Origin: the human T2T-CHM13v2.0 reference genome, Homo sapiens
Assembly: GCF_009914755.1 (NCBI RefSeq)
Contig: NC_060932.1
DNA: 64,000 nucleotides
Strand: one strand, 5' to 3'
Position numbers and translations under genes: made by a program. Below, piece by piece: positions 1-64,000 of the stretch (position 1 is its first letter; the number at the start of each line of letters is the position of its first letter). Below the pieces are notes generated by a model that did not search any database, had not been told where the DNA came from, and saw nothing but the letters and a program-made list of their open reading frames with translations.

Positions 1-361
1 GAACCTGGTTTGGCAGAGAATGAAGCATGGCTCTAGGACTATAACCCTGGAGACTGGATTTCTTCAATCTAATCCCTTCTTGGCGGTTGCCTGGTGATTC
101 TACTCACCTATGGTGGGATGGGCGGGCACGGGGCCCCACCCAAAGAGTAGTGGAGGCTCTTTCTTTCCTGGTCACTCAAACAGTGAAGGGGACAGGACAG
201 CTGGGAGTGGGCTGGGTCCCCAGTTATGGGTAGGGGAATAGGACACCACTTACTGCATAACTCAACAGGCCCTTGTGCTTTATCCTCTTTCTCCCCACTA
301 TTGTGGGTGCCTCCATGGCAAGAACCTGCTAGATGGGCCAGACTTCCCAAATCCAAATTCT

Positions 362-515
362 CTTTTTATTACTATTACTTTATTGAATTAATTAATTTTT
401 TAATACCACCAGGTATTCCAGGGCGGTCTCCCATCCAAGTACTAACCATGTCCGACTCTGCTTAGCTTCTAAGACTAGACAAGATAGGCATGTTCAAGGT
501 GGTGTGGCTGTAGAC
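362..515 (-). pseudogene. 5S rRNA processed pseudogene with A-rich tail (probably RNA5SP252)
   Basis: The reverse complement of 405-515 reads GTCTACAGCCACACCACCTTGAACATGCC...GAAGCTAAGCAGAGTCGGACATGGTTAGTACTTGGATGGGAGACCGCCCTGGAATACC, collinear with human 5S rRNA. An A-rich tail follows (362-402), with degenerate flanking direct repeats at 347-361 and 516-530. Confidence 0.93.
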
Positions 516-639
516 CCAAGTCTAGATTCTTGTACTGAAAAGCATGTGGGTGCTTATGAGAACGACAGGGCAGATAATGGAAAATCTTCCCAGAAAGCTC
601 TGGACATGTGGTTGCTGCCCAGTGCTAAGCTCTCAGGAA

Positions 640-850
640 ATAATACTATGACTACATTAGTGTGTTATTTTACAGTTTTAAAGCATTTACATTATCCATC
701 AACTCATTTGGTTATCACAACCAACCTATGAAATAGGTATTTGACACCATTTAACAGATGAAGAAACTGAGGTTTAGAGCATGCATGTGGCTTGCCTACT
801 GCTATTCAGTAGCAAAATCAGGTCTCAGTCCAGATCCTCCAACTCCAAGG
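640..850. mobile_element. MIR SINE fragment
   Basis: MIR core motif CCATTTAACAGATGAAGAAACTGAGG. Confidence 0.7.
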
Positions 851-944
851 AGAGTACAACACAGCCATTTTTTAGGAGTGAATGGAAGATATATGAAATA
901 TACAGCACTACAATATGTCCACTAGCATTCTTAGATTTAAATTT

Positions 945-1870
<926 letters not shown>

Positions 1871-1900
1871 CTATGTCTTTTAAGTTTGTTTGATAAGATA

Positions 1901-2510
1901 CAGTAGTCCACCCTTAACTGTAGCTCCAGTTTCCTTGGTTTTAGTAACCTGTGGTCAACCGTAGTCCAAAAAGATTAAGTAAAAATCTCCGGAAATAAAT
2001 AGTTCATAAGTTTTAGATGTTGCACCGTTTTGAGTGGCATGATGGAATCTGGGTCATCTTGCTCCGCCCCCTGTGGGGAGTGGATCACTCCTTCCTTCAG
2101 AGGACCCCCACTCTCAATGCTAGCCTCCCATTGGTCACTTAGGAGCTATCTCCGTTATCAGATGGGCCGTCGACGTATCTCAGCGTTCATGCTCAAGTCA
2201 CCCTTATTTGACTTAATGATGGCCCCAAAGGGCAACAGTGGTGATGCTGGCAATTCGGATATGCCAAACAGAAGCCACCAAGTGCTTCCTTTCAGTGAAA
2301 AGGTGAAAGTTCTCGATTTCGTAAGGAAACAAAGAAAATCATATGCTGAGGTTTCTAAGAACTACGTAAGAACAAATCTTCTATCTGTGAAATTGTGAAG
2401 AGAGAAAAATAAATTTGTGAGTAGTGGATATAGGGTGTGGTACCATCCCCTGTTTCAGGCACCCCTTGGGGTTTTGAAATATATCTCTGATGGATTAGAG
2501 GGGACTACTA
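1901..2510. mobile_element. MER44/Tigger7-family DNA transposon derivative
   Basis: Terminal inverted repeats CAGTAGTCCACCCTTA ... GGATTAGAGGGGACTACTA, with TA on both sides (1899-1900, 2511-2512). Confidence 0.8.
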
Positions 2511-4369
2511 TAAACCAATATCCATATTAAGGGGAAAATCTACTCAAACACTAGGATTAGAAATATTTCATTGTTCTTTTAAAGACATCTTTTTTGGTCA
2601 CTTGCCTAGGGCTCAGAGGGCAAGCTCAGGACCACATGTTTTAAAGACTGTCATGGACTCTTGTCCACGCCCTTCTCTTTGTCCATAATGGTCCCCCTAC
2701 CTGGTCTGCTTAGGAGACTTGGCCCCTCACTGATCCTTGCCGCCATTTCTCAAGGAGCTAGAATGATTCATGTGAAAGAGCTTTGGCAGAAGGGACAGGC
2801 TCTGCAGCCAGAAAGTCTCAAGGTTAGTACTGGTTCTTCCCTCTATTGTGTGATGATTGGCAAGTTATCAAACCTCTCTGAACTTCAGTTGAATTAGTGA
2901 AATGTGGACAGCAGTACCCATCCACCCAAGACTGCCATGGGGACTAAATGAGATGATATGGGCAGAGGGCTCAGTGTGCCATGTCTATGGCTGAGATTAT
3001 GATCATCATCCCCTTCCCTGGTCCTCCTGGAAGCACGGGGCTCCTGTCCTGCTGCAGTCACCTCCTGCCTAGCATCGTGGGAGGGCCGGCTCCTTAGCAC
3101 GCAGGGATTTGGGCTCACTCTGGGCTTGCTGGAGAATGGGGCAGAACAGGGGCCAGCCGGTGGAAGGCTCAAAGAGGCAGCTTTCAGTGCAACAGCAGGA
3201 AGAATTGTCCAGAAGCACCGGCCGCTCACTGGCAGAGTAGGTCTCCTCTCCAGAAGTGAGGAGGCATTCCCCATCAGTCTCACAGCTGAGGGCCTCAGAT
3301 GCTCAGACACCGGAAAGACGGGATTCCTGGATGTCTGTCAGGTGGGGGTTGGATCCAGTGACCTCTGGGGCTCCTCTCAACTCTCATAAGCTGTGGGGAT
3401 TTCCGTGGAGCTGATGGTCCCTGTAGCCACAGCTGGGGCACTGCCAGTGCATCTTGGCCAAGCCCTGCAGCTGACTCGAGCTTGGTGAGGGGAGCCCTGA
3501 CTTGGGGTCCTGGTCATCCTCATGGTCATCATCCCCCAGAGATGAAAGCGACTAGGCAGTCCCACAGTCTCAGGGACACAGTGCCATTCCCAGCCTGAGA
3601 TGTGGCTACTCCATCCTCATACCTTGTCCCCTCTGATGCTGGGGGCTCCAAGGCTGACCAGTAAGTCCAGCTGATGGAGGAAGAACCTGAGAAATCAGAC
3701 GTGGGAAGGGGTCCTGAGAGAACGTGTACCATCTGCCCACACACAGATGGCACATCCAGGCCAGGACACCTTAGCCAAAGGGCACAACTCACCCTGCCAG
3801 GTAGGCCTGGGCCACGTACCATCCTGAAGCCTTCCTGCTGGGGCCAGGATCCCAGCCTCTCCTGTGAGCAGCTCTGGGTGACCCAGTTAGGAAGTCAGCA
3901 GGTGTGTGACCTGGCTCATCCAGGTGTTGCTCCGTCTGCACTCCGCAGCCCTGGCCCACTCGCCATGGGGGTCTCCTGGGCTGCCTGCTTCTCAGGCCTT
4001 CCTGCACCCCTGGATGAGTGGATAGGTCCCCGTTGTCCAAATGAAAAGTCACTCAGCTGGGTGGATGCTGACCTGGGTTCAAATCCCAACACCACTCACT
4101 CGAGGTGCGGCCTTGGGCAAGTTACCCAATCTCTCCAGACCTCAGTGTCTTCATCTTTCAAATGGCACCTGCGAAGCCAGGTTGCAGTGACAATTACAGA
4201 AGCTGTGTTAAAGGCCAAGCACATGACACACAAGGCCTCCCTCTGTGGGACGGATAGTCTCTTGCGGAAGGCAGGGGAAGGTTTCTATGGCCCCGTCTTG
4301 ATTTCTGACCTACTTACTGTCACCGGCTCACCCGAGGAGTGGTGGCCTTGCTCAGTGTTACAGGCTGTA

Positions 4370-4751
4370 CTGCTCACACCCTAGTTTACGTGTTGAGGTC
4401 CTAATCCCCAGTATGTCAGGACATACTTGGAAAGAGGGTCTTTATAGAGGCGATTAGGGTCCAATGAGATCATTAGGGCCAGCCTTCATCCAACAGGACT
4501 GCTGTCATCATAACAAGAGAAAATGTGGACACACACAGAGACGCCAGGGAACAGGTGCACAGAGGGAGACCACAAGAGGAAGTGGGGAGAAGGCGGATGT
4601 CCACAAGCCAAGGAGAGAGGCTTCGGGAGAAACGAGCCCTGCCACGGCCTTGACCTTGGGCTTCCAGCCTCCAGAACTATGAGGAAATAAATGTTTGTTG
4701 TTGAACCCACACAGTCCATGGTTCTGTGCAGCAACCCTGGTAAACTAATAC
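4370..4751 (+). mobile_element. MaLR solo LTR (MLT1A/B-like)
   Basis: Motifs GGTCCTAATCCCCAG, GCCAAGGAGAGAGG, CTTCCAGCCTCCAGAACTATGAGGAAATAAATG; ends AAACTAATAC. Confidence 0.8.
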
Positions 4752-7248
4752 TGCACGGAGGCATCTACAAAAGGAGAGCTGCTCGTTTGTCCCAAGAAAT
4801 GCTCCTCTAAGATCTTAATCTAGGGCCGCTGTGGAGACTTCCACCATCCATCAATCATGAAGTCTCACTTAAAGGCCCCTCCAGGTCTCGCCTGAGGGGT
4901 GTCAGGTTCTGGTTGGGAAGGAGGGGTCCTTGGAGGCCTTTCCCAGGCTGCAGAGGCTGGCACCTTCTCTCTGCTTCAGGGGTCTTGAGAGGCTGGAGGC
5001 TCCCCGATGTGAGGGCGGGGTACTTCAGGGCTGCCGGGCAGACCGTGGGCATGGCCATGAGTGTCCCCACAAGAACTGTCATGCCAGGAGCTTGGAAGAG
5101 TCACTGCCTCCTGCCCGCCAAGGCTGCTGTGGGCAGGTGTCTGCCTTCCCATCCTAGGCTACCTGGGCAGCATTTCCTTTAGAACCAGGAGTGGCCATGG
5201 GTGGAACTGCAGATGCCAGGACCATGACGCTCTTCACCAGGCACTCACCCGGCTGCCCTGTGCCTCCACTGACCGGTCACAAGTCCCGCCTCCTGCCAGG
5301 CCTGGGATTGGCGGGCCTGGCCATATGCAAAGGTTCTTCCTGCTTCAGCTGTCTTGAAAGAGCGTCCAAGAGAGGCCGTGCCTGCCACGCGTGATGATGA
5401 TGAAGGGCGGAGCAGCACAGAGGTCAGAGTGGTGGTGGGTTGGGGAGGTCCTGCAGGTGCCAGGTGGCCACAGGTGGGACACCTCCAGGCTCAGTTTCCT
5501 GCCAAGGGAAGCCTGAAGCAGGGGAGGCTGTCCCCACCTTCCCTGCCTCCTGTGCAGGCCTCCTGGGCACCCTAAATCTCTGCGGCTCCTCAAGGCCCCC
5601 ACATCCCTCTCCTCTCCTGAGCCTCCCCAGGATTAGATAAGGCTGGCAAACTGTGCCCCCTTCCTGTGGTTTTCTCCCACCAGGACGTCCCAAGCTGGAA
5701 GACTCCCGCCCCTCTGTGCCACGGCTGGTGGCTTCACCCTTGACCCGGGGGAGATGGCTGGATGTGATCTGCCCAGAGCTTCCCAGAGGCTGGCCAAGAA
5801 GGCACAAGGAAAGGACTCCTTCTTCTGGCCTGGTGTGGAGAGCAGAACGTCCTGGAGAGGCGTTTGCCAGGCCAGAGCCAGCTGAAGCTTTTGAAGAAAG
5901 GGCCACCTTCCCTCCCTGCGCCAAGGCCTGATCGGACTGGGAGATAAACTGCACTGGCAGCTGTCCTGGCAGAGCTCTGAATCACTGCTGTGCAAACATG
6001 ACCCTCCTTCACTGCGACTGCCAGCTTTGTTATCTAGAATGCAAACACAATGCAACCATCCTTAGCTCCAGATTAACAACAACAAAAACATCCCTGGAGA
6101 AGCCGCTTTCCAAGATGACTGAAAGCCCAGTGTGGATTTTAGCCAAAACAGACAGAGGACCCCCGCTCCTGCCCGGGCTGCCTGCACCCACATTCTGAGA
6201 TGGGGACAATGCCAGGAGGCGGACAGGGTGGGATGCAAGGTGGAAAAGAGCTGGAATGTGCCAGGGACCTGACTTGCCACCTACGCCAGCTCTTTCTGCC
6301 CCTGGCCGCCTGGGCCCCCTCCTGAGGACAGCAAACAGCTTCCTGCTCTCTCGGTCTGGTAGGCAGCAAGGCTGGCACCCTTGTGTGCTCAGGGCCAAGC
6401 ATGAGTGTGGGCAGCTGGTTAGAGTCCAGGTCAGAGGTGGTCTGGGCCTCCCTTCTGCTGGCCCATGCCTTGAAACTATCTGCAGGATGAAGGCAAGACA
6501 AGAAAGGGTGTAGACAGTGAGCACCCTGATGGCCTGCGTGCAGCTCCTTCTTGCCCTGAACCATGGCTGCAGAGGGTGGCACCTTCTGTCTGTTTGATGA
6601 GTCTTGGACATAGGTGGATGTGGATATGGGACCATCCTGTGTCCCCTCCAGCCCTATGGTAGCGAACATTGATTAAGCACTTACTATGTGCTGGTCATCC
6701 TGCTGTGAGTGCTGCATGTCTGATTCATTTGCTCCTTCCTATAAGTAGGAACTGTTACTGCCCCCATTTGACAGAGGTGGAAACGGAGGCACAGAGAGGA
6801 AACTATCGTTCTCAAGGCTATGCAGTGTCGTGACCGCAGTGGGATTTGAACTGAGACTTCTTGACTGCAGAGTTTGCTGTTTGCTGCCTCTCACATTGGC
6901 GGTGCTTGCAGTGTGGAAGGAGCGTCACTGGGGCAAGACCAGCCCCTCGCCGCCTCTGCGCATCTTGAACTCTCTGTCTCCATGGGCATCGGGAATTGAC
7001 TCATTTATTAGTTTATTCATTCACTGGTTTCTTCCTTCAACTCCTATTCTGTGCCATATGCATCGCTCAGCACTGGGGGGTCGGAGGGGACAAAGATGTA
7101 CAGGGCGCAGACCCCTCTCCGGCAGCTCCAGCCTCTCCAGGCCAGGCCTTCCTCACTCTCCAGCTGAGGACTCCAGGGAGGCCTGTGGTCTGAGTGGAGA
7201 GAGAAAGGGGACGGCCTGGTGAAGCAGGGCATGAGAAGGACGGACAAG

Positions 7249-7364
7249 GCAGTCATCACAGGGAAGGAGCCGGGCCAGGCACGCCTGCAGGGCCCAGAGA
7301 GGACGCAGTCATCACAGGGAAGGGGCCGGGCCAGGCACGCCTGCAGGGCCCAGAGAGGACGCAG
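7249..7364. repeat. 56-bp tandem duplication (2 copies, 1 mismatch)
   Basis: GCAGTCATCACAGGGAAGG(A/G)GCCGGGCCAGGCACGCCTGCAGGGCCCAGAGAGGAC at 7249-7304 and 7305-7360, then GCAG. Confidence 0.95.
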
Positions 7365-10300
7365 CTGCAGAAACGCAGGTGGGAGGCAGCCAGGCCGTGG
7401 CTGTGGCCTGGAGAGAGAAGCTAAGCCCATGAGGCCCAACGCGGAGGGGCCAAGATCAGCTCTGGGTGATGCGATCCAAGGACGGGGAGAGGCTTAGTCA
7501 GGAGGGGAGTTTACCCAGGGCTGGAGGGCACAGGAGAGAATGGAGGATAGATAACGGCTGGTGACTCAGAGCCTATGGTCCAAACCTGCACAGTGCCACT
7601 TGGATGTCACCAGAGAAGATCAAGGTTAGGGCTGGGGTTGGGCAGAACTGGAGCAGAAACAACTGAGCAAAGCCGAGGGAGGAAAGGCTGTGATTTCCAC
7701 GAGCGATACTGCAGGACTTCCTAGGCCGCTGCTGTCCGGGCGGGGCATGCAGGAGACCTAAAGTTCCAGGTGGACAGTGGAGCCCAGGAGGGTGCCTGAG
7801 ACCCCTGCAAGCGGGTGTAACATAAAGGCCGACTCCAGTGCACACTTTCAGGGCTTCCTCTATGCTGACCACCGTTCCAGGGCCATAAATGAACTCAACA
7901 AGCCTGTGAAGTGGATGCTGTTCTTGCCCCACATTTACAGACGAGTGACCTGAAGCACAGAGAGGCTGAGGGAATGGCCAAGGTCCCACAGCTAGGAAAT
8001 GGCAAAACCGGGTCCCCAGAAACATGTAGGGCTCAGCCTGGGCCTGGAGGTGACGGCAGCGTTTGTCAGTGAGGAGAACCCGGGAAGGAGGTGCAGCTGG
8101 AATTCTACCCTCGGCATCTGGGGGACTGCAGGGCTTGTTCTCGCTCTCACGAGTGTCCCTGTGCAAGGCAGTAAGAACACAGGTGCTGACTAGGACGCCA
8201 CCTGGGCCAGCCTCCTGGCTCAGGGACAGCAGGCACCATCCTGAATGGCACCGTGGTGAGCCGAGGTGCAGGAGGCCTGGCTGTCGTGGGGCTCTGCACC
8301 CTGGGGTGCTGCGGCTGCACTCCGCTGCCTACTCTCTCCCCACTGCAGCCAGCCTGGCATGGCTGTCAGGAGCCAGCTCTCCTGGTGGGTCAGTCACCCA
8401 CTGGGCAGAACTGGGACAGTCTCATTTGTCTCCCATCTTGCTCCTGACTTCTGAAACAAATCTGCAGTTTGCTTTTTTTTTTTTTTTTTTTAAATTACTT
8501 CCTGGTCCTGCCTCTGGTCCTGCCCCATCTCCTGCAGTGCAGGGTCACTGGGGCAGTGCAGGGGCTGAGGAGAAAGGGCCCTGGCACGTGTCTACTGGGC
8601 CTCGTCCTTGCTAGGGCCCGTCTGAAGCGGGTGACCCCTGACTATGCCAGGTTTCTGGATCACATCCTGCTCCCTCGAGTTCCCAGGTCCTTGTGTCTCC
8701 TAAAAATAAAGGTGCCACTCACTGGGCGCTTCCTAGGCACCGAGCACCATGCTGTGGGCTTTAAGGCGCAGCCTCATTTGATCCTTCTAACAATCCCAGG
8801 TGGAGAGTGATCCTGCATCCCCATTTTTCTAGATGTGTCCACAGAGGCTCAGAAGGATGAGACTTGCCCTAGACCACGCACCCAGTAAAGGGCCAGGTAA
8901 GACCTGAATTTTCCCTCTGGACCCCCAGCCTCCTGATGTCTATTTTCAGCCAGTTTAATTTCAGGCATGGGAAGCCCACCTAAGAGCTTGTTTCGAGTCC
9001 ATGTTTGTATTAACCATGCCTCACACGCTTTCAGATGATACGAAAGTGAGAGGAGGAACTCGTAAGGTGGATGGCCCAGGATTAAGGCTGAGCAGATTTC
9101 AGGAGGAAGGAAAGGAAGGCCAGTCTGAACGAGGTGGTATCCGTGGGGGTGACTGTGAGATCCTGCAGGTGTATTCGAAATCGCCATTGCACAAGGGCAG
9201 GATGGGGAAATGGTTACGGGCTTTAGTGGACTGCCAGCCTGATGCCAATCTGTGTACCTGATGCTGATAAAGCCAGTGCACCCATCGGCTATATAAACAG
9301 GAGCATCATGACCAACACAGGGGAGGTGGTACATCCCTGACCACCTCACCGATTGCTGTGTTTGAATCCAGATGCCGTATGTTAAGAATAATACTGGCAA
9401 ACACAAGGCTACCTGGATGAGGGCAGCAAGAGAGGGGGCAGAGGTTAGTTAGGAGGTGGTGGGGGCAGGGTCTATGGGAATGATGTCATATTAAAATAAA
9501 AAAAGAGGTGGTGTGGTATGGGTGGTAGTAAACACAGGCATATTTGACTCATTATATATAGCATCTGAAGACTAAAATATGGTAAATAATGAACATATGT
9601 TAAATAAATAAAATGACATATATGATTTATGGAAGCTCTAGATAAATGTATGTAGCAGAAATTTAGCTAGCATTTCAGTAAGTATTTGAGTTTTTAAAAA
9701 GAATAATGAAAGGTACTAGGATGTCTAGTCCAAATGGAAAGATGTACTTAGTCGCATTATATGAAGCCCAATAAATATGCTCAGGGCCCACACGCTGCTA
9801 AGAATCTGGAAGACAGATTTGGAGAGGGGCGGAAGGCAGCTGTAGGCTAGATACAAGAAAGGACTTCCTAATGATGAGTGTGGTCATGTAAGGAATGAAG
9901 TGCAGGAGGAGGAGGGGTTCCCTGTTCCTTAGGGGGTGTCTGTGGAAGCTGGAAGAGCTTAGTTGGCATCCAGGGGCTCCCTGCAGTCAGGGAGAGGAGT
10001 TTTCTGTGCACTCAGTTGGTGAGTCCATGAGACATAGCTGTGCTGTGTTGATAAGGCATGCTCCAACCAGAAGTGCCGAAAGCTCCAGAGCGCCCTAATC
10101 TTGGGTTGAAGTTGGGTTTGCATCATCATCGACTGTTTTCCAAGGGCTTGGCCTGTGGAGGCTCTGATGGGGACTTGAAAGAGTTCGCTTCCCACCTGCT
10201 TGCGGCTGACATTCCTCTTCCTGGTTGTCAGTGTTTGTTCTGGCCACGAGCCCCTCTAGAGCTCAGACACCGGGATTGAACTCTGGTACTCACATGTGGC

Positions 10301-10889
10301 TGTGAGCAGTGGGGAGGCAGGGCCTTGAGGGATACCCTGAAGGCTCCTGTCCATGGGGCTAGGGATGGCAGGAGGGGGATGAGATGTCCCGAGAATCTCT
10401 GAGTCCAGCCTGTGAGTGATGCCATGTCTCGCTCTAGCCTTTAGGCTGGGACCACTGGGTGGGAACGCAGGCTGGCAGGAGAGAATTGGAAGAGAACCTG
10501 GCAGCCGAAGAGATTAAAGAAAGGCTGACCCAGGTGTGCCTAAGGCTGGGAGCACTGGATGCCTTCAAACAGAGGTGCCGTGGGACATTCTGTGTGTCTG
10601 AAAAAGCACTCGCTGTTTGGTAAATCGATTGCAGAATGCAAGATTTGAAAGCAGTGGACCAATCAAGAGAGGGGGGTGGAAATGGTGCTGGCCCTGGGGG
10701 TGGTCAGAAGTGGTGAGGTTAGAGAAGGACATTGAGGTGTTGCCAGCAGGACTGAGTGATGAGTTCTGGGTGCCTTAAGGATGGCGCCTTGTGTGTGAGA
10801 GACACAGCCTCGTGCAGCCTGTGTGATTGGCAGCTACTGAGATTATGACCAGAAAGCCAGGGAAGACCTCTAATATACCTCACTTAAAA

Positions 10890-11630
10890 AAAAATTATTA
10901 TACTTTTTTGGAAAATAATTTCAAAGCAAAATAAATTAAATGAAAAGTTGCAACAATAGTAGAAAGAAACTCTTCCCAGTCCACTTAAAAGAAGTGCCCC
11001 ACCCTACACACCCCACCGAAGCATCCTTTCACGTGTATCTCCTAAAGCAAGAACATTCATCATCACGACCCATCCGATCCAGACCCTCACCCTGAACATG
11101 TCACTACCACCCGGTCCCCAGACCACACTCTGGTTTCCACAGTTCTCCCAATAACCTCATTCATAGCAAAAAGACCCAGACAGGCCACAGGTCACGTGTG
11201 AAGACATCCCTTCGCCTCTTTCAGTTTGGAAAGGTTTATCAGTCTTTGCTGGGCTCTTATGGCCTTCGAGTATTTGAAGCTGGCAGGAGGGCTACTTTGA
11301 GCCATGGTCCTACTTTGCTGTTTTCTCTTGATTAGATTCGGGCCATGAGTCTTTGTTGGAACCATCACAGGAGAATGCTGGCTGCTCACTGCGTCTGACC
11401 AGGCACACGGGATTCTGTGTGTGGCCTTTTACTGACAATGTCCACTTGGATCATTTGACTAAGGAGGCAGCTGTCAGCTTCTTCCCTGTAAGAGTATTCC
11501 TTTCTCTTTGTCACTACGAAGGATGTTGTGGGAGAGGTTCTTAGAAAGCATGGAAGTATCCCATTTCTCATCAAGCATCCGCCCACCACTTTCAGCACCC
11601 ATGGATGGTTCTCCGTGGAATGAAGTATCA
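10890..11630 (-). mobile_element. Old L1 (L1MC/MD-like) 3' fragment
   Basis: Start TTTTGGAAAATAATTTCAAA...AAAGTTGCAACAATAGTA resembles an antisense L1MC 3' end; highly diverged. Confidence 0.5.
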
Positions 11631-12240
11631 CTGTGAGGGCAGCCCCAGAGAGCCTGCCCCATGTATTTGCTTAATGAATGAATCTGCACTTCATTGCCCA
11701 AGAGGTGGGTGGAGTGACCACAGCTCCTCATGCCACCAGGTCCTTTTCTCATGCAAGCCCTGCACAGGGCCAGGGAGTGGGCAATGCTGCTTCCATGCAC
11801 CCACCTGACTGCATCCCCCATCTTTGCGTGAGCAAGCTCCAGGACTCCCCCGGCACCTGCAGCAAAGCCAGATCTCCTACCAGGAACAACGTGCAGCCCT
11901 TCAGGTCCATGAAGGGTTTTAAGTCAGGGAAGGTGACACATTTGATTTATGTTAAGCAAAACCAAACGAAAACAAAACAAAAGCAAACACCTGTTGTGCA
12001 AACAGCTTGGAGTGGTTCAGATTTGCAGTCAGGCAGACCAATGAAGACTCAGTGAGGATGTTTGGGAAGGCTGAGTAGAGACCTTATTTTTAAGCATGTG
12101 AGGAGGCCCAATGCCAGGGAAGGGCAGGAAGGGGCCCTGGCTCCTCCAAGGCTGCTGGGGCTGTGGACGGCAGGGGAGTTCTATGTGCACCCACCCCATC
12201 CCGCCAGCCTCTGCTGACTCCTGCCCTGGACACGCCATAC

Positions 12241-12433
12241 CTTTGGTTTCCCTTAGCAGCTCTTCTGTGAACTTGACCACCTGGGCCACCTCCACCCATG
12301 GGAAGCCTTTGCCCACTGCAAAGATGATGCTCTCGTAGAGGGTGTCCAGCAGGATGCTCCTCCGGGAGTCTCTCTGTTCGTCAAACTCCTCCCAGTTCAG
12401 AAGCCTCCGCAGGCGCTCCCGACCTTGTGGTCT
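12241..12433 (-). CDS. C8orf74: C8orf74 coding exon 2 (193 nt)
   Basis: Acceptor ...cattccctgcag|AGA, donor AAAG|gtatgg. Translates RPQGRERLRRLLNWEEFDEQRDSRRSILLDTLYESIIFAVGKGFPWVEVAQVVKFTEELLRETK(G), in frame with exon 1 and matching the C8orf74 N-terminus as I recall it. Confidence 0.93.
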
Positions 12434-13146
12434 CTGCAGGGAATGACATGGGAACTGCAGGGTATGATGTGGGGGTTGCAGGGCATGATATAGGGGCTAC
12501 GGGGTGTGATATGGGGGCTATAGGGTGTGATATGGGGGCTGTGGGGTGTGATATGGGGGTTGCAGGGCATGATATGGGGGCTACTGGGTGTGATATGGGG
12601 GCTGCATGGTGTGATATGGGGGTTGCAGGGCATGATATGGGGGCTACAGGGTGTGCTATGGGGGTTGCAGGATATGATATGGGGGCTACAGGGTGTGATA
12701 TGGGGGCTGCGGGGTGTGATATGGGGGCTGCAGGGTATGATATGAGGGTTGTGGGGTATGATATGGGGTTGTGGGGCATGATATGAGGGCTACAGGGTGT
12801 GATATGGGGGCTGCAGGCTGTGATATGTGGGCTGCAGGGTGTGATGTGTGGTCTGTGGGATGTGATATGGGGGCTGCAGGGTATGATATGGGGGTTGCAG
12901 GGTATGACATGATGGTTGTGGGGTATGATATGGGGGTTGCGGGGTATGATATGAAGGTTGTGGGGTATGATATGGGGGTTGCGGGGTATGATGTGAAGGT
13001 TGTGGGGTATGATATGGGGGTTGTGGGATATGATATGGGGGTCGGAGGGTATGATATGGGGCTGCAGGGTATGATATCGAGGTTGCAGGGTATGATATGG
13101 AGGCTGGAGAGTGTGATATGGGGGTTGCAGGGTATAATATGGGGTT
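12434..13146. repeat. G-rich VNTR, ~21-bp unit GGGTGTGATATGGGGGCTGCA, ~33 diverged copies
   Basis: Periodicity is directly visible. It abuts the C8orf74 exon 2 acceptor and gives the repetitive ORFs in the track. Confidence 0.97.
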
Positions 13147-14281
13147 GAGGAGTTGAGAAGCCATCTCTACTGGGTAAGACACTTTTGGGGTCCCCACAGT
13201 GGTGCTCCAGAGCCCTGAAGAGTAACTAGGTATGTGGGTACCCCTGGGAAGAGCTGTGCTTTGGTTTCTGGGCAGCACTCCCTCCTCCTGGGACTTGCTC
13301 TTCTTCTAGGACTTTCTTTCCTCTGAGAGTTCTCATGCTGGCCACTGCAGCCCAGGTTTTGTGTACCTCCAGCAGGCCTCAGGTTCTGAAATACGATCCC
13401 TATCCCCCTGCCTAAAATAAAATTTGACTTTCCTGAGTCTACTCTTAACTGACTGCAGTAGAGGCATTGATCTGACAATGAAATTTATACTACAGTGTAA
13501 GTGACTGACCAAGAAGGGGCTTGGTGAGGTAATGCTTTAGCAGAAGGAATGAGTCTTGCTTGGTGAAAATTCAGACACACGGGCAGGCCAAGAGGAAAAG
13601 GTAAACTTTTTTCCCTGCCTAGAAGTAAAAACCCATTTTACTTGAGAGTTCAGCTGGCCCTTCTGGAAAGTTCTTATAGGCTCCCAGCAGATGTAGGAGA
13701 AGCAAGTGCCACTTAAAGGAAGTGGCAAAAAAATGTTTGGGGTGCAGCAGAGACTCACCCACCACACGCAAGAGTGTTGCTTTCCTGAGGCAAGGGATCC
13801 TCTGGCTGGGAGGACCCCAAGGGACCCTGGAGGACCAATGGTGGCCTTAGTGACAGAGGGAGGCCTAGAGTCCTGTCCTCGGCCCCCAGAGACTCCTCTT
13901 CCACTGCCACCACTCTTCTGCCTAATCTAGACAGCACCCCCTAGAAAGCAGCAGAGCCTCCCCCAACACACTCCCTGCACACAGTGGCTCGCAGGACCCT
14001 CAGGGTCCCAGAGGAGGCAGGCACAGTCCCTCACTTCCCTTCAGGCAGGATCTGCTCCTTCTGGGCCTGCATGTGGCTTGAAAAACAGCCCACAAGGTCC
14101 AGGGGCTGGTAAGCCCTGGCCTGAAGTTTGGGCCCCACATCTCGTCACAGCCTCAGAGGTGCTGTGCTGAGCCGGGGTGGCTGCCCCGGGGTCTCCTGAA
14201 GAGGCGCTTCCAGTGCCCACCTCCCTATGTGCCCAGGATGAGCCAGTTTCTGTTTAAAAGCCACATTTTCTCTTCCTTCAC

Positions 14282-14329
14282 CTGAAATTGGAAGACTTCT
14301 TTCACTCCCTGGGGTGTTAAGAGTGCCAT
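14282..14329 (-). CDS. C8orf74: C8orf74 exon 1 coding part (48 nt, MALLTPQGVKEVFQFQ)
   Basis: Strong Kozak GGGGCCATGG at 14329; phase-0 donor CAG|gtgaag at 14282/14281; joins exon 2 in frame. Confidence 0.92.
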
Positions 14330-14343
14330 GGCCCCTGCATCTG

Positions 14344-14356
14344 GTTGCCAGGAGAC
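14344..14356 (-). promoter_or_regulatory. RFX X-box just 5' of the C8orf74 ATG
   Basis: GTCTCCTGGCAAC (+ strand GTTGCCAGGAGAC) fits the X-box pattern GTYNCY-N-RGYAAC. Confidence 0.6.
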
Positions 14357-14571
14357 GGAGCCAGACTGACTCAGAGTTTCCGGAACCCTGGGGGTGGCCA
14401 GTGCCAGCTTTGTTAGGTCACGAATGGCTTCTCCCAGGCTTCTCTCCTCCCGGCCCCTCCTGCGATGTGCTGGGCCTGGTCACCTGCACCTGCTCAGGGA
14501 CAGGAACCCCCCCTTGCATCTCCCTCATAACCTGTTCTCCTTTAGGAAGTGAGCATTCTGAGGCTTCCCAT

Positions 14572-14573
<2 letters not shown>

Positions 14574-14608
<35 letters not shown>

Positions 14609-14697
14609 CACACATAGACACATGCACACACGGAGGCACACACATGTACACACACGTGCACACACACATGCATGCGCGCGCACACGCATGCACACAT
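14574..14697. repeat. (CA)n / (CACG/CATG) microsatellite
   Basis: Visible alternating purine-pyrimidine tract. Confidence 0.95.
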
Positions 14698-16129
14698 GCT
14701 GCCCGTCATCCTCATGTTCTTCTGACTGTAGCCTCATGCCTCCTGCCTGCCGACAGGTCGGGGTGTTTGTCTCCACGGAAAGGACTGCCCGGGCTTGCTG
14801 CCTCCACGTCCTCCCTGACTCCTCCTATTAGGGTCTGGCCTCCCCGACCTCCTCCACTGGCCAGTAGCATCCATGGCTCTGTTTCTGGTGTCATGACTTT
14901 GCTTTGGGGTAGAGCAAACAGTTCTTCAGGGGTGTCCCCAAGTGCAGTGCCCAAGCCCCTGAAGGCGGCGATTGGGAGGGGTTCGCTCCTTCTCCGGGCC
15001 AGCCTTGCTCTTCTCTGTCCTGGAAGTCACTGGCACCCACCGGTTGCCTGGGAGGCAAGTCCTTCCTTCCTCTGCCTCACTGCCCAGAGTCCCAGTGAGG
15101 AAAGCCTGGTCCTACTCGCCAGGGTTGGTGGGCAGCTGCCCAGGACCCCTGGCTCCCCAGGTCACCCCATTTCCCCAGGGGGTTGTCTTGGAAGAGGCTC
15201 TGGCCATCCTGAACCGTCATCCTCCTTCAGCCACGTGACTGCGTCAAGGACCCGCCCACCTTCCTCCCGTCGTGATGGTGATATTTCAGGGCCCTCACTG
15301 CCCTTCCTGGCCACCTAGTCTTCAATGACTTTATCCAACCACGTGACTTCAATGTCCATCCACAGAAAATGACTCACACATTTACGCAGTGGCGGTGTTC
15401 ACCCCTCTCTGTCTTGGAGTGTGCGACTCACCACACCTCTCCCCAAAGAACGGATACCTGCGGACCTGCGCCGCCTGTGGGGTGTCCAGGGGTCCTCGGG
15501 GGCTTCTGAGTGTTTGGGGTGTGTCGCTGGCAGGAGTCCTGATCCGGGGTCAGAAGGGGGTCTCCATGTCCAGGCTCCTCTGGCAGGGGCTGTCCTGAAT
15601 GCAGTGCTAGGTGTGTCCCCCAGGCTGACACCATGCCTTGGCCCTCAGGTGGAGCCCCTCACTCGAGTCCTTCCCAAGTCTGTGGCCCCGGGACCTCCCC
15701 AGGATGCAGCTGGGATGGGGCTCCATACCCCAAGGCTAGAGCCCCTTCTCATCCCGTGTCCTATCCTGCTCCATTTTCTCAGAGTCAGTATTAGTACAGC
15801 GCTTTTTGCTGCAATTGTCAGAGACTCAGCCTGACCTTAGGCCAAATGCGAATGTGCTGTCTCACATGACTGAGAAATCTCACGTCTGCTTAAGGTAGGC
15901 GGGGGCCAGGTGCTGGCACGGCGCTGTCAGGAACGCCTCCCTGACCCCTGGTTCTGCTTGCCTGTTGTTCATCCATTCTCAGGGTCCTCCCTAAATGCAC
16001 TTCTAAATCCCCCCACCTGGCCGACTCTTAACTGACACCACCAAACTCAGCCTCTACGAAAATTAGTTCTTCTGGAAAACCCTCCAGATCCCTCTTCAAC
16101 CCTGGCTGATCAGGTGCCCTCCACTGCTC

Positions 16130-16388
16130 AAGCCATGCAGTGGCATGATCATGGCTCACTGCAGCCTCCAACTCTTGGCCTCAAGTGATCCTCCTGCCTC
16201 AGCCTCCCGAGTGTCTGGGACTACCGGTGAACACCCACCACGCCTGGATAATTATTCTTAATATTTTTTTTGTAGAGATGGGGTCTCACTATGTTGCCCA
16301 GGCTGGTCCCAAACTCCTAGCCTCAAGCCATCCCCCTGCCTTGGCCTCCTGAAGCTCTTGGATTACAGGCGTGAGCCACCACACCTGA
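16130..16388 (-). mobile_element. AluJ, tail missing
   Basis: AluJ diagnostics ATCATGGCTCACTGCAGCCTC and TTTGTAGAGATGGGGTCTCACTATGTTGCCCAGGCTGG. Confidence 0.9.
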
Positions 16389-18422
16389 TGGACTGGACCT
16401 CATTCTTGACTCCTCACCCTCACTCCTTTCCAGCTGCCTTGAAGCTCTGGGAACTCTGCCTCCTAAACATTTATTGAGCCCATTCTCTTCTCTGAATCCC
16501 ATTGCTACCCCAAGTAGAGTTCATTCCCATTTCTTGCCACCCCCCCCAACCCCCACACCTACACCATCCATTCTCCACACTGTTGCCAGAGGTAACTAAA
16601 AAAATAAATCTAATTATGGACTGGCATTGTCAAGAGCACTTGCTAGGGTGCTGTTGTGTAGCATCGTTTTTCAGGAGGTGGTTACACTGGTGTATATATA
16701 TGTCTCACTTAAGATCTCTGAATTTTATGTATATTACACCTTCTCCCCTTTCTCTACACACACAAATACATGCGTATATGAAATTAGACTATGTCAATTT
16801 CTTGCATCCAAATCTTCCATGGCTGCTCATTCATAAGCCCCAAGGCCTTCATGTGGCTGTCCAGCCTCATGTGACCTTTTCTTCTCCGGCCCACACTGGC
16901 CTTGGCTTCACCCACACTCCCTCCAGGACTTTGCCTGCTGCCCTCTCTCCCTGGAATGCTCTTTCTTCCTCTGCTCTTCTAGATAACTCTTTCTGGCTTT
17001 TCATGTCTCAAGTTAATCATCCCTTTCTCAAGGAAACCTTTCCTGAGTCCCTGTCACATGCTCTTGTAGCATTAAATGCACCCCCAGTAGCACTTTGCAG
17101 GTTGTAATTTTTTCATTTCATGTAGATGATTGTTCTAATGCTGCTTTCTCCTAGATTGTAAGACAAAGAGGGCATTTTGTTTTATTTATGAATGTGTTAT
17201 TTACCACTGTACATACCTGGCACATAGTAGGCACAACTGTGTGTTGCATGGCTGTGTTCATTTCTATCATGGCTCTTATGACATTGCACCTTGTGTATTG
17301 ATTGAATGGTGGCTTCCCCCTTTAGCCTGCTGGTCCTGCGAGGGCATGGACAGTGTCTTAGTCACCTCTGGAGCCCTGGTGCCCACTGCAGGCCTGGATG
17401 GTGGCTGGGACTCAGTACAAGTTTACTGGTGAATAATCAAAAGAATCACAAAGTGACATTGATGGCAAAAACTGGTTACGGACAGAGCCCACCTATGTTC
17501 TTGACTCATTTTGGCCACATCCAATGTTCTCTTGCTAAAGAAACATGGACATTCTCAAATCTCTTCTGAGAGCCATGCAAAAGCCACATGGCATGGCAGG
17601 CTTGAGCTTAATGGCATTTGTGGTGTCTTTTCCCATTTATTGTGTGTGGGATGAATATTTGGATCTCAGTTTACCTATCCTAAAGGCCTGTTTGGTAATA
17701 AAAATGAAATAAAAGCCTCACAGAGTTACCAAACAGCAGTGAAGAGTGTTTTTCATTAGTAGATAGTTCTATTTCAAGAGCTTCAAATTCATTATGTCTT
17801 TTAATCCTTGCAACAGTTCTATAAGATGGATATAATTATTAACATTGCCATTTGATATAAGATGAAATTGAGCATAGATGCATTAAATATCTTGTGCAAA
17901 AATCACATAACTTAAGAATTGGCCATGCTATCAACACTGCTGCAGGATTCAGGAGTTTTCCAGGTAGGGCCTGACATTTAGGCTTCTAGTTAGTACAAAA
18001 GCAGAGTTTACTTCACCACTTGCTTCAAGCTACAAGAATCACCTCTACAATAGAGTTTTTGACTATTCTTGGTTGCATGCAAGATTTGACCATTATTTTT
18101 CCCTTTTTATTCTCTATCATCATTATCATCATCAGTATGGTTTTTATCATCTTCATTGTCATCATCATTGACCCCCTGCTAAGACATGAGCTTGGATGCT
18201 GGAAATATAAGAAGGTATATTGGTATGGTCACATTATCTAAAAGTAGTCCATCTGGAAGGGAGCACATAGATCCTTTCGCCGAAGCCCTCGACTTTTCTA
18301 GATAACAGAATGAGGTTCAGAGAAGAAAAGAGGGCATCAGTAGTCAGATATCAAGGTCAGGATTGGAACTGAAGCCTCTGATCTGATATTAGTGCTCCTT
18401 CATCTGCATCATGTTACCTGCC

Positions 18423-19241
18423 TGTGATGGTCAGTTGTATGTGTCAGTTTGGCTAGGCTGTAGTACCCGGGAATTTAATTAAACATGAGTCAAGATGTTG
18501 CTGTGAAGGTATTTTACAGATGTGGTAAACATCTATAATGAGTTGACTTTAAATTAAGGAAATTGCTCACAGTATTGTGAGTAAGGCTGAAGTCTTGAGG
18601 CAGAAATGTTTCCTTTTCAGGAAACCTCAATTTTTGCCAGCCCTTCAACAGATTGGAGGCCTTACAAAAATTGAGGTTTCCTGAAAAACAAATTTCTGCC
18701 TCAAAGGAGGCCTTAAAAAATTGAGGTTTCCTGAAAAAGAAACATTTCTGCCTCAAGATTGTTGCATCGACTACTCCCTGATCTTCCAGCCTGGAAGCCT
18801 GCCCTACAGATTTTGGACTTGCCAGCTAACGTGATCATATGAGCCAGTTCAATTCCTTAAAATAAATCTCCTAATTATCTGTTATCTATCTATCTACCTA
18901 CCTATCATTTATCATCTATCTACCTATCCATCATCTATCATCCATCTATATATCTGTTATCTACTCATCATCTATTATCTATCTACAGCCTATCTATCTA
19001 CCTATCTATCCATCAATTATCTATTATCTATTAATCATCTATCTATCATCTATCTTTCACCTATGTATATCATCTATCTAGCATCTAATATTCAATTAAC
19101 TATTATCTATCAATTATCCATCTATCTATCAATTATCTATCCCTCAATTAACTACTATCTATCAATCATCTATCTTTCTACAATCTATCAATCTATCCAT
19201 CCCACTGGGCTTTCTTCTCTGGAGAACCCTAGTTGATATAC
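18423..19241 (+). mobile_element. MLT2 (ERVL) LTR with an internal rearrangement and a (TCTA)n tract
   Basis: Starts TGTGATGGTCAGTTGTATGTGTCAG, contains GATGTTGCTGTGAAGGTATTTT and TTTTGGACTTGCCAGC, ends CTCTGGAGAACCCTAG; (TCTA)n at ~18876-19200. Confidence 0.8.
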
Positions 19242-19499
19242 TGCCCTAAGTGACTTATATGGCATAAGTAACTTTTTGTTTACAAGTAACATTTTGTTTA
19301 CAAATACAACATATTTAAATTTAAAGGAAATACATAAAATAATAAAAAAAATCCAAAAAACTATTTCTACCTACTAAGAATGACCAAGGAAAAGGTGAAA
19401 GCAGTCTAATAGGACAGTGGACAGATCAGCTGGGAGATGTCAGCTTATGGTATCAAGAGAACCTGAGTTTCTTTAGTGAAGATACAAAGAATGCTTATG

Positions 19500-19980
19500 T
19501 TCTCAAATATTTATTCTCTACTTTTGTCTTCCTAATGGACCCTGATATTTTGTGGAGGAGGGGCAGGTACAGCAATAGGGTCAGCCAAAAGCTATCTTCC
19601 TCAGCCTCTATTTTGGCTAGGAGTGGTCCAATGATAAAATTTCTCCCAATATAAGCAGAACTTCTTAGGTGGAACATCAGGAGAGATTTTTAGGAAGAGT
19701 ATTTCCAGCTGGGACACACAGTTTTGCCTTTTTTTCTCCTTCTCTTCCTACCTAGGACATGGGCACTATGACTGAGGCCTCAGCAAACATTTAGGATCAT
19801 AAGGGAAAAGACCAATCTAATGAGAGAAGACTTGCCCCTGACACCATGGGACACTGAGCCAATACCAGCAGTTACTATGCCTGGACTTCTCATCAGATGA
19901 CAAAAACAAACCCTTTCATGTTTAAGCCACCACACTTAAGTCATGGTACTCACAGCTCTAACATCTCCTAACTTATGACT
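19500..19980 (+). mobile_element. Old MaLR (MLT1-type) LTR, probably the 5' LTR
   Basis: MLT1 3' motifs CCTGGACTTCT...AAACAAACCCTTTCATGTTTAAGCCAC, followed directly by a tRNA-Leu primer-binding site; left boundary uncertain. Confidence 0.6.
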
Positions 19981-20009
19981 ATGGTACCAGGAGTGGGGTG
20001 CCATAAGTA
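19917..20009 (-). ncRNA. MIR4286: MIR4286 annotated precursor (mature ACCCCACUCCUGGUACC at 19983-19999)
   Basis: Exact match to the mature miR-4286 sequence as I recall it, at the expected place between C8orf74 and RP1L1. Whether it is a real miRNA is doubtful (see findings). Confidence 0.85.
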
Positions 20010-20300
20010 AAAGAAGCTAATACTTGACAGGGACTGAATGAAGAAGGTAGGTAAAGAAAAATTAATATATCAAACATTACAGACTAAAAGCTAGTGACCT
20101 TGTGATGCATTTGAAAACGTTCTTAAAAACTGTGTCTCCTGCTGTACCTTGGATCATGTACCACACACTAACCAAGGCTGTAGCATTGCAGAATATGGCA
20201 GGAAGAATCGAGATTGCTAGCAGTGAAGTTCAGAGACAGAGAAATAAATCTGAACTAGGGTGGGACAGTCTGCAAGCAGAAATAGATGCAAATACAGCCT

Positions 20301-20645
20301 TTCTTTCTTTCTTTCTTTCTTTCTCTCTTTCTTTCTCTTTCTCTCTTCTTTCTTTCTACAGGGTCTTGCTCTGTTGTCCAGGCTAGAGTGCAGTAGTGCA
20401 ATTATGGCTTACTGCAGCCTGAACCTCCTGGGCTCAAGCAATCCTCCTGCCTCAGCCTTCCATGTACCTGGAACCACACAAGAATAACACCAAACCTTGC
20501 TGATATTTTTTAATTTTCTGTTTTTTGTAGAGATGAGGTCTCACTTTGTTGCTTAGGCTGGTCTGGAGCTCCTGGGCTCAAGTGATCCTCCCACCTCAGC
20601 CTCCCAAAGTGTTGAAATTACAAGCATGAGCTACCACGCCTGGCC
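20301..20645 (-). mobile_element. AluJ with a TC-rich tail
   Basis: Antisense Alu dimer with J diagnostics. Confidence 0.9.
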
Positions 20646-20744
20646 AAATACCGCTTTTCTAGAAGACACATCCTCTACCTGTGATCTGTAATCTATATTG
20701 AATGAGATCACTGCAATTTTTGTTGTTCATATGTTTATTTAAGA

Positions 20745-21240
20745 TGATTTTTTAAAATTGTGACAAAATAAACATAGCATAAAATGTACCATTTAAACCA
20801 TTTTACATGTACAGTATTATAGCATTAAATACATTCACATTGTTGTGCAACCATCACCATCACCCATCTTCAGAACTCTTTATTTTCCCAAACTGAAACT
20901 CTGTATGCATTGAACACTAACTCCCAGTTCTCTGGCAATCCCCATTTTACTTTCTGTCCGTATGAATTTGACTACACCAGGGACCTCATATAAGTGAGCG
21001 CTTGCAGTACTCACACATCATGCAGCATTTGTCCTTTTGTGACTGGCTTATTTCACTTAGTATAATGTCTTCAAGGTTCATCCATGCTGTGGCGTGTGTC
21101 AGAATTGTCTACTTTTTAAAGGTTGAATGATATTCCATTGTATGTATTTACCACATTATCCACCTCTCCATCAATGGACACTTGGGTTGCTTCCACCTTT
21201 TAGCTATTGTGCATAAGCTGCTATGAACCTAAGTGTACAG
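20745..21240 (-). mobile_element. L1MB-like 3' fragment
   Basis: CATTAAATACATTCACATTGTTGTGCAACCATCACC and TTTGTCCTTTTGTGACTGGCTTATTTCACTTAG. Confidence 0.85.
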
Positions 21241-21929
21241 ACGAGAACACTACAATATGGAGTCCTGCAGGATCGATGCAACCCAAGTGCTTCTATACCC
21301 CAAATTAAAGAATTTATAAGTAGTGATTTCAAAATGGCAGCCACAGTGGGATAAACGGCCTATCTCATCAGACAAAGCAATGGTCTCCTGGCAAAGACAG
21401 GCTTTAACCTTCTAGCTGGAGCTTATAGGTTTAGAAATTACCTCAAGTTGGTAGCTATATTTTAAGTGCTAGGGAATGGGGGATTGCACAGTGGCTATGT
21501 CCAATAAGTAAAAGACAAGTAGCTTCAGCCCTAAAAATTATGCCTGGATAAGATCTTTGGTTCCATGTGTTACTTGCATGAAATCAACTGGAAGCAATTA
21601 CAACTAAAGTGAACTAAGTTTTGAGAAAACCATTTCACTATAGAAAACCCAACTTGACCTGCAACATCCTTTAACTCTTAAATCTCTGAAACTATTTGAG
21701 AACCTCGAAACCCAAATGAATAACAGGTAAGCTTTAAAAGCTGTGCATTTATGAAGAAGGTTATCCTCCCAAACACTCTTCTGAGACAAAGCTAGGCAGA
21801 CCAAGCTAGCTTAATAATAGACCAAGAGGAACCTTCCAGAGAAAAAGCAATGGAGGACTAATGCTTAAGGGAGATTCACCCGGAAGCTGGAGCAAAATCG
21901 GCCAGGTTGGTTTTAACCAAAGAATGTAA

Positions 21930-22347
<418 letters not shown>

Positions 22348-22574
22348 TGAAGGAAGTTTTTACTGCAGTTCCCTTCCTTTTCTGCCATTATGTATGGGAT
22401 GTGCTAGGGGCAAACTCTTCGAGTTTGACTGTTTATAACTTACAAGGACCACATCTAGACTTGATAGAGAGGACAGCCTTCCCAGAGACCCTGTCTATCC
22501 CTTAGTGGAAGGGCCAATTGTAGGTGAATATGAAAAAGATGTTTATGGCTGAAGGGTCACTCCAGGGGGTGGAT

Positions 22575-23020
22575 TGTGGCGGACATTGCTTGTGATCTGT
22601 CCAGTATTATTCTCTCCTAGTACTTTTACAAGAGAATTCCTATTTTTGGGGGGTGCCAACAGCAATGTACACTGTTAAAAAAAATGACATTTTGGTGCCT
22701 CCCTTGCAGATTGGATCAGTCATGTGACATGATCCTTGACAGCTTTTCTGGGCTTTGGGAAGCCCATTTACCCTTTATGCCTTTCTTTCCTCCAGCAGGG
22801 AATGTTTATCCATCCAGCAGGGATGATTGCTGGAGCTCTGGCAGTCATGTTGCAAGCACATGAATGGGCATCCCATCCCGGGGTCCCTGGAGAGAGCCAA
22901 CGCTTGCTGCACCAGTCACTGATTCCTAACTCTTGGACTTTCTGTGATGTATGAGAAGGAAACACCCATATTTGAGTTAAGCTGCTGTCGCTTGCGCTTA
23001 GAGTTCCACATAGCTGCACT
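22575..23020 (+). mobile_element. Old MaLR (MLT1-type) LTR, possible 3' LTR
   Basis: G-rich PPT-like CCAGGGGGTGGAT followed by TGTGG; MLT1-like CCTCCCTTGCAG...CATGTGAC and TGGACTTTCTG...TGAGAAGGAAACACCC. Confidence 0.5.
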
Positions 23021-25879
23021 AGGTGCTATAGGCTTGAATTGCTGAGGCTCAGGTTGGGTCAAATGAGGTTGTGAGGTGGACCAGGCAGCGAGGGGCTGCC
23101 GTTCACAGAAGTAAAGTGATTTGCCAGAGCCAGGAAGTGGGGGTGTTGAGGCCTCAGGATGTCTCCTTTTGTCACCCATGTGAGCTGCACCTCCTACTTC
23201 CTCTCAGGTCCCTGAGAAAGGGACAGTCAGGCCGTCATCTTGTGAGACTTTTCCAGGACGGGGGGTGGGTGGGAGCATGGGGGTGGGGGCTGGGAAGCTT
23301 TCTCATCCACATAAAAGGAACTCCATCAAGGACAAATCATCGTGATGAAACTCGAGTCTACCCCATGGTGGACAGTTTCTCAGAACATCAGTTTGGGCTT
23401 GTGAGCTCGCAGCCTGTTAGACAGATCGGCAACCTTCATTTCCCTGGGGAAGTAGCAGCCAGAACATAGGCCTTGCTCCCAGGTTACCATAAGCGCAGGC
23501 CCCTGGAGATGGCAAGGGGAAGATAAACCGTCCAGAAAGGCCCTTTTCAAGACACGGTCAACCTAAGCATGCTTCAAAGCAGTCGTTCATTCATTCATTC
23601 ACTCAACAAATGTTTACTGACCCCTTAACAGTAGCCACACTGCTAAGAGCATGAGCTACAGAGATGGCCTGTGAGGGCTTATATGATGCTGCCGTGACTT
23701 CCGGCACCATCTGGCGAGATCTGCTCTGCTGAATCCCCACTGCTGGGCTTTCCATGCCTCGGGCATGCTCCTCCTCACGCATTTGTGCCTTTTTCTTCTG
23801 TCCAGAATGCTGGTGCCTGCTTGGCCAGCTCACTTTGGCCAGGCCTTCATCTAATGTCACATCCTCGGATTGCATCCTCTGAGCATGCCTCTGCAACAGC
23901 TCCCCCTCCTCTCACCTCCCTACCCAGCTTCATCCTCCTCCCCGGCAGGTTACCCCTTACCTTGGACTGGTTTACTATGTGTCTGTCTTCCCCACTAGGA
24001 TGTTACTTAGGACAGCAGGGGCCTGGCTTTCTCCCTGTGGGGACCTGTGCCCAGAGCAGTGCCTGGCATGGAGTTGACCCTTCCAATGTATTTGTTGAAT
24101 GAAAGCACCCAGGTGGGGTGTCCAGAGCTCCCAGGACAGGGGAGGAGTACACCATGTCACCAGCCTGCACCTGGAATGTGAAGACAGAACCCTCAGGGGA
24201 CTGGGATGGAGGAAAGGCGGGCCCTGACCCAGATGTGACCACTGGCTGCAAAAGGTGACTGCACCGGAGATAGAGCACGACTAACTGGGGATTGAGGGTC
24301 TGGCAGAGAGAGAGGAGATGAGCTGCCTGGGGCCAGCTGGGGATCTCTCTGCCCCGAGTCAGGGGAAGCGGGAGGGTGATGGGACCAACCATGAGGTGGG
24401 CAAAGAGGTGGGCGGTGGGGGGAGGTTGAGAAGAGCCATCCCTAGCACCACCCTAACTTTAGTGTGGGAAAGTGCAATGTGGAAGTGAGCTTTAGCTCTG
24501 GGGCATGCCCCCTGGGGAGAGTCTTTTGTTTTTAATAGTTTCTTTTTAATAGCTTGTTTTAATAGCTTTGGTTTTTAGTTTGTTTTTAATAGCTTCTTTG
24601 GTTGTGGAAGGATGGCTGTGGGCGATTCCTGGAGTCAGTGCTGGCTCAGGGCTCTATGTAAGAAGGGGCGAGCCTTCAATATCTGGACAAAAGTAGCTTC
24701 TCCAGCCAGGAAGGAGGTAGAGAAGTCACGTGGACAGCCAACACCGTCTGCCACAGTGGCATCGACCTTCTGCCCGGGGATAAGGAAATGTTGGCTGGAA
24801 AAGAGATGTGGCAGGACACTAGATGGGTAGGAAAGGTGGAGGATTAGGGCTCTTCGTGAAGAGGTTGGAGGCAAGAGTGAAGTGGGGGCAGTAGGGAGTT
24901 CCAGGGGAGATGCCACCAGGACACTCCTTCATGCAAGGAGGGTTGAGCCCGAAGGCTTGGTGTGCAGGGCTGCATACTGGTCACCCTCAAAAGTCCTCCC
25001 TTGCAGGCCTGTGAGCTAACCCCTGCTGCCTTTCCTAACCCCAACAGATGATAGATGAGAAATTGGCCGCAGTAAACCAGACTTGGGTCTCACTAGGTGT
25101 AAGCATTAACCCCCAAATGCCCTCATGGATCTGCGGAGAGATGCCAAGTTCCCTATCCAGTAAGACGGGGCTGGAGCCTGTTTACCTGAATCTCTGAAAA
25201 GAGAGAGACCTCAGTCTGATTTTCACTTTACGAGAGAGCAGAGATGATGTCATTGTGGAGGTGGGGGCAGGGGTGGATCTGCAGAGGTTTGGAAGTGCAT
25301 CTGTAGAGAACAGGACACCCGTGATTCCAAGAGTGGTCCTGCAGTACTCAGACCCATGTGGAAACTTAATTTCATCAAAGCCTGTCCTCTGTCTGCCTGG
25401 GAGGGCTGGCACACTGGCTGGAGGAGTTCCGGTCAAGGCCTCTCCTGGAGGGGAGGCTGTGGCTGGGAGGTCAGAGGCTGGGGAGGGTTGGTCTGAAGCA
25501 GCCTTTGGAAAGGAGGGAGCGATCTTGGGAGCCTGAGAGGTGAAAGGAAGAATTGGAGACCCCAGAACTTCAGCCCGTGAGAGCACTGCGTGTTTATTTG
25601 GTATCTCCTGTGCCTAGAACAGTGTCAGACACATAACGAAAAACCAGATCCATATTTGTTGAATTAATGAAAGAAAGAAGCCCCTGATGGTAGTAATTTG
25701 GCCAGCAACAGCCCTGGGGGTTTACCAGTTTACAACCGGTCGGGCACTTTGGAAATGAGCCCAGGTTCTCGAGTCCTTCCTTATCTGTGGTTCTGTTGAA
25801 AGGGGAGAGCTGAGCTGCTGGGGACTGTGGGAGTCGCACAAAAGCTGGGAGGACGGGGCCCTGAGTATGTGAATTCATG

Positions 25880-26260
25880 GTGTGAAGGGGGAATCAGGTC
25901 CTCCCAAACTTACAAGTTGGAGTCCTAACCCCCCGTTCCTCGGAATGTGACTGTATTTGGAGATAGAGTCTTTAACGAAGTAAATAAGGTAAAATCAGGT
26001 CGTATGAGAAGGGCCCTAATCCCATAGGACTGATGTCCTTACAGAGAGAGGAGATTAGGAAACAGACACTCACAGGACAGCCATGTGAGTACACAGGGTG
26101 AAGACGGCCATCTACAGGCCAGGAGCGGGGTCCCCAGAGAAACCAGCGTTGCCAACACCCTCCACTCGGACTTCCAGACTCCAGAACTGTGAGGAAATAT
26201 GTTTGTGCAATCTAAGCCCCCGGTCTGTGGTCCTGTGTTATGGAAGCTGAAGCCGACTAC
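25880..26260 (+). mobile_element. MaLR solo LTR (MLT1A/B-like)
   Basis: GAATGTGACTGTATTTGGAGATAGAGTCTTT, GGGCCCTAATCC, GGACTTCCAGACTCCAGAACTGTGAG. Confidence 0.85.
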
Positions 26261-29200
26261 AGTGTGGGTGCCAGCCTTGCATCGTTATGAGCCAGGTCGG
26301 TGGCTCCCTCTAAAGAAAGGGGAAAGACATGATGGCTCCCAGGGGAGAGAAGTGCTTCTCCAACAACGCCTGGGAAGGAAGAACCTATTTGTTTGGTTTA
26401 AAAAGTTTGAACCTATTGTCGGTCAGTACTTAAAAGAATACAATAAAAGGAATTATTAAAAAACGTATTAGACACACAAAATACGAGCCAAGCGTTCTTG
26501 CACCTGGATATCACCACAAAGTCAAATCGCTCTAAGTTTCTAAATGCATACCCACCATGTCTGCCCTTACCCCACTTTGTGTAAGTAACAAACTGCCCAC
26601 AACTCACTGCTGGCTGCAATTCCTTTTGGAAGCACTGCTCTGAGGCCCTACCACTCATTCCAGGATTGCTCTGGCCTTAGAGATCAGACACATGGGGAGC
26701 CGTGTCCAGCGGGGAGCACCGAGGGGTCCTGCGAGCCACAACCCCAGTGATGGCGCCCTGTAAAGACCACGCATGCATGGACTGGCTGCCTGCAGCTGAG
26801 AGCCTTCTCAACAGTAAGGAGAAAAAACATGAGCATCTTTCCCACCCAGGAGTAAAGAGGCGTGCAGAGGGGAAGGAAAGAGAAGAATCCAGAGGGTAAC
26901 GAGAAGACAAAACTCCTAATCCAACCACAGCAGCCACCTCAGCCCTGCAGTAAGGACTTGGTAGATTTCCTGCTGAAGTCCATTTGAGCTCATGTGACTG
27001 TAGAATGTCGCTTACTGTGGTGTCTGGGTAAAGACAATCATAGAGACAGAACTATAACAGGACACAGAGCAACTTCTTTCAGGGAGATTTGCTATTCCTC
27101 TGCAACGAGCAGAGGAACAATCTTAAGAATAGCTCATCTCCTATTATCCTGCCCAAAGGTCCGTGGAGATGGTGACTCAGGGAAGCTGGTGAAGATTTGG
27201 AGTAGCAACTGTGAGGGCTGGACCTGACCAGGGGATGAGAGAAACCTTGAAAAGAGCATCAAAGACTGGACCAGGGAATGAGAAAAATATTGAGGAAATG
27301 AATCAAAGTCTCAGTTAATGCTGAGACTGTGAATTTGAAGTAACCTAAATCCACAGAAGTGAGCAAATTCTTCCGGAAGCTTCCAGTTGGTGCAGTGGAG
27401 GAGAGGAAGGTAGGTCGTTGCGTTGATCTGCAAGAGAGTGTATGAAGTGTGTCCCATGAGAATGGGGCTAGGCAGACAGCCACTGTAGAACCAGGAAGCA
27501 GGAGAAGGCATGGGAGCAAAATGGCTGAAAGGCTACCGGGCAGTCCTGTGGTGAAAGCAGGAGAGGAGAGAGCTGTAGGCATAGGAGAGTGTGGCCTGAG
27601 ACTGAATTCTTTGAGTTTAGGTTTCTAGAGCTGATCACATCTGGGTGATAAAGCCTGGGGAACAGATGGGGAGTGAATTGGTGAGTTGGAGTGTGGATGA
27701 AGGGTGTTGAGTTGAGGGGATCTGAGGCCAGGTTGTGGGATGGGTGCCACACAGACATAGGGCCATCAGGGAACAGTGGCATTTCTCAAGTGGACAGGGA
27801 GATTCTGCATGGCCAGGTGCCAAACTCCTCATGAACGAGGGAGCGAGTCCATGAGGTCCAAGGACGACAGCAGCAAGGAGCTGCCAATGGTGGTGGAAGC
27901 TGACAGTGGGCATGCCCTTTGAAGGAAGGAGGGGCTGTGCCCACGTGTAAGAATGATGGCCCGGCAGCGGCAGCTTGTGGAAAACCAGCCCATCCCTAGG
28001 AAGGCCTGCGGTGGCAGAATTCCCTTGAGAACAGCTAAGGAAGTGACGGTCCAGAGGCTGCACTGTCCTGGGCTGTGTCCAGGTGATGTGGAGCCCGCTG
28101 TAGTTCTTACTCAGTGCATAAATGCCCCGTGGCTGGGTTTACATACCGGTCCCAGGAACCAGGCCCCAGCAACAAGCTGTGGTTCCTCCTCTCACCTTTT
28201 TAGGACCTGCGTTGTCCCCTCCCTCCTGCATCCTCAGTCTCTCCCCATCACCGGCCACTTCCTGCTGCCTGCTCTGGCTACCATCTTGTTTCTTTCCTGC
28301 CTTGCACTGGCAAACTTCCCAAACAAAAGGTTTGTCATTCCTGCCTCTATTTCCCCACCACCTTCTCACCTATAGTCTCTCTCTCTTCTGCCCTCTCCTC
28401 TCGACTGAACAGCTCTCTTGAAGGCCACCAGGGCTCCCTGCACTGCCAAGAACTGGTGCCATTTCCCTTTTATTCTCCTGGGTGTCTCAGCAGCCATGGC
28501 TGGATTACCATTCCTGCACCCTGCGAACACAATTAGCCTGTTTTCACACTGCTTTGCTTGACTCTTCTCTCTCCATTCCCTTTTTGATGCTTCATTCTCT
28601 TTCTTATATCTTTAATAAAATCCCTTCTTGGGGCTATGCTGTTCTCTCTACCCAAAGCACAGTGTATTGATGAGATGCATGGAGGCCAATGCCAAACTGC
28701 CTAGACCCAAATTCTGGCTCTGCCACATACCAGCCAAATGACCCTGGGAAATTAGTTCTCATTTCCATGACTCGGTTTCCTCATATCGGAAGTGGTATAA
28801 TAATACCTACCTCCTAGGGTTTTTGAAACTCTAGACAGTGGCTGCTATATGGTAATTATGAAGCCTCTCTCCTTCCGAGCTCTCCCGTGTACCCCTCTAG
28901 CTCCAGCTAAGGCACATTTTAAGTCTTTATCAGACCATCCCATGAAATTAATTTCATTTGGAGTGAATTCATGTTCTCATTGCTGACTTTGTTGACTGTC
29001 TTTCTGTACATCATATTTGTCATGTGATTTTAAATGTTGGTTTCAGGCTCACCTAGAGTAGCGGGTTTGCTTTTGTTCTGTTTTCTCTCCCTCTCTATCT
29101 GCTACCCTCCCTGGGTAGTAGTTTTGTGGTGGCCCTCATGCAGTTTCCTAGTCAGAACCGAATCTCCTAGTGACATTTTTGGAGTTCTTCTTCTGCAAAT

Positions 29201-29439
29201 ATTTTGGGGGATATTCTAGACCCAGTCACCAGCCATGCGGCTGAATCTTTTTGTTCCCTCTTACTTATTATACCAATGTCTTCTTATAAACCAAATAATT
29301 TTTATAAGTTAGAATAAAGGTTATCAAACCCAGCAGTTATCAGCTGAAGTCCTGTTTCTTCATGCAGAGCCCAGAATATGAGTAGCACAAATGTATTTCA
29401 GATACTTTGTGTGTATTACACCAATGGCTTCCTATAAAC

Positions 29440-29655
29440 CAGGGTTTCTCAATCTCATCACTGCTGACATTTGGGGCTGGGTAATTCTTTGTCATGGAGA
29501 GGGCTGTCCTGTGTATTGCAGGGTATTTAGCAGTGTCCCTGGCCTCTATCCACTGGATGTTAGTAGCACTCCCCCCTCCAGCTGACACAACCAAAAATGT
29601 CTTCAACCATTGCCACGTGATCCTTGGGCAACCCCTGCTCCACCAGCAGAGATCT
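29440..29655. mobile_element. MER20 (hAT-Charlie) DNA element
   Basis: CAGGGTTTCTCAA...GACATTTGGGGCTGGGTAATTCTTTGT...TTTAGCAGTGTCCCTGGCCTCTA...ACAACCAAAAATGTCT. Confidence 0.85.
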
Positions 29656-31699
29656 AGTATCATAAAGCCATGCCCCCACACAGGGGTCAGCATTCCCTTT
29701 TACAGCTTCTGTGTCTTAAAGGTGTGGAGGAGCCCAGCCAGCCTGTGGTCTCAGTCCTACTCACTGCTTTGTGTTTTTCTTCTAATTTTGGGCAATAGAG
29801 ATGTTTGCCTTTTGGGGAGTGTAGGGGGAAACCCTAGTTATATCTTTTTATTGTTCCTTTGTTTCATTTGGTCCCTCATGGCTATGAAATCGGAGCAGAG
29901 GGTATAAATTCATGCACAGATATTCTGCTTCATCTGGATCAAAATGCCCTCTCCTTTTCATCCTTCAGGAGTGATGTCCTCCTTCCCATCATGATAGTCT
30001 TTCTAGCTTTGGAATATTTATAGCACTTACTGTCAATAATAGTCACTTTGCATATTCTGCTTTCAGCCACTTGGAAGGGTTGTCAAAGTCTAGGATTGGT
30101 ATTTTACTTTAACTGGCTTATCTTTTGTGGCTACAATTTGATGTTGGCTTCTCTGAGGTTTCTTTGCATATTCAGTAGTGGCTAAGAGGGCAGGTGGAAC
30201 ATAGTAGGTATTTGGGAAACATTGAGCCATGAATCTCTTGTTGGTTGGTACAAAGACCTCTGAGGCTCAGGTTCAAAAGTTCTAGCTACCGTCTTGCAGC
30301 TTTGAATCATTGAAGTAGGTTTTCTGTAGTACAAAGGCTATTTGACTATGCAACTCACAAAATCAGAGATGTTACACTTGGTCATTCTTCGAGGTAAGGG
30401 AGCCCTGGGTGCTGATTGCCTGGGGACAGTTGCGGTTTACTCCTGTCTTCCAGATGAAATTGATAATGTCTTGTTTCACTCCCCAAAGTGCCTTGGTTTA
30501 GCTGATAAAATATGCGGTAACCCCACTTTGAGGCCACTAAGTATACTCTCCTTTATAAGTGTGGACATTGAACAAATTATATTTTCCCTTTACTTACAAT
30601 GTTTCCCCACATTCCCCTGGGGAAAAGAAGCTAGTGAAATGTTTTATTGCAACTCTGTGCTTATTCATGGATTTGGATGAACTGGCATTTACTGAATAGC
30701 AATGACTGCTGTACACTTTGCAGGTAGGTGCTCACTACATGTGAACCAAACGTACATCATCTGAAATGCCTTTGCGCTACTCGTATTCTGTGCTCTGCAT
30801 GAAGCATCTGGACTTTGGCTGATCACTACTGTGTTTGACGATGCTTATGCTAACTTATTAAAATTACCTGGGCAAGCCTATCTTTCACCTACAGTGTGAT
30901 CTGCACCCCAGAGCCAACATCCACACACATCTGATCACTGGGACTGACCTGCTGTGTCTGTCAGCCAGAAGCAAGGCTTAAGTGATTTCATTTGTGGAAC
31001 TGATCAGTTCAATGCGGACTACACATACACTAAATCTTCGCCTCTTGATGGCAACACACCCTGAGTCCCCATGACTTCCACAGGCTGCCCTTCCACCTAG
31101 TTAATTTCCAGGGAGGAAACTGCCAGGCTGGAGGTCACAGTTTGTCCCCTGCCTCCAGGCAGCCCTGCACTTAAACAAGTGTATTCTAAACAAACAAAAA
31201 ACAAATTTCCAGCCCTCCGAGAGAGTTGATTTGAACATTCCAGGCTCCTGTGGCTCCCCATAGGCACTGCCAACCTAAAACCAAAATGATCCATTTTGTC
31301 TGAAATGAAGAAGGAGGACCCTTCGAGGGGAAGCTGCTGTTCGGCTTTGGTGGAGAAAATGGCTGAGGACGGGTTGACTTCTCAGCTGCTTCTTTCGGGC
31401 CTCCACGTGCTGCCTCCTGCCCGATGCAATACCATCATGTTTCCTTCTCTGCTTTCTTCCGGGAGATGGAAAACAGTTCCCCACCTTTCCCCTGGTGTCC
31501 CCCACTCAGGACCTGGTGTTCCTGCCCAGTACCACGGTGGGCGGGGCGCTCCCCCAATCCTGCAGGCCTGTCATGGCCCACCCAGACAACTGGAACAGGG
31601 TGGGAGCTGCTGGTGCTCAGAGGGCTCCCCTGCAAGCCCCCAGGCTGTGTTTAACAGTCTTGACAAGTGTACCCTTGGGCAGAGGGCCAGGAACAATCC

Positions 31700-31840
31700 G
31701 TGTAACCCCATTAAGCTAATTATCCTCTCTGCAGATGGCCTCCCGCACTAATCCTCTTGGGTTTGCCATAATCCAGCTCCCTCTGGGGAGAGTGGCCAGG
31801 GTGGCAGGTCTCTGTGCAAATGGACCATCTGTTGGAGCTC
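31700..31840 (+). promoter_or_regulatory. RP1L1: RP1L1 proximal promoter with photoreceptor TF motifs
   Basis: TAAGCT 31712, TAATTA 31717, CTAATCC 31748 and TAATCC 31769 (CRX/OTX2 and Q50 homeodomain types); NeuroD-type E-boxes CAGATGG 31732 and CCATCTG 31825. Confidence 0.7.
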
Positions 31841-31842
31841 AG

Positions 31843-32061
31843 GAGGCTGGGCTCCTGCCCAAGGGACTGGGGCCTCAGGCTCTCAGGCCAAGGAGAGTGG
31901 CCCCGAGGACTGTCCGGAGGAGGGTGGCCAGCCCTGCTGCCCAGAGGGACTGAGCCAGTGGCAGGGAAGGAGGCGGTGTTCCCCCTGGCCTGACTTTCCT
32001 CCAAAGGACGTCCCCCTGAGGCTTAGGGGCTGAGCCATGCCCTTGTGCTCCCTGGAGGACG
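31843..32061 (+). other. RP1L1: RP1L1 non-coding exon 1 (TSS approximate)
   Basis: Strong donor GACG|gtgagt at 32061/32062 downstream of the CRX-motif cluster; consistent with the recalled RP1L1 5'UTR and ~32 kb first intron. Confidence 0.78.
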
Positions 32062-33285
32062 GTGAGTCAGCAGCTGCCTATGTCCCGCAGGGTCAGCCAG
32101 CCACCTGAGGGGCAGAGAGTCTTGGCTCTGGGAAGTCACAGCAAGTGGGGAGGCGTTTCAGCCTGAGAGCCTGGGAGGGATGTCTTGAACAGGATGCTTG
32201 CGGTGACGCAGGATCGGTTCTCTTCTGCAAGGCCTGCTGGGCTGTTTGGGAGCAGATCATGTTTAAACACGACACAGTGGAGTTTCAGGTTTCTGCTCGT
32301 TGATTTACAGGATGTTAGTATCACAGCCTGTCTGTTTCTCCCACCTGGACCTGGAGGGTGAGCAATGCAGTCGCTGGAGTCAGAGAGGGAGAAATCCCTC
32401 CTGAGGATTTCTTGGGGCTCTTGGAGAGGAGGGAGAGGTGGGCAGCTGCCCCTTGATTCCTGCAGGGTGAGGTCAGCTGGGGTGGGAGCAGATTCTGGGG
32501 AGGTGTCCAATTTGCTTCTTAGAGGACCGAGACTTCAAGAATCTCTGAAGACCCAGGGCAAATAGAGAGAGTGGTAAGGAAGGGGCATAGAAGGTCCCTA
32601 TCAATGAGGTCATTGAATTTTCTCTACCCAGCTTCAAGGCTGGCATCCTGGGCCCATTTGTGCAGAAGAGACTGAGGCCCGGACAGATGAAGTCATGGAA
32701 GGGCCACAAAATCAAACTGGGGTCTGCTCTCTTTATGGTAATGACATCCCCCCAGCGGCCAATCAAGTGCCAGTCTCCCGTCCCAGTTTTCTGGTGGAGA
32801 AAACGAGGCTTAGGGGAGATCAGTGGTTCCAACGGCAAGTGAGCAGAGATCCATGGCCCAGACCTCAGACGAGGTCCAGCGCGGCTGCAGCTAACTGTCC
32901 CTGTGCCTCAGATCTGTACTTCCCCATGGGACCATGCCCCACAGCCAGCTCATCCCCCTGCCCCAGGCTCCCTCCCCAGCTGCTGCACAGTGAAGGGAAA
33001 AGGAGCAAAGACACTGCCTCAGGGTGGAAGCTTGGAGGAGGTCGCGGGAAGGCACCAGGACTCCTTCCCTGGGGGAGGTGCACAGCCCAGAAATGCATCT
33101 CAGACAGTGAGAACACACCTTCAAGATGTGCACTCCACATCGTTCTTTATTTACCCTCTCGGTTATATAAACATCTTCCAGAAATCCTCTTACAAATTAT
33201 AGTGACCTCAGACAGGCCTGCTGCTCTCTTCTAACAGGAGGGGACGAGGAGAGCTGGTTGCCGTTTTCTGAACCTCTGTGTTTAA

Positions 33286-33459
33286 TGTGTGTGTGTGTGT
33301 ATGCGTGTGTGGGTGTGCACATGAGTGTGTATGTTTGTACAGGTGTGTGTGCGCACATGTGATGTGGGTGTGGGTGTGTGCACATGAGTGTGCATGTGTA
33401 TACAGGTGGGTGTGCATGTGACGTGTGTGTGCATGTGATGCATGTGTTAGTTTACGAGT

Positions 33460-33500
<41 letters not shown>
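33286..33500. repeat. (TG)n-rich microsatellite
   Basis: Visible. Confidence 0.95.
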
Positions 33501-33502
<2 letters not shown>

Positions 33503-34753
33503 GGAGGGAGACACCTGGTGTTTTGGAGGGATCCCTGGACCTGCAGTCACGAAGTGTAGACTGTGGCTGGCAACATAGTTCTCTGCTCCTCTGCTCCTGG
33601 GTTTTGGTCTCTTAGGTGGAAATCAAGGGGTCTGGACTAAACAAGCCTTCGGTTCTTTCCAGCTCGATGGCCTGTGCATGCAGTGTTCAACAGCTTTCTC
33701 AGCTCCAAGTTAAATAACCCGTCCCTGTAACCTTTCCCTGTAAAACGCATTTTCCAATCCTTTAATCATCTTGGTTACTTTCCTGTGAACTCCCTCCAAG
33801 AGACCTGTGTCATTGAATAAGTATGTCATATAAATTAGTCAGTAAATCAATCTGTCAACAATATCTCTTGAGCAACCACTCTGTGGCTTGCTGGAGGTGC
33901 TGGGCTGATACAACCCAGCCACACAGGGACAGAAAGAGTTTTCACCCTGCCTCAGACCCGGAGTTGATTTGTCTAACAGTGGCCTGAGGCACTGGGCACC
34001 CACTGGGATGTCATCGATCCCCAAAGACCGAGCCTTCCTCCAACATTAATGTCTGAAAATACTTTAGGTAACATTAGCTAGGCACCTGCTCTGTTCAGAG
34101 CTCCACTAGGCACTGTGATAGTTACAAAAGTGAGCATGATGACCTCCAGGAAGGGCAGGTACGCACAGAGGACGGGAGGAGATAGGGAATCAGGGGGGAC
34201 GTGGGCTCAGAGTGGAGAGCCGGCCAGCCTCAGGCTGCAGATGGAATCTTGGTGTTCAGATGTGGGCTACTTTGAAAGGTTTTTTTTTTTCTTCAATACA
34301 GAAGGATCAATTGTAAAATGAAGTAGCCAAAAGCATTGAATTTGGAGGAAACAAGACTTTCGTTCAAAGAGTGATTTCACCACTCACTAGCTACGTGAAC
34401 CTTGGGCGAGTCATTGAAGCTTTCCAAGCCCCAGATTCTTTAAGATACTGCGGGGCTGGTTATACCCAGCAGGAAGGAATATTAGAGTTAGATGACATTG
34501 CATTTGTCAAGTGTCTGGTGCATAGCAGGAGATCTACATGTATAATCTGCTTTCTCTCCACCACTCATGATGGATCAGTTTCTGAGGAGGCCCCCAACCC
34601 TTCTGGATGGATATCTATATTGTCAGCCTTACTGTTAGCTGGGGCCCTAAGTTCTATGAGTCCACTCTGTGACGTGTATCATATTACAGTCCCTGCTTCT
34701 TGATCCTAAAATCATTTCCTTCAACCCTGAAGGGCAGTCTTTTATTTATAGTG

Positions 34754-35514
<761 letters not shown>

Positions 35515-35644
35515 CGAGCATAGCTTTTATTTCTATTTTTTAGTTTAGCATCAATTTGCTGTACTAGAAAGAGCACTTGGTCCTTGACCAAGGCCCCAGA
35601 TTCACCTGGCAAGGTCATTTCAGACAAATCAGAGAGAGAGCGCT

Positions 35645-35795
35645 GCAGCACTCCTCAAATGTGTGAGCAGAATCACCTGGAGGTTTTGGTAAAACACAGA
35701 TTGCTGGGCTCCACCCCCAGGTAATTTGCATTTGTAAGACGTTCCCAGGCCAGGCTCAGACTGCAGGCCCAAGACCTACACTGTGAGAACCTCTG
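35645..35795. mobile_element. MER5A-like hAT element
   Basis: CAGAATCACCTGGAGG...TAAAACACAGATTGCTGGGCTCCACCCC...AATTTGCATTT...TGAGAACC. Confidence 0.75.
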
Positions 35796-36094
35796 GTATG
35801 GGAAGAACAGCCTTGGAGTTTAGTGGAGCTTGGCAGAGTCAGTTGCCCCTTCTGAGCCTGCTTCCTGATTTATCAACCTTTACCTTACAGACTAGATCTC
35901 AAGGTAATAATCAGACAAATTATCCCAGAGCACTTTGCAAACCATAAAACACTACAGCTATTAGCAGCTTAGTGTTCCCTTTTAGCTTTCACTTGCTCAC
36001 TTATCAAACGGGGATAATAATGGCAATTTTAACAAAGATTAAGTAAGATGTTCTACATAAAAACACTTTGCGAAGTGTAAAGAACTACAGAGTC

Positions 36095-36407
36095 AGCTGA
36101 GTGTGGTGGCTCATGCCTGTAATCCCAGCACTTTGGGAGGCCGAGGCAGGTGGATCACCTGAGGTCAGGAGTTCGAGAATAGCCTGGCCAACATGGCAAA
36201 ACCATGTCTCCACTAAAAATACAAAAAAAAAATTAGCCAGTTGCGGTGGCACACACCTGTAGTTGCAGCTACTCGGGAGGCTGAGGCAGAAGAAGAATCA
36301 CTTGAACCCTGGGTGGCAGAGGTTAGCAGTGAGCTGAGATCGCACCACTGCACTCCAGCCTGGACGACAGAGCGAGACTCCCTCTCAATTAAAAAAAAAA
36401 AAAAAAA
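36095..36407 (+). mobile_element. AluS, full length
   Basis: Alu dimer with poly-A; TSD AAGAACTAC(A/G)GAGTC. Confidence 0.95.
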
Positions 36408-37164
36408 GAACTACGGAGTCTTGCTCTTATGACTTCCCTGAGCCTCAGTTTCTGCATCCCGAATGTGACAGGATGGCCAGTGTACCAGCCTTGGTCACGT
36501 GACAGCTCATTATCATAGATGTGGATAACGCAAGTTTGCATTTAACACCCTGGCTGATGCCGCTCTGTGTCTTGTTGGCCCCTTTGGTCGAAGCTGTATT
36601 TTGGGAGACTATTAGCAGCTAGGATGCTTCTGCCTATGGGAAACAAAATTCCCAGCTAAAAGTGGCTTGAAGAATGTGGGGTTTGTTTTCCTGTCTAGTA
36701 AGAAGTCCAGAGGCAGGGAAATTTGGGGTTGATTAACTCACTGGCTTCATGAGTAGAGACTCTGGGATTCTCTTGGCTTTCTCCTCATGATCACGTGGTG
36801 GTTGCAGCAGCACCCAGCTTTCCATACACACGTGACAATCCCCAGAAGCAAGAAGAGATGAGTCTCAAATTCGTGTTTCTCTTGGATGAAAACACTTTCT
36901 CAGAATCCTCTCATTGGCCAGGGTTGGATCACGTGCCCTACAACCAGGGAAATGGAACTGCATAATTGACTTAGGCCAGCTCATATTCAACTCCTGTGGC
37001 TGGGAGAGGCCCAGCAACTGCAGGCCGCCCAAACAGACCTGTGACAGCAAGCAAGAGGTGGGGCAGGGGCGGCTGAAGGGGAGGCAGCCAACAGTATCGG
37101 CCGCATCCACTATCTCTTTCCAGGAAGACTCATGGGCTTCAGGGAATTGCTTGCACATCTGTAA

Positions 37165-37374
<210 letters not shown>

Positions 37375-38629
37375 TAAATAGGTATTTGTGAGCCTTCCCA
37401 AGAGAACACTGAGCTCTCTGGGAGCCAGGGACAGCAACCCACCATCGAGCAGCCTCCTGTCCTGGCTGGGGCAGGCTGTGGTCTACTGGGTCAGAGTGAG
37501 ACCACAGCGGGTGGGACTCAGCTAGCCATGGGTATTTCTCAGGCAAAGCCCTTGATCCTGAGGATTCACAAATGAAGGTTGAAGGCTTGCTATCGTGTGC
37601 TGTGTTTCCTCCTAAATTGAACATAGTCCTAGTCCCTAGAGTAGGCTCCCGACACATGCCTGAGTGCCTAAGAAACTGTAATGGCCATGAGTACAAGAGT
37701 TTGGTCAGCAAGTGGATGAGGAGAATGAAGAAGGACTTGAGAGTAGAATCGGTTTTGCTGGAAGAAAGTTGTGTCTGTGGGTTGTTTGAATCTCACGCTT
37801 CCTCCTCTGTGAAAGCTTTGCGAATCCACTGGAGTGGTGAATCCGGGAATTTTCTAAGGAAGGGAAAACCCCTACAAGGCTTTTATTCCACAGAGAAGTC
37901 TCCCATCTGGGCTCAGGCATGGCGCTGCAGCTCCGCATGAAAGTAGGGCTGGGAGGCGAGGGCCTACACCCTCACTGCCCTGGCCCCTCCTGCCTGGGCA
38001 GTGGATGTCCCTGGCCCTGAAGCGTCCTCGCAGCTCCTGTGAAGCATCATGGGAAAGCCGTGAGGATGAGACCATCAGGGCTTCTCTAGCCATGGTATGT
38101 GCAGGATAGAGGAAGATAAATGCTGGGAACGGGGAACATTATGTCTGATTCCCCTGGGTGTGTGGTGTCTGTCAATCCAAGAGATTTCCCAGCCAAAGCG
38201 ATTACTGTAAGTTCTCTGTCAGGGTCTTAAGCCCACATAAAAGTCAGAGAATGGCAAGGCCAACTGGATCTCATTGCCTTTCGGTTGGAAGCTCCCATTT
38301 TACTGGCAAAGACGTGGGGGTGACTTCGAAGGAGACAGGGAACCTAGGGCCTTGGATAGCACATTCCCAGACCTGCCCCATTGTTCCTCGTGATGTTTAT
38401 TTTAAAAGCTTGGAAACGCATAACAGATCCGTGCTGGAACACACACTGCAACTACTGGGTTTCAGAGCTGTGGGTCTCAAGCCTACTTGTGTGTCAGACT
38501 TGCCTAGGACACTTTATAAACAGAGCAGCTCTAGGGGGACGCTGGGAATCTAAACTGAAAAACAATAGCAGCCATTAGAATAGGTACTATTAAAAAAACA
38601 AACAAACAAACAAAAAAACCCAGAAAATT

Positions 38630-39645
<1,016 letters not shown>

Positions 39646-41604
39646 ACAAACAGTAGAGCGACAACCATAGCAGGCTCAGCTGTCACAGATATGTCCCCTG
39701 GGAAGGAGGTCAGAGGGCGGACATTCGTTAGGATTTGTACTTGGTTGCCTTGTAACCAGTCTCCGTTATAGGGAGGCCCTGGAGCAGGCTGGACGGGCTA
39801 GAAGCTGGGCTGCCGTGGCGCCTCAGTGGAAACGCAGCCACTTTTACAGGGAGTTCTGAAGGCGGGACAGCTCTTTCCTGCTGCCCCAGCCTGGGGCCCG
39901 GATGAGGATGCGTGGCCTTTATAGCCCCTCGTGGATCTCTGCTGGTCAGGCACTGCCTTGCCAGGGGTTCCGCCTCGGGCGAGGCTTTCTTCCACTGGAG
40001 CGACCCCCAAGGAAGCTGACAACTGAGGGGGGGAGGTTGGCATTTGAGAAAAGTGACTGCAAGTGCCTAAGAGCTGGGGACACACAATAGGCCTTTAATA
40101 CCCATCTTTGTTTAATCTTCACTGTGATCTTCATAGCCTCTCCGCGGAAAGCAGTATTATCCTTGTTTTGTAAGGAGGGCGTGGAGCAGATAAGTCAGTG
40201 GCCTAAAGTCACGTAGCTAGTAGGTGGTTGAGCTGGTTTACAGCTGTCCTCGGTGCTTGTGTGCCACCCGTGGGTGTGGGCAGGAGAGGCCCTTCCTAGG
40301 CCCTGGACTTTAGAGGGGCTGGCTCGGTCCCCTCCGTCCACACCACTTCCTAGGGGACAGGGAGTCCAGAGGGCCAAGCGGAAGTGTTATCCTCTGCTCT
40401 GTCTGGAGCCCACACTGGGGACCTGGAATTCCCTGGGTGTTTCTAGGGCCTGCGTCACCTTTTCTCTGGCTCCATCCTCTCGTGGGCTCCAATAACGGGC
40501 AAAATCCTAAAGACCCATTAGCATTTAGGATGCCTAAACGGCTCCTAAATGAAAGGCGAGGTCTTAGGAGAGCATACAAGGCTCCCAGCGATTCAGAAAA
40601 CCAGCCCTGGTGTCTGCTTCTGGGTTGAAACTCCAGCTCCCTCCCTAGAGCTGCATGACTCTAGGTAGTTTAAACCTCTGAGCCTCCACGTCCTCCACCA
40701 TAAAATGGAGATAGAATAGCGTCTTCTTCAGGAGTGTGTGGTGACAAAGTTGGCATGGGGATGCCAGGTCCTCGGCACAGCAGGCTCTCTCGGCAGCCCC
40801 GTGGGGGATGCCCTCCTGCAGGTCCTGCAGCACCTTCTGCCCTTCCCAGTGCAGCCTGGTTCTTGCCTGTCCCCCCAGCTTAGACTCTAAGTTTGGAAGT
40901 GCAGGGACGGCTTCTATCTTGTTCTTTTGGTGACCAGCGGGAGGCTCAGTCTGCCCGTCCTGAGGGAAGGAATGGAGAGGGCAGGGCTGCCTGCAGGGGG
41001 TTGAAGGGATGAGGCTTTCTGTGTAGGGCCCAGACAAGAGGGAAGAGGAGAAAGGCCAGGTGCAGCAAGTGCTCCCAGCCGCCAGGGCCATGCTTGTCAT
41101 GCCATGTGGAGCCTGGTGCAGGGTTCAGAGGTCCCTGGTGGCCAATAGGTGAGCGTGTCCTTCTGCCTGGTCTAATTGACTCTGGGGGGCTGGACTCGCT
41201 TGCACTGGTGCCATCACTCGCAGGTGTCCGTTTGCTTGGTTGAGGACCTGAAGGCCCAGGGAAGCCCAATGCTCGCAGCCTCGCGACTCCTTCCCTTCCC
41301 AGAGGGCTTTGCTCCTGGCAGGACGTGCCCATGGCAGTGATTCCGCAGACTGGCTGTGCTTCCGAGTTACCTGGGGTTCTTGCTAACAGACTTCCCATCC
41401 TCCCTCCGAGGGCTGGACTCTGCTCTACAAAGTGATATTGGACATCTGTGATGTGGACCAAAGCCCCTGGTGAGTAGGATCTATTTGGTGTTGAAGACTG
41501 ACGTCTGGACACCACTAATTTAGAAGGGAGTCATTAAAATTAATTTAAATTTTTACCTTTTCCTTATGTGTCCCTCATTCTTTCCAAAATTTGAAGCATT
41601 ATAG

Positions 41605-41915
<311 letters not shown>

Positions 41916-43611
41916 CCTACATTACAGAAACTTAAGAGGTCATTGAGTGGGGTCACTGAAGTTGTGTCAAACAATGTTAAAATAAATGGTCATTAGTGCT
42001 AAAAATCAGTCAAACTGGTTGTTACTGTTGTATAAAGTAAATCACGTGACTGAATTTTTCACCGTTATTGGTAATAACAGCCCCTGTACTTGTGCAGAGT
42101 TGTAAAATGTGGTTCTCATCCCTGGCTGTACATTAGAGCCCCATAGGAAGCACCAGAAATATATTATAAAGGAGTTAAATAGGCCTCTCTGCAGGGCGAG
42201 CCCTGGCTGCGTTCCTGGGGTGGCTGGTGTGAGAGCTGTGGGTGTGGCTTCAGGGCTCCTCCTGGTGCCAGCTTCACAGCATCGTCAGGGAAAGCCTGTG
42301 AGAGGGGCAGGGTTTTTGTTCTGGTTTTGTTGATGGAAAAGGACTAAAGAGCTGAGGTCCAGGGAGGTGAATGAATTAGCCAAAACTAGAGAGGGGAAGG
42401 ACTGGTTCCTGGGTCTCTGTCCAGCGTCACCTTGTGATGGCATCAATTCTCAGCCATCACAATTCTCTGCACAGCTAAGGGCTGGGGGACTTACACCCAT
42501 GTGGCCTGGTGTGACCCTTCAACAGTCAGGGCCAGGCATGGATAGACCAGCCCAGCCCAGAAGGTCAGCTGGGGCTGCTGTGTCCTGGAAGCCTTCCTGT
42601 AGGGTCACAGAATTTCAGCATGGGCAGATTCTCTAGAGACTGCCTTGTCTAGCCTCCCCATTTTTTTTTTTTTTTGAGAAGAAGGTCTGGAGGTGTGATG
42701 TGACATCCCTGAGTCCTTACTGCCTAGTGAGACCAGCATGCTGGTCACTCGGCCCCAGTACTGAGTGAGTAACCCTGTGATATCAGTTGCCCTGTCCCCG
42801 AACGGAGCTTGGGGCCCAGTTGCTTAAGATGGCAGGGGGCAGAGCTCAAGCTTTCAAAAGAGGTAGAATTGAGCCAGATGCTCTTGGAACCCAACATAGC
42901 CTTCTTCACCTCCCAAACCACTCCCGGGCAATACAATCCCTTGTTGACAGGTGCGGGAAGGTTCTACTTCCCCCTTGAGCACCTCCCAACTTCCTTCCAC
43001 CAACCTGGCCATGTCTACCTGCTTGATAGAGACCACAGCCAATTTTGTTGCCCTGGTCTTGCAGATCAGTTTCTGGTAACACTCTGGTTGCTTCCATTCC
43101 CTGAATTTCCATGGCACTATCGACATGTTCCTGGAACTGGATGCTCTGCCCCGCACCACCACCTGCCCAGGTGAGAGGTAGCCAGCGAGGCCCCAGGCAA
43201 GGCTGCAGTGTTTTTCCAGCACCCACATTAGGTTTTTGGCAGCACCAGGATCTTCTCTTTCCTGGTGCATGGATTGGCTTTCATCTCCCAGGCAGGAAAG
43301 ACCACATTCCAGCTTTTCCCAGACTCTTTGCTACTTGGCAAAAGAGCCAGGTGGAAAGACAGCTATTTTTTTTTCTTTTCCAGTACATTACCTTAAATGC
43401 TTTTCTCTCCTTTCTGAGAAGCTGAGAGTGTATCTCTTATCTCTGATCCCTGAATCTTGAGGTAATTTATGGCAGATTGGCCATGCCATGGCAGATGTTG
43501 TATTAGGAGAGGTCCCAGAAGGGGAAGAACTAACACTGAGACCGACTGTGTACCAGGTACGTCTCAGCCTGCAGTCAGAATCAGAGAGACACCATTCTGA
43601 TACTAAAACAA

Positions 43612-43907
43612 TTTTTTTTTCTAGGCAAGGTCTCACTCTGTCACCCAGGCTGTAGTGCAGTAGTGTGATCATGGCTCACCACAGCCTCCACCTCCCAGGC
43701 TCAAACCTTCCTCCCACCTCAGCCTCCTGAGTAGCTGGGACTACAGGTACATGCCACCACACCCACCTAACTTTTGTGTTTTTTTTGTAGAGACAGCATC
43801 TTGCCATGCTTTCCCAGGCTGGTCTTGAACTCCTGGGATCAAGCAATCCTCCTGCCTTGGCCTCCCAAAGTGCTGGGATTACAGGTGTGAGTCAGCATGC
43901 CCTGCCT
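43612..43907 (-). mobile_element. AluJ
   Basis: Antisense Alu dimer with J diagnostics. Confidence 0.9.
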
Positions 43908-44779
43908 GAAAAAATTTTTTAACCCAAATCTTTACTGAAACCTTCCTAAGAGGCCTCAAGGAGATAATTCCATAGGAAAACATCCACAGCTATTCTTCAC
44001 TTGTCTTCTGTCTCCAAAATTTTTCAAAACACTTAAAATCATCTTATGATCTTAGCTGGTACTATGCATTGTTCTCTCCTCTCTTCCTTCTCTTTCAACT
44101 TCCTAATCATTATTATTTTTTAAGTTTCTCCAGAGCTTTCTAATGTGAAAAAATCCACACATTCTCTGCTCTTTTGATTGTGCAGACTTACTTATTACCC
44201 TTAACCACAACCAAAACCCAGGCCAACAAATTTCCTTTGCTCTGTAAGGAGTGGGACTGGGCATGGGGAAATGAAGCAGAGAGCAATGTGGTGAATTATA
44301 TGGTATACTAATTAGGATTAGATTTGATTGTATTTAATGGAAAATCAAATATGAGTGGCTTAAACAAGAAATTCAGAGGCAGTCCAGGGCTGCTATGATG
44401 TCTCTGTGATCATTGGCATCTGAGTGCCTTTTGTCTTTTGTGTTTAGTACTAGGTTTCACTATGGTAACAAAATGGCATCTGTAGCCCCAACCATCGCAT
44501 ACGCGTTCCAGGCATCTGGAAGAAGCAAGGAGCAAGGGGGGAAGGGTTTTAGCAACCTTTCAAGAGGTCTCCTAGAAGCTCTTCAAAATGACGTCCGGTT
44601 AATAATTATTGGCCGTCCTCATCTGGAAAGGAATTTGGGACAGTAGTTTTATTAACTGCATCTATTGCAGTCCCCCAAAATAGGAACTCAGTGAGTAAGA
44701 AAAAAAGAAGAGTAGATATGAACAGTCTTTACCATACATCCCTGTCACTCTTTGGACTTTTTAAAAACCTCTTTGAAAA

Positions 44780-45330
44780 AAACTAAACCTTTCATTTTGA
44801 GATAATTAATTATAGATTTATACGCAGGTGTAGGAAATAATACAGAGGGATCACCTGTATAGTCTTCACCCAGTTTCCCCCAGTGGTAACATCTTGTAAA
44901 ACTATAGTACAATATCACCACCAAGACATTGACCATTGATCCGGTCAAGAGACAGGGCACGTCCATCATCACAGGGGTGCCTCCTGCTGCCTCTTATAGC
45001 CACATCCACTTCCCTCCCAGCTTCATTCCTCCTCAACCCTGGCAAATGTTAATCTATTCTCCATTTCTATAATGTTGTCATTTTCAGAATATTTGGGTTC
45101 AATTTTTTGTGTGTACCAATAGTTCATTCCTTTTCAATGCTGAATGGTAGCATTCCATGATATGAATGTACCAGTTTGCTTAAGTCTTCATTCTTTGAAG
45201 GACATCTGAGTATTTCCAGTGTTTGGCATAAAAGCTGCTATGAATACTTTTTTACAAGTTTTTGTGTGAACTTAAGTTTTCATTTCTCTGGATAAATGTC
45301 CAAGATTGCAAGTGCTCAATCACATGGTCC
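44780..45330 (-). mobile_element. Old L1 (L1MC-like) 3' fragment
   Basis: TTCATTTTGAGATAATT...CCAGTTTCCCCCAGTGGTAACATCTTG...AATAGTTCATTCCTTTT. Confidence 0.7.
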
Positions 45331-45890
45331 ATTTTACATTACGATAACATTGAAAATATGCAAAAAGGTTAAAAGCTATTTCTTTAACCTATAGGTGCCA
45401 TCATCTAAAAATAGCACTGTAAAAATTCTGGTGTGTTTTCTCCTCACATCTTTTTAAAATGTGTATTTCGTTTTTGTTCTCATGTTTGTGTGTGCATTTG
45501 TGTGGATAGGCAAGGTTATGCTGCTGTGACAAATGATTCCCAAATCTCAGTGGCTTAGTCCAACACATTTATTTCTCATTGATACAAGGTCACTGTCAGT
45601 CCAGAGAACCCCCAGGGGTCGCTGTCTTGTAGATGGTGACTCCAGGATCCAAGCTGCTCTAGGATTTGGGCTCTCCTATTCTGACTGCAGCAACATGGTA
45701 GTGACACACATGTCATGTCTGTTCACATTTCATTGGCTAGTACTTCTCATATGGCTCCATCTAACTGCGAGGGACAAGAAAACATGCAAAGAACATGGAA
45801 GAACATGGCCCATGATGGGATGAGCTGTGGCACTGCATCTGCCATGTAATGTATGAAAAACGTATTTTATTTTATGAGTTAATGTTATTT

Positions 45891-46187
45891 AGTCAGTTGT
45901 GGTGACATATGCCTGTAGTCCCAGCTACTTGGGAGGCTGAGGCGAGAGGATTGCTTGAACTTAAGAGTTTGCAACCTGCCTGTGCAACACGGAAAAACCT
46001 CCTCTCTACAAAAAATACAAAAATTAGCCAGGCATGGTGGCGTGCACCTATAGTCCCAGTTATTCAGCAGGCTGAGGTGAGAGGATCGCTTCAGCCTGGG
46101 AGGTCAAGGCTGCAGTGAGCTGTGTTTACGCCATTGTACTCCAGCTTGGGCGACAGACCCTGTTTCAAAGACCCTGTCTCAAAAAAA
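45891..46187 (+). mobile_element. AluJ
   Basis: Alu dimer with GGTCAAGGCTGCAGTGAGC. Confidence 0.88.
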
Positions 46188-46284
46188 TATATAGCACAAT
46201 CTTGGAATATTATAGCACAAAATATTACAATACAATCTCTTTCCTACACCTTATAGATGATGATAATAATAATAAAATATTAAT

Positions 46285-46583
46285 AATAATAATTATTATT
46301 ATTATTTTGAGATGGAGTCTCACTCTGTCACCTAGGCTGGAGTGCAGTGGCGTGATCTTGGGTCACAGCAATCTCCACCTGCTGGGTTCAAGTGATTCTC
46401 CTGCTTCAGCCTCCCGAGCAACTGAGATTACAGGCACCCACCACCATGCCCGGCTAATTTTTGTATTTTTAGTAGAGACCACCGTGTTGGCCAGGCTTGT
46501 CTTAAACTCTTGGCCTCAAGTGATCTGCCTTCCTCAGCCTCCCAGAGGGCTGGGATTACAGGAATGAGCCATCATGCCTAGCC
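46285..46583 (-). mobile_element. AluS with a (TTA)n tail
   Basis: Antisense Alu dimer. Confidence 0.92.
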
Positions 46584-47287
46584 ACAAAGTATTAAAAAAC
46601 AAAATTAGAATGATTTTCAGCATATAAAATAATCTTGATCTTTTCTTTGAAAAATTCTGTTACCTGCCTGGGAAATTCACTTATGTAAAATGGTTCATTC
46701 TCCAACTAAGTGAGGTAGACGAGGCCTGACTGTCAGAAGAGCATCATTGCTAAGACAAAGGAACAAACGAAGCCATTTGGATCATGCAGATTTACCCCTT
46801 GTGCCAGTGTAAGGCCATTATCAATCTCACCCTTAAGTCCTCCAGCCTGTTTTCATATTTTCTTTCCCATGATGGGTGTTATCCTGAGATAGCTTTATGT
46901 TTTAGTTTTGTTTTTAAAACAAAGTAGAACTAAAAGGCAAACAAACAAAACCCCTGACCATTTAGAACCCTGTAAATACAATAAATAAATTGCATATATC
47001 GTATTAAAATGTATTTAATAAATAAATACACCCCATGTAACATTCTACCAACACCATCCCCTGAAAAAAGGGAAATAATGGAGGAACTTTGTCCTTTCTT
47101 CTGGAAATACTTTTCATTTCATTTTTGTTGAGTTAAACGGCATTCATCTTTCAAATTTGTCGTGTGGGGATTCCTTGAAATAAAGGTAGTCTATGTACGG
47201 TTCGGTCAAACTTTCCCGGAGGTCATGAAACAGAAAGGCTTGCAATAAGATTCTCCAATAATGTGGTTTATTCAACAAATTTAAACT

Positions 47288-47578
<291 letters not shown>

Positions 47579-47788
47579 TTCAAACAATCAGCAAGAAGCA
47601 AAGGAAAAGAGGCAGGACAGGTTAACACACGGAGGATAGAGCCACGCGGGCAGATTCCTCGGTTGTAGGCTGCTCGTTTGTCCTGTGTCTTTCTCTCTCT
47701 GATGCATGAGCCTTTCCCACTGTTGACGGGGTTTTGAAGAGCAGAATTGAGGGCAAGCAAAGGTCTCCACAGAGGCAATGCCTGCTCT

Positions 47789-48098
47789 CTTTTTTTCTTT
47801 TCTTTTCTTTTTTTTTTTTGAGACAGTCTCACCCTGTCATCCAGGCTAGAGTGCAGGGTCCGATCTCGGCTCACTGCAACCCCTGCCTCCCAGGTTCAAG
47901 TGATTCCCCTGCCTCAGCCTCCCAAGTAGCTGAGATTACAGGCATGCACCACCACGCCCAGCTAATTTTTTATTTTTTAGTAGAGCCTGGGTTTCACTGT
48001 GTTGGCCAGGCTGGTCTCGAACTCATGGCCTCAAGTGATCCGCTGGCTTCAACCGCCCAAAGTGCTGGGATTACAGGTGTGAGCCACCATGCCTGGCC
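47789..48098 (-). mobile_element. AluS
   Basis: Antisense Alu dimer. Confidence 0.93.
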
Positions 48099-48246
48099 GT
48101 GCTTGCTTGCTCTATCAGAGAGCAGAGGCAAGAACGTGGGTCCCACTGCCCAGCTGCAGCTTCTTAATAATCCACTGGGCAGCAAATGGGTTTTATCTGT
48201 GTCCCTCCGTCTGGAGAGCCCCCTTGTTTGTCCTCAGCCCTAGTCC

Positions 48247-49472
48247 CAGCTACGTTAACTCTTTCTTTGCAGGAAAAATCAGCTGAGCTATACTTAACTA
48301 GAGTGTCCAGTATATATCAAGTAGATCAAGTGACTATAAATGGGGAGGTTTCTTAAATTTTTTATATATTTTATTTTTTTTTAGAGATGGGGTCTCACTG
48401 TGTTGCCCAGGCTACATTTGAACTGCCGGACTCAAGCAATCCTCCCACCTCAGCCTCCAGAGTAGCTGGGACTTCAAACAATTGAAGTAGAAATTTGTAT
48501 CTAATTTCGTGGGATAAAAAATATTCAAGGGAATTATTGCAATTCTTCCTTTGATTTTTTTTCCCCACATGAAACTGTCTCGAATTCCTCCTTGAGTCCC
48601 CAGCATTCAGGGGAAGTTTCTATTTCATGCTTCCGTTTGTACTTTTATCATCAAGGCTACCCAAACTCTTTTACTCGACCAGACCTCGGTGGGAATCACA
48701 AGTGCCTGTGGATACATGGAAATACGTTTGAATGTATGTTTCATTTGCATGGGCAAGCATATCGGTATTTTTGGGTTCACGTGTGTAATCGATGTTAAGC
48801 CCTACCTGAAACTAACAAAATACTGCATTAAGCCTGACAAAGTGTAAACAAAGCAGGTATTTCCCAGTTGTTCCCACCATGAACTGAGGGCACGCTTCCC
48901 AGGATCAGTGGCTGTGCCTCCTGAGCTGCTCTGGTCTCGCAAGCCACCAGCTTCTGGGGTGGGCACCATCGCCTATTCTTGTTGCAAAGGGGACCCAGCC
49001 CTGGGGCTGCAGGCAGGAGGGTGGGGCTGTCCCAAGAACTAGCTCCTTATCAGAAGGATACAGAGTCCTGAAAATCCCCCCACCCCTGGAGTTTGTGTTT
49101 CCTTTCAGATCTCTGAGCATCTTTTGATCTTGAAGCTGATCCATTTTTCCTCTCTCTCTTCCTACTTCCCCCGTCTCTTTCCCCTCCTGTCTCAACCAAC
49201 CTAGGGAAATAAACTCCTATGCAGGAGATAAGTTACCACAGATATCAGCTACGTTAACTCTTTCTTTGCAGGAAAACTCAGCTGAGCTATACTTAACTAG
49301 AGTGTCCAGCATATATCAAGTAGATCTAGTGACTATAAATGGGGAGTTTTCTTAATTTTTTTATGTATTTTATTGTTTTTGGAAATGGGGTCTCACTCTG
49401 TTGCCCAGGCTACATTTGAACTGCTGGGCTCAAGTGATCCTCCTGCCTCAGCCTCCAGAGTAGGTGGGACTT
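48247..49472 (+). repeat. Dispersed direct duplication of ~227 bp (48247-48474 and 49246-49472): unique sequence plus a partial FLAM/Alu monomer
   Basis: Both copies run CAGCTACGTTAACTCTTTCTTTGCAGGAAAA...GCCCAGGCTACATTTGAACTG...CCTCCAGAGTAG.TGGGACTT, roughly 90% identical by eye. Confidence 0.93.
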
Positions 49473-51862
49473 TAGACATATGCCACCGTGGCTGGCTTTT
49501 ATTTTTTATTGCTATGTTTATTCCTTCATTTAATGCCAAAAAAGGCTTAGAGGAGTTTTCTGGCCCCTACACTGACATCACACACAGGAGGTCCTCATTA
49601 AGTCTTTTTGCCTAATTGGCTTAATTGTGGTGCATTTGATAAATACTGGAGGAAATCCTGTGCTCTGCTCTGGGGTGAGAGGACCTTGCCACTCTGCGCA
49701 TTCCGCGGCCAAGCCTGGGAGGTTGGGGACTGTGAAGGGGACGCCCCTTACTACGTGGGGAGAGGCAGCCTTGCTGTGAGCATTGAGTTTGAGTCTGGGA
49801 ACCTGACCAGGAAGGCTCAGCTGTCTCCTTGCCTGCTCTATGGCCCTGAGCGAACCTTGCATTCTTTTTCTCTAAATCTCAGCCTGTCTCTCTCCCTCAC
49901 CAGCCTACTGCAAGGCCCACCTGAGAGAGTGAGTGACGATGCTTTGTACACTGCAGAGTGGCCCCACGTAGAGCCCTGCTGTCAGGGCCTCAGGGCAGGG
50001 AAGGTTCTAAGGCTGGGCCAGGCCTGGGAGTTGTGTCAGGGAGCTGTGTGACAGACTGGCCACAGTCCTTGTCACTCCAGTTCCATCCAGGTGACCTGCA
50101 GCTTCCCAGGGCATCCGAACCCAGCAGCCCCAGGGATAGCCAGGAGGGAGTCGGTTCTGATCTGCTGCTGGGCAGGGGAGGGGTCAGGCCCGGCTGGGAG
50201 TAACCTAATCCCAGCGAAGAGCATGTCTGATTGCTTGACCGCTGCCCTCCTGCAGCTGGATTAGCAGCTGTGGCTTGGGGGAATAGGCTTGTTTATCATG
50301 CCCGAGACAAAAGGAGGAAGCTGAGAGCAGTTAAAACAACAGTTCTTCCTGTTGCCCCCACGCCTTTCATCCGAGGAGGCCGTTGTGAAGGAGAGTCCTC
50401 TTGGTGGTCAGGCCAGGGCCTGGGTTGCCATTCGAGGGGGAAGGGAAGAAGGCGGGGCCTCAACTGCACAGGCGAGGCTCAGTCAATCCCACTACAGCCC
50501 CACAGGGCAGATGCGATGTCTCCATTTTACCGAGGATGGTGACTGGCTCAGAGAGGTTGATTCATTCCTCCAAGGCTTCACAGCTGCCAAAGGCTAGCCC
50601 TGGGATGCTGACGGGTCTGGCCGCCTGCAGACCGGCTCCTTTTCCCTTTGCCTCTTGTTGACGCCTTCATGCTGGACAAAGCAAGAGTCACCGGCCCCAG
50701 ATGCCCCCAGAACCCTTCTTTAAAGCCAAGATATTGGGTGTCCTGGAACTCTTGTTATAGACCCAGAAAGTCTGAGCGATGGCAAGGCCCATAAGCATTG
50801 TGGAGTCCAACTGCGTTGCAAATAAGTCATTTGACAGATGAGGGAACTGAAGTCCAGAGAGGTGAAGCAACTCATCCACACCAAAACAGCATTTTAGCAT
50901 GTTGCAGAAGGCAGGTGGTCAGCAGAGCTGTTGAATGATGGAATCTGTGGCAGAGAGCCAGACTCGCGTCCCCACCCCAGCTCCCTGTGCTCTCGGGCCT
51001 GTGCCAGTCTCTTCCATGGGGATGGTTTTGTCCGCGGGTTGGTGCTATAGACTGACCCGGGGGATCTTCCAGTGTCTGCTGGCTCCAGGCATCCCACCTG
51101 GTGGCCTTCTGCTGATCCTGAGTCCCCACTCTCAGCGCTCCATAAGTAACTAATATTTATCTTGGATTAGTTCCAAATCTACTGCAAAGTTGCAAGAATG
51201 GTACAAAAGTCTCCCACATCCTCCACTGTCTCCACAAGCACTCGCTGCTCTTACCACTTACTTTCTTGGCCATCAATAGCTCTGTGTCACGAGGGAAGGA
51301 AAGAAAAGAGCAGAGAAAATGGAGGCTCTGGGCACTGTGTAGATCAGAGACTCCTCCCTTTCTCAATTCCACGGTCCCCTGGAGAGCAACATAGTACAGA
51401 AGTTACCTGGTCTTCTTTCGTGACCATGCCCAGTCTCAGTAGGTATTCCATAGGGATTTGTAGAGTGGAGGAATGGATTGATCTCATACAACCTGAATTG
51501 CGTTGGCTACATTCCTTCAGGACACCTGGGAGAGCAGAAAGTGCATGAGGCGTTGGATCTCTGGCGTGCGCTGGGAATAACCCGGCATGGTAGGGTGAAG
51601 AAGACCAGGGATTAGCCTGGGGTGGGGGAGCATTTCTGGATGCCCAGAAGGGTCCCCTTAGAGAAGGTGATAGAATTATGGGCTGCTGAGGCTAACGGGT
51701 CAGTTGGAGGGCAACTGAGCCTCCATTTCCTCCCCCAGTTTCCAGAGGGGAAAGCCAGGTCCCGGGGAGGTAAAGTGACTTCCTCAAGGACATGCCGTGG
51801 CCAGTGGCAAGATCAGATGAAGACCGCGTCACCCGAGTCCCCAGCCTCTACCTGTTCCCTCC

Positions 51863-52655
51863 CCGGTTCCATTGCTCTGTGCGTTTATGAGGATTAGCCC
51901 ATGTTAATGCAGCAAAGCTCACAAACACTGTCATACATCCCAGGTGGCACTGCAGGGAAAAAGTGACTGAGAAGCCCCAGCACTCTCCTAGGGTTGTGGT
52001 GGATGCATTTCTGGGGGAGATGGGCCTCTTATTCCTGGTGAAGAGAGTCTTGGGGAGACTGGAGGGGCAAGGACCCTTGGTGTCCCTTGAGGAGAGGGAG
52101 TCCCAGTTGGGGTTGGGTAGACTCACACCAGGTGGAAGAGCCATAATGCCTGCAGGTGGACTTGCTCTACCTGAAGGTGGACAGGGGTCCCCGGGGCTGG
52201 TGGGTTCTGTGTGGGGGCTCCTGAAATGCTAGGAATAGCAGCCACTGCAGCAGCTGTCCCTGGGCCTGTGGACTCATTCCTGGGGATGGCTCCTAATCCA
52301 GCAGGAGCCTGGGTGATTGGCACTCTTCTGCCAAACCTAGAGCCTTCTGCAGTTCCAGTAGGCAGTGCCTCAACAATGCCAGGAACGCTGGGGGTGGTCC
52401 CCGGATGGAAATGGAAACCCATTTCTCTCCACACAGCAACACCAGACCTGATCCTCGCTTTCTGTATGTCGGCTGTTTTGCATTCTTTGTGTTGATCTTC
52501 CCCACTTGTCACATCACGGAAAACCGGTCCATATGCCGGGAGAAGCCTCACAGATGCTGATGATGACCATGCGGTTGTCCTGGAGGGTGGGGCTCATCCT
52601 AGGGTCCGTGTTGCAGCCTCTTGCAGCTCTGCCCACAAGCATCGGTGCTGCTCCT
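51863..52655 (-). pseudogene. Degenerate processed pseudogene of SNRPN (SmN)
   Basis: ATG at 52642, TAG at 51990-51988, no introns. Frame fragments KINTKNAKQP...GLVLLCGEKWVS...GPPP, VPITQAPAGL, GTAAAVAAIPSISGAPTQNPP and PGIRGPSPPEMHPPQP* match SmN (KIKPKNAKQP...GLVLLRGENLVS...GPPP; VPIPQAPAGL; AAAVAATASIAGAPTQYPP; PGIRGPPPPGMRPPRP*). An SNRPN-like 3'UTR follows. Confidence 0.88.
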
Positions 52656-55506
52656 TCTCGGGTCCTGGGAGAGCGCATATTCAGAACTGTTTGCAGAAGA
52701 GGGTGACAGGCACATGGTTCAGTTGATTTAGGAGGTGGATAAGTCGGGTGGTGTCAGAGATGAGCCAGGGCACTCTTTTTTCCTCTGGCAGGTGCTGTGT
52801 GGCCTGATAACTGTACCATGTTATGCTCCCATCACTTCTCTTCTTACTCAGACCGCTGTGGTATGGTCCAGCCTGGTCCTCTGAGCTCTATCTGCCTTGT
52901 TGTAGGAGCTGAGGCTGCCTCAGGCCTGCAGCTCGGGATCAGGGTGACTTGAGCCTCCTGGTCAGGCCCTCGGGCACCCTTCTCCACAGGCAGAGAGGGA
53001 GGATATTGTGTCGGCAGTCCTGAAGCCTGGGTTCCCCTCACGTCGGTCAATCGGTTTTCTCAGCTGAAAAACTTCAGGGAGGCTGAAAAGGGATATAATT
53101 CATGCATCCCTCATGGAACTATGTGGAGATTAATTGGACATATACCTTGTATTGTATACCTACAATAATTAGAATATGCCTTGCCATGAAGCAGTGGTTA
53201 CTGAAGCTCGTGTAGTCTGTACTTAGGTCTGGAGAACGTTCCAGGGCAGCTTCAGTCACGCCCTGGAGGTTTGCTGTCCTCCTGGTGCTCTGGGTGGATG
53301 GTGGACTCAAATGATGACCACAGAACAGCAGTTGTTCTGCCTCCTGTGCGGGACGCTGCGCTCCTCTGAGTGGGTTTGCGATTTCCCCGGCCTCCCCTGC
53401 GCCTAGCACATAGTAGAGTCATCGAGGGTGTTTGTGGGGCGAAGCATGCTCCAGGTTGCACGGATGGGAGTGGTGTCCTTGCCCGGGGTTTTGTTTGGCT
53501 GGAAGCTGATGCAATTTGGGGTTTGGGCTTATTACATCCCTGTCTGCCCCGGTCCCCAGATCTACCCTTTGTCCTTTGAACTAAGGGTCTGGCCTTTCTG
53601 GGTTGCCTTGTCAGGCTTCTTGCCCTCTGATTTCGGGTTGGATTTGGTCAATGGGGGCACTAGTGGGAGATCAGAGAGTAGAGGGAGAGAGAGGTCAGCA
53701 TCTCTGCTTCCGCATCCCTGACCTGGCTGCGGCTTTGTGAGGCCAGCATTCCTGGCTCACGGCCCTGGGGCAGCTGCTGTGCAGCTCTAGCTCCCACTGG
53801 CCAGCAGTCTTCCCTCATCCCTCCAGCCACAGATGCGGTCATCGCTGCTGCCATCTCCTGGGAACGTCGCCGTGCTGTTGGATGCAGAGAATTGGACACT
53901 GCCCATGTCTCTTCCATAAACCCCATGGTGCAGACCCTCACTTTCAGAGTGACCCCCAAGGCACTGGTGCTCCTCTGCCCCCAGCAGTGAGTGAGGAAGC
54001 ACACATCTCATTTTGCAGCCTCCGCCCAAGGAGAGGAGAGTGGACATGGATGGCGCTGAAGGATGGGCTGGGCATCCTTAAAGGGATAGCTCATTCTTGG
54101 CTCTGAGTTGTGTCAGAGCCATCAAGGGTCTTCAAAGGCTTCCAACTCCTCATCTTGACCTCGTCCATCCTATATCAAGTCAACCTCAGACTGGGAATGA
54201 GGGGACCCCTGTGTTGGATGAATGTTGATCCGTTTACTCATTCAGCCTCTCAACAAATAGTTCCCGAGCACCTACAAGGTGCTGTGCACTGTGCTGCCCA
54301 CTGGGGAGCCAAAGTCAGCGGCCTCATCCTCACCCTTGGTCTAGCGGGAGAAATAAGGCGTGTAAACACACGGGGATTCTACAGGCCGTGAGTTGGCAGG
54401 AGAATGAGAGGAGCGGAGACAAGGAGCTGCAGGCATGCAGGGGGAAAGGAAAAAGTCGGGATGAGATGGGGGTCCCTCCCCAAGACTTTAGGTGGAGATA
54501 TCTGTATACATCAATAAGTCAGATTGCATAGCTCAGGAGCTGATTGTTACCAATGAGTTAAATGAAAACATGTGAAAGGTGCTTTATAACCACCATCTCA
54601 GACATGCCGCCTCCATTTCCAGAGGAGAAAAGGCTGAGGAAAAATGTTCTAGAACGTTCTAGATGGTGCCAACTCAACTCTAGGATCACAGAGTATTGCC
54701 CAGTTATAGCTAAATCTAAGCAGGGAAAATGGGGGATTTCCCACAGTCGGACATTGGTGCCCCTGGTTGCTTCCCGTTGTTTGTTGGAAGCAGGGCAGGA
54801 GTGCAAAACCACACTCCTGCCTTCACCCGAAGCCTCTTCCGGGCCAGGGTTGCCCCATCTTTGTGCTCTTTGCTTCCTCGACAGGACCTGTCCTCTGGTG
54901 GCCCCTGAAGGCTCCCTCCCCCACTGCCCACCGTGTGAAGCACGATGACAAAATGACAAAAACATTCTCAAGGAAATGAGCTGCTCTGTTCCTGGGGCCA
55001 CCGCAAGTGTCAGAGAAAGCAGGTCTGGGAGTGATTCACTCACGTCCATGGCCTGACTCCAAATCCGCCCCGTGCTGGCTTCCCCCTTCCTGTTTTTGAA
55101 TCCAGACCTTGCCTGGCAGTGTCTTCCCCGCCGTGGAGAGCCCCCCAGGACCCATCGCCCTTGGTCTTCGTCTGTTCAGGGGTGGGCTGCTTCCCTTCGG
55201 CCTCCAACCAGCCCTTGTCCACAGGCTCGGGCGGCACTGGCAGAGAGAACCCAGCGCTTGCGGTCTGAGAGCCAGCTCCAGCCTTGCTGTGGTCGTCTCG
55301 GAAGTGGAGGAGGGGGGACAGGGACAAACCGTGGAACTTTGCCAAGCCTCGGATGTCTCCTTTGTTCAGTGGGATTTCCCGGCCATCTCTCTAGGTAACT
55401 GTAGGAACAGTTGAGATAATGTTTATGTGTATATATAATCCTGCTATACACGGAAAAGAGCTTCACACATGTCATTATGTATTTGAAGAAGTGCTCCCTA
55501 CCCATA

Positions 55507-55757
55507 GTGTGTGTGTGCGTGTGTGTGCGCGCATGTGTGTGTGCGTGTGTGCGCGTGTGTGCGTGTGTGTGCATGTGTGTGAATGCATGTGTGTTTGTGT
55601 GCATGTGTGTGCGTGTGTGCGTGTGTGTGCATGTGTGTGCGTGTGTGCATGTGTGTGCATGCGTGTTTGTGTGCGTGTGTGTGCATGCGTGTTTGTGTGC
55701 GTGTGTGTGCATGTGTGCATGTGTGTACGTGTGTGCGTTTGTGTGTGTGTGTGTGTG
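55507..55757. repeat. Long (TG)/(TGCG)/(TGCA) alternating purine-pyrimidine tract
   Basis: Visible. Confidence 0.95.
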
Positions 55758-58700
55758 TTTTTGCAGGTGCTGTTGCCATGACAACATTCTCGCCTGGGCC
55801 GTCTAAAATATCCTGCTGGTTGATCTTGGGTGATCACCGCTTTCACAACGTTAGGCCCTGTTCCGAAGTCGACCATGGCTCCCAACTGTGGCAGCCGTAA
55901 ACAAACCTCCTCCCCACAAACCCGGCAAAGCCATTCCCCCTGAGAGCCAGGCATTCACTCCACTCGAGCAAGACTCTACCTGCAAAGGGGGCTCCCTTAG
56001 CCCCACTCTGCTGGTGCACACCTCCCAGCCCCCACAAGCCCAGCTGGGAAGTCTCATCCAATTTCTCCCGCTGCGATGACCAGTCTCTTATGAATCTCTG
56101 TTGTAGACTTAACACCACGTGTTGGCAAGCAGTTGTCATTCCATCATGTCCAGTGTTTTGGCTCAGTGGATTTCAACACTGGCTGAGAATCACCTGGAGA
56201 GCTTTTTAAAATGAAAAAATTCACTTCTTTGTGCAAGACGTGAATTTAGAGGTCACTTTACTGATGGGAACCTGAGTCCCAGCAATGGAGGGCAATTTGC
56301 CTGTGGTTATCTAGGGAGGCAGAGCCCAGGCAGGAGGCTGCCTGCCGGGAGGTGCAAAGCTCCCTTCTCTGACCCCAGCTCCCCTACGGGCTGGGAAACA
56401 GAAAGTGAAAGTGAAACCCTCCACTCTGCAGAATTTGTCTTGACATTTTCTTTCAACCTGTCCTTGACAACTCTCAAACTTTACCCCTCTTTCTCTTTTC
56501 TCCACTTGAAGGCCCAGGCTGGCTGAGAGTGACATCTCTGCCATCCCTTCCTCCCAGCTCTCTGCGTGTGTAGGAACAGTCCTGGAACTCAGCTCTGCAG
56601 TGGGGCAGAGGCAGGACTTGTTAGATGGAGAGGTCAGGTCAACCTCACATGAGGCCAACTCAGTCTGTGCCTTTGCCTCTGCCCATCCTCCTGCCTGGGG
56701 TGTGGATGGGGTGGCAGAGAGAAGAAAGGTCAGGGACTGAAGATGGCAAGATGGGGTCTGCTCCCCCCTCCACTGCACTCCCAGCTGGGGGTCAAGGGAG
56801 GACCATCTAGGTATAGAGATAGATGCTCTGGGGACAGAGGGCCTTTGCCCAGCTAAGCCCTCTTGACTTGACTACGCCCTCATGACTGAGCTCTGAAGGA
56901 GACCCCCTCACCACCCTGACTCCCACTCAGGATGGGGCCTCAGCAAGGCATGTTAAAGGCAAAACAGATTGGAGAAGACTCTGACCTTTGACTCCCTGAG
57001 CCACCTTGATGCCTACGTGGTGTGGACAGGGCCATGCGGGAGTAGGGGATAAGTGGTCTTGGTGAGCACAGAGACTTGGGGACAGACCACTAATGCCAGG
57101 CAGAATGGGATCTCAGTCAAACTCCAGGGCCCACAGCAGCCTTCCTCTGACTGTGAGGCATCTTGAGGAGGGAATAAGTGGTAAGGACAGCAGGGTAGAA
57201 AGACAGGAGGAGCTGGGGACATGGGTGGCACCATGGAGCCCCCATGCCGGCGTGGGAGTGGCCATCTCTAGACTATTTCTATGTGAGAAGAAAATAAACC
57301 TCTACCTGGTTTAAGTCATTTATGGGGAGGGTCTCTGTTGCCGACAATAAAATGCAATTGTTGATTGCATTTGGTTGCACAGTAGCCCAAGCTGCCTTGG
57401 GACCACACCTGTGGTTTAAAGTTGTTTGCTAAGTTGAGCTGAGATCTGCCTCAGAATCCAAGGAAACCCTGGCCAATCCTAATTCCCAGTTCCACCAGGA
57501 CCACCCCAAAGAAATCGAGTCCATTCCTCCTCTCCAGCTTCTCCCTATTCCTTCCCATTTACTTTTCGTCTTGATGTTCTTTGCTCCATCTATCTGTGAC
57601 TATTCATTGGCTCCCAGGCCCCCTTAGTCACCTTCTCACTTTCTCAGGGCCATGGGTAGCCCCAGGCAGGGCCCATGCCCTGCCCATGCACTTTCCAGAC
57701 CCTTGGCAGCTACCTCCAGCACCAGCAGCTGCTGGATTTGCTTGTTCCTTGGCTGTTTATATGTTTCCTCCATGCACTTGCTCCATGATTGGGCAAGAGA
57801 GCTTTCTACCTGTCCTGGGTTTTATTATCATCCTGTTCTGTGCTTACCGTACTTCTCACTCCATTCTCTTTCCTGCTCAGCTGTCTAAGCATTATTTATT
57901 CTTCAAACATTTGTCCAGCACTTGTGATGTGCCGAGCACAGGGCCAGAGGTGCACCAGACCCACTTCCTGCCTTCAAGGGAGCTCTGACGAGGCTGCACA
58001 TCCCGCTTGGTGTTGTAAGCCCTGCAAATCCAGGCCATCTCATTAACCTACTTCCCTTACTGATGAGTGGCCTGGAGACTATTAGCAAGTGTGTGTTTGT
58101 GGGGGATGGACAGGAAGATACTCTAGTGCTTGTTTTTGTTTTGTTTTTTGACAGTTTCCAAGGATTCTACTTCCAGTGTCAATATCAGGTTTCTTCCAGT
58201 CCATGAGTTGTCATGGATGTGTCCCTCTTTTATTACCAGACAGAACGGGAACTATCATTGGGAAAATTTTCCCAGTGACTACAGTTTGGACAAGAAAGTC
58301 TATATTCAGGAACGTGATTTCTTTTCTTCTTTTGAAGTCATACCACCGGGGCTCCATGGCCAGCCCAGAGCTCCACTGTCACTCTCTCTGTTGTTTCTCC
58401 TCTCCTTGTTTTTTTCTCATCACCAAGGATTGGATCACAGGTTCTTAGCCTGGGCTTCCTGGATCTCTGGGGCTGGGGGTGGAGGGTGCATCTATGATGA
58501 GCTGCAGGAGCCCATGCACTTGTAATTGTGTGTAGTATTTTGTGTTTATGGGAATGTGCTTGTTTTTCAGGAGGGGCATTGGTGTTATTCATGGTTTTCA
58601 CTATCATTTTGAAAGGGAGGGGGGCTATTACCTAGACAATTTTAAGAGTGAACGCCTTTGGTAATTTCTCAAGAGGTCTCTCAGATTGAGGGACAGCACA

Positions 58701-59309
58701 GCCTCATGTGCTAACTTTTCCTACAAACTCCTAGTGTAACCTCAGTGATCCTGTGGTTTAACCTCTTTGTTTATGGCTCAGACAAGGGAAGCACAGACAA
58801 TTCAAGTAGGTCACTCAAAGCCATCAGCTTGTTACTGGCAGAGCCTAGTTGGGCTCATGAACCTGGAGACCTCCAGAAGCAGCTGGGTTGCTCATCCATT
58901 AAAGAGTGAGGACCTTGGTGCTGTCTGTATTCTTTCCTGGATTATAAATGCCAGGAGGCATGAGCCTGCCTCCCCAAGCTGTGCCTCAGTCTCTGTGTCT
59001 AAGTAAAGGTCTGGCACACAGTAGGTGGTCATCGTTTGCTGCTGGATTGCTTTGTGCCTGTTCATCAGAAGTACTAACTACCCTTGTGAAGCCCTCTTTG
59101 CCTACTTGCTCTGTTACTCTCCATCTGAATTTACTGCCCAGAACCTGGGGCGCCAGAGAGTTCTGTTGTGTGGAACGCTGTGATGTTTCCCTAAACTCTT
59201 ACTAGTTTAGGAATTGGCTTAGGGAAGATGTCCTCCTCTTAAGGGGTAATTACCTTCTTAAAGGGTAATTCATCCCACCCCCTCCTTTTAAATATTTTTA
59301 CTTTTTTTT

Positions 59310-60022
59310 TATATTTCGTATTGTGATAAAATACACACCAGATAGAATTGGCCATCTAAACTGTTTGTAAGTGTACAGTCCTGTGCCGTTGGTGTGCGAC
59401 CACCATCACCACCCATCCCCAGAACTCCCCAGGGTGAAACTCTGCACCTCTGAAACATTAACTCCCCTCTCGTACCTCCTCCCAGCCCTGATGTCCCCCA
59501 TCCTACTTTCTGTCTCTATAAAATTGACTGCTTTAGGGACCTCATACAAGTGGAATTATACAGCACTTGTCTTTTGTAACCGGCTCATTTCTATTCACTT
59601 AATGTCTTCAAGGTTCATCCATGTTGCAGCATGGGCCAGATTTTCCTACCTTTTTAAGGTTGAGTAAGTCTCCTTTGTTTGTCTATATCGCATTTTGTTA
59701 ATCTGTTCATCCGCGGATGAATGTTTGGGTTGTTTCTACCCTTTGACTACTGTGAATAAAGCTGCAATGAACGTGGGTGTACACGTATCCCTTTGAGCCC
59801 TGCTTTCAGTTCTTTTGGGGAGATACCCACAAATGGGATTTCTGGATCATGTGGCAATTCTATGGTTCCATTTTTGAGGACCCGCCATACTGTTTTCTAC
59901 AGCAGCCACATCATTTGACCTTCCCACCAGCAATGTTCCAACTTCTCCCCATCCATGCCAACACGTGTTTTCTGGTTTTTACAGTAGCCGTTCTAATGGT
60001 GTGAGGTGGCATCTCACTGTGG
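59310..60022 (-). mobile_element. L1MB-like 3' fragment
   Basis: GGGACCTCATACAAGTGGAAT, AATGTCTTCAAGGTTCATCCATGTTGCAGCATG, GGTGTGAGGTGGCATCTCACTGTGGT. Confidence 0.85.
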
Positions 60023-62267
60023 TCTCTCCTTTTTTTTACGAGTCACGTTCACCCACCTGGTAGGCCTGACCTATCAGGTTGGAGCACACTGGCTCCTGCC
60101 GCTCTCAGCACCCAGAATCAATCGAAATCACACTTGATGACGTGCTGTGGCTTTCTCGTGGAAATGTGAGCAATTTGTGCTTCGCTTTTTGTCATTCTGT
60201 CTTTCCCAAACTTTGATACACACAGATTTGGGGTTTTTTCCATGTGTTAATATACCTGAAATCAGGATGCATCTTTGCAATGAATGGCGTGTCTTTGTCT
60301 TCATTTGTCACTGTTTCTTTTTTTCATTCTTCCTTTCTTAAATGGTTTGTAAAATACCAGTGCTCTTATGACCTGTGGCAAGTGCGAGCCACTGGAAGGT
60401 GGTGCTGAAAACGGCTGCCTGACCCCATGCAGCCCGTGTGGACCTGTGTGATGGTGGAGAGCGTGCAAAGGACCCAGCTCCCTGCTGCATGCCTGCAGCT
60501 CTTGTTCTCTCTGGGGGCTGCATGCCCCACGTGTTTTTCTCTGGGGACATGTGAGCTTCCCATCATGCTCGGCTTCTTTCGGTGATCCGCGTGTGATATT
60601 GATCAGCCCTTCAAGGTCTCGCAGCAGCCCTGTCCCTCTCCCTGCTCAGCCCTCTGGGGCCTAGCTTGGGTTCCTGCCACTTGCATTCTCTCCTGCAAAG
60701 CCCAGCCTCCCCCCATCCTCCCGCTATTCACTCTGTTCCTGAATCCACTGCCCCTGCTGCCTGCGCCCGCTGCCAGCCCCCTACCCAGCCTAGCCCACTT
60801 CTGCTCCCAGGGCTGCCAACAAAACTGTTTCCTCCCTGCAGGTCCGCCCTGCCCCTTCCTCCACAGGGGCTGTCAACTCTTGGAGCATTTCCTGTGACTT
60901 CTATTTTTTCTCCTTTTGCCCCGTAATCTGTTTTTCCTTGCTCCGTCTACCCCCTCCCACACACAGCTGGAAGGCCTCTGCTTTCCTTCCCTGCTTCCTC
61001 CCAAAATCCCCGGCACCGCCCCCTCCTTTTCCATCCCACAATGCTGCCCTCGCTGCCTGCCCCCCACCTGCACTGACTCAGCCTCCCCTGGCTCTGATCG
61101 GTACAAGTGGACCCTGGGGTTTGCTGGGGCCTAATCAGCCCCAGGGGTGGATCCCTCGGTCTCTGTGTTCACTGAGAACACCCACCACAGCTCCCCGCTT
61201 CCTGCCAGGCCCTCTGCTCCTGCGTGGTCCTGTCCACAGCCGGGGGCACCTGGATGGTTCAGAAGCAAAATGTTGGAGCCTCCTCCAATGCATTCTACCT
61301 GCCCGCACCTGATGAGGCCCTGCCCTGTGTGGGAGGTGGGTTGGGGGGCGCCTTTATCGCTCAGTCATGAGGCTTGGCTGGGCAGAAGCCCTCCGCCTAT
61401 GGAGCATCTCACACCTCATCTAGATGCTTCCCCTCCCACACCCCACCCCCACCCCATGGGCTCCCCACTTGACCCCCAGCTGGGCACAGAGTGGAGAGCA
61501 GGGACCACACCCCACACGCACCCTCCAGCCTGGCCCCCTCTTCCCTGTGTCTTTCCTCCCAGCATTTCCTCGCATCCCGAAGGCCCAGGTTCCTGGACTC
61601 ACGCCCCAGGTGAGTGGTACTGGAGGAAGAGCCTTCTCCCTCCTGGGAGCTTCTGTGACCCTGTAGGTGGCCTGATTCCTGAGATGGTGGAGAGTTGCTT
61701 GGTGCAGGTAGGGTGTTCTCTCTCTGGGCCCGGCCTGGCGCCCACCCAGCATGTTTTGTTAAGAGGTCAGGTCTTCCCCTGCTCCTGATTGGAGGAGAAA
61801 CCTCATGATTTTGAAAGGAGGAAACCAGCAAGGGGAAAAGTGACTGATACGCGATTTTGCGTATCAGCTGATTGTTCACCCTCAGTCCGGCTTCTGAAGG
61901 CCGGTCTGGAATGTAGGAATGCAGTGATTGTCCCCTGTCATCCACTGGACAAAGTGGGGGATCTGACAGGAGCCTCGGCTCCCAACCCCACCCAGGCTTC
62001 TTCCTAATTCAGAAACCCAGCTTCAGAGTCACTGAAGGTGAGGTGCTTGCTGTTGTCACTCTCTGGGGCCCACATCTCAGTGGGGCTCTTCCTGTTCGAC
62101 AAGACAGAAACCCCAACTCAAACCCACTCAGCCAAGGAGAGAATTGTCGGCTCGTGGAACTGAAAAGCCCAGTTTTCCAGGCCGGGTTTTGAACACCCCG
62201 ACGCAGGGATGGCAGATGTCCGGCAGCCAGAATGGCTTTGCTCCACCCTGACTCTATGGCAGCTGAT

Positions 62268-62356
62268 CCCAGCTTGCAAGAAGCCTCCGACCTTCTCCTC
62301 CCGGCCTTCCACCCCAGCTTGCAAAAAGCCTCCAACCTTCTCCTCCCAGCCTTCCA
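62268..62356. repeat. 45-bp tandem duplication
   Basis: CCCAGCTTGCAA(G/A)AAGCCTCC(G/A)ACCTTCTCCTCCC(G/A)GCCTTCCA at 62268 and 62313. Confidence 0.9.
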
Positions 62357-62899
62357 ACACCACCCAGCTGGTCAGAGAAGACGCCAGGGCCATATCTATT
62401 TGCTGTGGTCCTAATTTCTTCCTAGAGCCAGAGAGGCTAATCCCTAAGTTGTTTTTAGGCTTCAGCTCAGGAGTCTCTGCATCACCTCCTCCAGGAGGCC
62501 TTCCTTGACCTGCAATGCCATTCCTTTTACTCTGCATTCAGTCACACCCAGTGTATATTGTGGTGTATGTGTGAGTGTGTGTGTATGTACACACATACAC
62601 ATCAGAACATTTGTTATTGTGTGTAGGAGCGTGTCTGTTTGTCACATTGGAATGTGAAGTTTCTGAAGATCGGTGCCATGTCCTACTAATGGTTGCATCC
62701 CAGGATGCCACCCAGAGCCTGATGCAATAGATGCTCAGAAATCTTTGTTGGCTACATGAGAGAGGGAGTGATGAGTGACAGAATGTGTGGAGAATGTGAT
62801 GAGAATTCTGAGAGTGAGGACTGGAAGGTGATGCCTCTTCCAAGAAGAAAACCTTCCACGTTTGCAATTTCCTTCCCCATGGCTGCAAGATAAGGTCAT

Positions 62900-63490
62900 A
62901 CTGGGGACAAGACAGTGCTGAAGACACAGTGATGCAGGGATATGGAGGTGCTGGGGACATGGTGATGCCGGGGACATGGAGGTGCTGGGGACATGGTGAT
63001 GCCAGGGATGTGGAGGTGCTGGGGACACAGTGGTTCTGGGACATGGTGATGCTGGGGACATGGAGGTGCTGGGAACATAGTGGTGCTGGGGATATACGTG
63101 GTCATTTTAGTGGCATGATGATGCTGAGGGACAGGGTGACAATGAGTCACAGCAATGTTGGGGACATGTGGTGCTGTGCTGGGGACATAGTGATGCTGGG
63201 GACATGGTGACTGTAAGTGCATATGACTCTAGGGACATGGTAATGCTGGAGACATGGAGGTCCTGGGAACATGGAGGTGCTACAGATGTGGCTTTGCTGG
63301 GGACATGGCAATGCTGGGGACATGATGACTCTGGGGACATGGAAGTGCTGGGGACATGGAAGTTCTGGGGACATTGAAGTACTGGGGACATGGAGGTGCT
63401 GGGGACATGGTTGTGCTGGGGACATTGTGGTCCTGGTTTCATGGTGACTCTGAAGGCATGTGGTGGGAACATGGTAATGCTGGGGACAGT
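62900..63490. repeat. G-rich minisatellite, ~17-bp unit GCTGGGGACATGG(AGGT/TGAT)
   Basis: Visible periodicity, about 30+ degenerate copies; the two variants partly alternate. Confidence 0.93.
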
Positions 63491-63741
63491 CTCAAACTCC
63501 TGAGCTCAAGCAATTCACGGGGCTGGAGTTTGAACTCAGATCTGTCCCATGCCCAACTTTTGTCCTTCCTTCTGTTCCATCCAAATAGATTCACTTGCCT
63601 CTCCATAGTGGAGTGGAGCACATTTGGGGTGGGCAGGAAGCACCTCTAGAAAGAAGGGAAGAGACAGGAAATGCCAATCCCCCAAGCTGCTCTCTGACCC
63701 CTCTTCCTCTGCCCTGTTACAGCGGCCAGAGCCCCCACACC

Positions 63742-64000
63742 ATGAACAGCACCCCCAGGAATGCCCAGGCCCCGAGCCACCGTGAGTGCTTCCTGCCCTC
63801 TGTGGCTCGCACCCCCTCGGTCACCAAGGTCACGCCAGCCAAGAAGATCACCTTCCTCAAGCGAGGGGATCCACGGTTTGCTGGGGTCCGCCTGGCCGTT
63901 CACCAGCGCGCCTTTAAGACCTTCAGCGCCCTCATGGACGAGCTCTCCCAGCGCGTGCCTCTCTCCTTTGGGGTGCGCTCTGTCACCACACCCCGGGGCC
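63742..64000 (+). CDS. RP1L1: RP1L1 first coding exon (exon 2 starts 63723), truncated by the window edge; start of the first doublecortin (DCX) domain
   Basis: Acceptor ctcttcctctgccctgttacag|CGG and Kozak CACACCATGA. Translates MNSTPRNAQAPSHRECFLPSVARTPSVTKVTPAKKITFLKRGDPRFAGVRLAVHQRAFKTFSALMDELSQRVPLSFGVRSVTTPRG, with the DCX motif KKITFLKRGDPRF. Confidence 0.97.
   Translation, partial: MNSTPRNAQAPSHRECFLPSVARTPSVTKVTPAKKITFLKRGDPRFAGVRLAVHQRAFKTFSALMDELSQRVPLSFGVRSVTTPRG

What the first reader, a model, noticed from the sequence alone, without database searches (positions are those of the whole stretch)
51863..52655. Ancient SNRPN (SmN) retrocopy hidden antisense in RP1L1 intron 1
Seen: the minus strand carries, collinearly and without introns, ATGCTTGTGGGCAGAGCTGCAAGAGGCTGCAACAC (compare SmN MTVGKSSKMLQH), then KINTKNAKQP..GLVLLCGE, VPITQAPAGL, SISGAPTQNPP, GIMALPPG and PGIRGPSPPEMHPPQP-TAG, split across frames. 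A 3'UTR follows (CTCAGTCACTTTTTCCCTGCA...AGTGTTTGTGAGCTTT...TGCATTAA...ATAAACGCACAGAGCAAT) that tracks the SNRPN 3'UTR as I recall it, up to the poly(A) site. NAKQP, PGIRG and the UTR point to SNRPN rather than SNRPB. The CDS-equivalent is 655 nt (51988-52642), shorter than the 240-codon parent. Heavy divergence and loss of tail and TSD imply an old insertion. I do not recall a pseudogene annotated here. It would be a molecular fossil of the imprinted Prader-Willi locus mRNA, and RP1L1 pre-mRNA would carry SNRPN-antisense sequence in photoreceptors.
Basis: partly seen in the sequence, partly recalled or inferred. Interest (0 to 1): 0.8.

Follow-up and report, generated by a model that had tools for sequence, protein, structure and literature searches.

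The report
Old decayed SNRPN processed pseudogene
A dead, intron-free copy of the SNRPN messenger RNA sits backwards inside the first intron of RP1L1; it is real and old, but it is one more ordinary processed pseudogene with no sign of function.

Summary
Window 51871-52654 (minus strand) aligns as one collinear block to the spliced SNRPN mRNA that I rebuilt from the chr15 exons of the same genome. The block runs from 12 nt before the ATG, through the stop codon, to the end of the 3'UTR (238 bits, E 3e-66; the best of 200 shuffles scored 31 bits). All six coding exon junctions are bridged with no intron.

SNRPN, not SNRPB, is the parent:
- The 3'UTR is 86/114 identical to SNRPN's and not alignable to SNRPB's.
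- At the 129 coding sites where the two genes differ, the copy agrees with SNRPN at 65 and with SNRPB at 24.
- At the 12 residues where SmN is derived, the copy has the SmN state at 7 and the SmB state at 0.

The copy is dead: 16 indels, 11 of them frameshifting, a net loss of 68 nt, and a 42-codon frame from the ATG. Pfam finds no Sm domain. I found no target-site duplication and only a purine-rich trace of a tail.

Its divergence (K2P 0.35) is about 3.3 times that of the chr22 SNRPN retrocopy, so it is old. Its age could not be fixed without other mammalian genomes. RefSeq has no entry here; GENCODE and the retrocopy databases could not be checked. Scientific interest is low.

The parts
51871..52654 (-). 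Whole recognisable SNRPN retrocopy: 12 nt of 5'UTR, the CDS equivalent and the 3'UTR
   Evidence: Single collinear blastn alignment to the spliced chr15 SNRPN mRNA, positions 101-964, 238 bits, E 3e-66. The pairwise printout shows 552/819 identities and 85 gap columns up to window 51914. The 3' end to 51871 is shown.
52643..52654 (-). Last 12 nt of the 5'UTR (end of the SNRPN exon that carries the ATG); similarity stops upstream of this
   Evidence: Alignment start. Upstream sequence 52655-52780 scores no better than shuffles against the rest of that exon: local score 13, and 376 of 500 shuffles reach it. A whole-genome search with 52643-53050 found only itself.
51988..52642 (-). CDS equivalent, 655 nt against 723 nt in the parent. 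It has 16 indels (11 frameshifting). The ATG is kept at 52642-52640 and the TAG at 51990-51988.
   Evidence: 471/649 aligned bases are identical to the SNRPN CDS and 430/649 to the SNRPB CDS.
52492..52639 (-). Equivalent of the second coding exon (Sm domain, N-terminal part); six small indels, the most decayed part
   Evidence: Junction mapping; indel list.
52384..52491 (-). Equivalent of the third coding exon (KINTKNAKQP..GLVLLCGE..GPPP)
   Evidence: blastn to chr15 L018 2972-3074, 73.8%. PDB human SmB residues 49-92, E 2.6e-5.
52281..52383 (-). Equivalent of the fourth coding exon, with 24-nt and 23-nt deletions in the Gly/Ala-rich part
52150..52280 (-). Equivalent of the fifth coding exon (AAAVAA..SISGAPTQNPP)
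   Evidence: blastn to L018 4474-4582, 74.3%.
52026..52149 (-). Equivalent of the sixth coding exon (GIMALPPG.. proline-rich repeats)
   Evidence: blastn to L018 4852-4935, 77.4%.
51871..52025 (-). Equivalent of the last exon: the final 12 codons, the TAG and the 117-nt 3'UTR equivalent
   Evidence: blastn to L018 5070-5186, 77.1%. The 3'UTR is 86/114 identical to SNRPN's.
51884..51889 (-). CATAAA, aligned to the parent's AATAAA polyadenylation signal
   Evidence: Alignments.
51841..51870 (-). Purine-rich 30-mer directly after the last aligned base; a possible decayed poly(A) tail (inference)
   Evidence: 24/30 purines, but only 8 are A. 1.5% of 30-nt windows in the surrounding 6 kb reach 24 purines.

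Best explanation
It is a processed pseudogene: a reverse-transcribed copy of a mature, spliced, polyadenylated SNRPN (SmN) mRNA from chr15. It inserted into what is now intron 1 of RP1L1 on chr8p23.1, in the orientation opposite to RP1L1.

The copy begins 12 nt upstream of the SmN start codon and ends at the parent's poly(A) site. It had no promoter of its own and has since decayed neutrally.

Shown here:
- It is collinear with the spliced mRNA across all six coding exon junctions.
- It ends at the parent's poly(A) signal region.
- SNRPN, not SNRPB, is the parent.
- It carries multiple frameshifts and deletions.

Inferred:
- LINE-1 machinery made it by target-primed reverse transcription in the germ line or early embryo, with 5' truncation.
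- It was never functional.
- It inserted after SNRPN arose from SNRPB' in the therian ancestor, and probably around or before the radiation of placental mammals.
- Its presence in RP1L1 pre-mRNA has no effect.
For: 1. The spliced SNRPN mRNA rebuilt from chr15 exons gives the 240-aa SmN. The chr8 copy aligns to it in one block of 238 bits, E 3e-66. The best of 200 shuffles scored 31 bits.

2. Against the chr15 genomic DNA, the same copy breaks into five ordered blocks spread over about 2.2 kb (L018 2972-5186), each falling within one of the last five coding exons as delimited. All six CDS exon junctions are bridged in the copy: five without a gap and one next to a 3-nt deletion.

3. On parentage, SNRPB mRNA gives only two weak blocks (43.7 and 50.0 bits), and neither extends past the stop codon.
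   - CDS identity is 471/649 to SNRPN and 430/649 to SNRPB.
   - Of the 129 sites where the two genes differ, the copy matches SNRPN at 65, SNRPB at 24 and neither at 24, and 16 are deleted.
   - The 3'UTR is 86/114 identical to SNRPN's and 51/117 to SNRPB's.

4. SmN and SmB differ at 17 residues. I polarised these with bird, lizard, fish, shark and lamprey SmB. Twelve are SmN-derived. The copy has the SmN state at 7 of them, a third residue at 5, and the SmB state at 0.

5. An AU test rejects a clade of the copy with four mammalian SmB sequences (p 0.009, lnL difference 8.0).

6. On decay, there are 16 indel events, 11 of them frameshifting, and a net loss of 68 nt.
   - 118 of 209 comparable codons keep the parental residue.
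   - 2 of 17 parental CpGs are kept.
   - Pfam finds no family in any of four frame pieces at E up to 1.

7. The flanks match nothing else in the genome.

8. SNRPN arose by tandem duplication of SNRPB' in therians and is absent from platypus, chicken and fish (Rapkins et al. 2006, PMC1626109, passages read).
Against: - Two textbook hallmarks are missing or unclear. No target-site duplication was found between the 66 nt upstream and the 81 nt downstream, allowing 1 mismatch in 10, 2 in 12 or 3 in 14. There is no A-run, only a purine-rich stretch.
- 24 of the 129 diagnostic nucleotides agree with SNRPB. This is expected if SNRPN itself changed after the copy was made, but it was not polarised at the nucleotide level.
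- The protein tree leaves the copy in an unresolved polytomy on a very long branch of 1.06. Only 1 of 14 inner branches is well supported.
- The age rests on divergence alone. No orthologous intron from another mammal was examined.
Confidence: 0.96

Rival explanations
1. It is a retrocopy of SNRPB (chr20), not of SNRPN.
For: The two proteins are 223/240 identical (17 differences), so most of the CDS fits either. 24 of the 129 diagnostic nucleotides match SNRPB. A genome-wide protein search with one 71-aa frame piece also hit the SNRPB exon (49% identity, E 0.07) next to the SNRPN exon (58%, E 0.006).
Against: - The copy's 3'UTR does not align with SNRPB's (51/117 in a forced alignment, against 86/114 for SNRPN).
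- blastn to SNRPB mRNA stops at the stop codon.
- 65 diagnostic nucleotides match SNRPN against 24 for SNRPB.
- None of the 12 SmN-derived residue sites shows the SmB state.
- The AU test gives p 0.009 against a clade with mammalian SmB.
Confidence: 0.01
2. It is a retrocopy of the single ancestral SNRPB'-like gene, made before the SNRPN/SNRPB duplication. It only looks SNRPN-like because SNRPN evolved more slowly.
For: With only three human sequences there is no topology, and a short SNRPN branch would give the same 65:24 split. The divergence is high (K2P 0.35).
Against: With non-mammalian SmB as outgroups, the copy carries 7 of the 12 states that are derived in SmN (A56, I120, T174, A182, I188, A190, I227) and none of the ancestral alternatives at those 12 sites. 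Seven parallel changes to the same residue in a decaying pseudogene are very unlikely.
Confidence: 0.015
3. It is an SNRPN retrocopy that has been put to use, for example as an antisense RNA source, as part of an enhancer, or as a modulator of RP1L1 splicing.
For: Intronic retrocopies can matter: PPP1R26P1 in RB1 intron 2 is one example (abstract of PMC4537222, seen in the listing). The RefSeq table lists enhancers and a silencer elsewhere in this intron.
Against: - No listed functional element overlaps 51871-52654, although the hub's list is truncated ('3 more').
- There is no CpG island: 10 CpG in 655 nt at 57% G+C.
- No open frame survives, and no protein family is detectable.
- The longest exact word shared with SNRPN mRNA is 18 nt.
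- The decay is spread over the CDS and UTR alike.
Confidence: 0.02

Closest known systems
SNRPN (SmN) on chr15q11.2, the parent gene; here G000 C15:22711007-22715250, exons delimited
   Same: Same order of sequence from 12 nt before the ATG to the poly(A) signal. 560/775 aligned bases are identical. The copy shares SmN-specific residues at 7 of 12 sites.
   Different: The copy has no introns and no SNURF or upstream exons. It has 11 frameshifting indels and is 68 nt shorter in the CDS. It lies on another chromosome and on the strand opposite to its host gene.
chr22 SNRPN retrocopy (G000 C22:31619333-31620246, minus strand)
   Same: It is also an intronless SNRPN mRNA copy that includes the SNRPN 3'UTR.
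   Different: It is much younger: 821/910 identical to the parent mRNA, K2P 0.106 against 0.353. It keeps a 184-codon stop-free frame and reaches further into the 5'UTR exon.
SNRPB (SmB/B') on chr20, the paralogue from which SNRPN arose (Rapkins et al. 2006, PMC1626109, passages read)
   Same: Same Sm-fold protein family. The copy's best frame piece matches human SmB chains in the PDB at E 2.6e-5.
   Different: The 3'UTR is unrelated. SNRPB's diagnostic nucleotides and residues are in the minority or absent in the copy.
Named SNRPN pseudogenes: human SNRPNP1 (recalled from memory, not seen in any call) and the mouse intronless SmN processed pseudogene (Grimaldi et al. 1992, seen only as an entry in the reference list of PMC4949425)
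   Same: The same kind of object: a processed pseudogene of the SmN mRNA.
   Different: Different loci. Whether the chr8 copy carries any HGNC or GENCODE name could not be checked. The search for 'SNRPNP' listed 7 papers. I opened 2 of them, and both were unrelated strings: a misspelling of SNRNP70 and a probe name.

Membership tests
Processed pseudogene (retrocopy) | Collinear with the spliced mRNA; introns absent at the parental exon junctions | tested here: met
   One alignment to the spliced mRNA. 6 of 6 CDS junctions are bridged. The parental genomic DNA matches only exon by exon.
Processed pseudogene (retrocopy) | 3' end coincides with the parental polyadenylation site | tested here: met
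   The alignment runs through CATAAA (parent AATAAA) to 12 nt beyond it and stops there.
Processed pseudogene (retrocopy) | Poly(A) tail after the 3' end | tested here: inconclusive
   There is no A-run. The next 30 nt are 24/30 purine but only 8 are A, and 1.5% of local windows are as purine-rich.
Processed pseudogene (retrocopy) | Flanking target-site duplication | tested here: not met
   No 10-14-nt near-repeat was found between the two flanks. At about 30% divergence a TSD would mostly be erased, so this weighs little.
Processed pseudogene (retrocopy) | Lies away from the parent locus | tested here: met
   The copy is at C8:9103871-9104654 and the parent at C15:22.71 Mb.
Processed pseudogene (retrocopy) | Disabled reading frame | tested here: met
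   11 frameshifting indels. The frame from the ATG ends after 42 codons.
SNRPN-derived (as opposed to SNRPB-derived) | 3'UTR homologous to the SNRPN 3'UTR | tested here: met
   86/114 identical to SNRPN against 51/117 to SNRPB. The genome search hit the chr15 last exon and not chr20.
SNRPN-derived (as opposed to SNRPB-derived) | Carries SmN-derived residues, polarised by non-mammalian SmB | tested here: met
   7 of 12 show the SmN state, 5 of 12 a third residue, and 0 of 12 the SmB state.
Sm/LSM domain protein (functional member) | Recognisable, uninterrupted Sm domain | tested here: not met
   Pfam found 0 families for 4 of 4 frame pieces at E up to 1. The Sm-domain part carries six 1-2-nt deletions and one 3-nt insertion.

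The most novel reading that the evidence does not exclude
The copy may predate the radiation of placental mammals. It would then be a fossil of the SNRPN mRNA from soon after SNRPN split from SNRPB'. It would show that at least 7 of the 12 SmN-specific residues and the present-day 3'UTR and poly(A) signal were already fixed at that time. It would also give a datable marker inside RP1L1 intron 1. It cannot say whether SNURF exons were already part of the transcript, because similarity starts only 12 nt before the SmN ATG.
Probability: 0.4. Interest if true: 0.2.

Novelty: new member of a known kind. Interest (0 to 1): 0.1.

Why it matters
It matters little.

- It adds one more entry to the thousands of human processed pseudogenes, and the RefSeq table supplied with the finding does not list it.
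- Annotation: a protein-level search barely sees it. tblastn with SmN, scaled to the genome, gives E 3.9e-4 without the low-complexity filter and 0.015 with it. Protein-based pseudogene pipelines could therefore miss it, whereas an mRNA-level alignment finds it easily.
- SNRPN history: the copy confirms that SmN-specific residues and the SNRPN 3'UTR are old.
- Nothing suggests a link to Prader-Willi imprinting or to RP1L1 function.

Tried and rejected
- Pfam scan of four frame pieces: 0 families. This shows decay and gives no positive identification.
- PDB search with the 156-aa stop-free stretch 52126-52593: only a chance-level hit to ribosomal protein L27, E 0.17. That stretch mixes frames and is not a gene.
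- tblastx of the 5' part (52480-52760) against chr15 and chr20 genomic loci: nothing better than E 0.038, and none in SNRPN or SNRPB exons. The 5' coding part was recognised only once the spliced mRNA was used.
- Search for SNURF or 5'UTR sequence upstream of 52654: nothing found.
- Search for other copies of the downstream flank 51500-51900: only itself.
- TSD search: nothing found.
- Protein tree: the copy's position is unresolved. Only the AU test was informative.
- Literature: five searches found no paper describing this copy. They were 'SNRPN' + 'processed pseudogene' (16 papers), 'SNRPNP' (7), 'RP1L1' + 'pseudogene' + 'intron 1' (1, unrelated), 'SNRPN' + 'retrocop' (6), and the SNRPN/SNRPB/marsupial search (5).
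- Gray et al. 1999 (PMC148745) is not held.
- Chance similarity of proline-rich, low-complexity sequence was considered and rejected. The non-repetitive Sm-domain part and the 3'UTR align as well as the rest, and shuffles reach only 31 bits.

Full report
**What is there**

On the minus strand of the window an ATG lies at 52642-52640 and a TAG at 51990-51988, 655 nt apart. No frame stays open. The frame from the ATG stops after 42 codons. The longest stop-free stretch, 156 codons at 52123-52593, mixes frames.

**Is it more than chance, and what does it match?**

A DNA search of the window's own genome with 51863-52655 returned six matches:
- itself;
- two adjacent blocks on contig C15 at 22.71 Mb (77% identity each);
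- three retrocopy-like places: C22:31.62 Mb, C1:1.79 Mb and C1:90.25 Mb.

Nothing on C20 was returned.

A protein search with the 71-aa frame piece 52296-52508 hit a C15 exon (58% identity, E 0.006) and a C20 exon (49%, E 0.07). The same piece matches residues 49-92 of human SmB/B' chains in the PDB (E 2.6e-5).

I fetched 30 kb of C15 and 18 kb of C20. The better-preserved C22 retrocopy served as a bridge to locate the exons, and splice sites fixed their limits. The joined C15 exons encode a 240-aa protein ending in ..PGIRGPPPPGMRPPRP. This is SmN: it is 100% identical to SmB over residues 2-52 and differs at the expected places. The C20 exons give the 240-aa B' form.

**The processed-copy test**

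- Against the C15 genomic DNA, the chr8 stretch matches as five ordered blocks (73.8-89.7% identity) spread over about 2.2 kb (L018 2972-5186). Each block falls within one of the last five coding exons as delimited.
- Against the spliced mRNA it matches as one block: window 52654-51871 to mRNA 101-964, 238 bits, E 3e-66.
- The pairwise printout of the same search shows 552/819 identities with 85 gap columns and ends at window 51914. Separate alignments carry the 3'UTR match on to 51871.
- 200 dinucleotide shuffles of the copy gave a mean of 22.4 and a maximum of 31.0 bits.
- All six CDS exon junctions are bridged in the copy. Five have no gap and one lies next to a 3-nt deletion.
- The 3' end runs through CATAAA, which aligns with the parent's AATAAA, to ..AGAGCAAT at 51871.
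- Upstream, similarity stops 12 nt before the ATG. The next 126 nt score no better than shuffles against the rest of the 5'UTR exon: 376 of 500 shuffles reach the observed score. A genome search with 52643-53050 found only itself.

The copy is therefore 5'-truncated, or its 5' end is no longer recognisable. It says nothing about SNURF exons.

**SNRPN or SNRPB?**

- *mRNA alignment.* SNRPB mRNA gives only two weak blocks (43.7 and 50.0 bits). The second ends exactly at the stop codon.
- *Coding identity.* In a three-way CDS alignment the copy is 471/649 identical to SNRPN (K2P 0.35) and 430/649 to SNRPB (K2P 0.46).
- *Diagnostic nucleotides.* At the 129 sites where the two human genes differ, the copy agrees with SNRPN at 65, with SNRPB at 24 and with neither at 24, and 16 are deleted.
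- *3'UTR.* It is 86/114 identical to SNRPN's and 51/117 to SNRPB's in a forced alignment, which is the level of unrelated sequence.

Three human sequences have no topology, so I polarised the 17 SmN/SmB residue differences with outgroups. These were five non-mammalian SmB sequences (bird, lizard, fish, shark, lamprey) taken from a database search that returned 388 hits, of which 120 were listed. Nine went into the alignment.

- Twelve differences are derived in SmN. The copy has the SmN state at 7, a third residue at 5 and the SmB/ancestral state at 0.
- Of the three SmB-derived sites, the copy has the ancestral (SmN-like) state at one, another residue at one, and a deletion at one.
- Of the two unpolarised sites, the copy has the SmN state at one and another residue at one.

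A maximum-likelihood tree of 17 proteins (14 of the 120 listed hits, plus human SmN, human SmB and the copy) is almost unresolved, with only 1 of 14 inner branches well supported. The copy sits on a branch of length 1.06, and its nearest row is human SmN. An AU test rejects a clade of the copy with the four mammalian SmB rows (p 0.009, lnL difference 8.0). Two cautions apply to that test: I named the group after the other evidence was known, and long branches are in play.

Taken together, the copy was made from SNRPN mRNA after SNRPN had diverged from SNRPB'.

**State of decay**

- Relative to the parent CDS there are 16 indel events: 14 deletions of 1-24 nt and 2 insertions of 3 nt. Eleven shift the frame, and the net change is -68 nt.
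- Read codon by codon in the parental frame, 118 of 209 comparable codons keep the residue, 14 codons are broken and 18 are deleted.
- 2 of 17 parental CpGs survive and 6 are now TG or CA.
- The copy has 10 CpG in 655 nt at 57% G+C, so it is not a CpG island.
- Pfam recognises no family in four frame pieces.
- No target-site duplication was found. The 30 nt after the end are 24/30 purine with 8 A, which may or may not be a tail remnant.

**Age**

- Over the whole copy, 560 of 775 aligned bases are identical to the parent mRNA: K2P 0.353, or 0.336 without parental CpG sites.
- The C22 copy has 821 of 910 identical: K2P 0.106, or 0.088 without CpG sites. The chr8 copy is about 3.3-3.8 times more diverged.
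- From the three pairwise CDS distances, I worked out the branches by hand. The copy's own branch is about 0.30, the SNRPN branch since the split about 0.05, and the SNRPB side about 0.16.
- Near-identical predicted proteins to the C22 frame exist for bonobo (96%) and rhesus macaque (89%). This suggests that the C22 copy predates the ape/Old World monkey split, although I did not verify orthology.
- The upper bound is the origin of SNRPN itself. Rapkins et al. 2006 (PMC1626109; abstract and passages read) report that marsupials have tandem SNRPN-SNRPB', that platypus, chicken and fish have only SNRPB', and that the domain assembled 105-180 million years ago.

My inference is that the chr8 copy dates from roughly the time of the placental radiation or somewhat before. 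This carries wide uncertainty, for two reasons. I recall, without having checked it here, that distal 8p has an unusually high substitution rate. And no other mammalian genome could be searched with these tools.

**Context**

By the annotation supplied with the finding, RP1L1 is on the plus strand with exon 1 at 31816-32061 and exon 2 at 63723-64350. The copy therefore lies in intron 1, antisense to the host gene. No listed RefSeq element overlaps it, though the list is truncated. The longest exact word shared with SNRPN mRNA is 18 nt, so an RNA-RNA effect on SNRPN is not credible.

**Known or new?**

The RefSeq table has no pseudogene at this place. Five literature searches found no description of it. 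I could not consult GENCODE, RetroGenes, RCPedia or pseudogene.org. tblastn with SmN against the window, scaled to the genome size, gives E 3.9e-4 without the low-complexity filter and 0.015 with it, so protein-based pipelines may have missed it.

**Verdict**

The object is an ordinary, dead, old processed pseudogene of SNRPN. Interest is low.

Noticed in passing
L009 1267-1821 (-) = G000 C22:31619333-31620246 (-): A much younger SNRPN retrocopy on chr22: 821/910 identical to the spliced SNRPN mRNA, with a 184-codon stop-free frame covering SmN residues about 10-150. The databases hold near-identical predicted proteins: one unnamed 165-aa entry at 100%, a bonobo entry at 96% and a rhesus macaque entry at 89%. 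I did not examine whether it is expressed or under constraint.
   Followed up: partly
G000 C1:1790925-1791449 (L024/L027): Another SNRPN-derived copy on chr1 consists of two abutting pieces in opposite orientation. The 3' part (query 655-909) is on the + strand at 81% identity. A 5' part (query 56-309) is on the - strand at 79%. This is the pattern expected from a 5'-inverted (twin-priming) LINE-1-mediated insertion.
   Followed up: no
G000 C1:90247137-90247311 (L006/L036): A short fragment matching only the SNRPN 3' end and 3'UTR at 74-75% identity. It is probably a heavily 5'-truncated or decayed further retrocopy.
   Followed up: no
whole window (chr8:9052001-9116000 of T2T-CHM13): RP1L1 is on the plus strand at about 9.1 Mb here. 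I recall, without checking, that GRCh38 has it on the minus strand near 10.6 Mb. If so, this assembly carries the inverted 8p23.1 haplotype.
   Followed up: no
proteins P0056, P0063, P0054, P0021: Several database SmB models (a bird, a lizard, the platypus, a shark) have C-terminal halves that do not align with other SmB proteins. These look like mis-spliced or truncated gene predictions. They were used only at sites where they aligned.
   Followed up: no
L009 about 1913-2000 (just 5' of the chr22 retrocopy): The first 87 nt of the chr22 query hit dozens of places in all five fetched chr15 and chr20 loci at 71-90% identity, so it is an interspersed repeat (Alu-like) abutting that retrocopy. 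I excluded it from later queries.
   Followed up: partly
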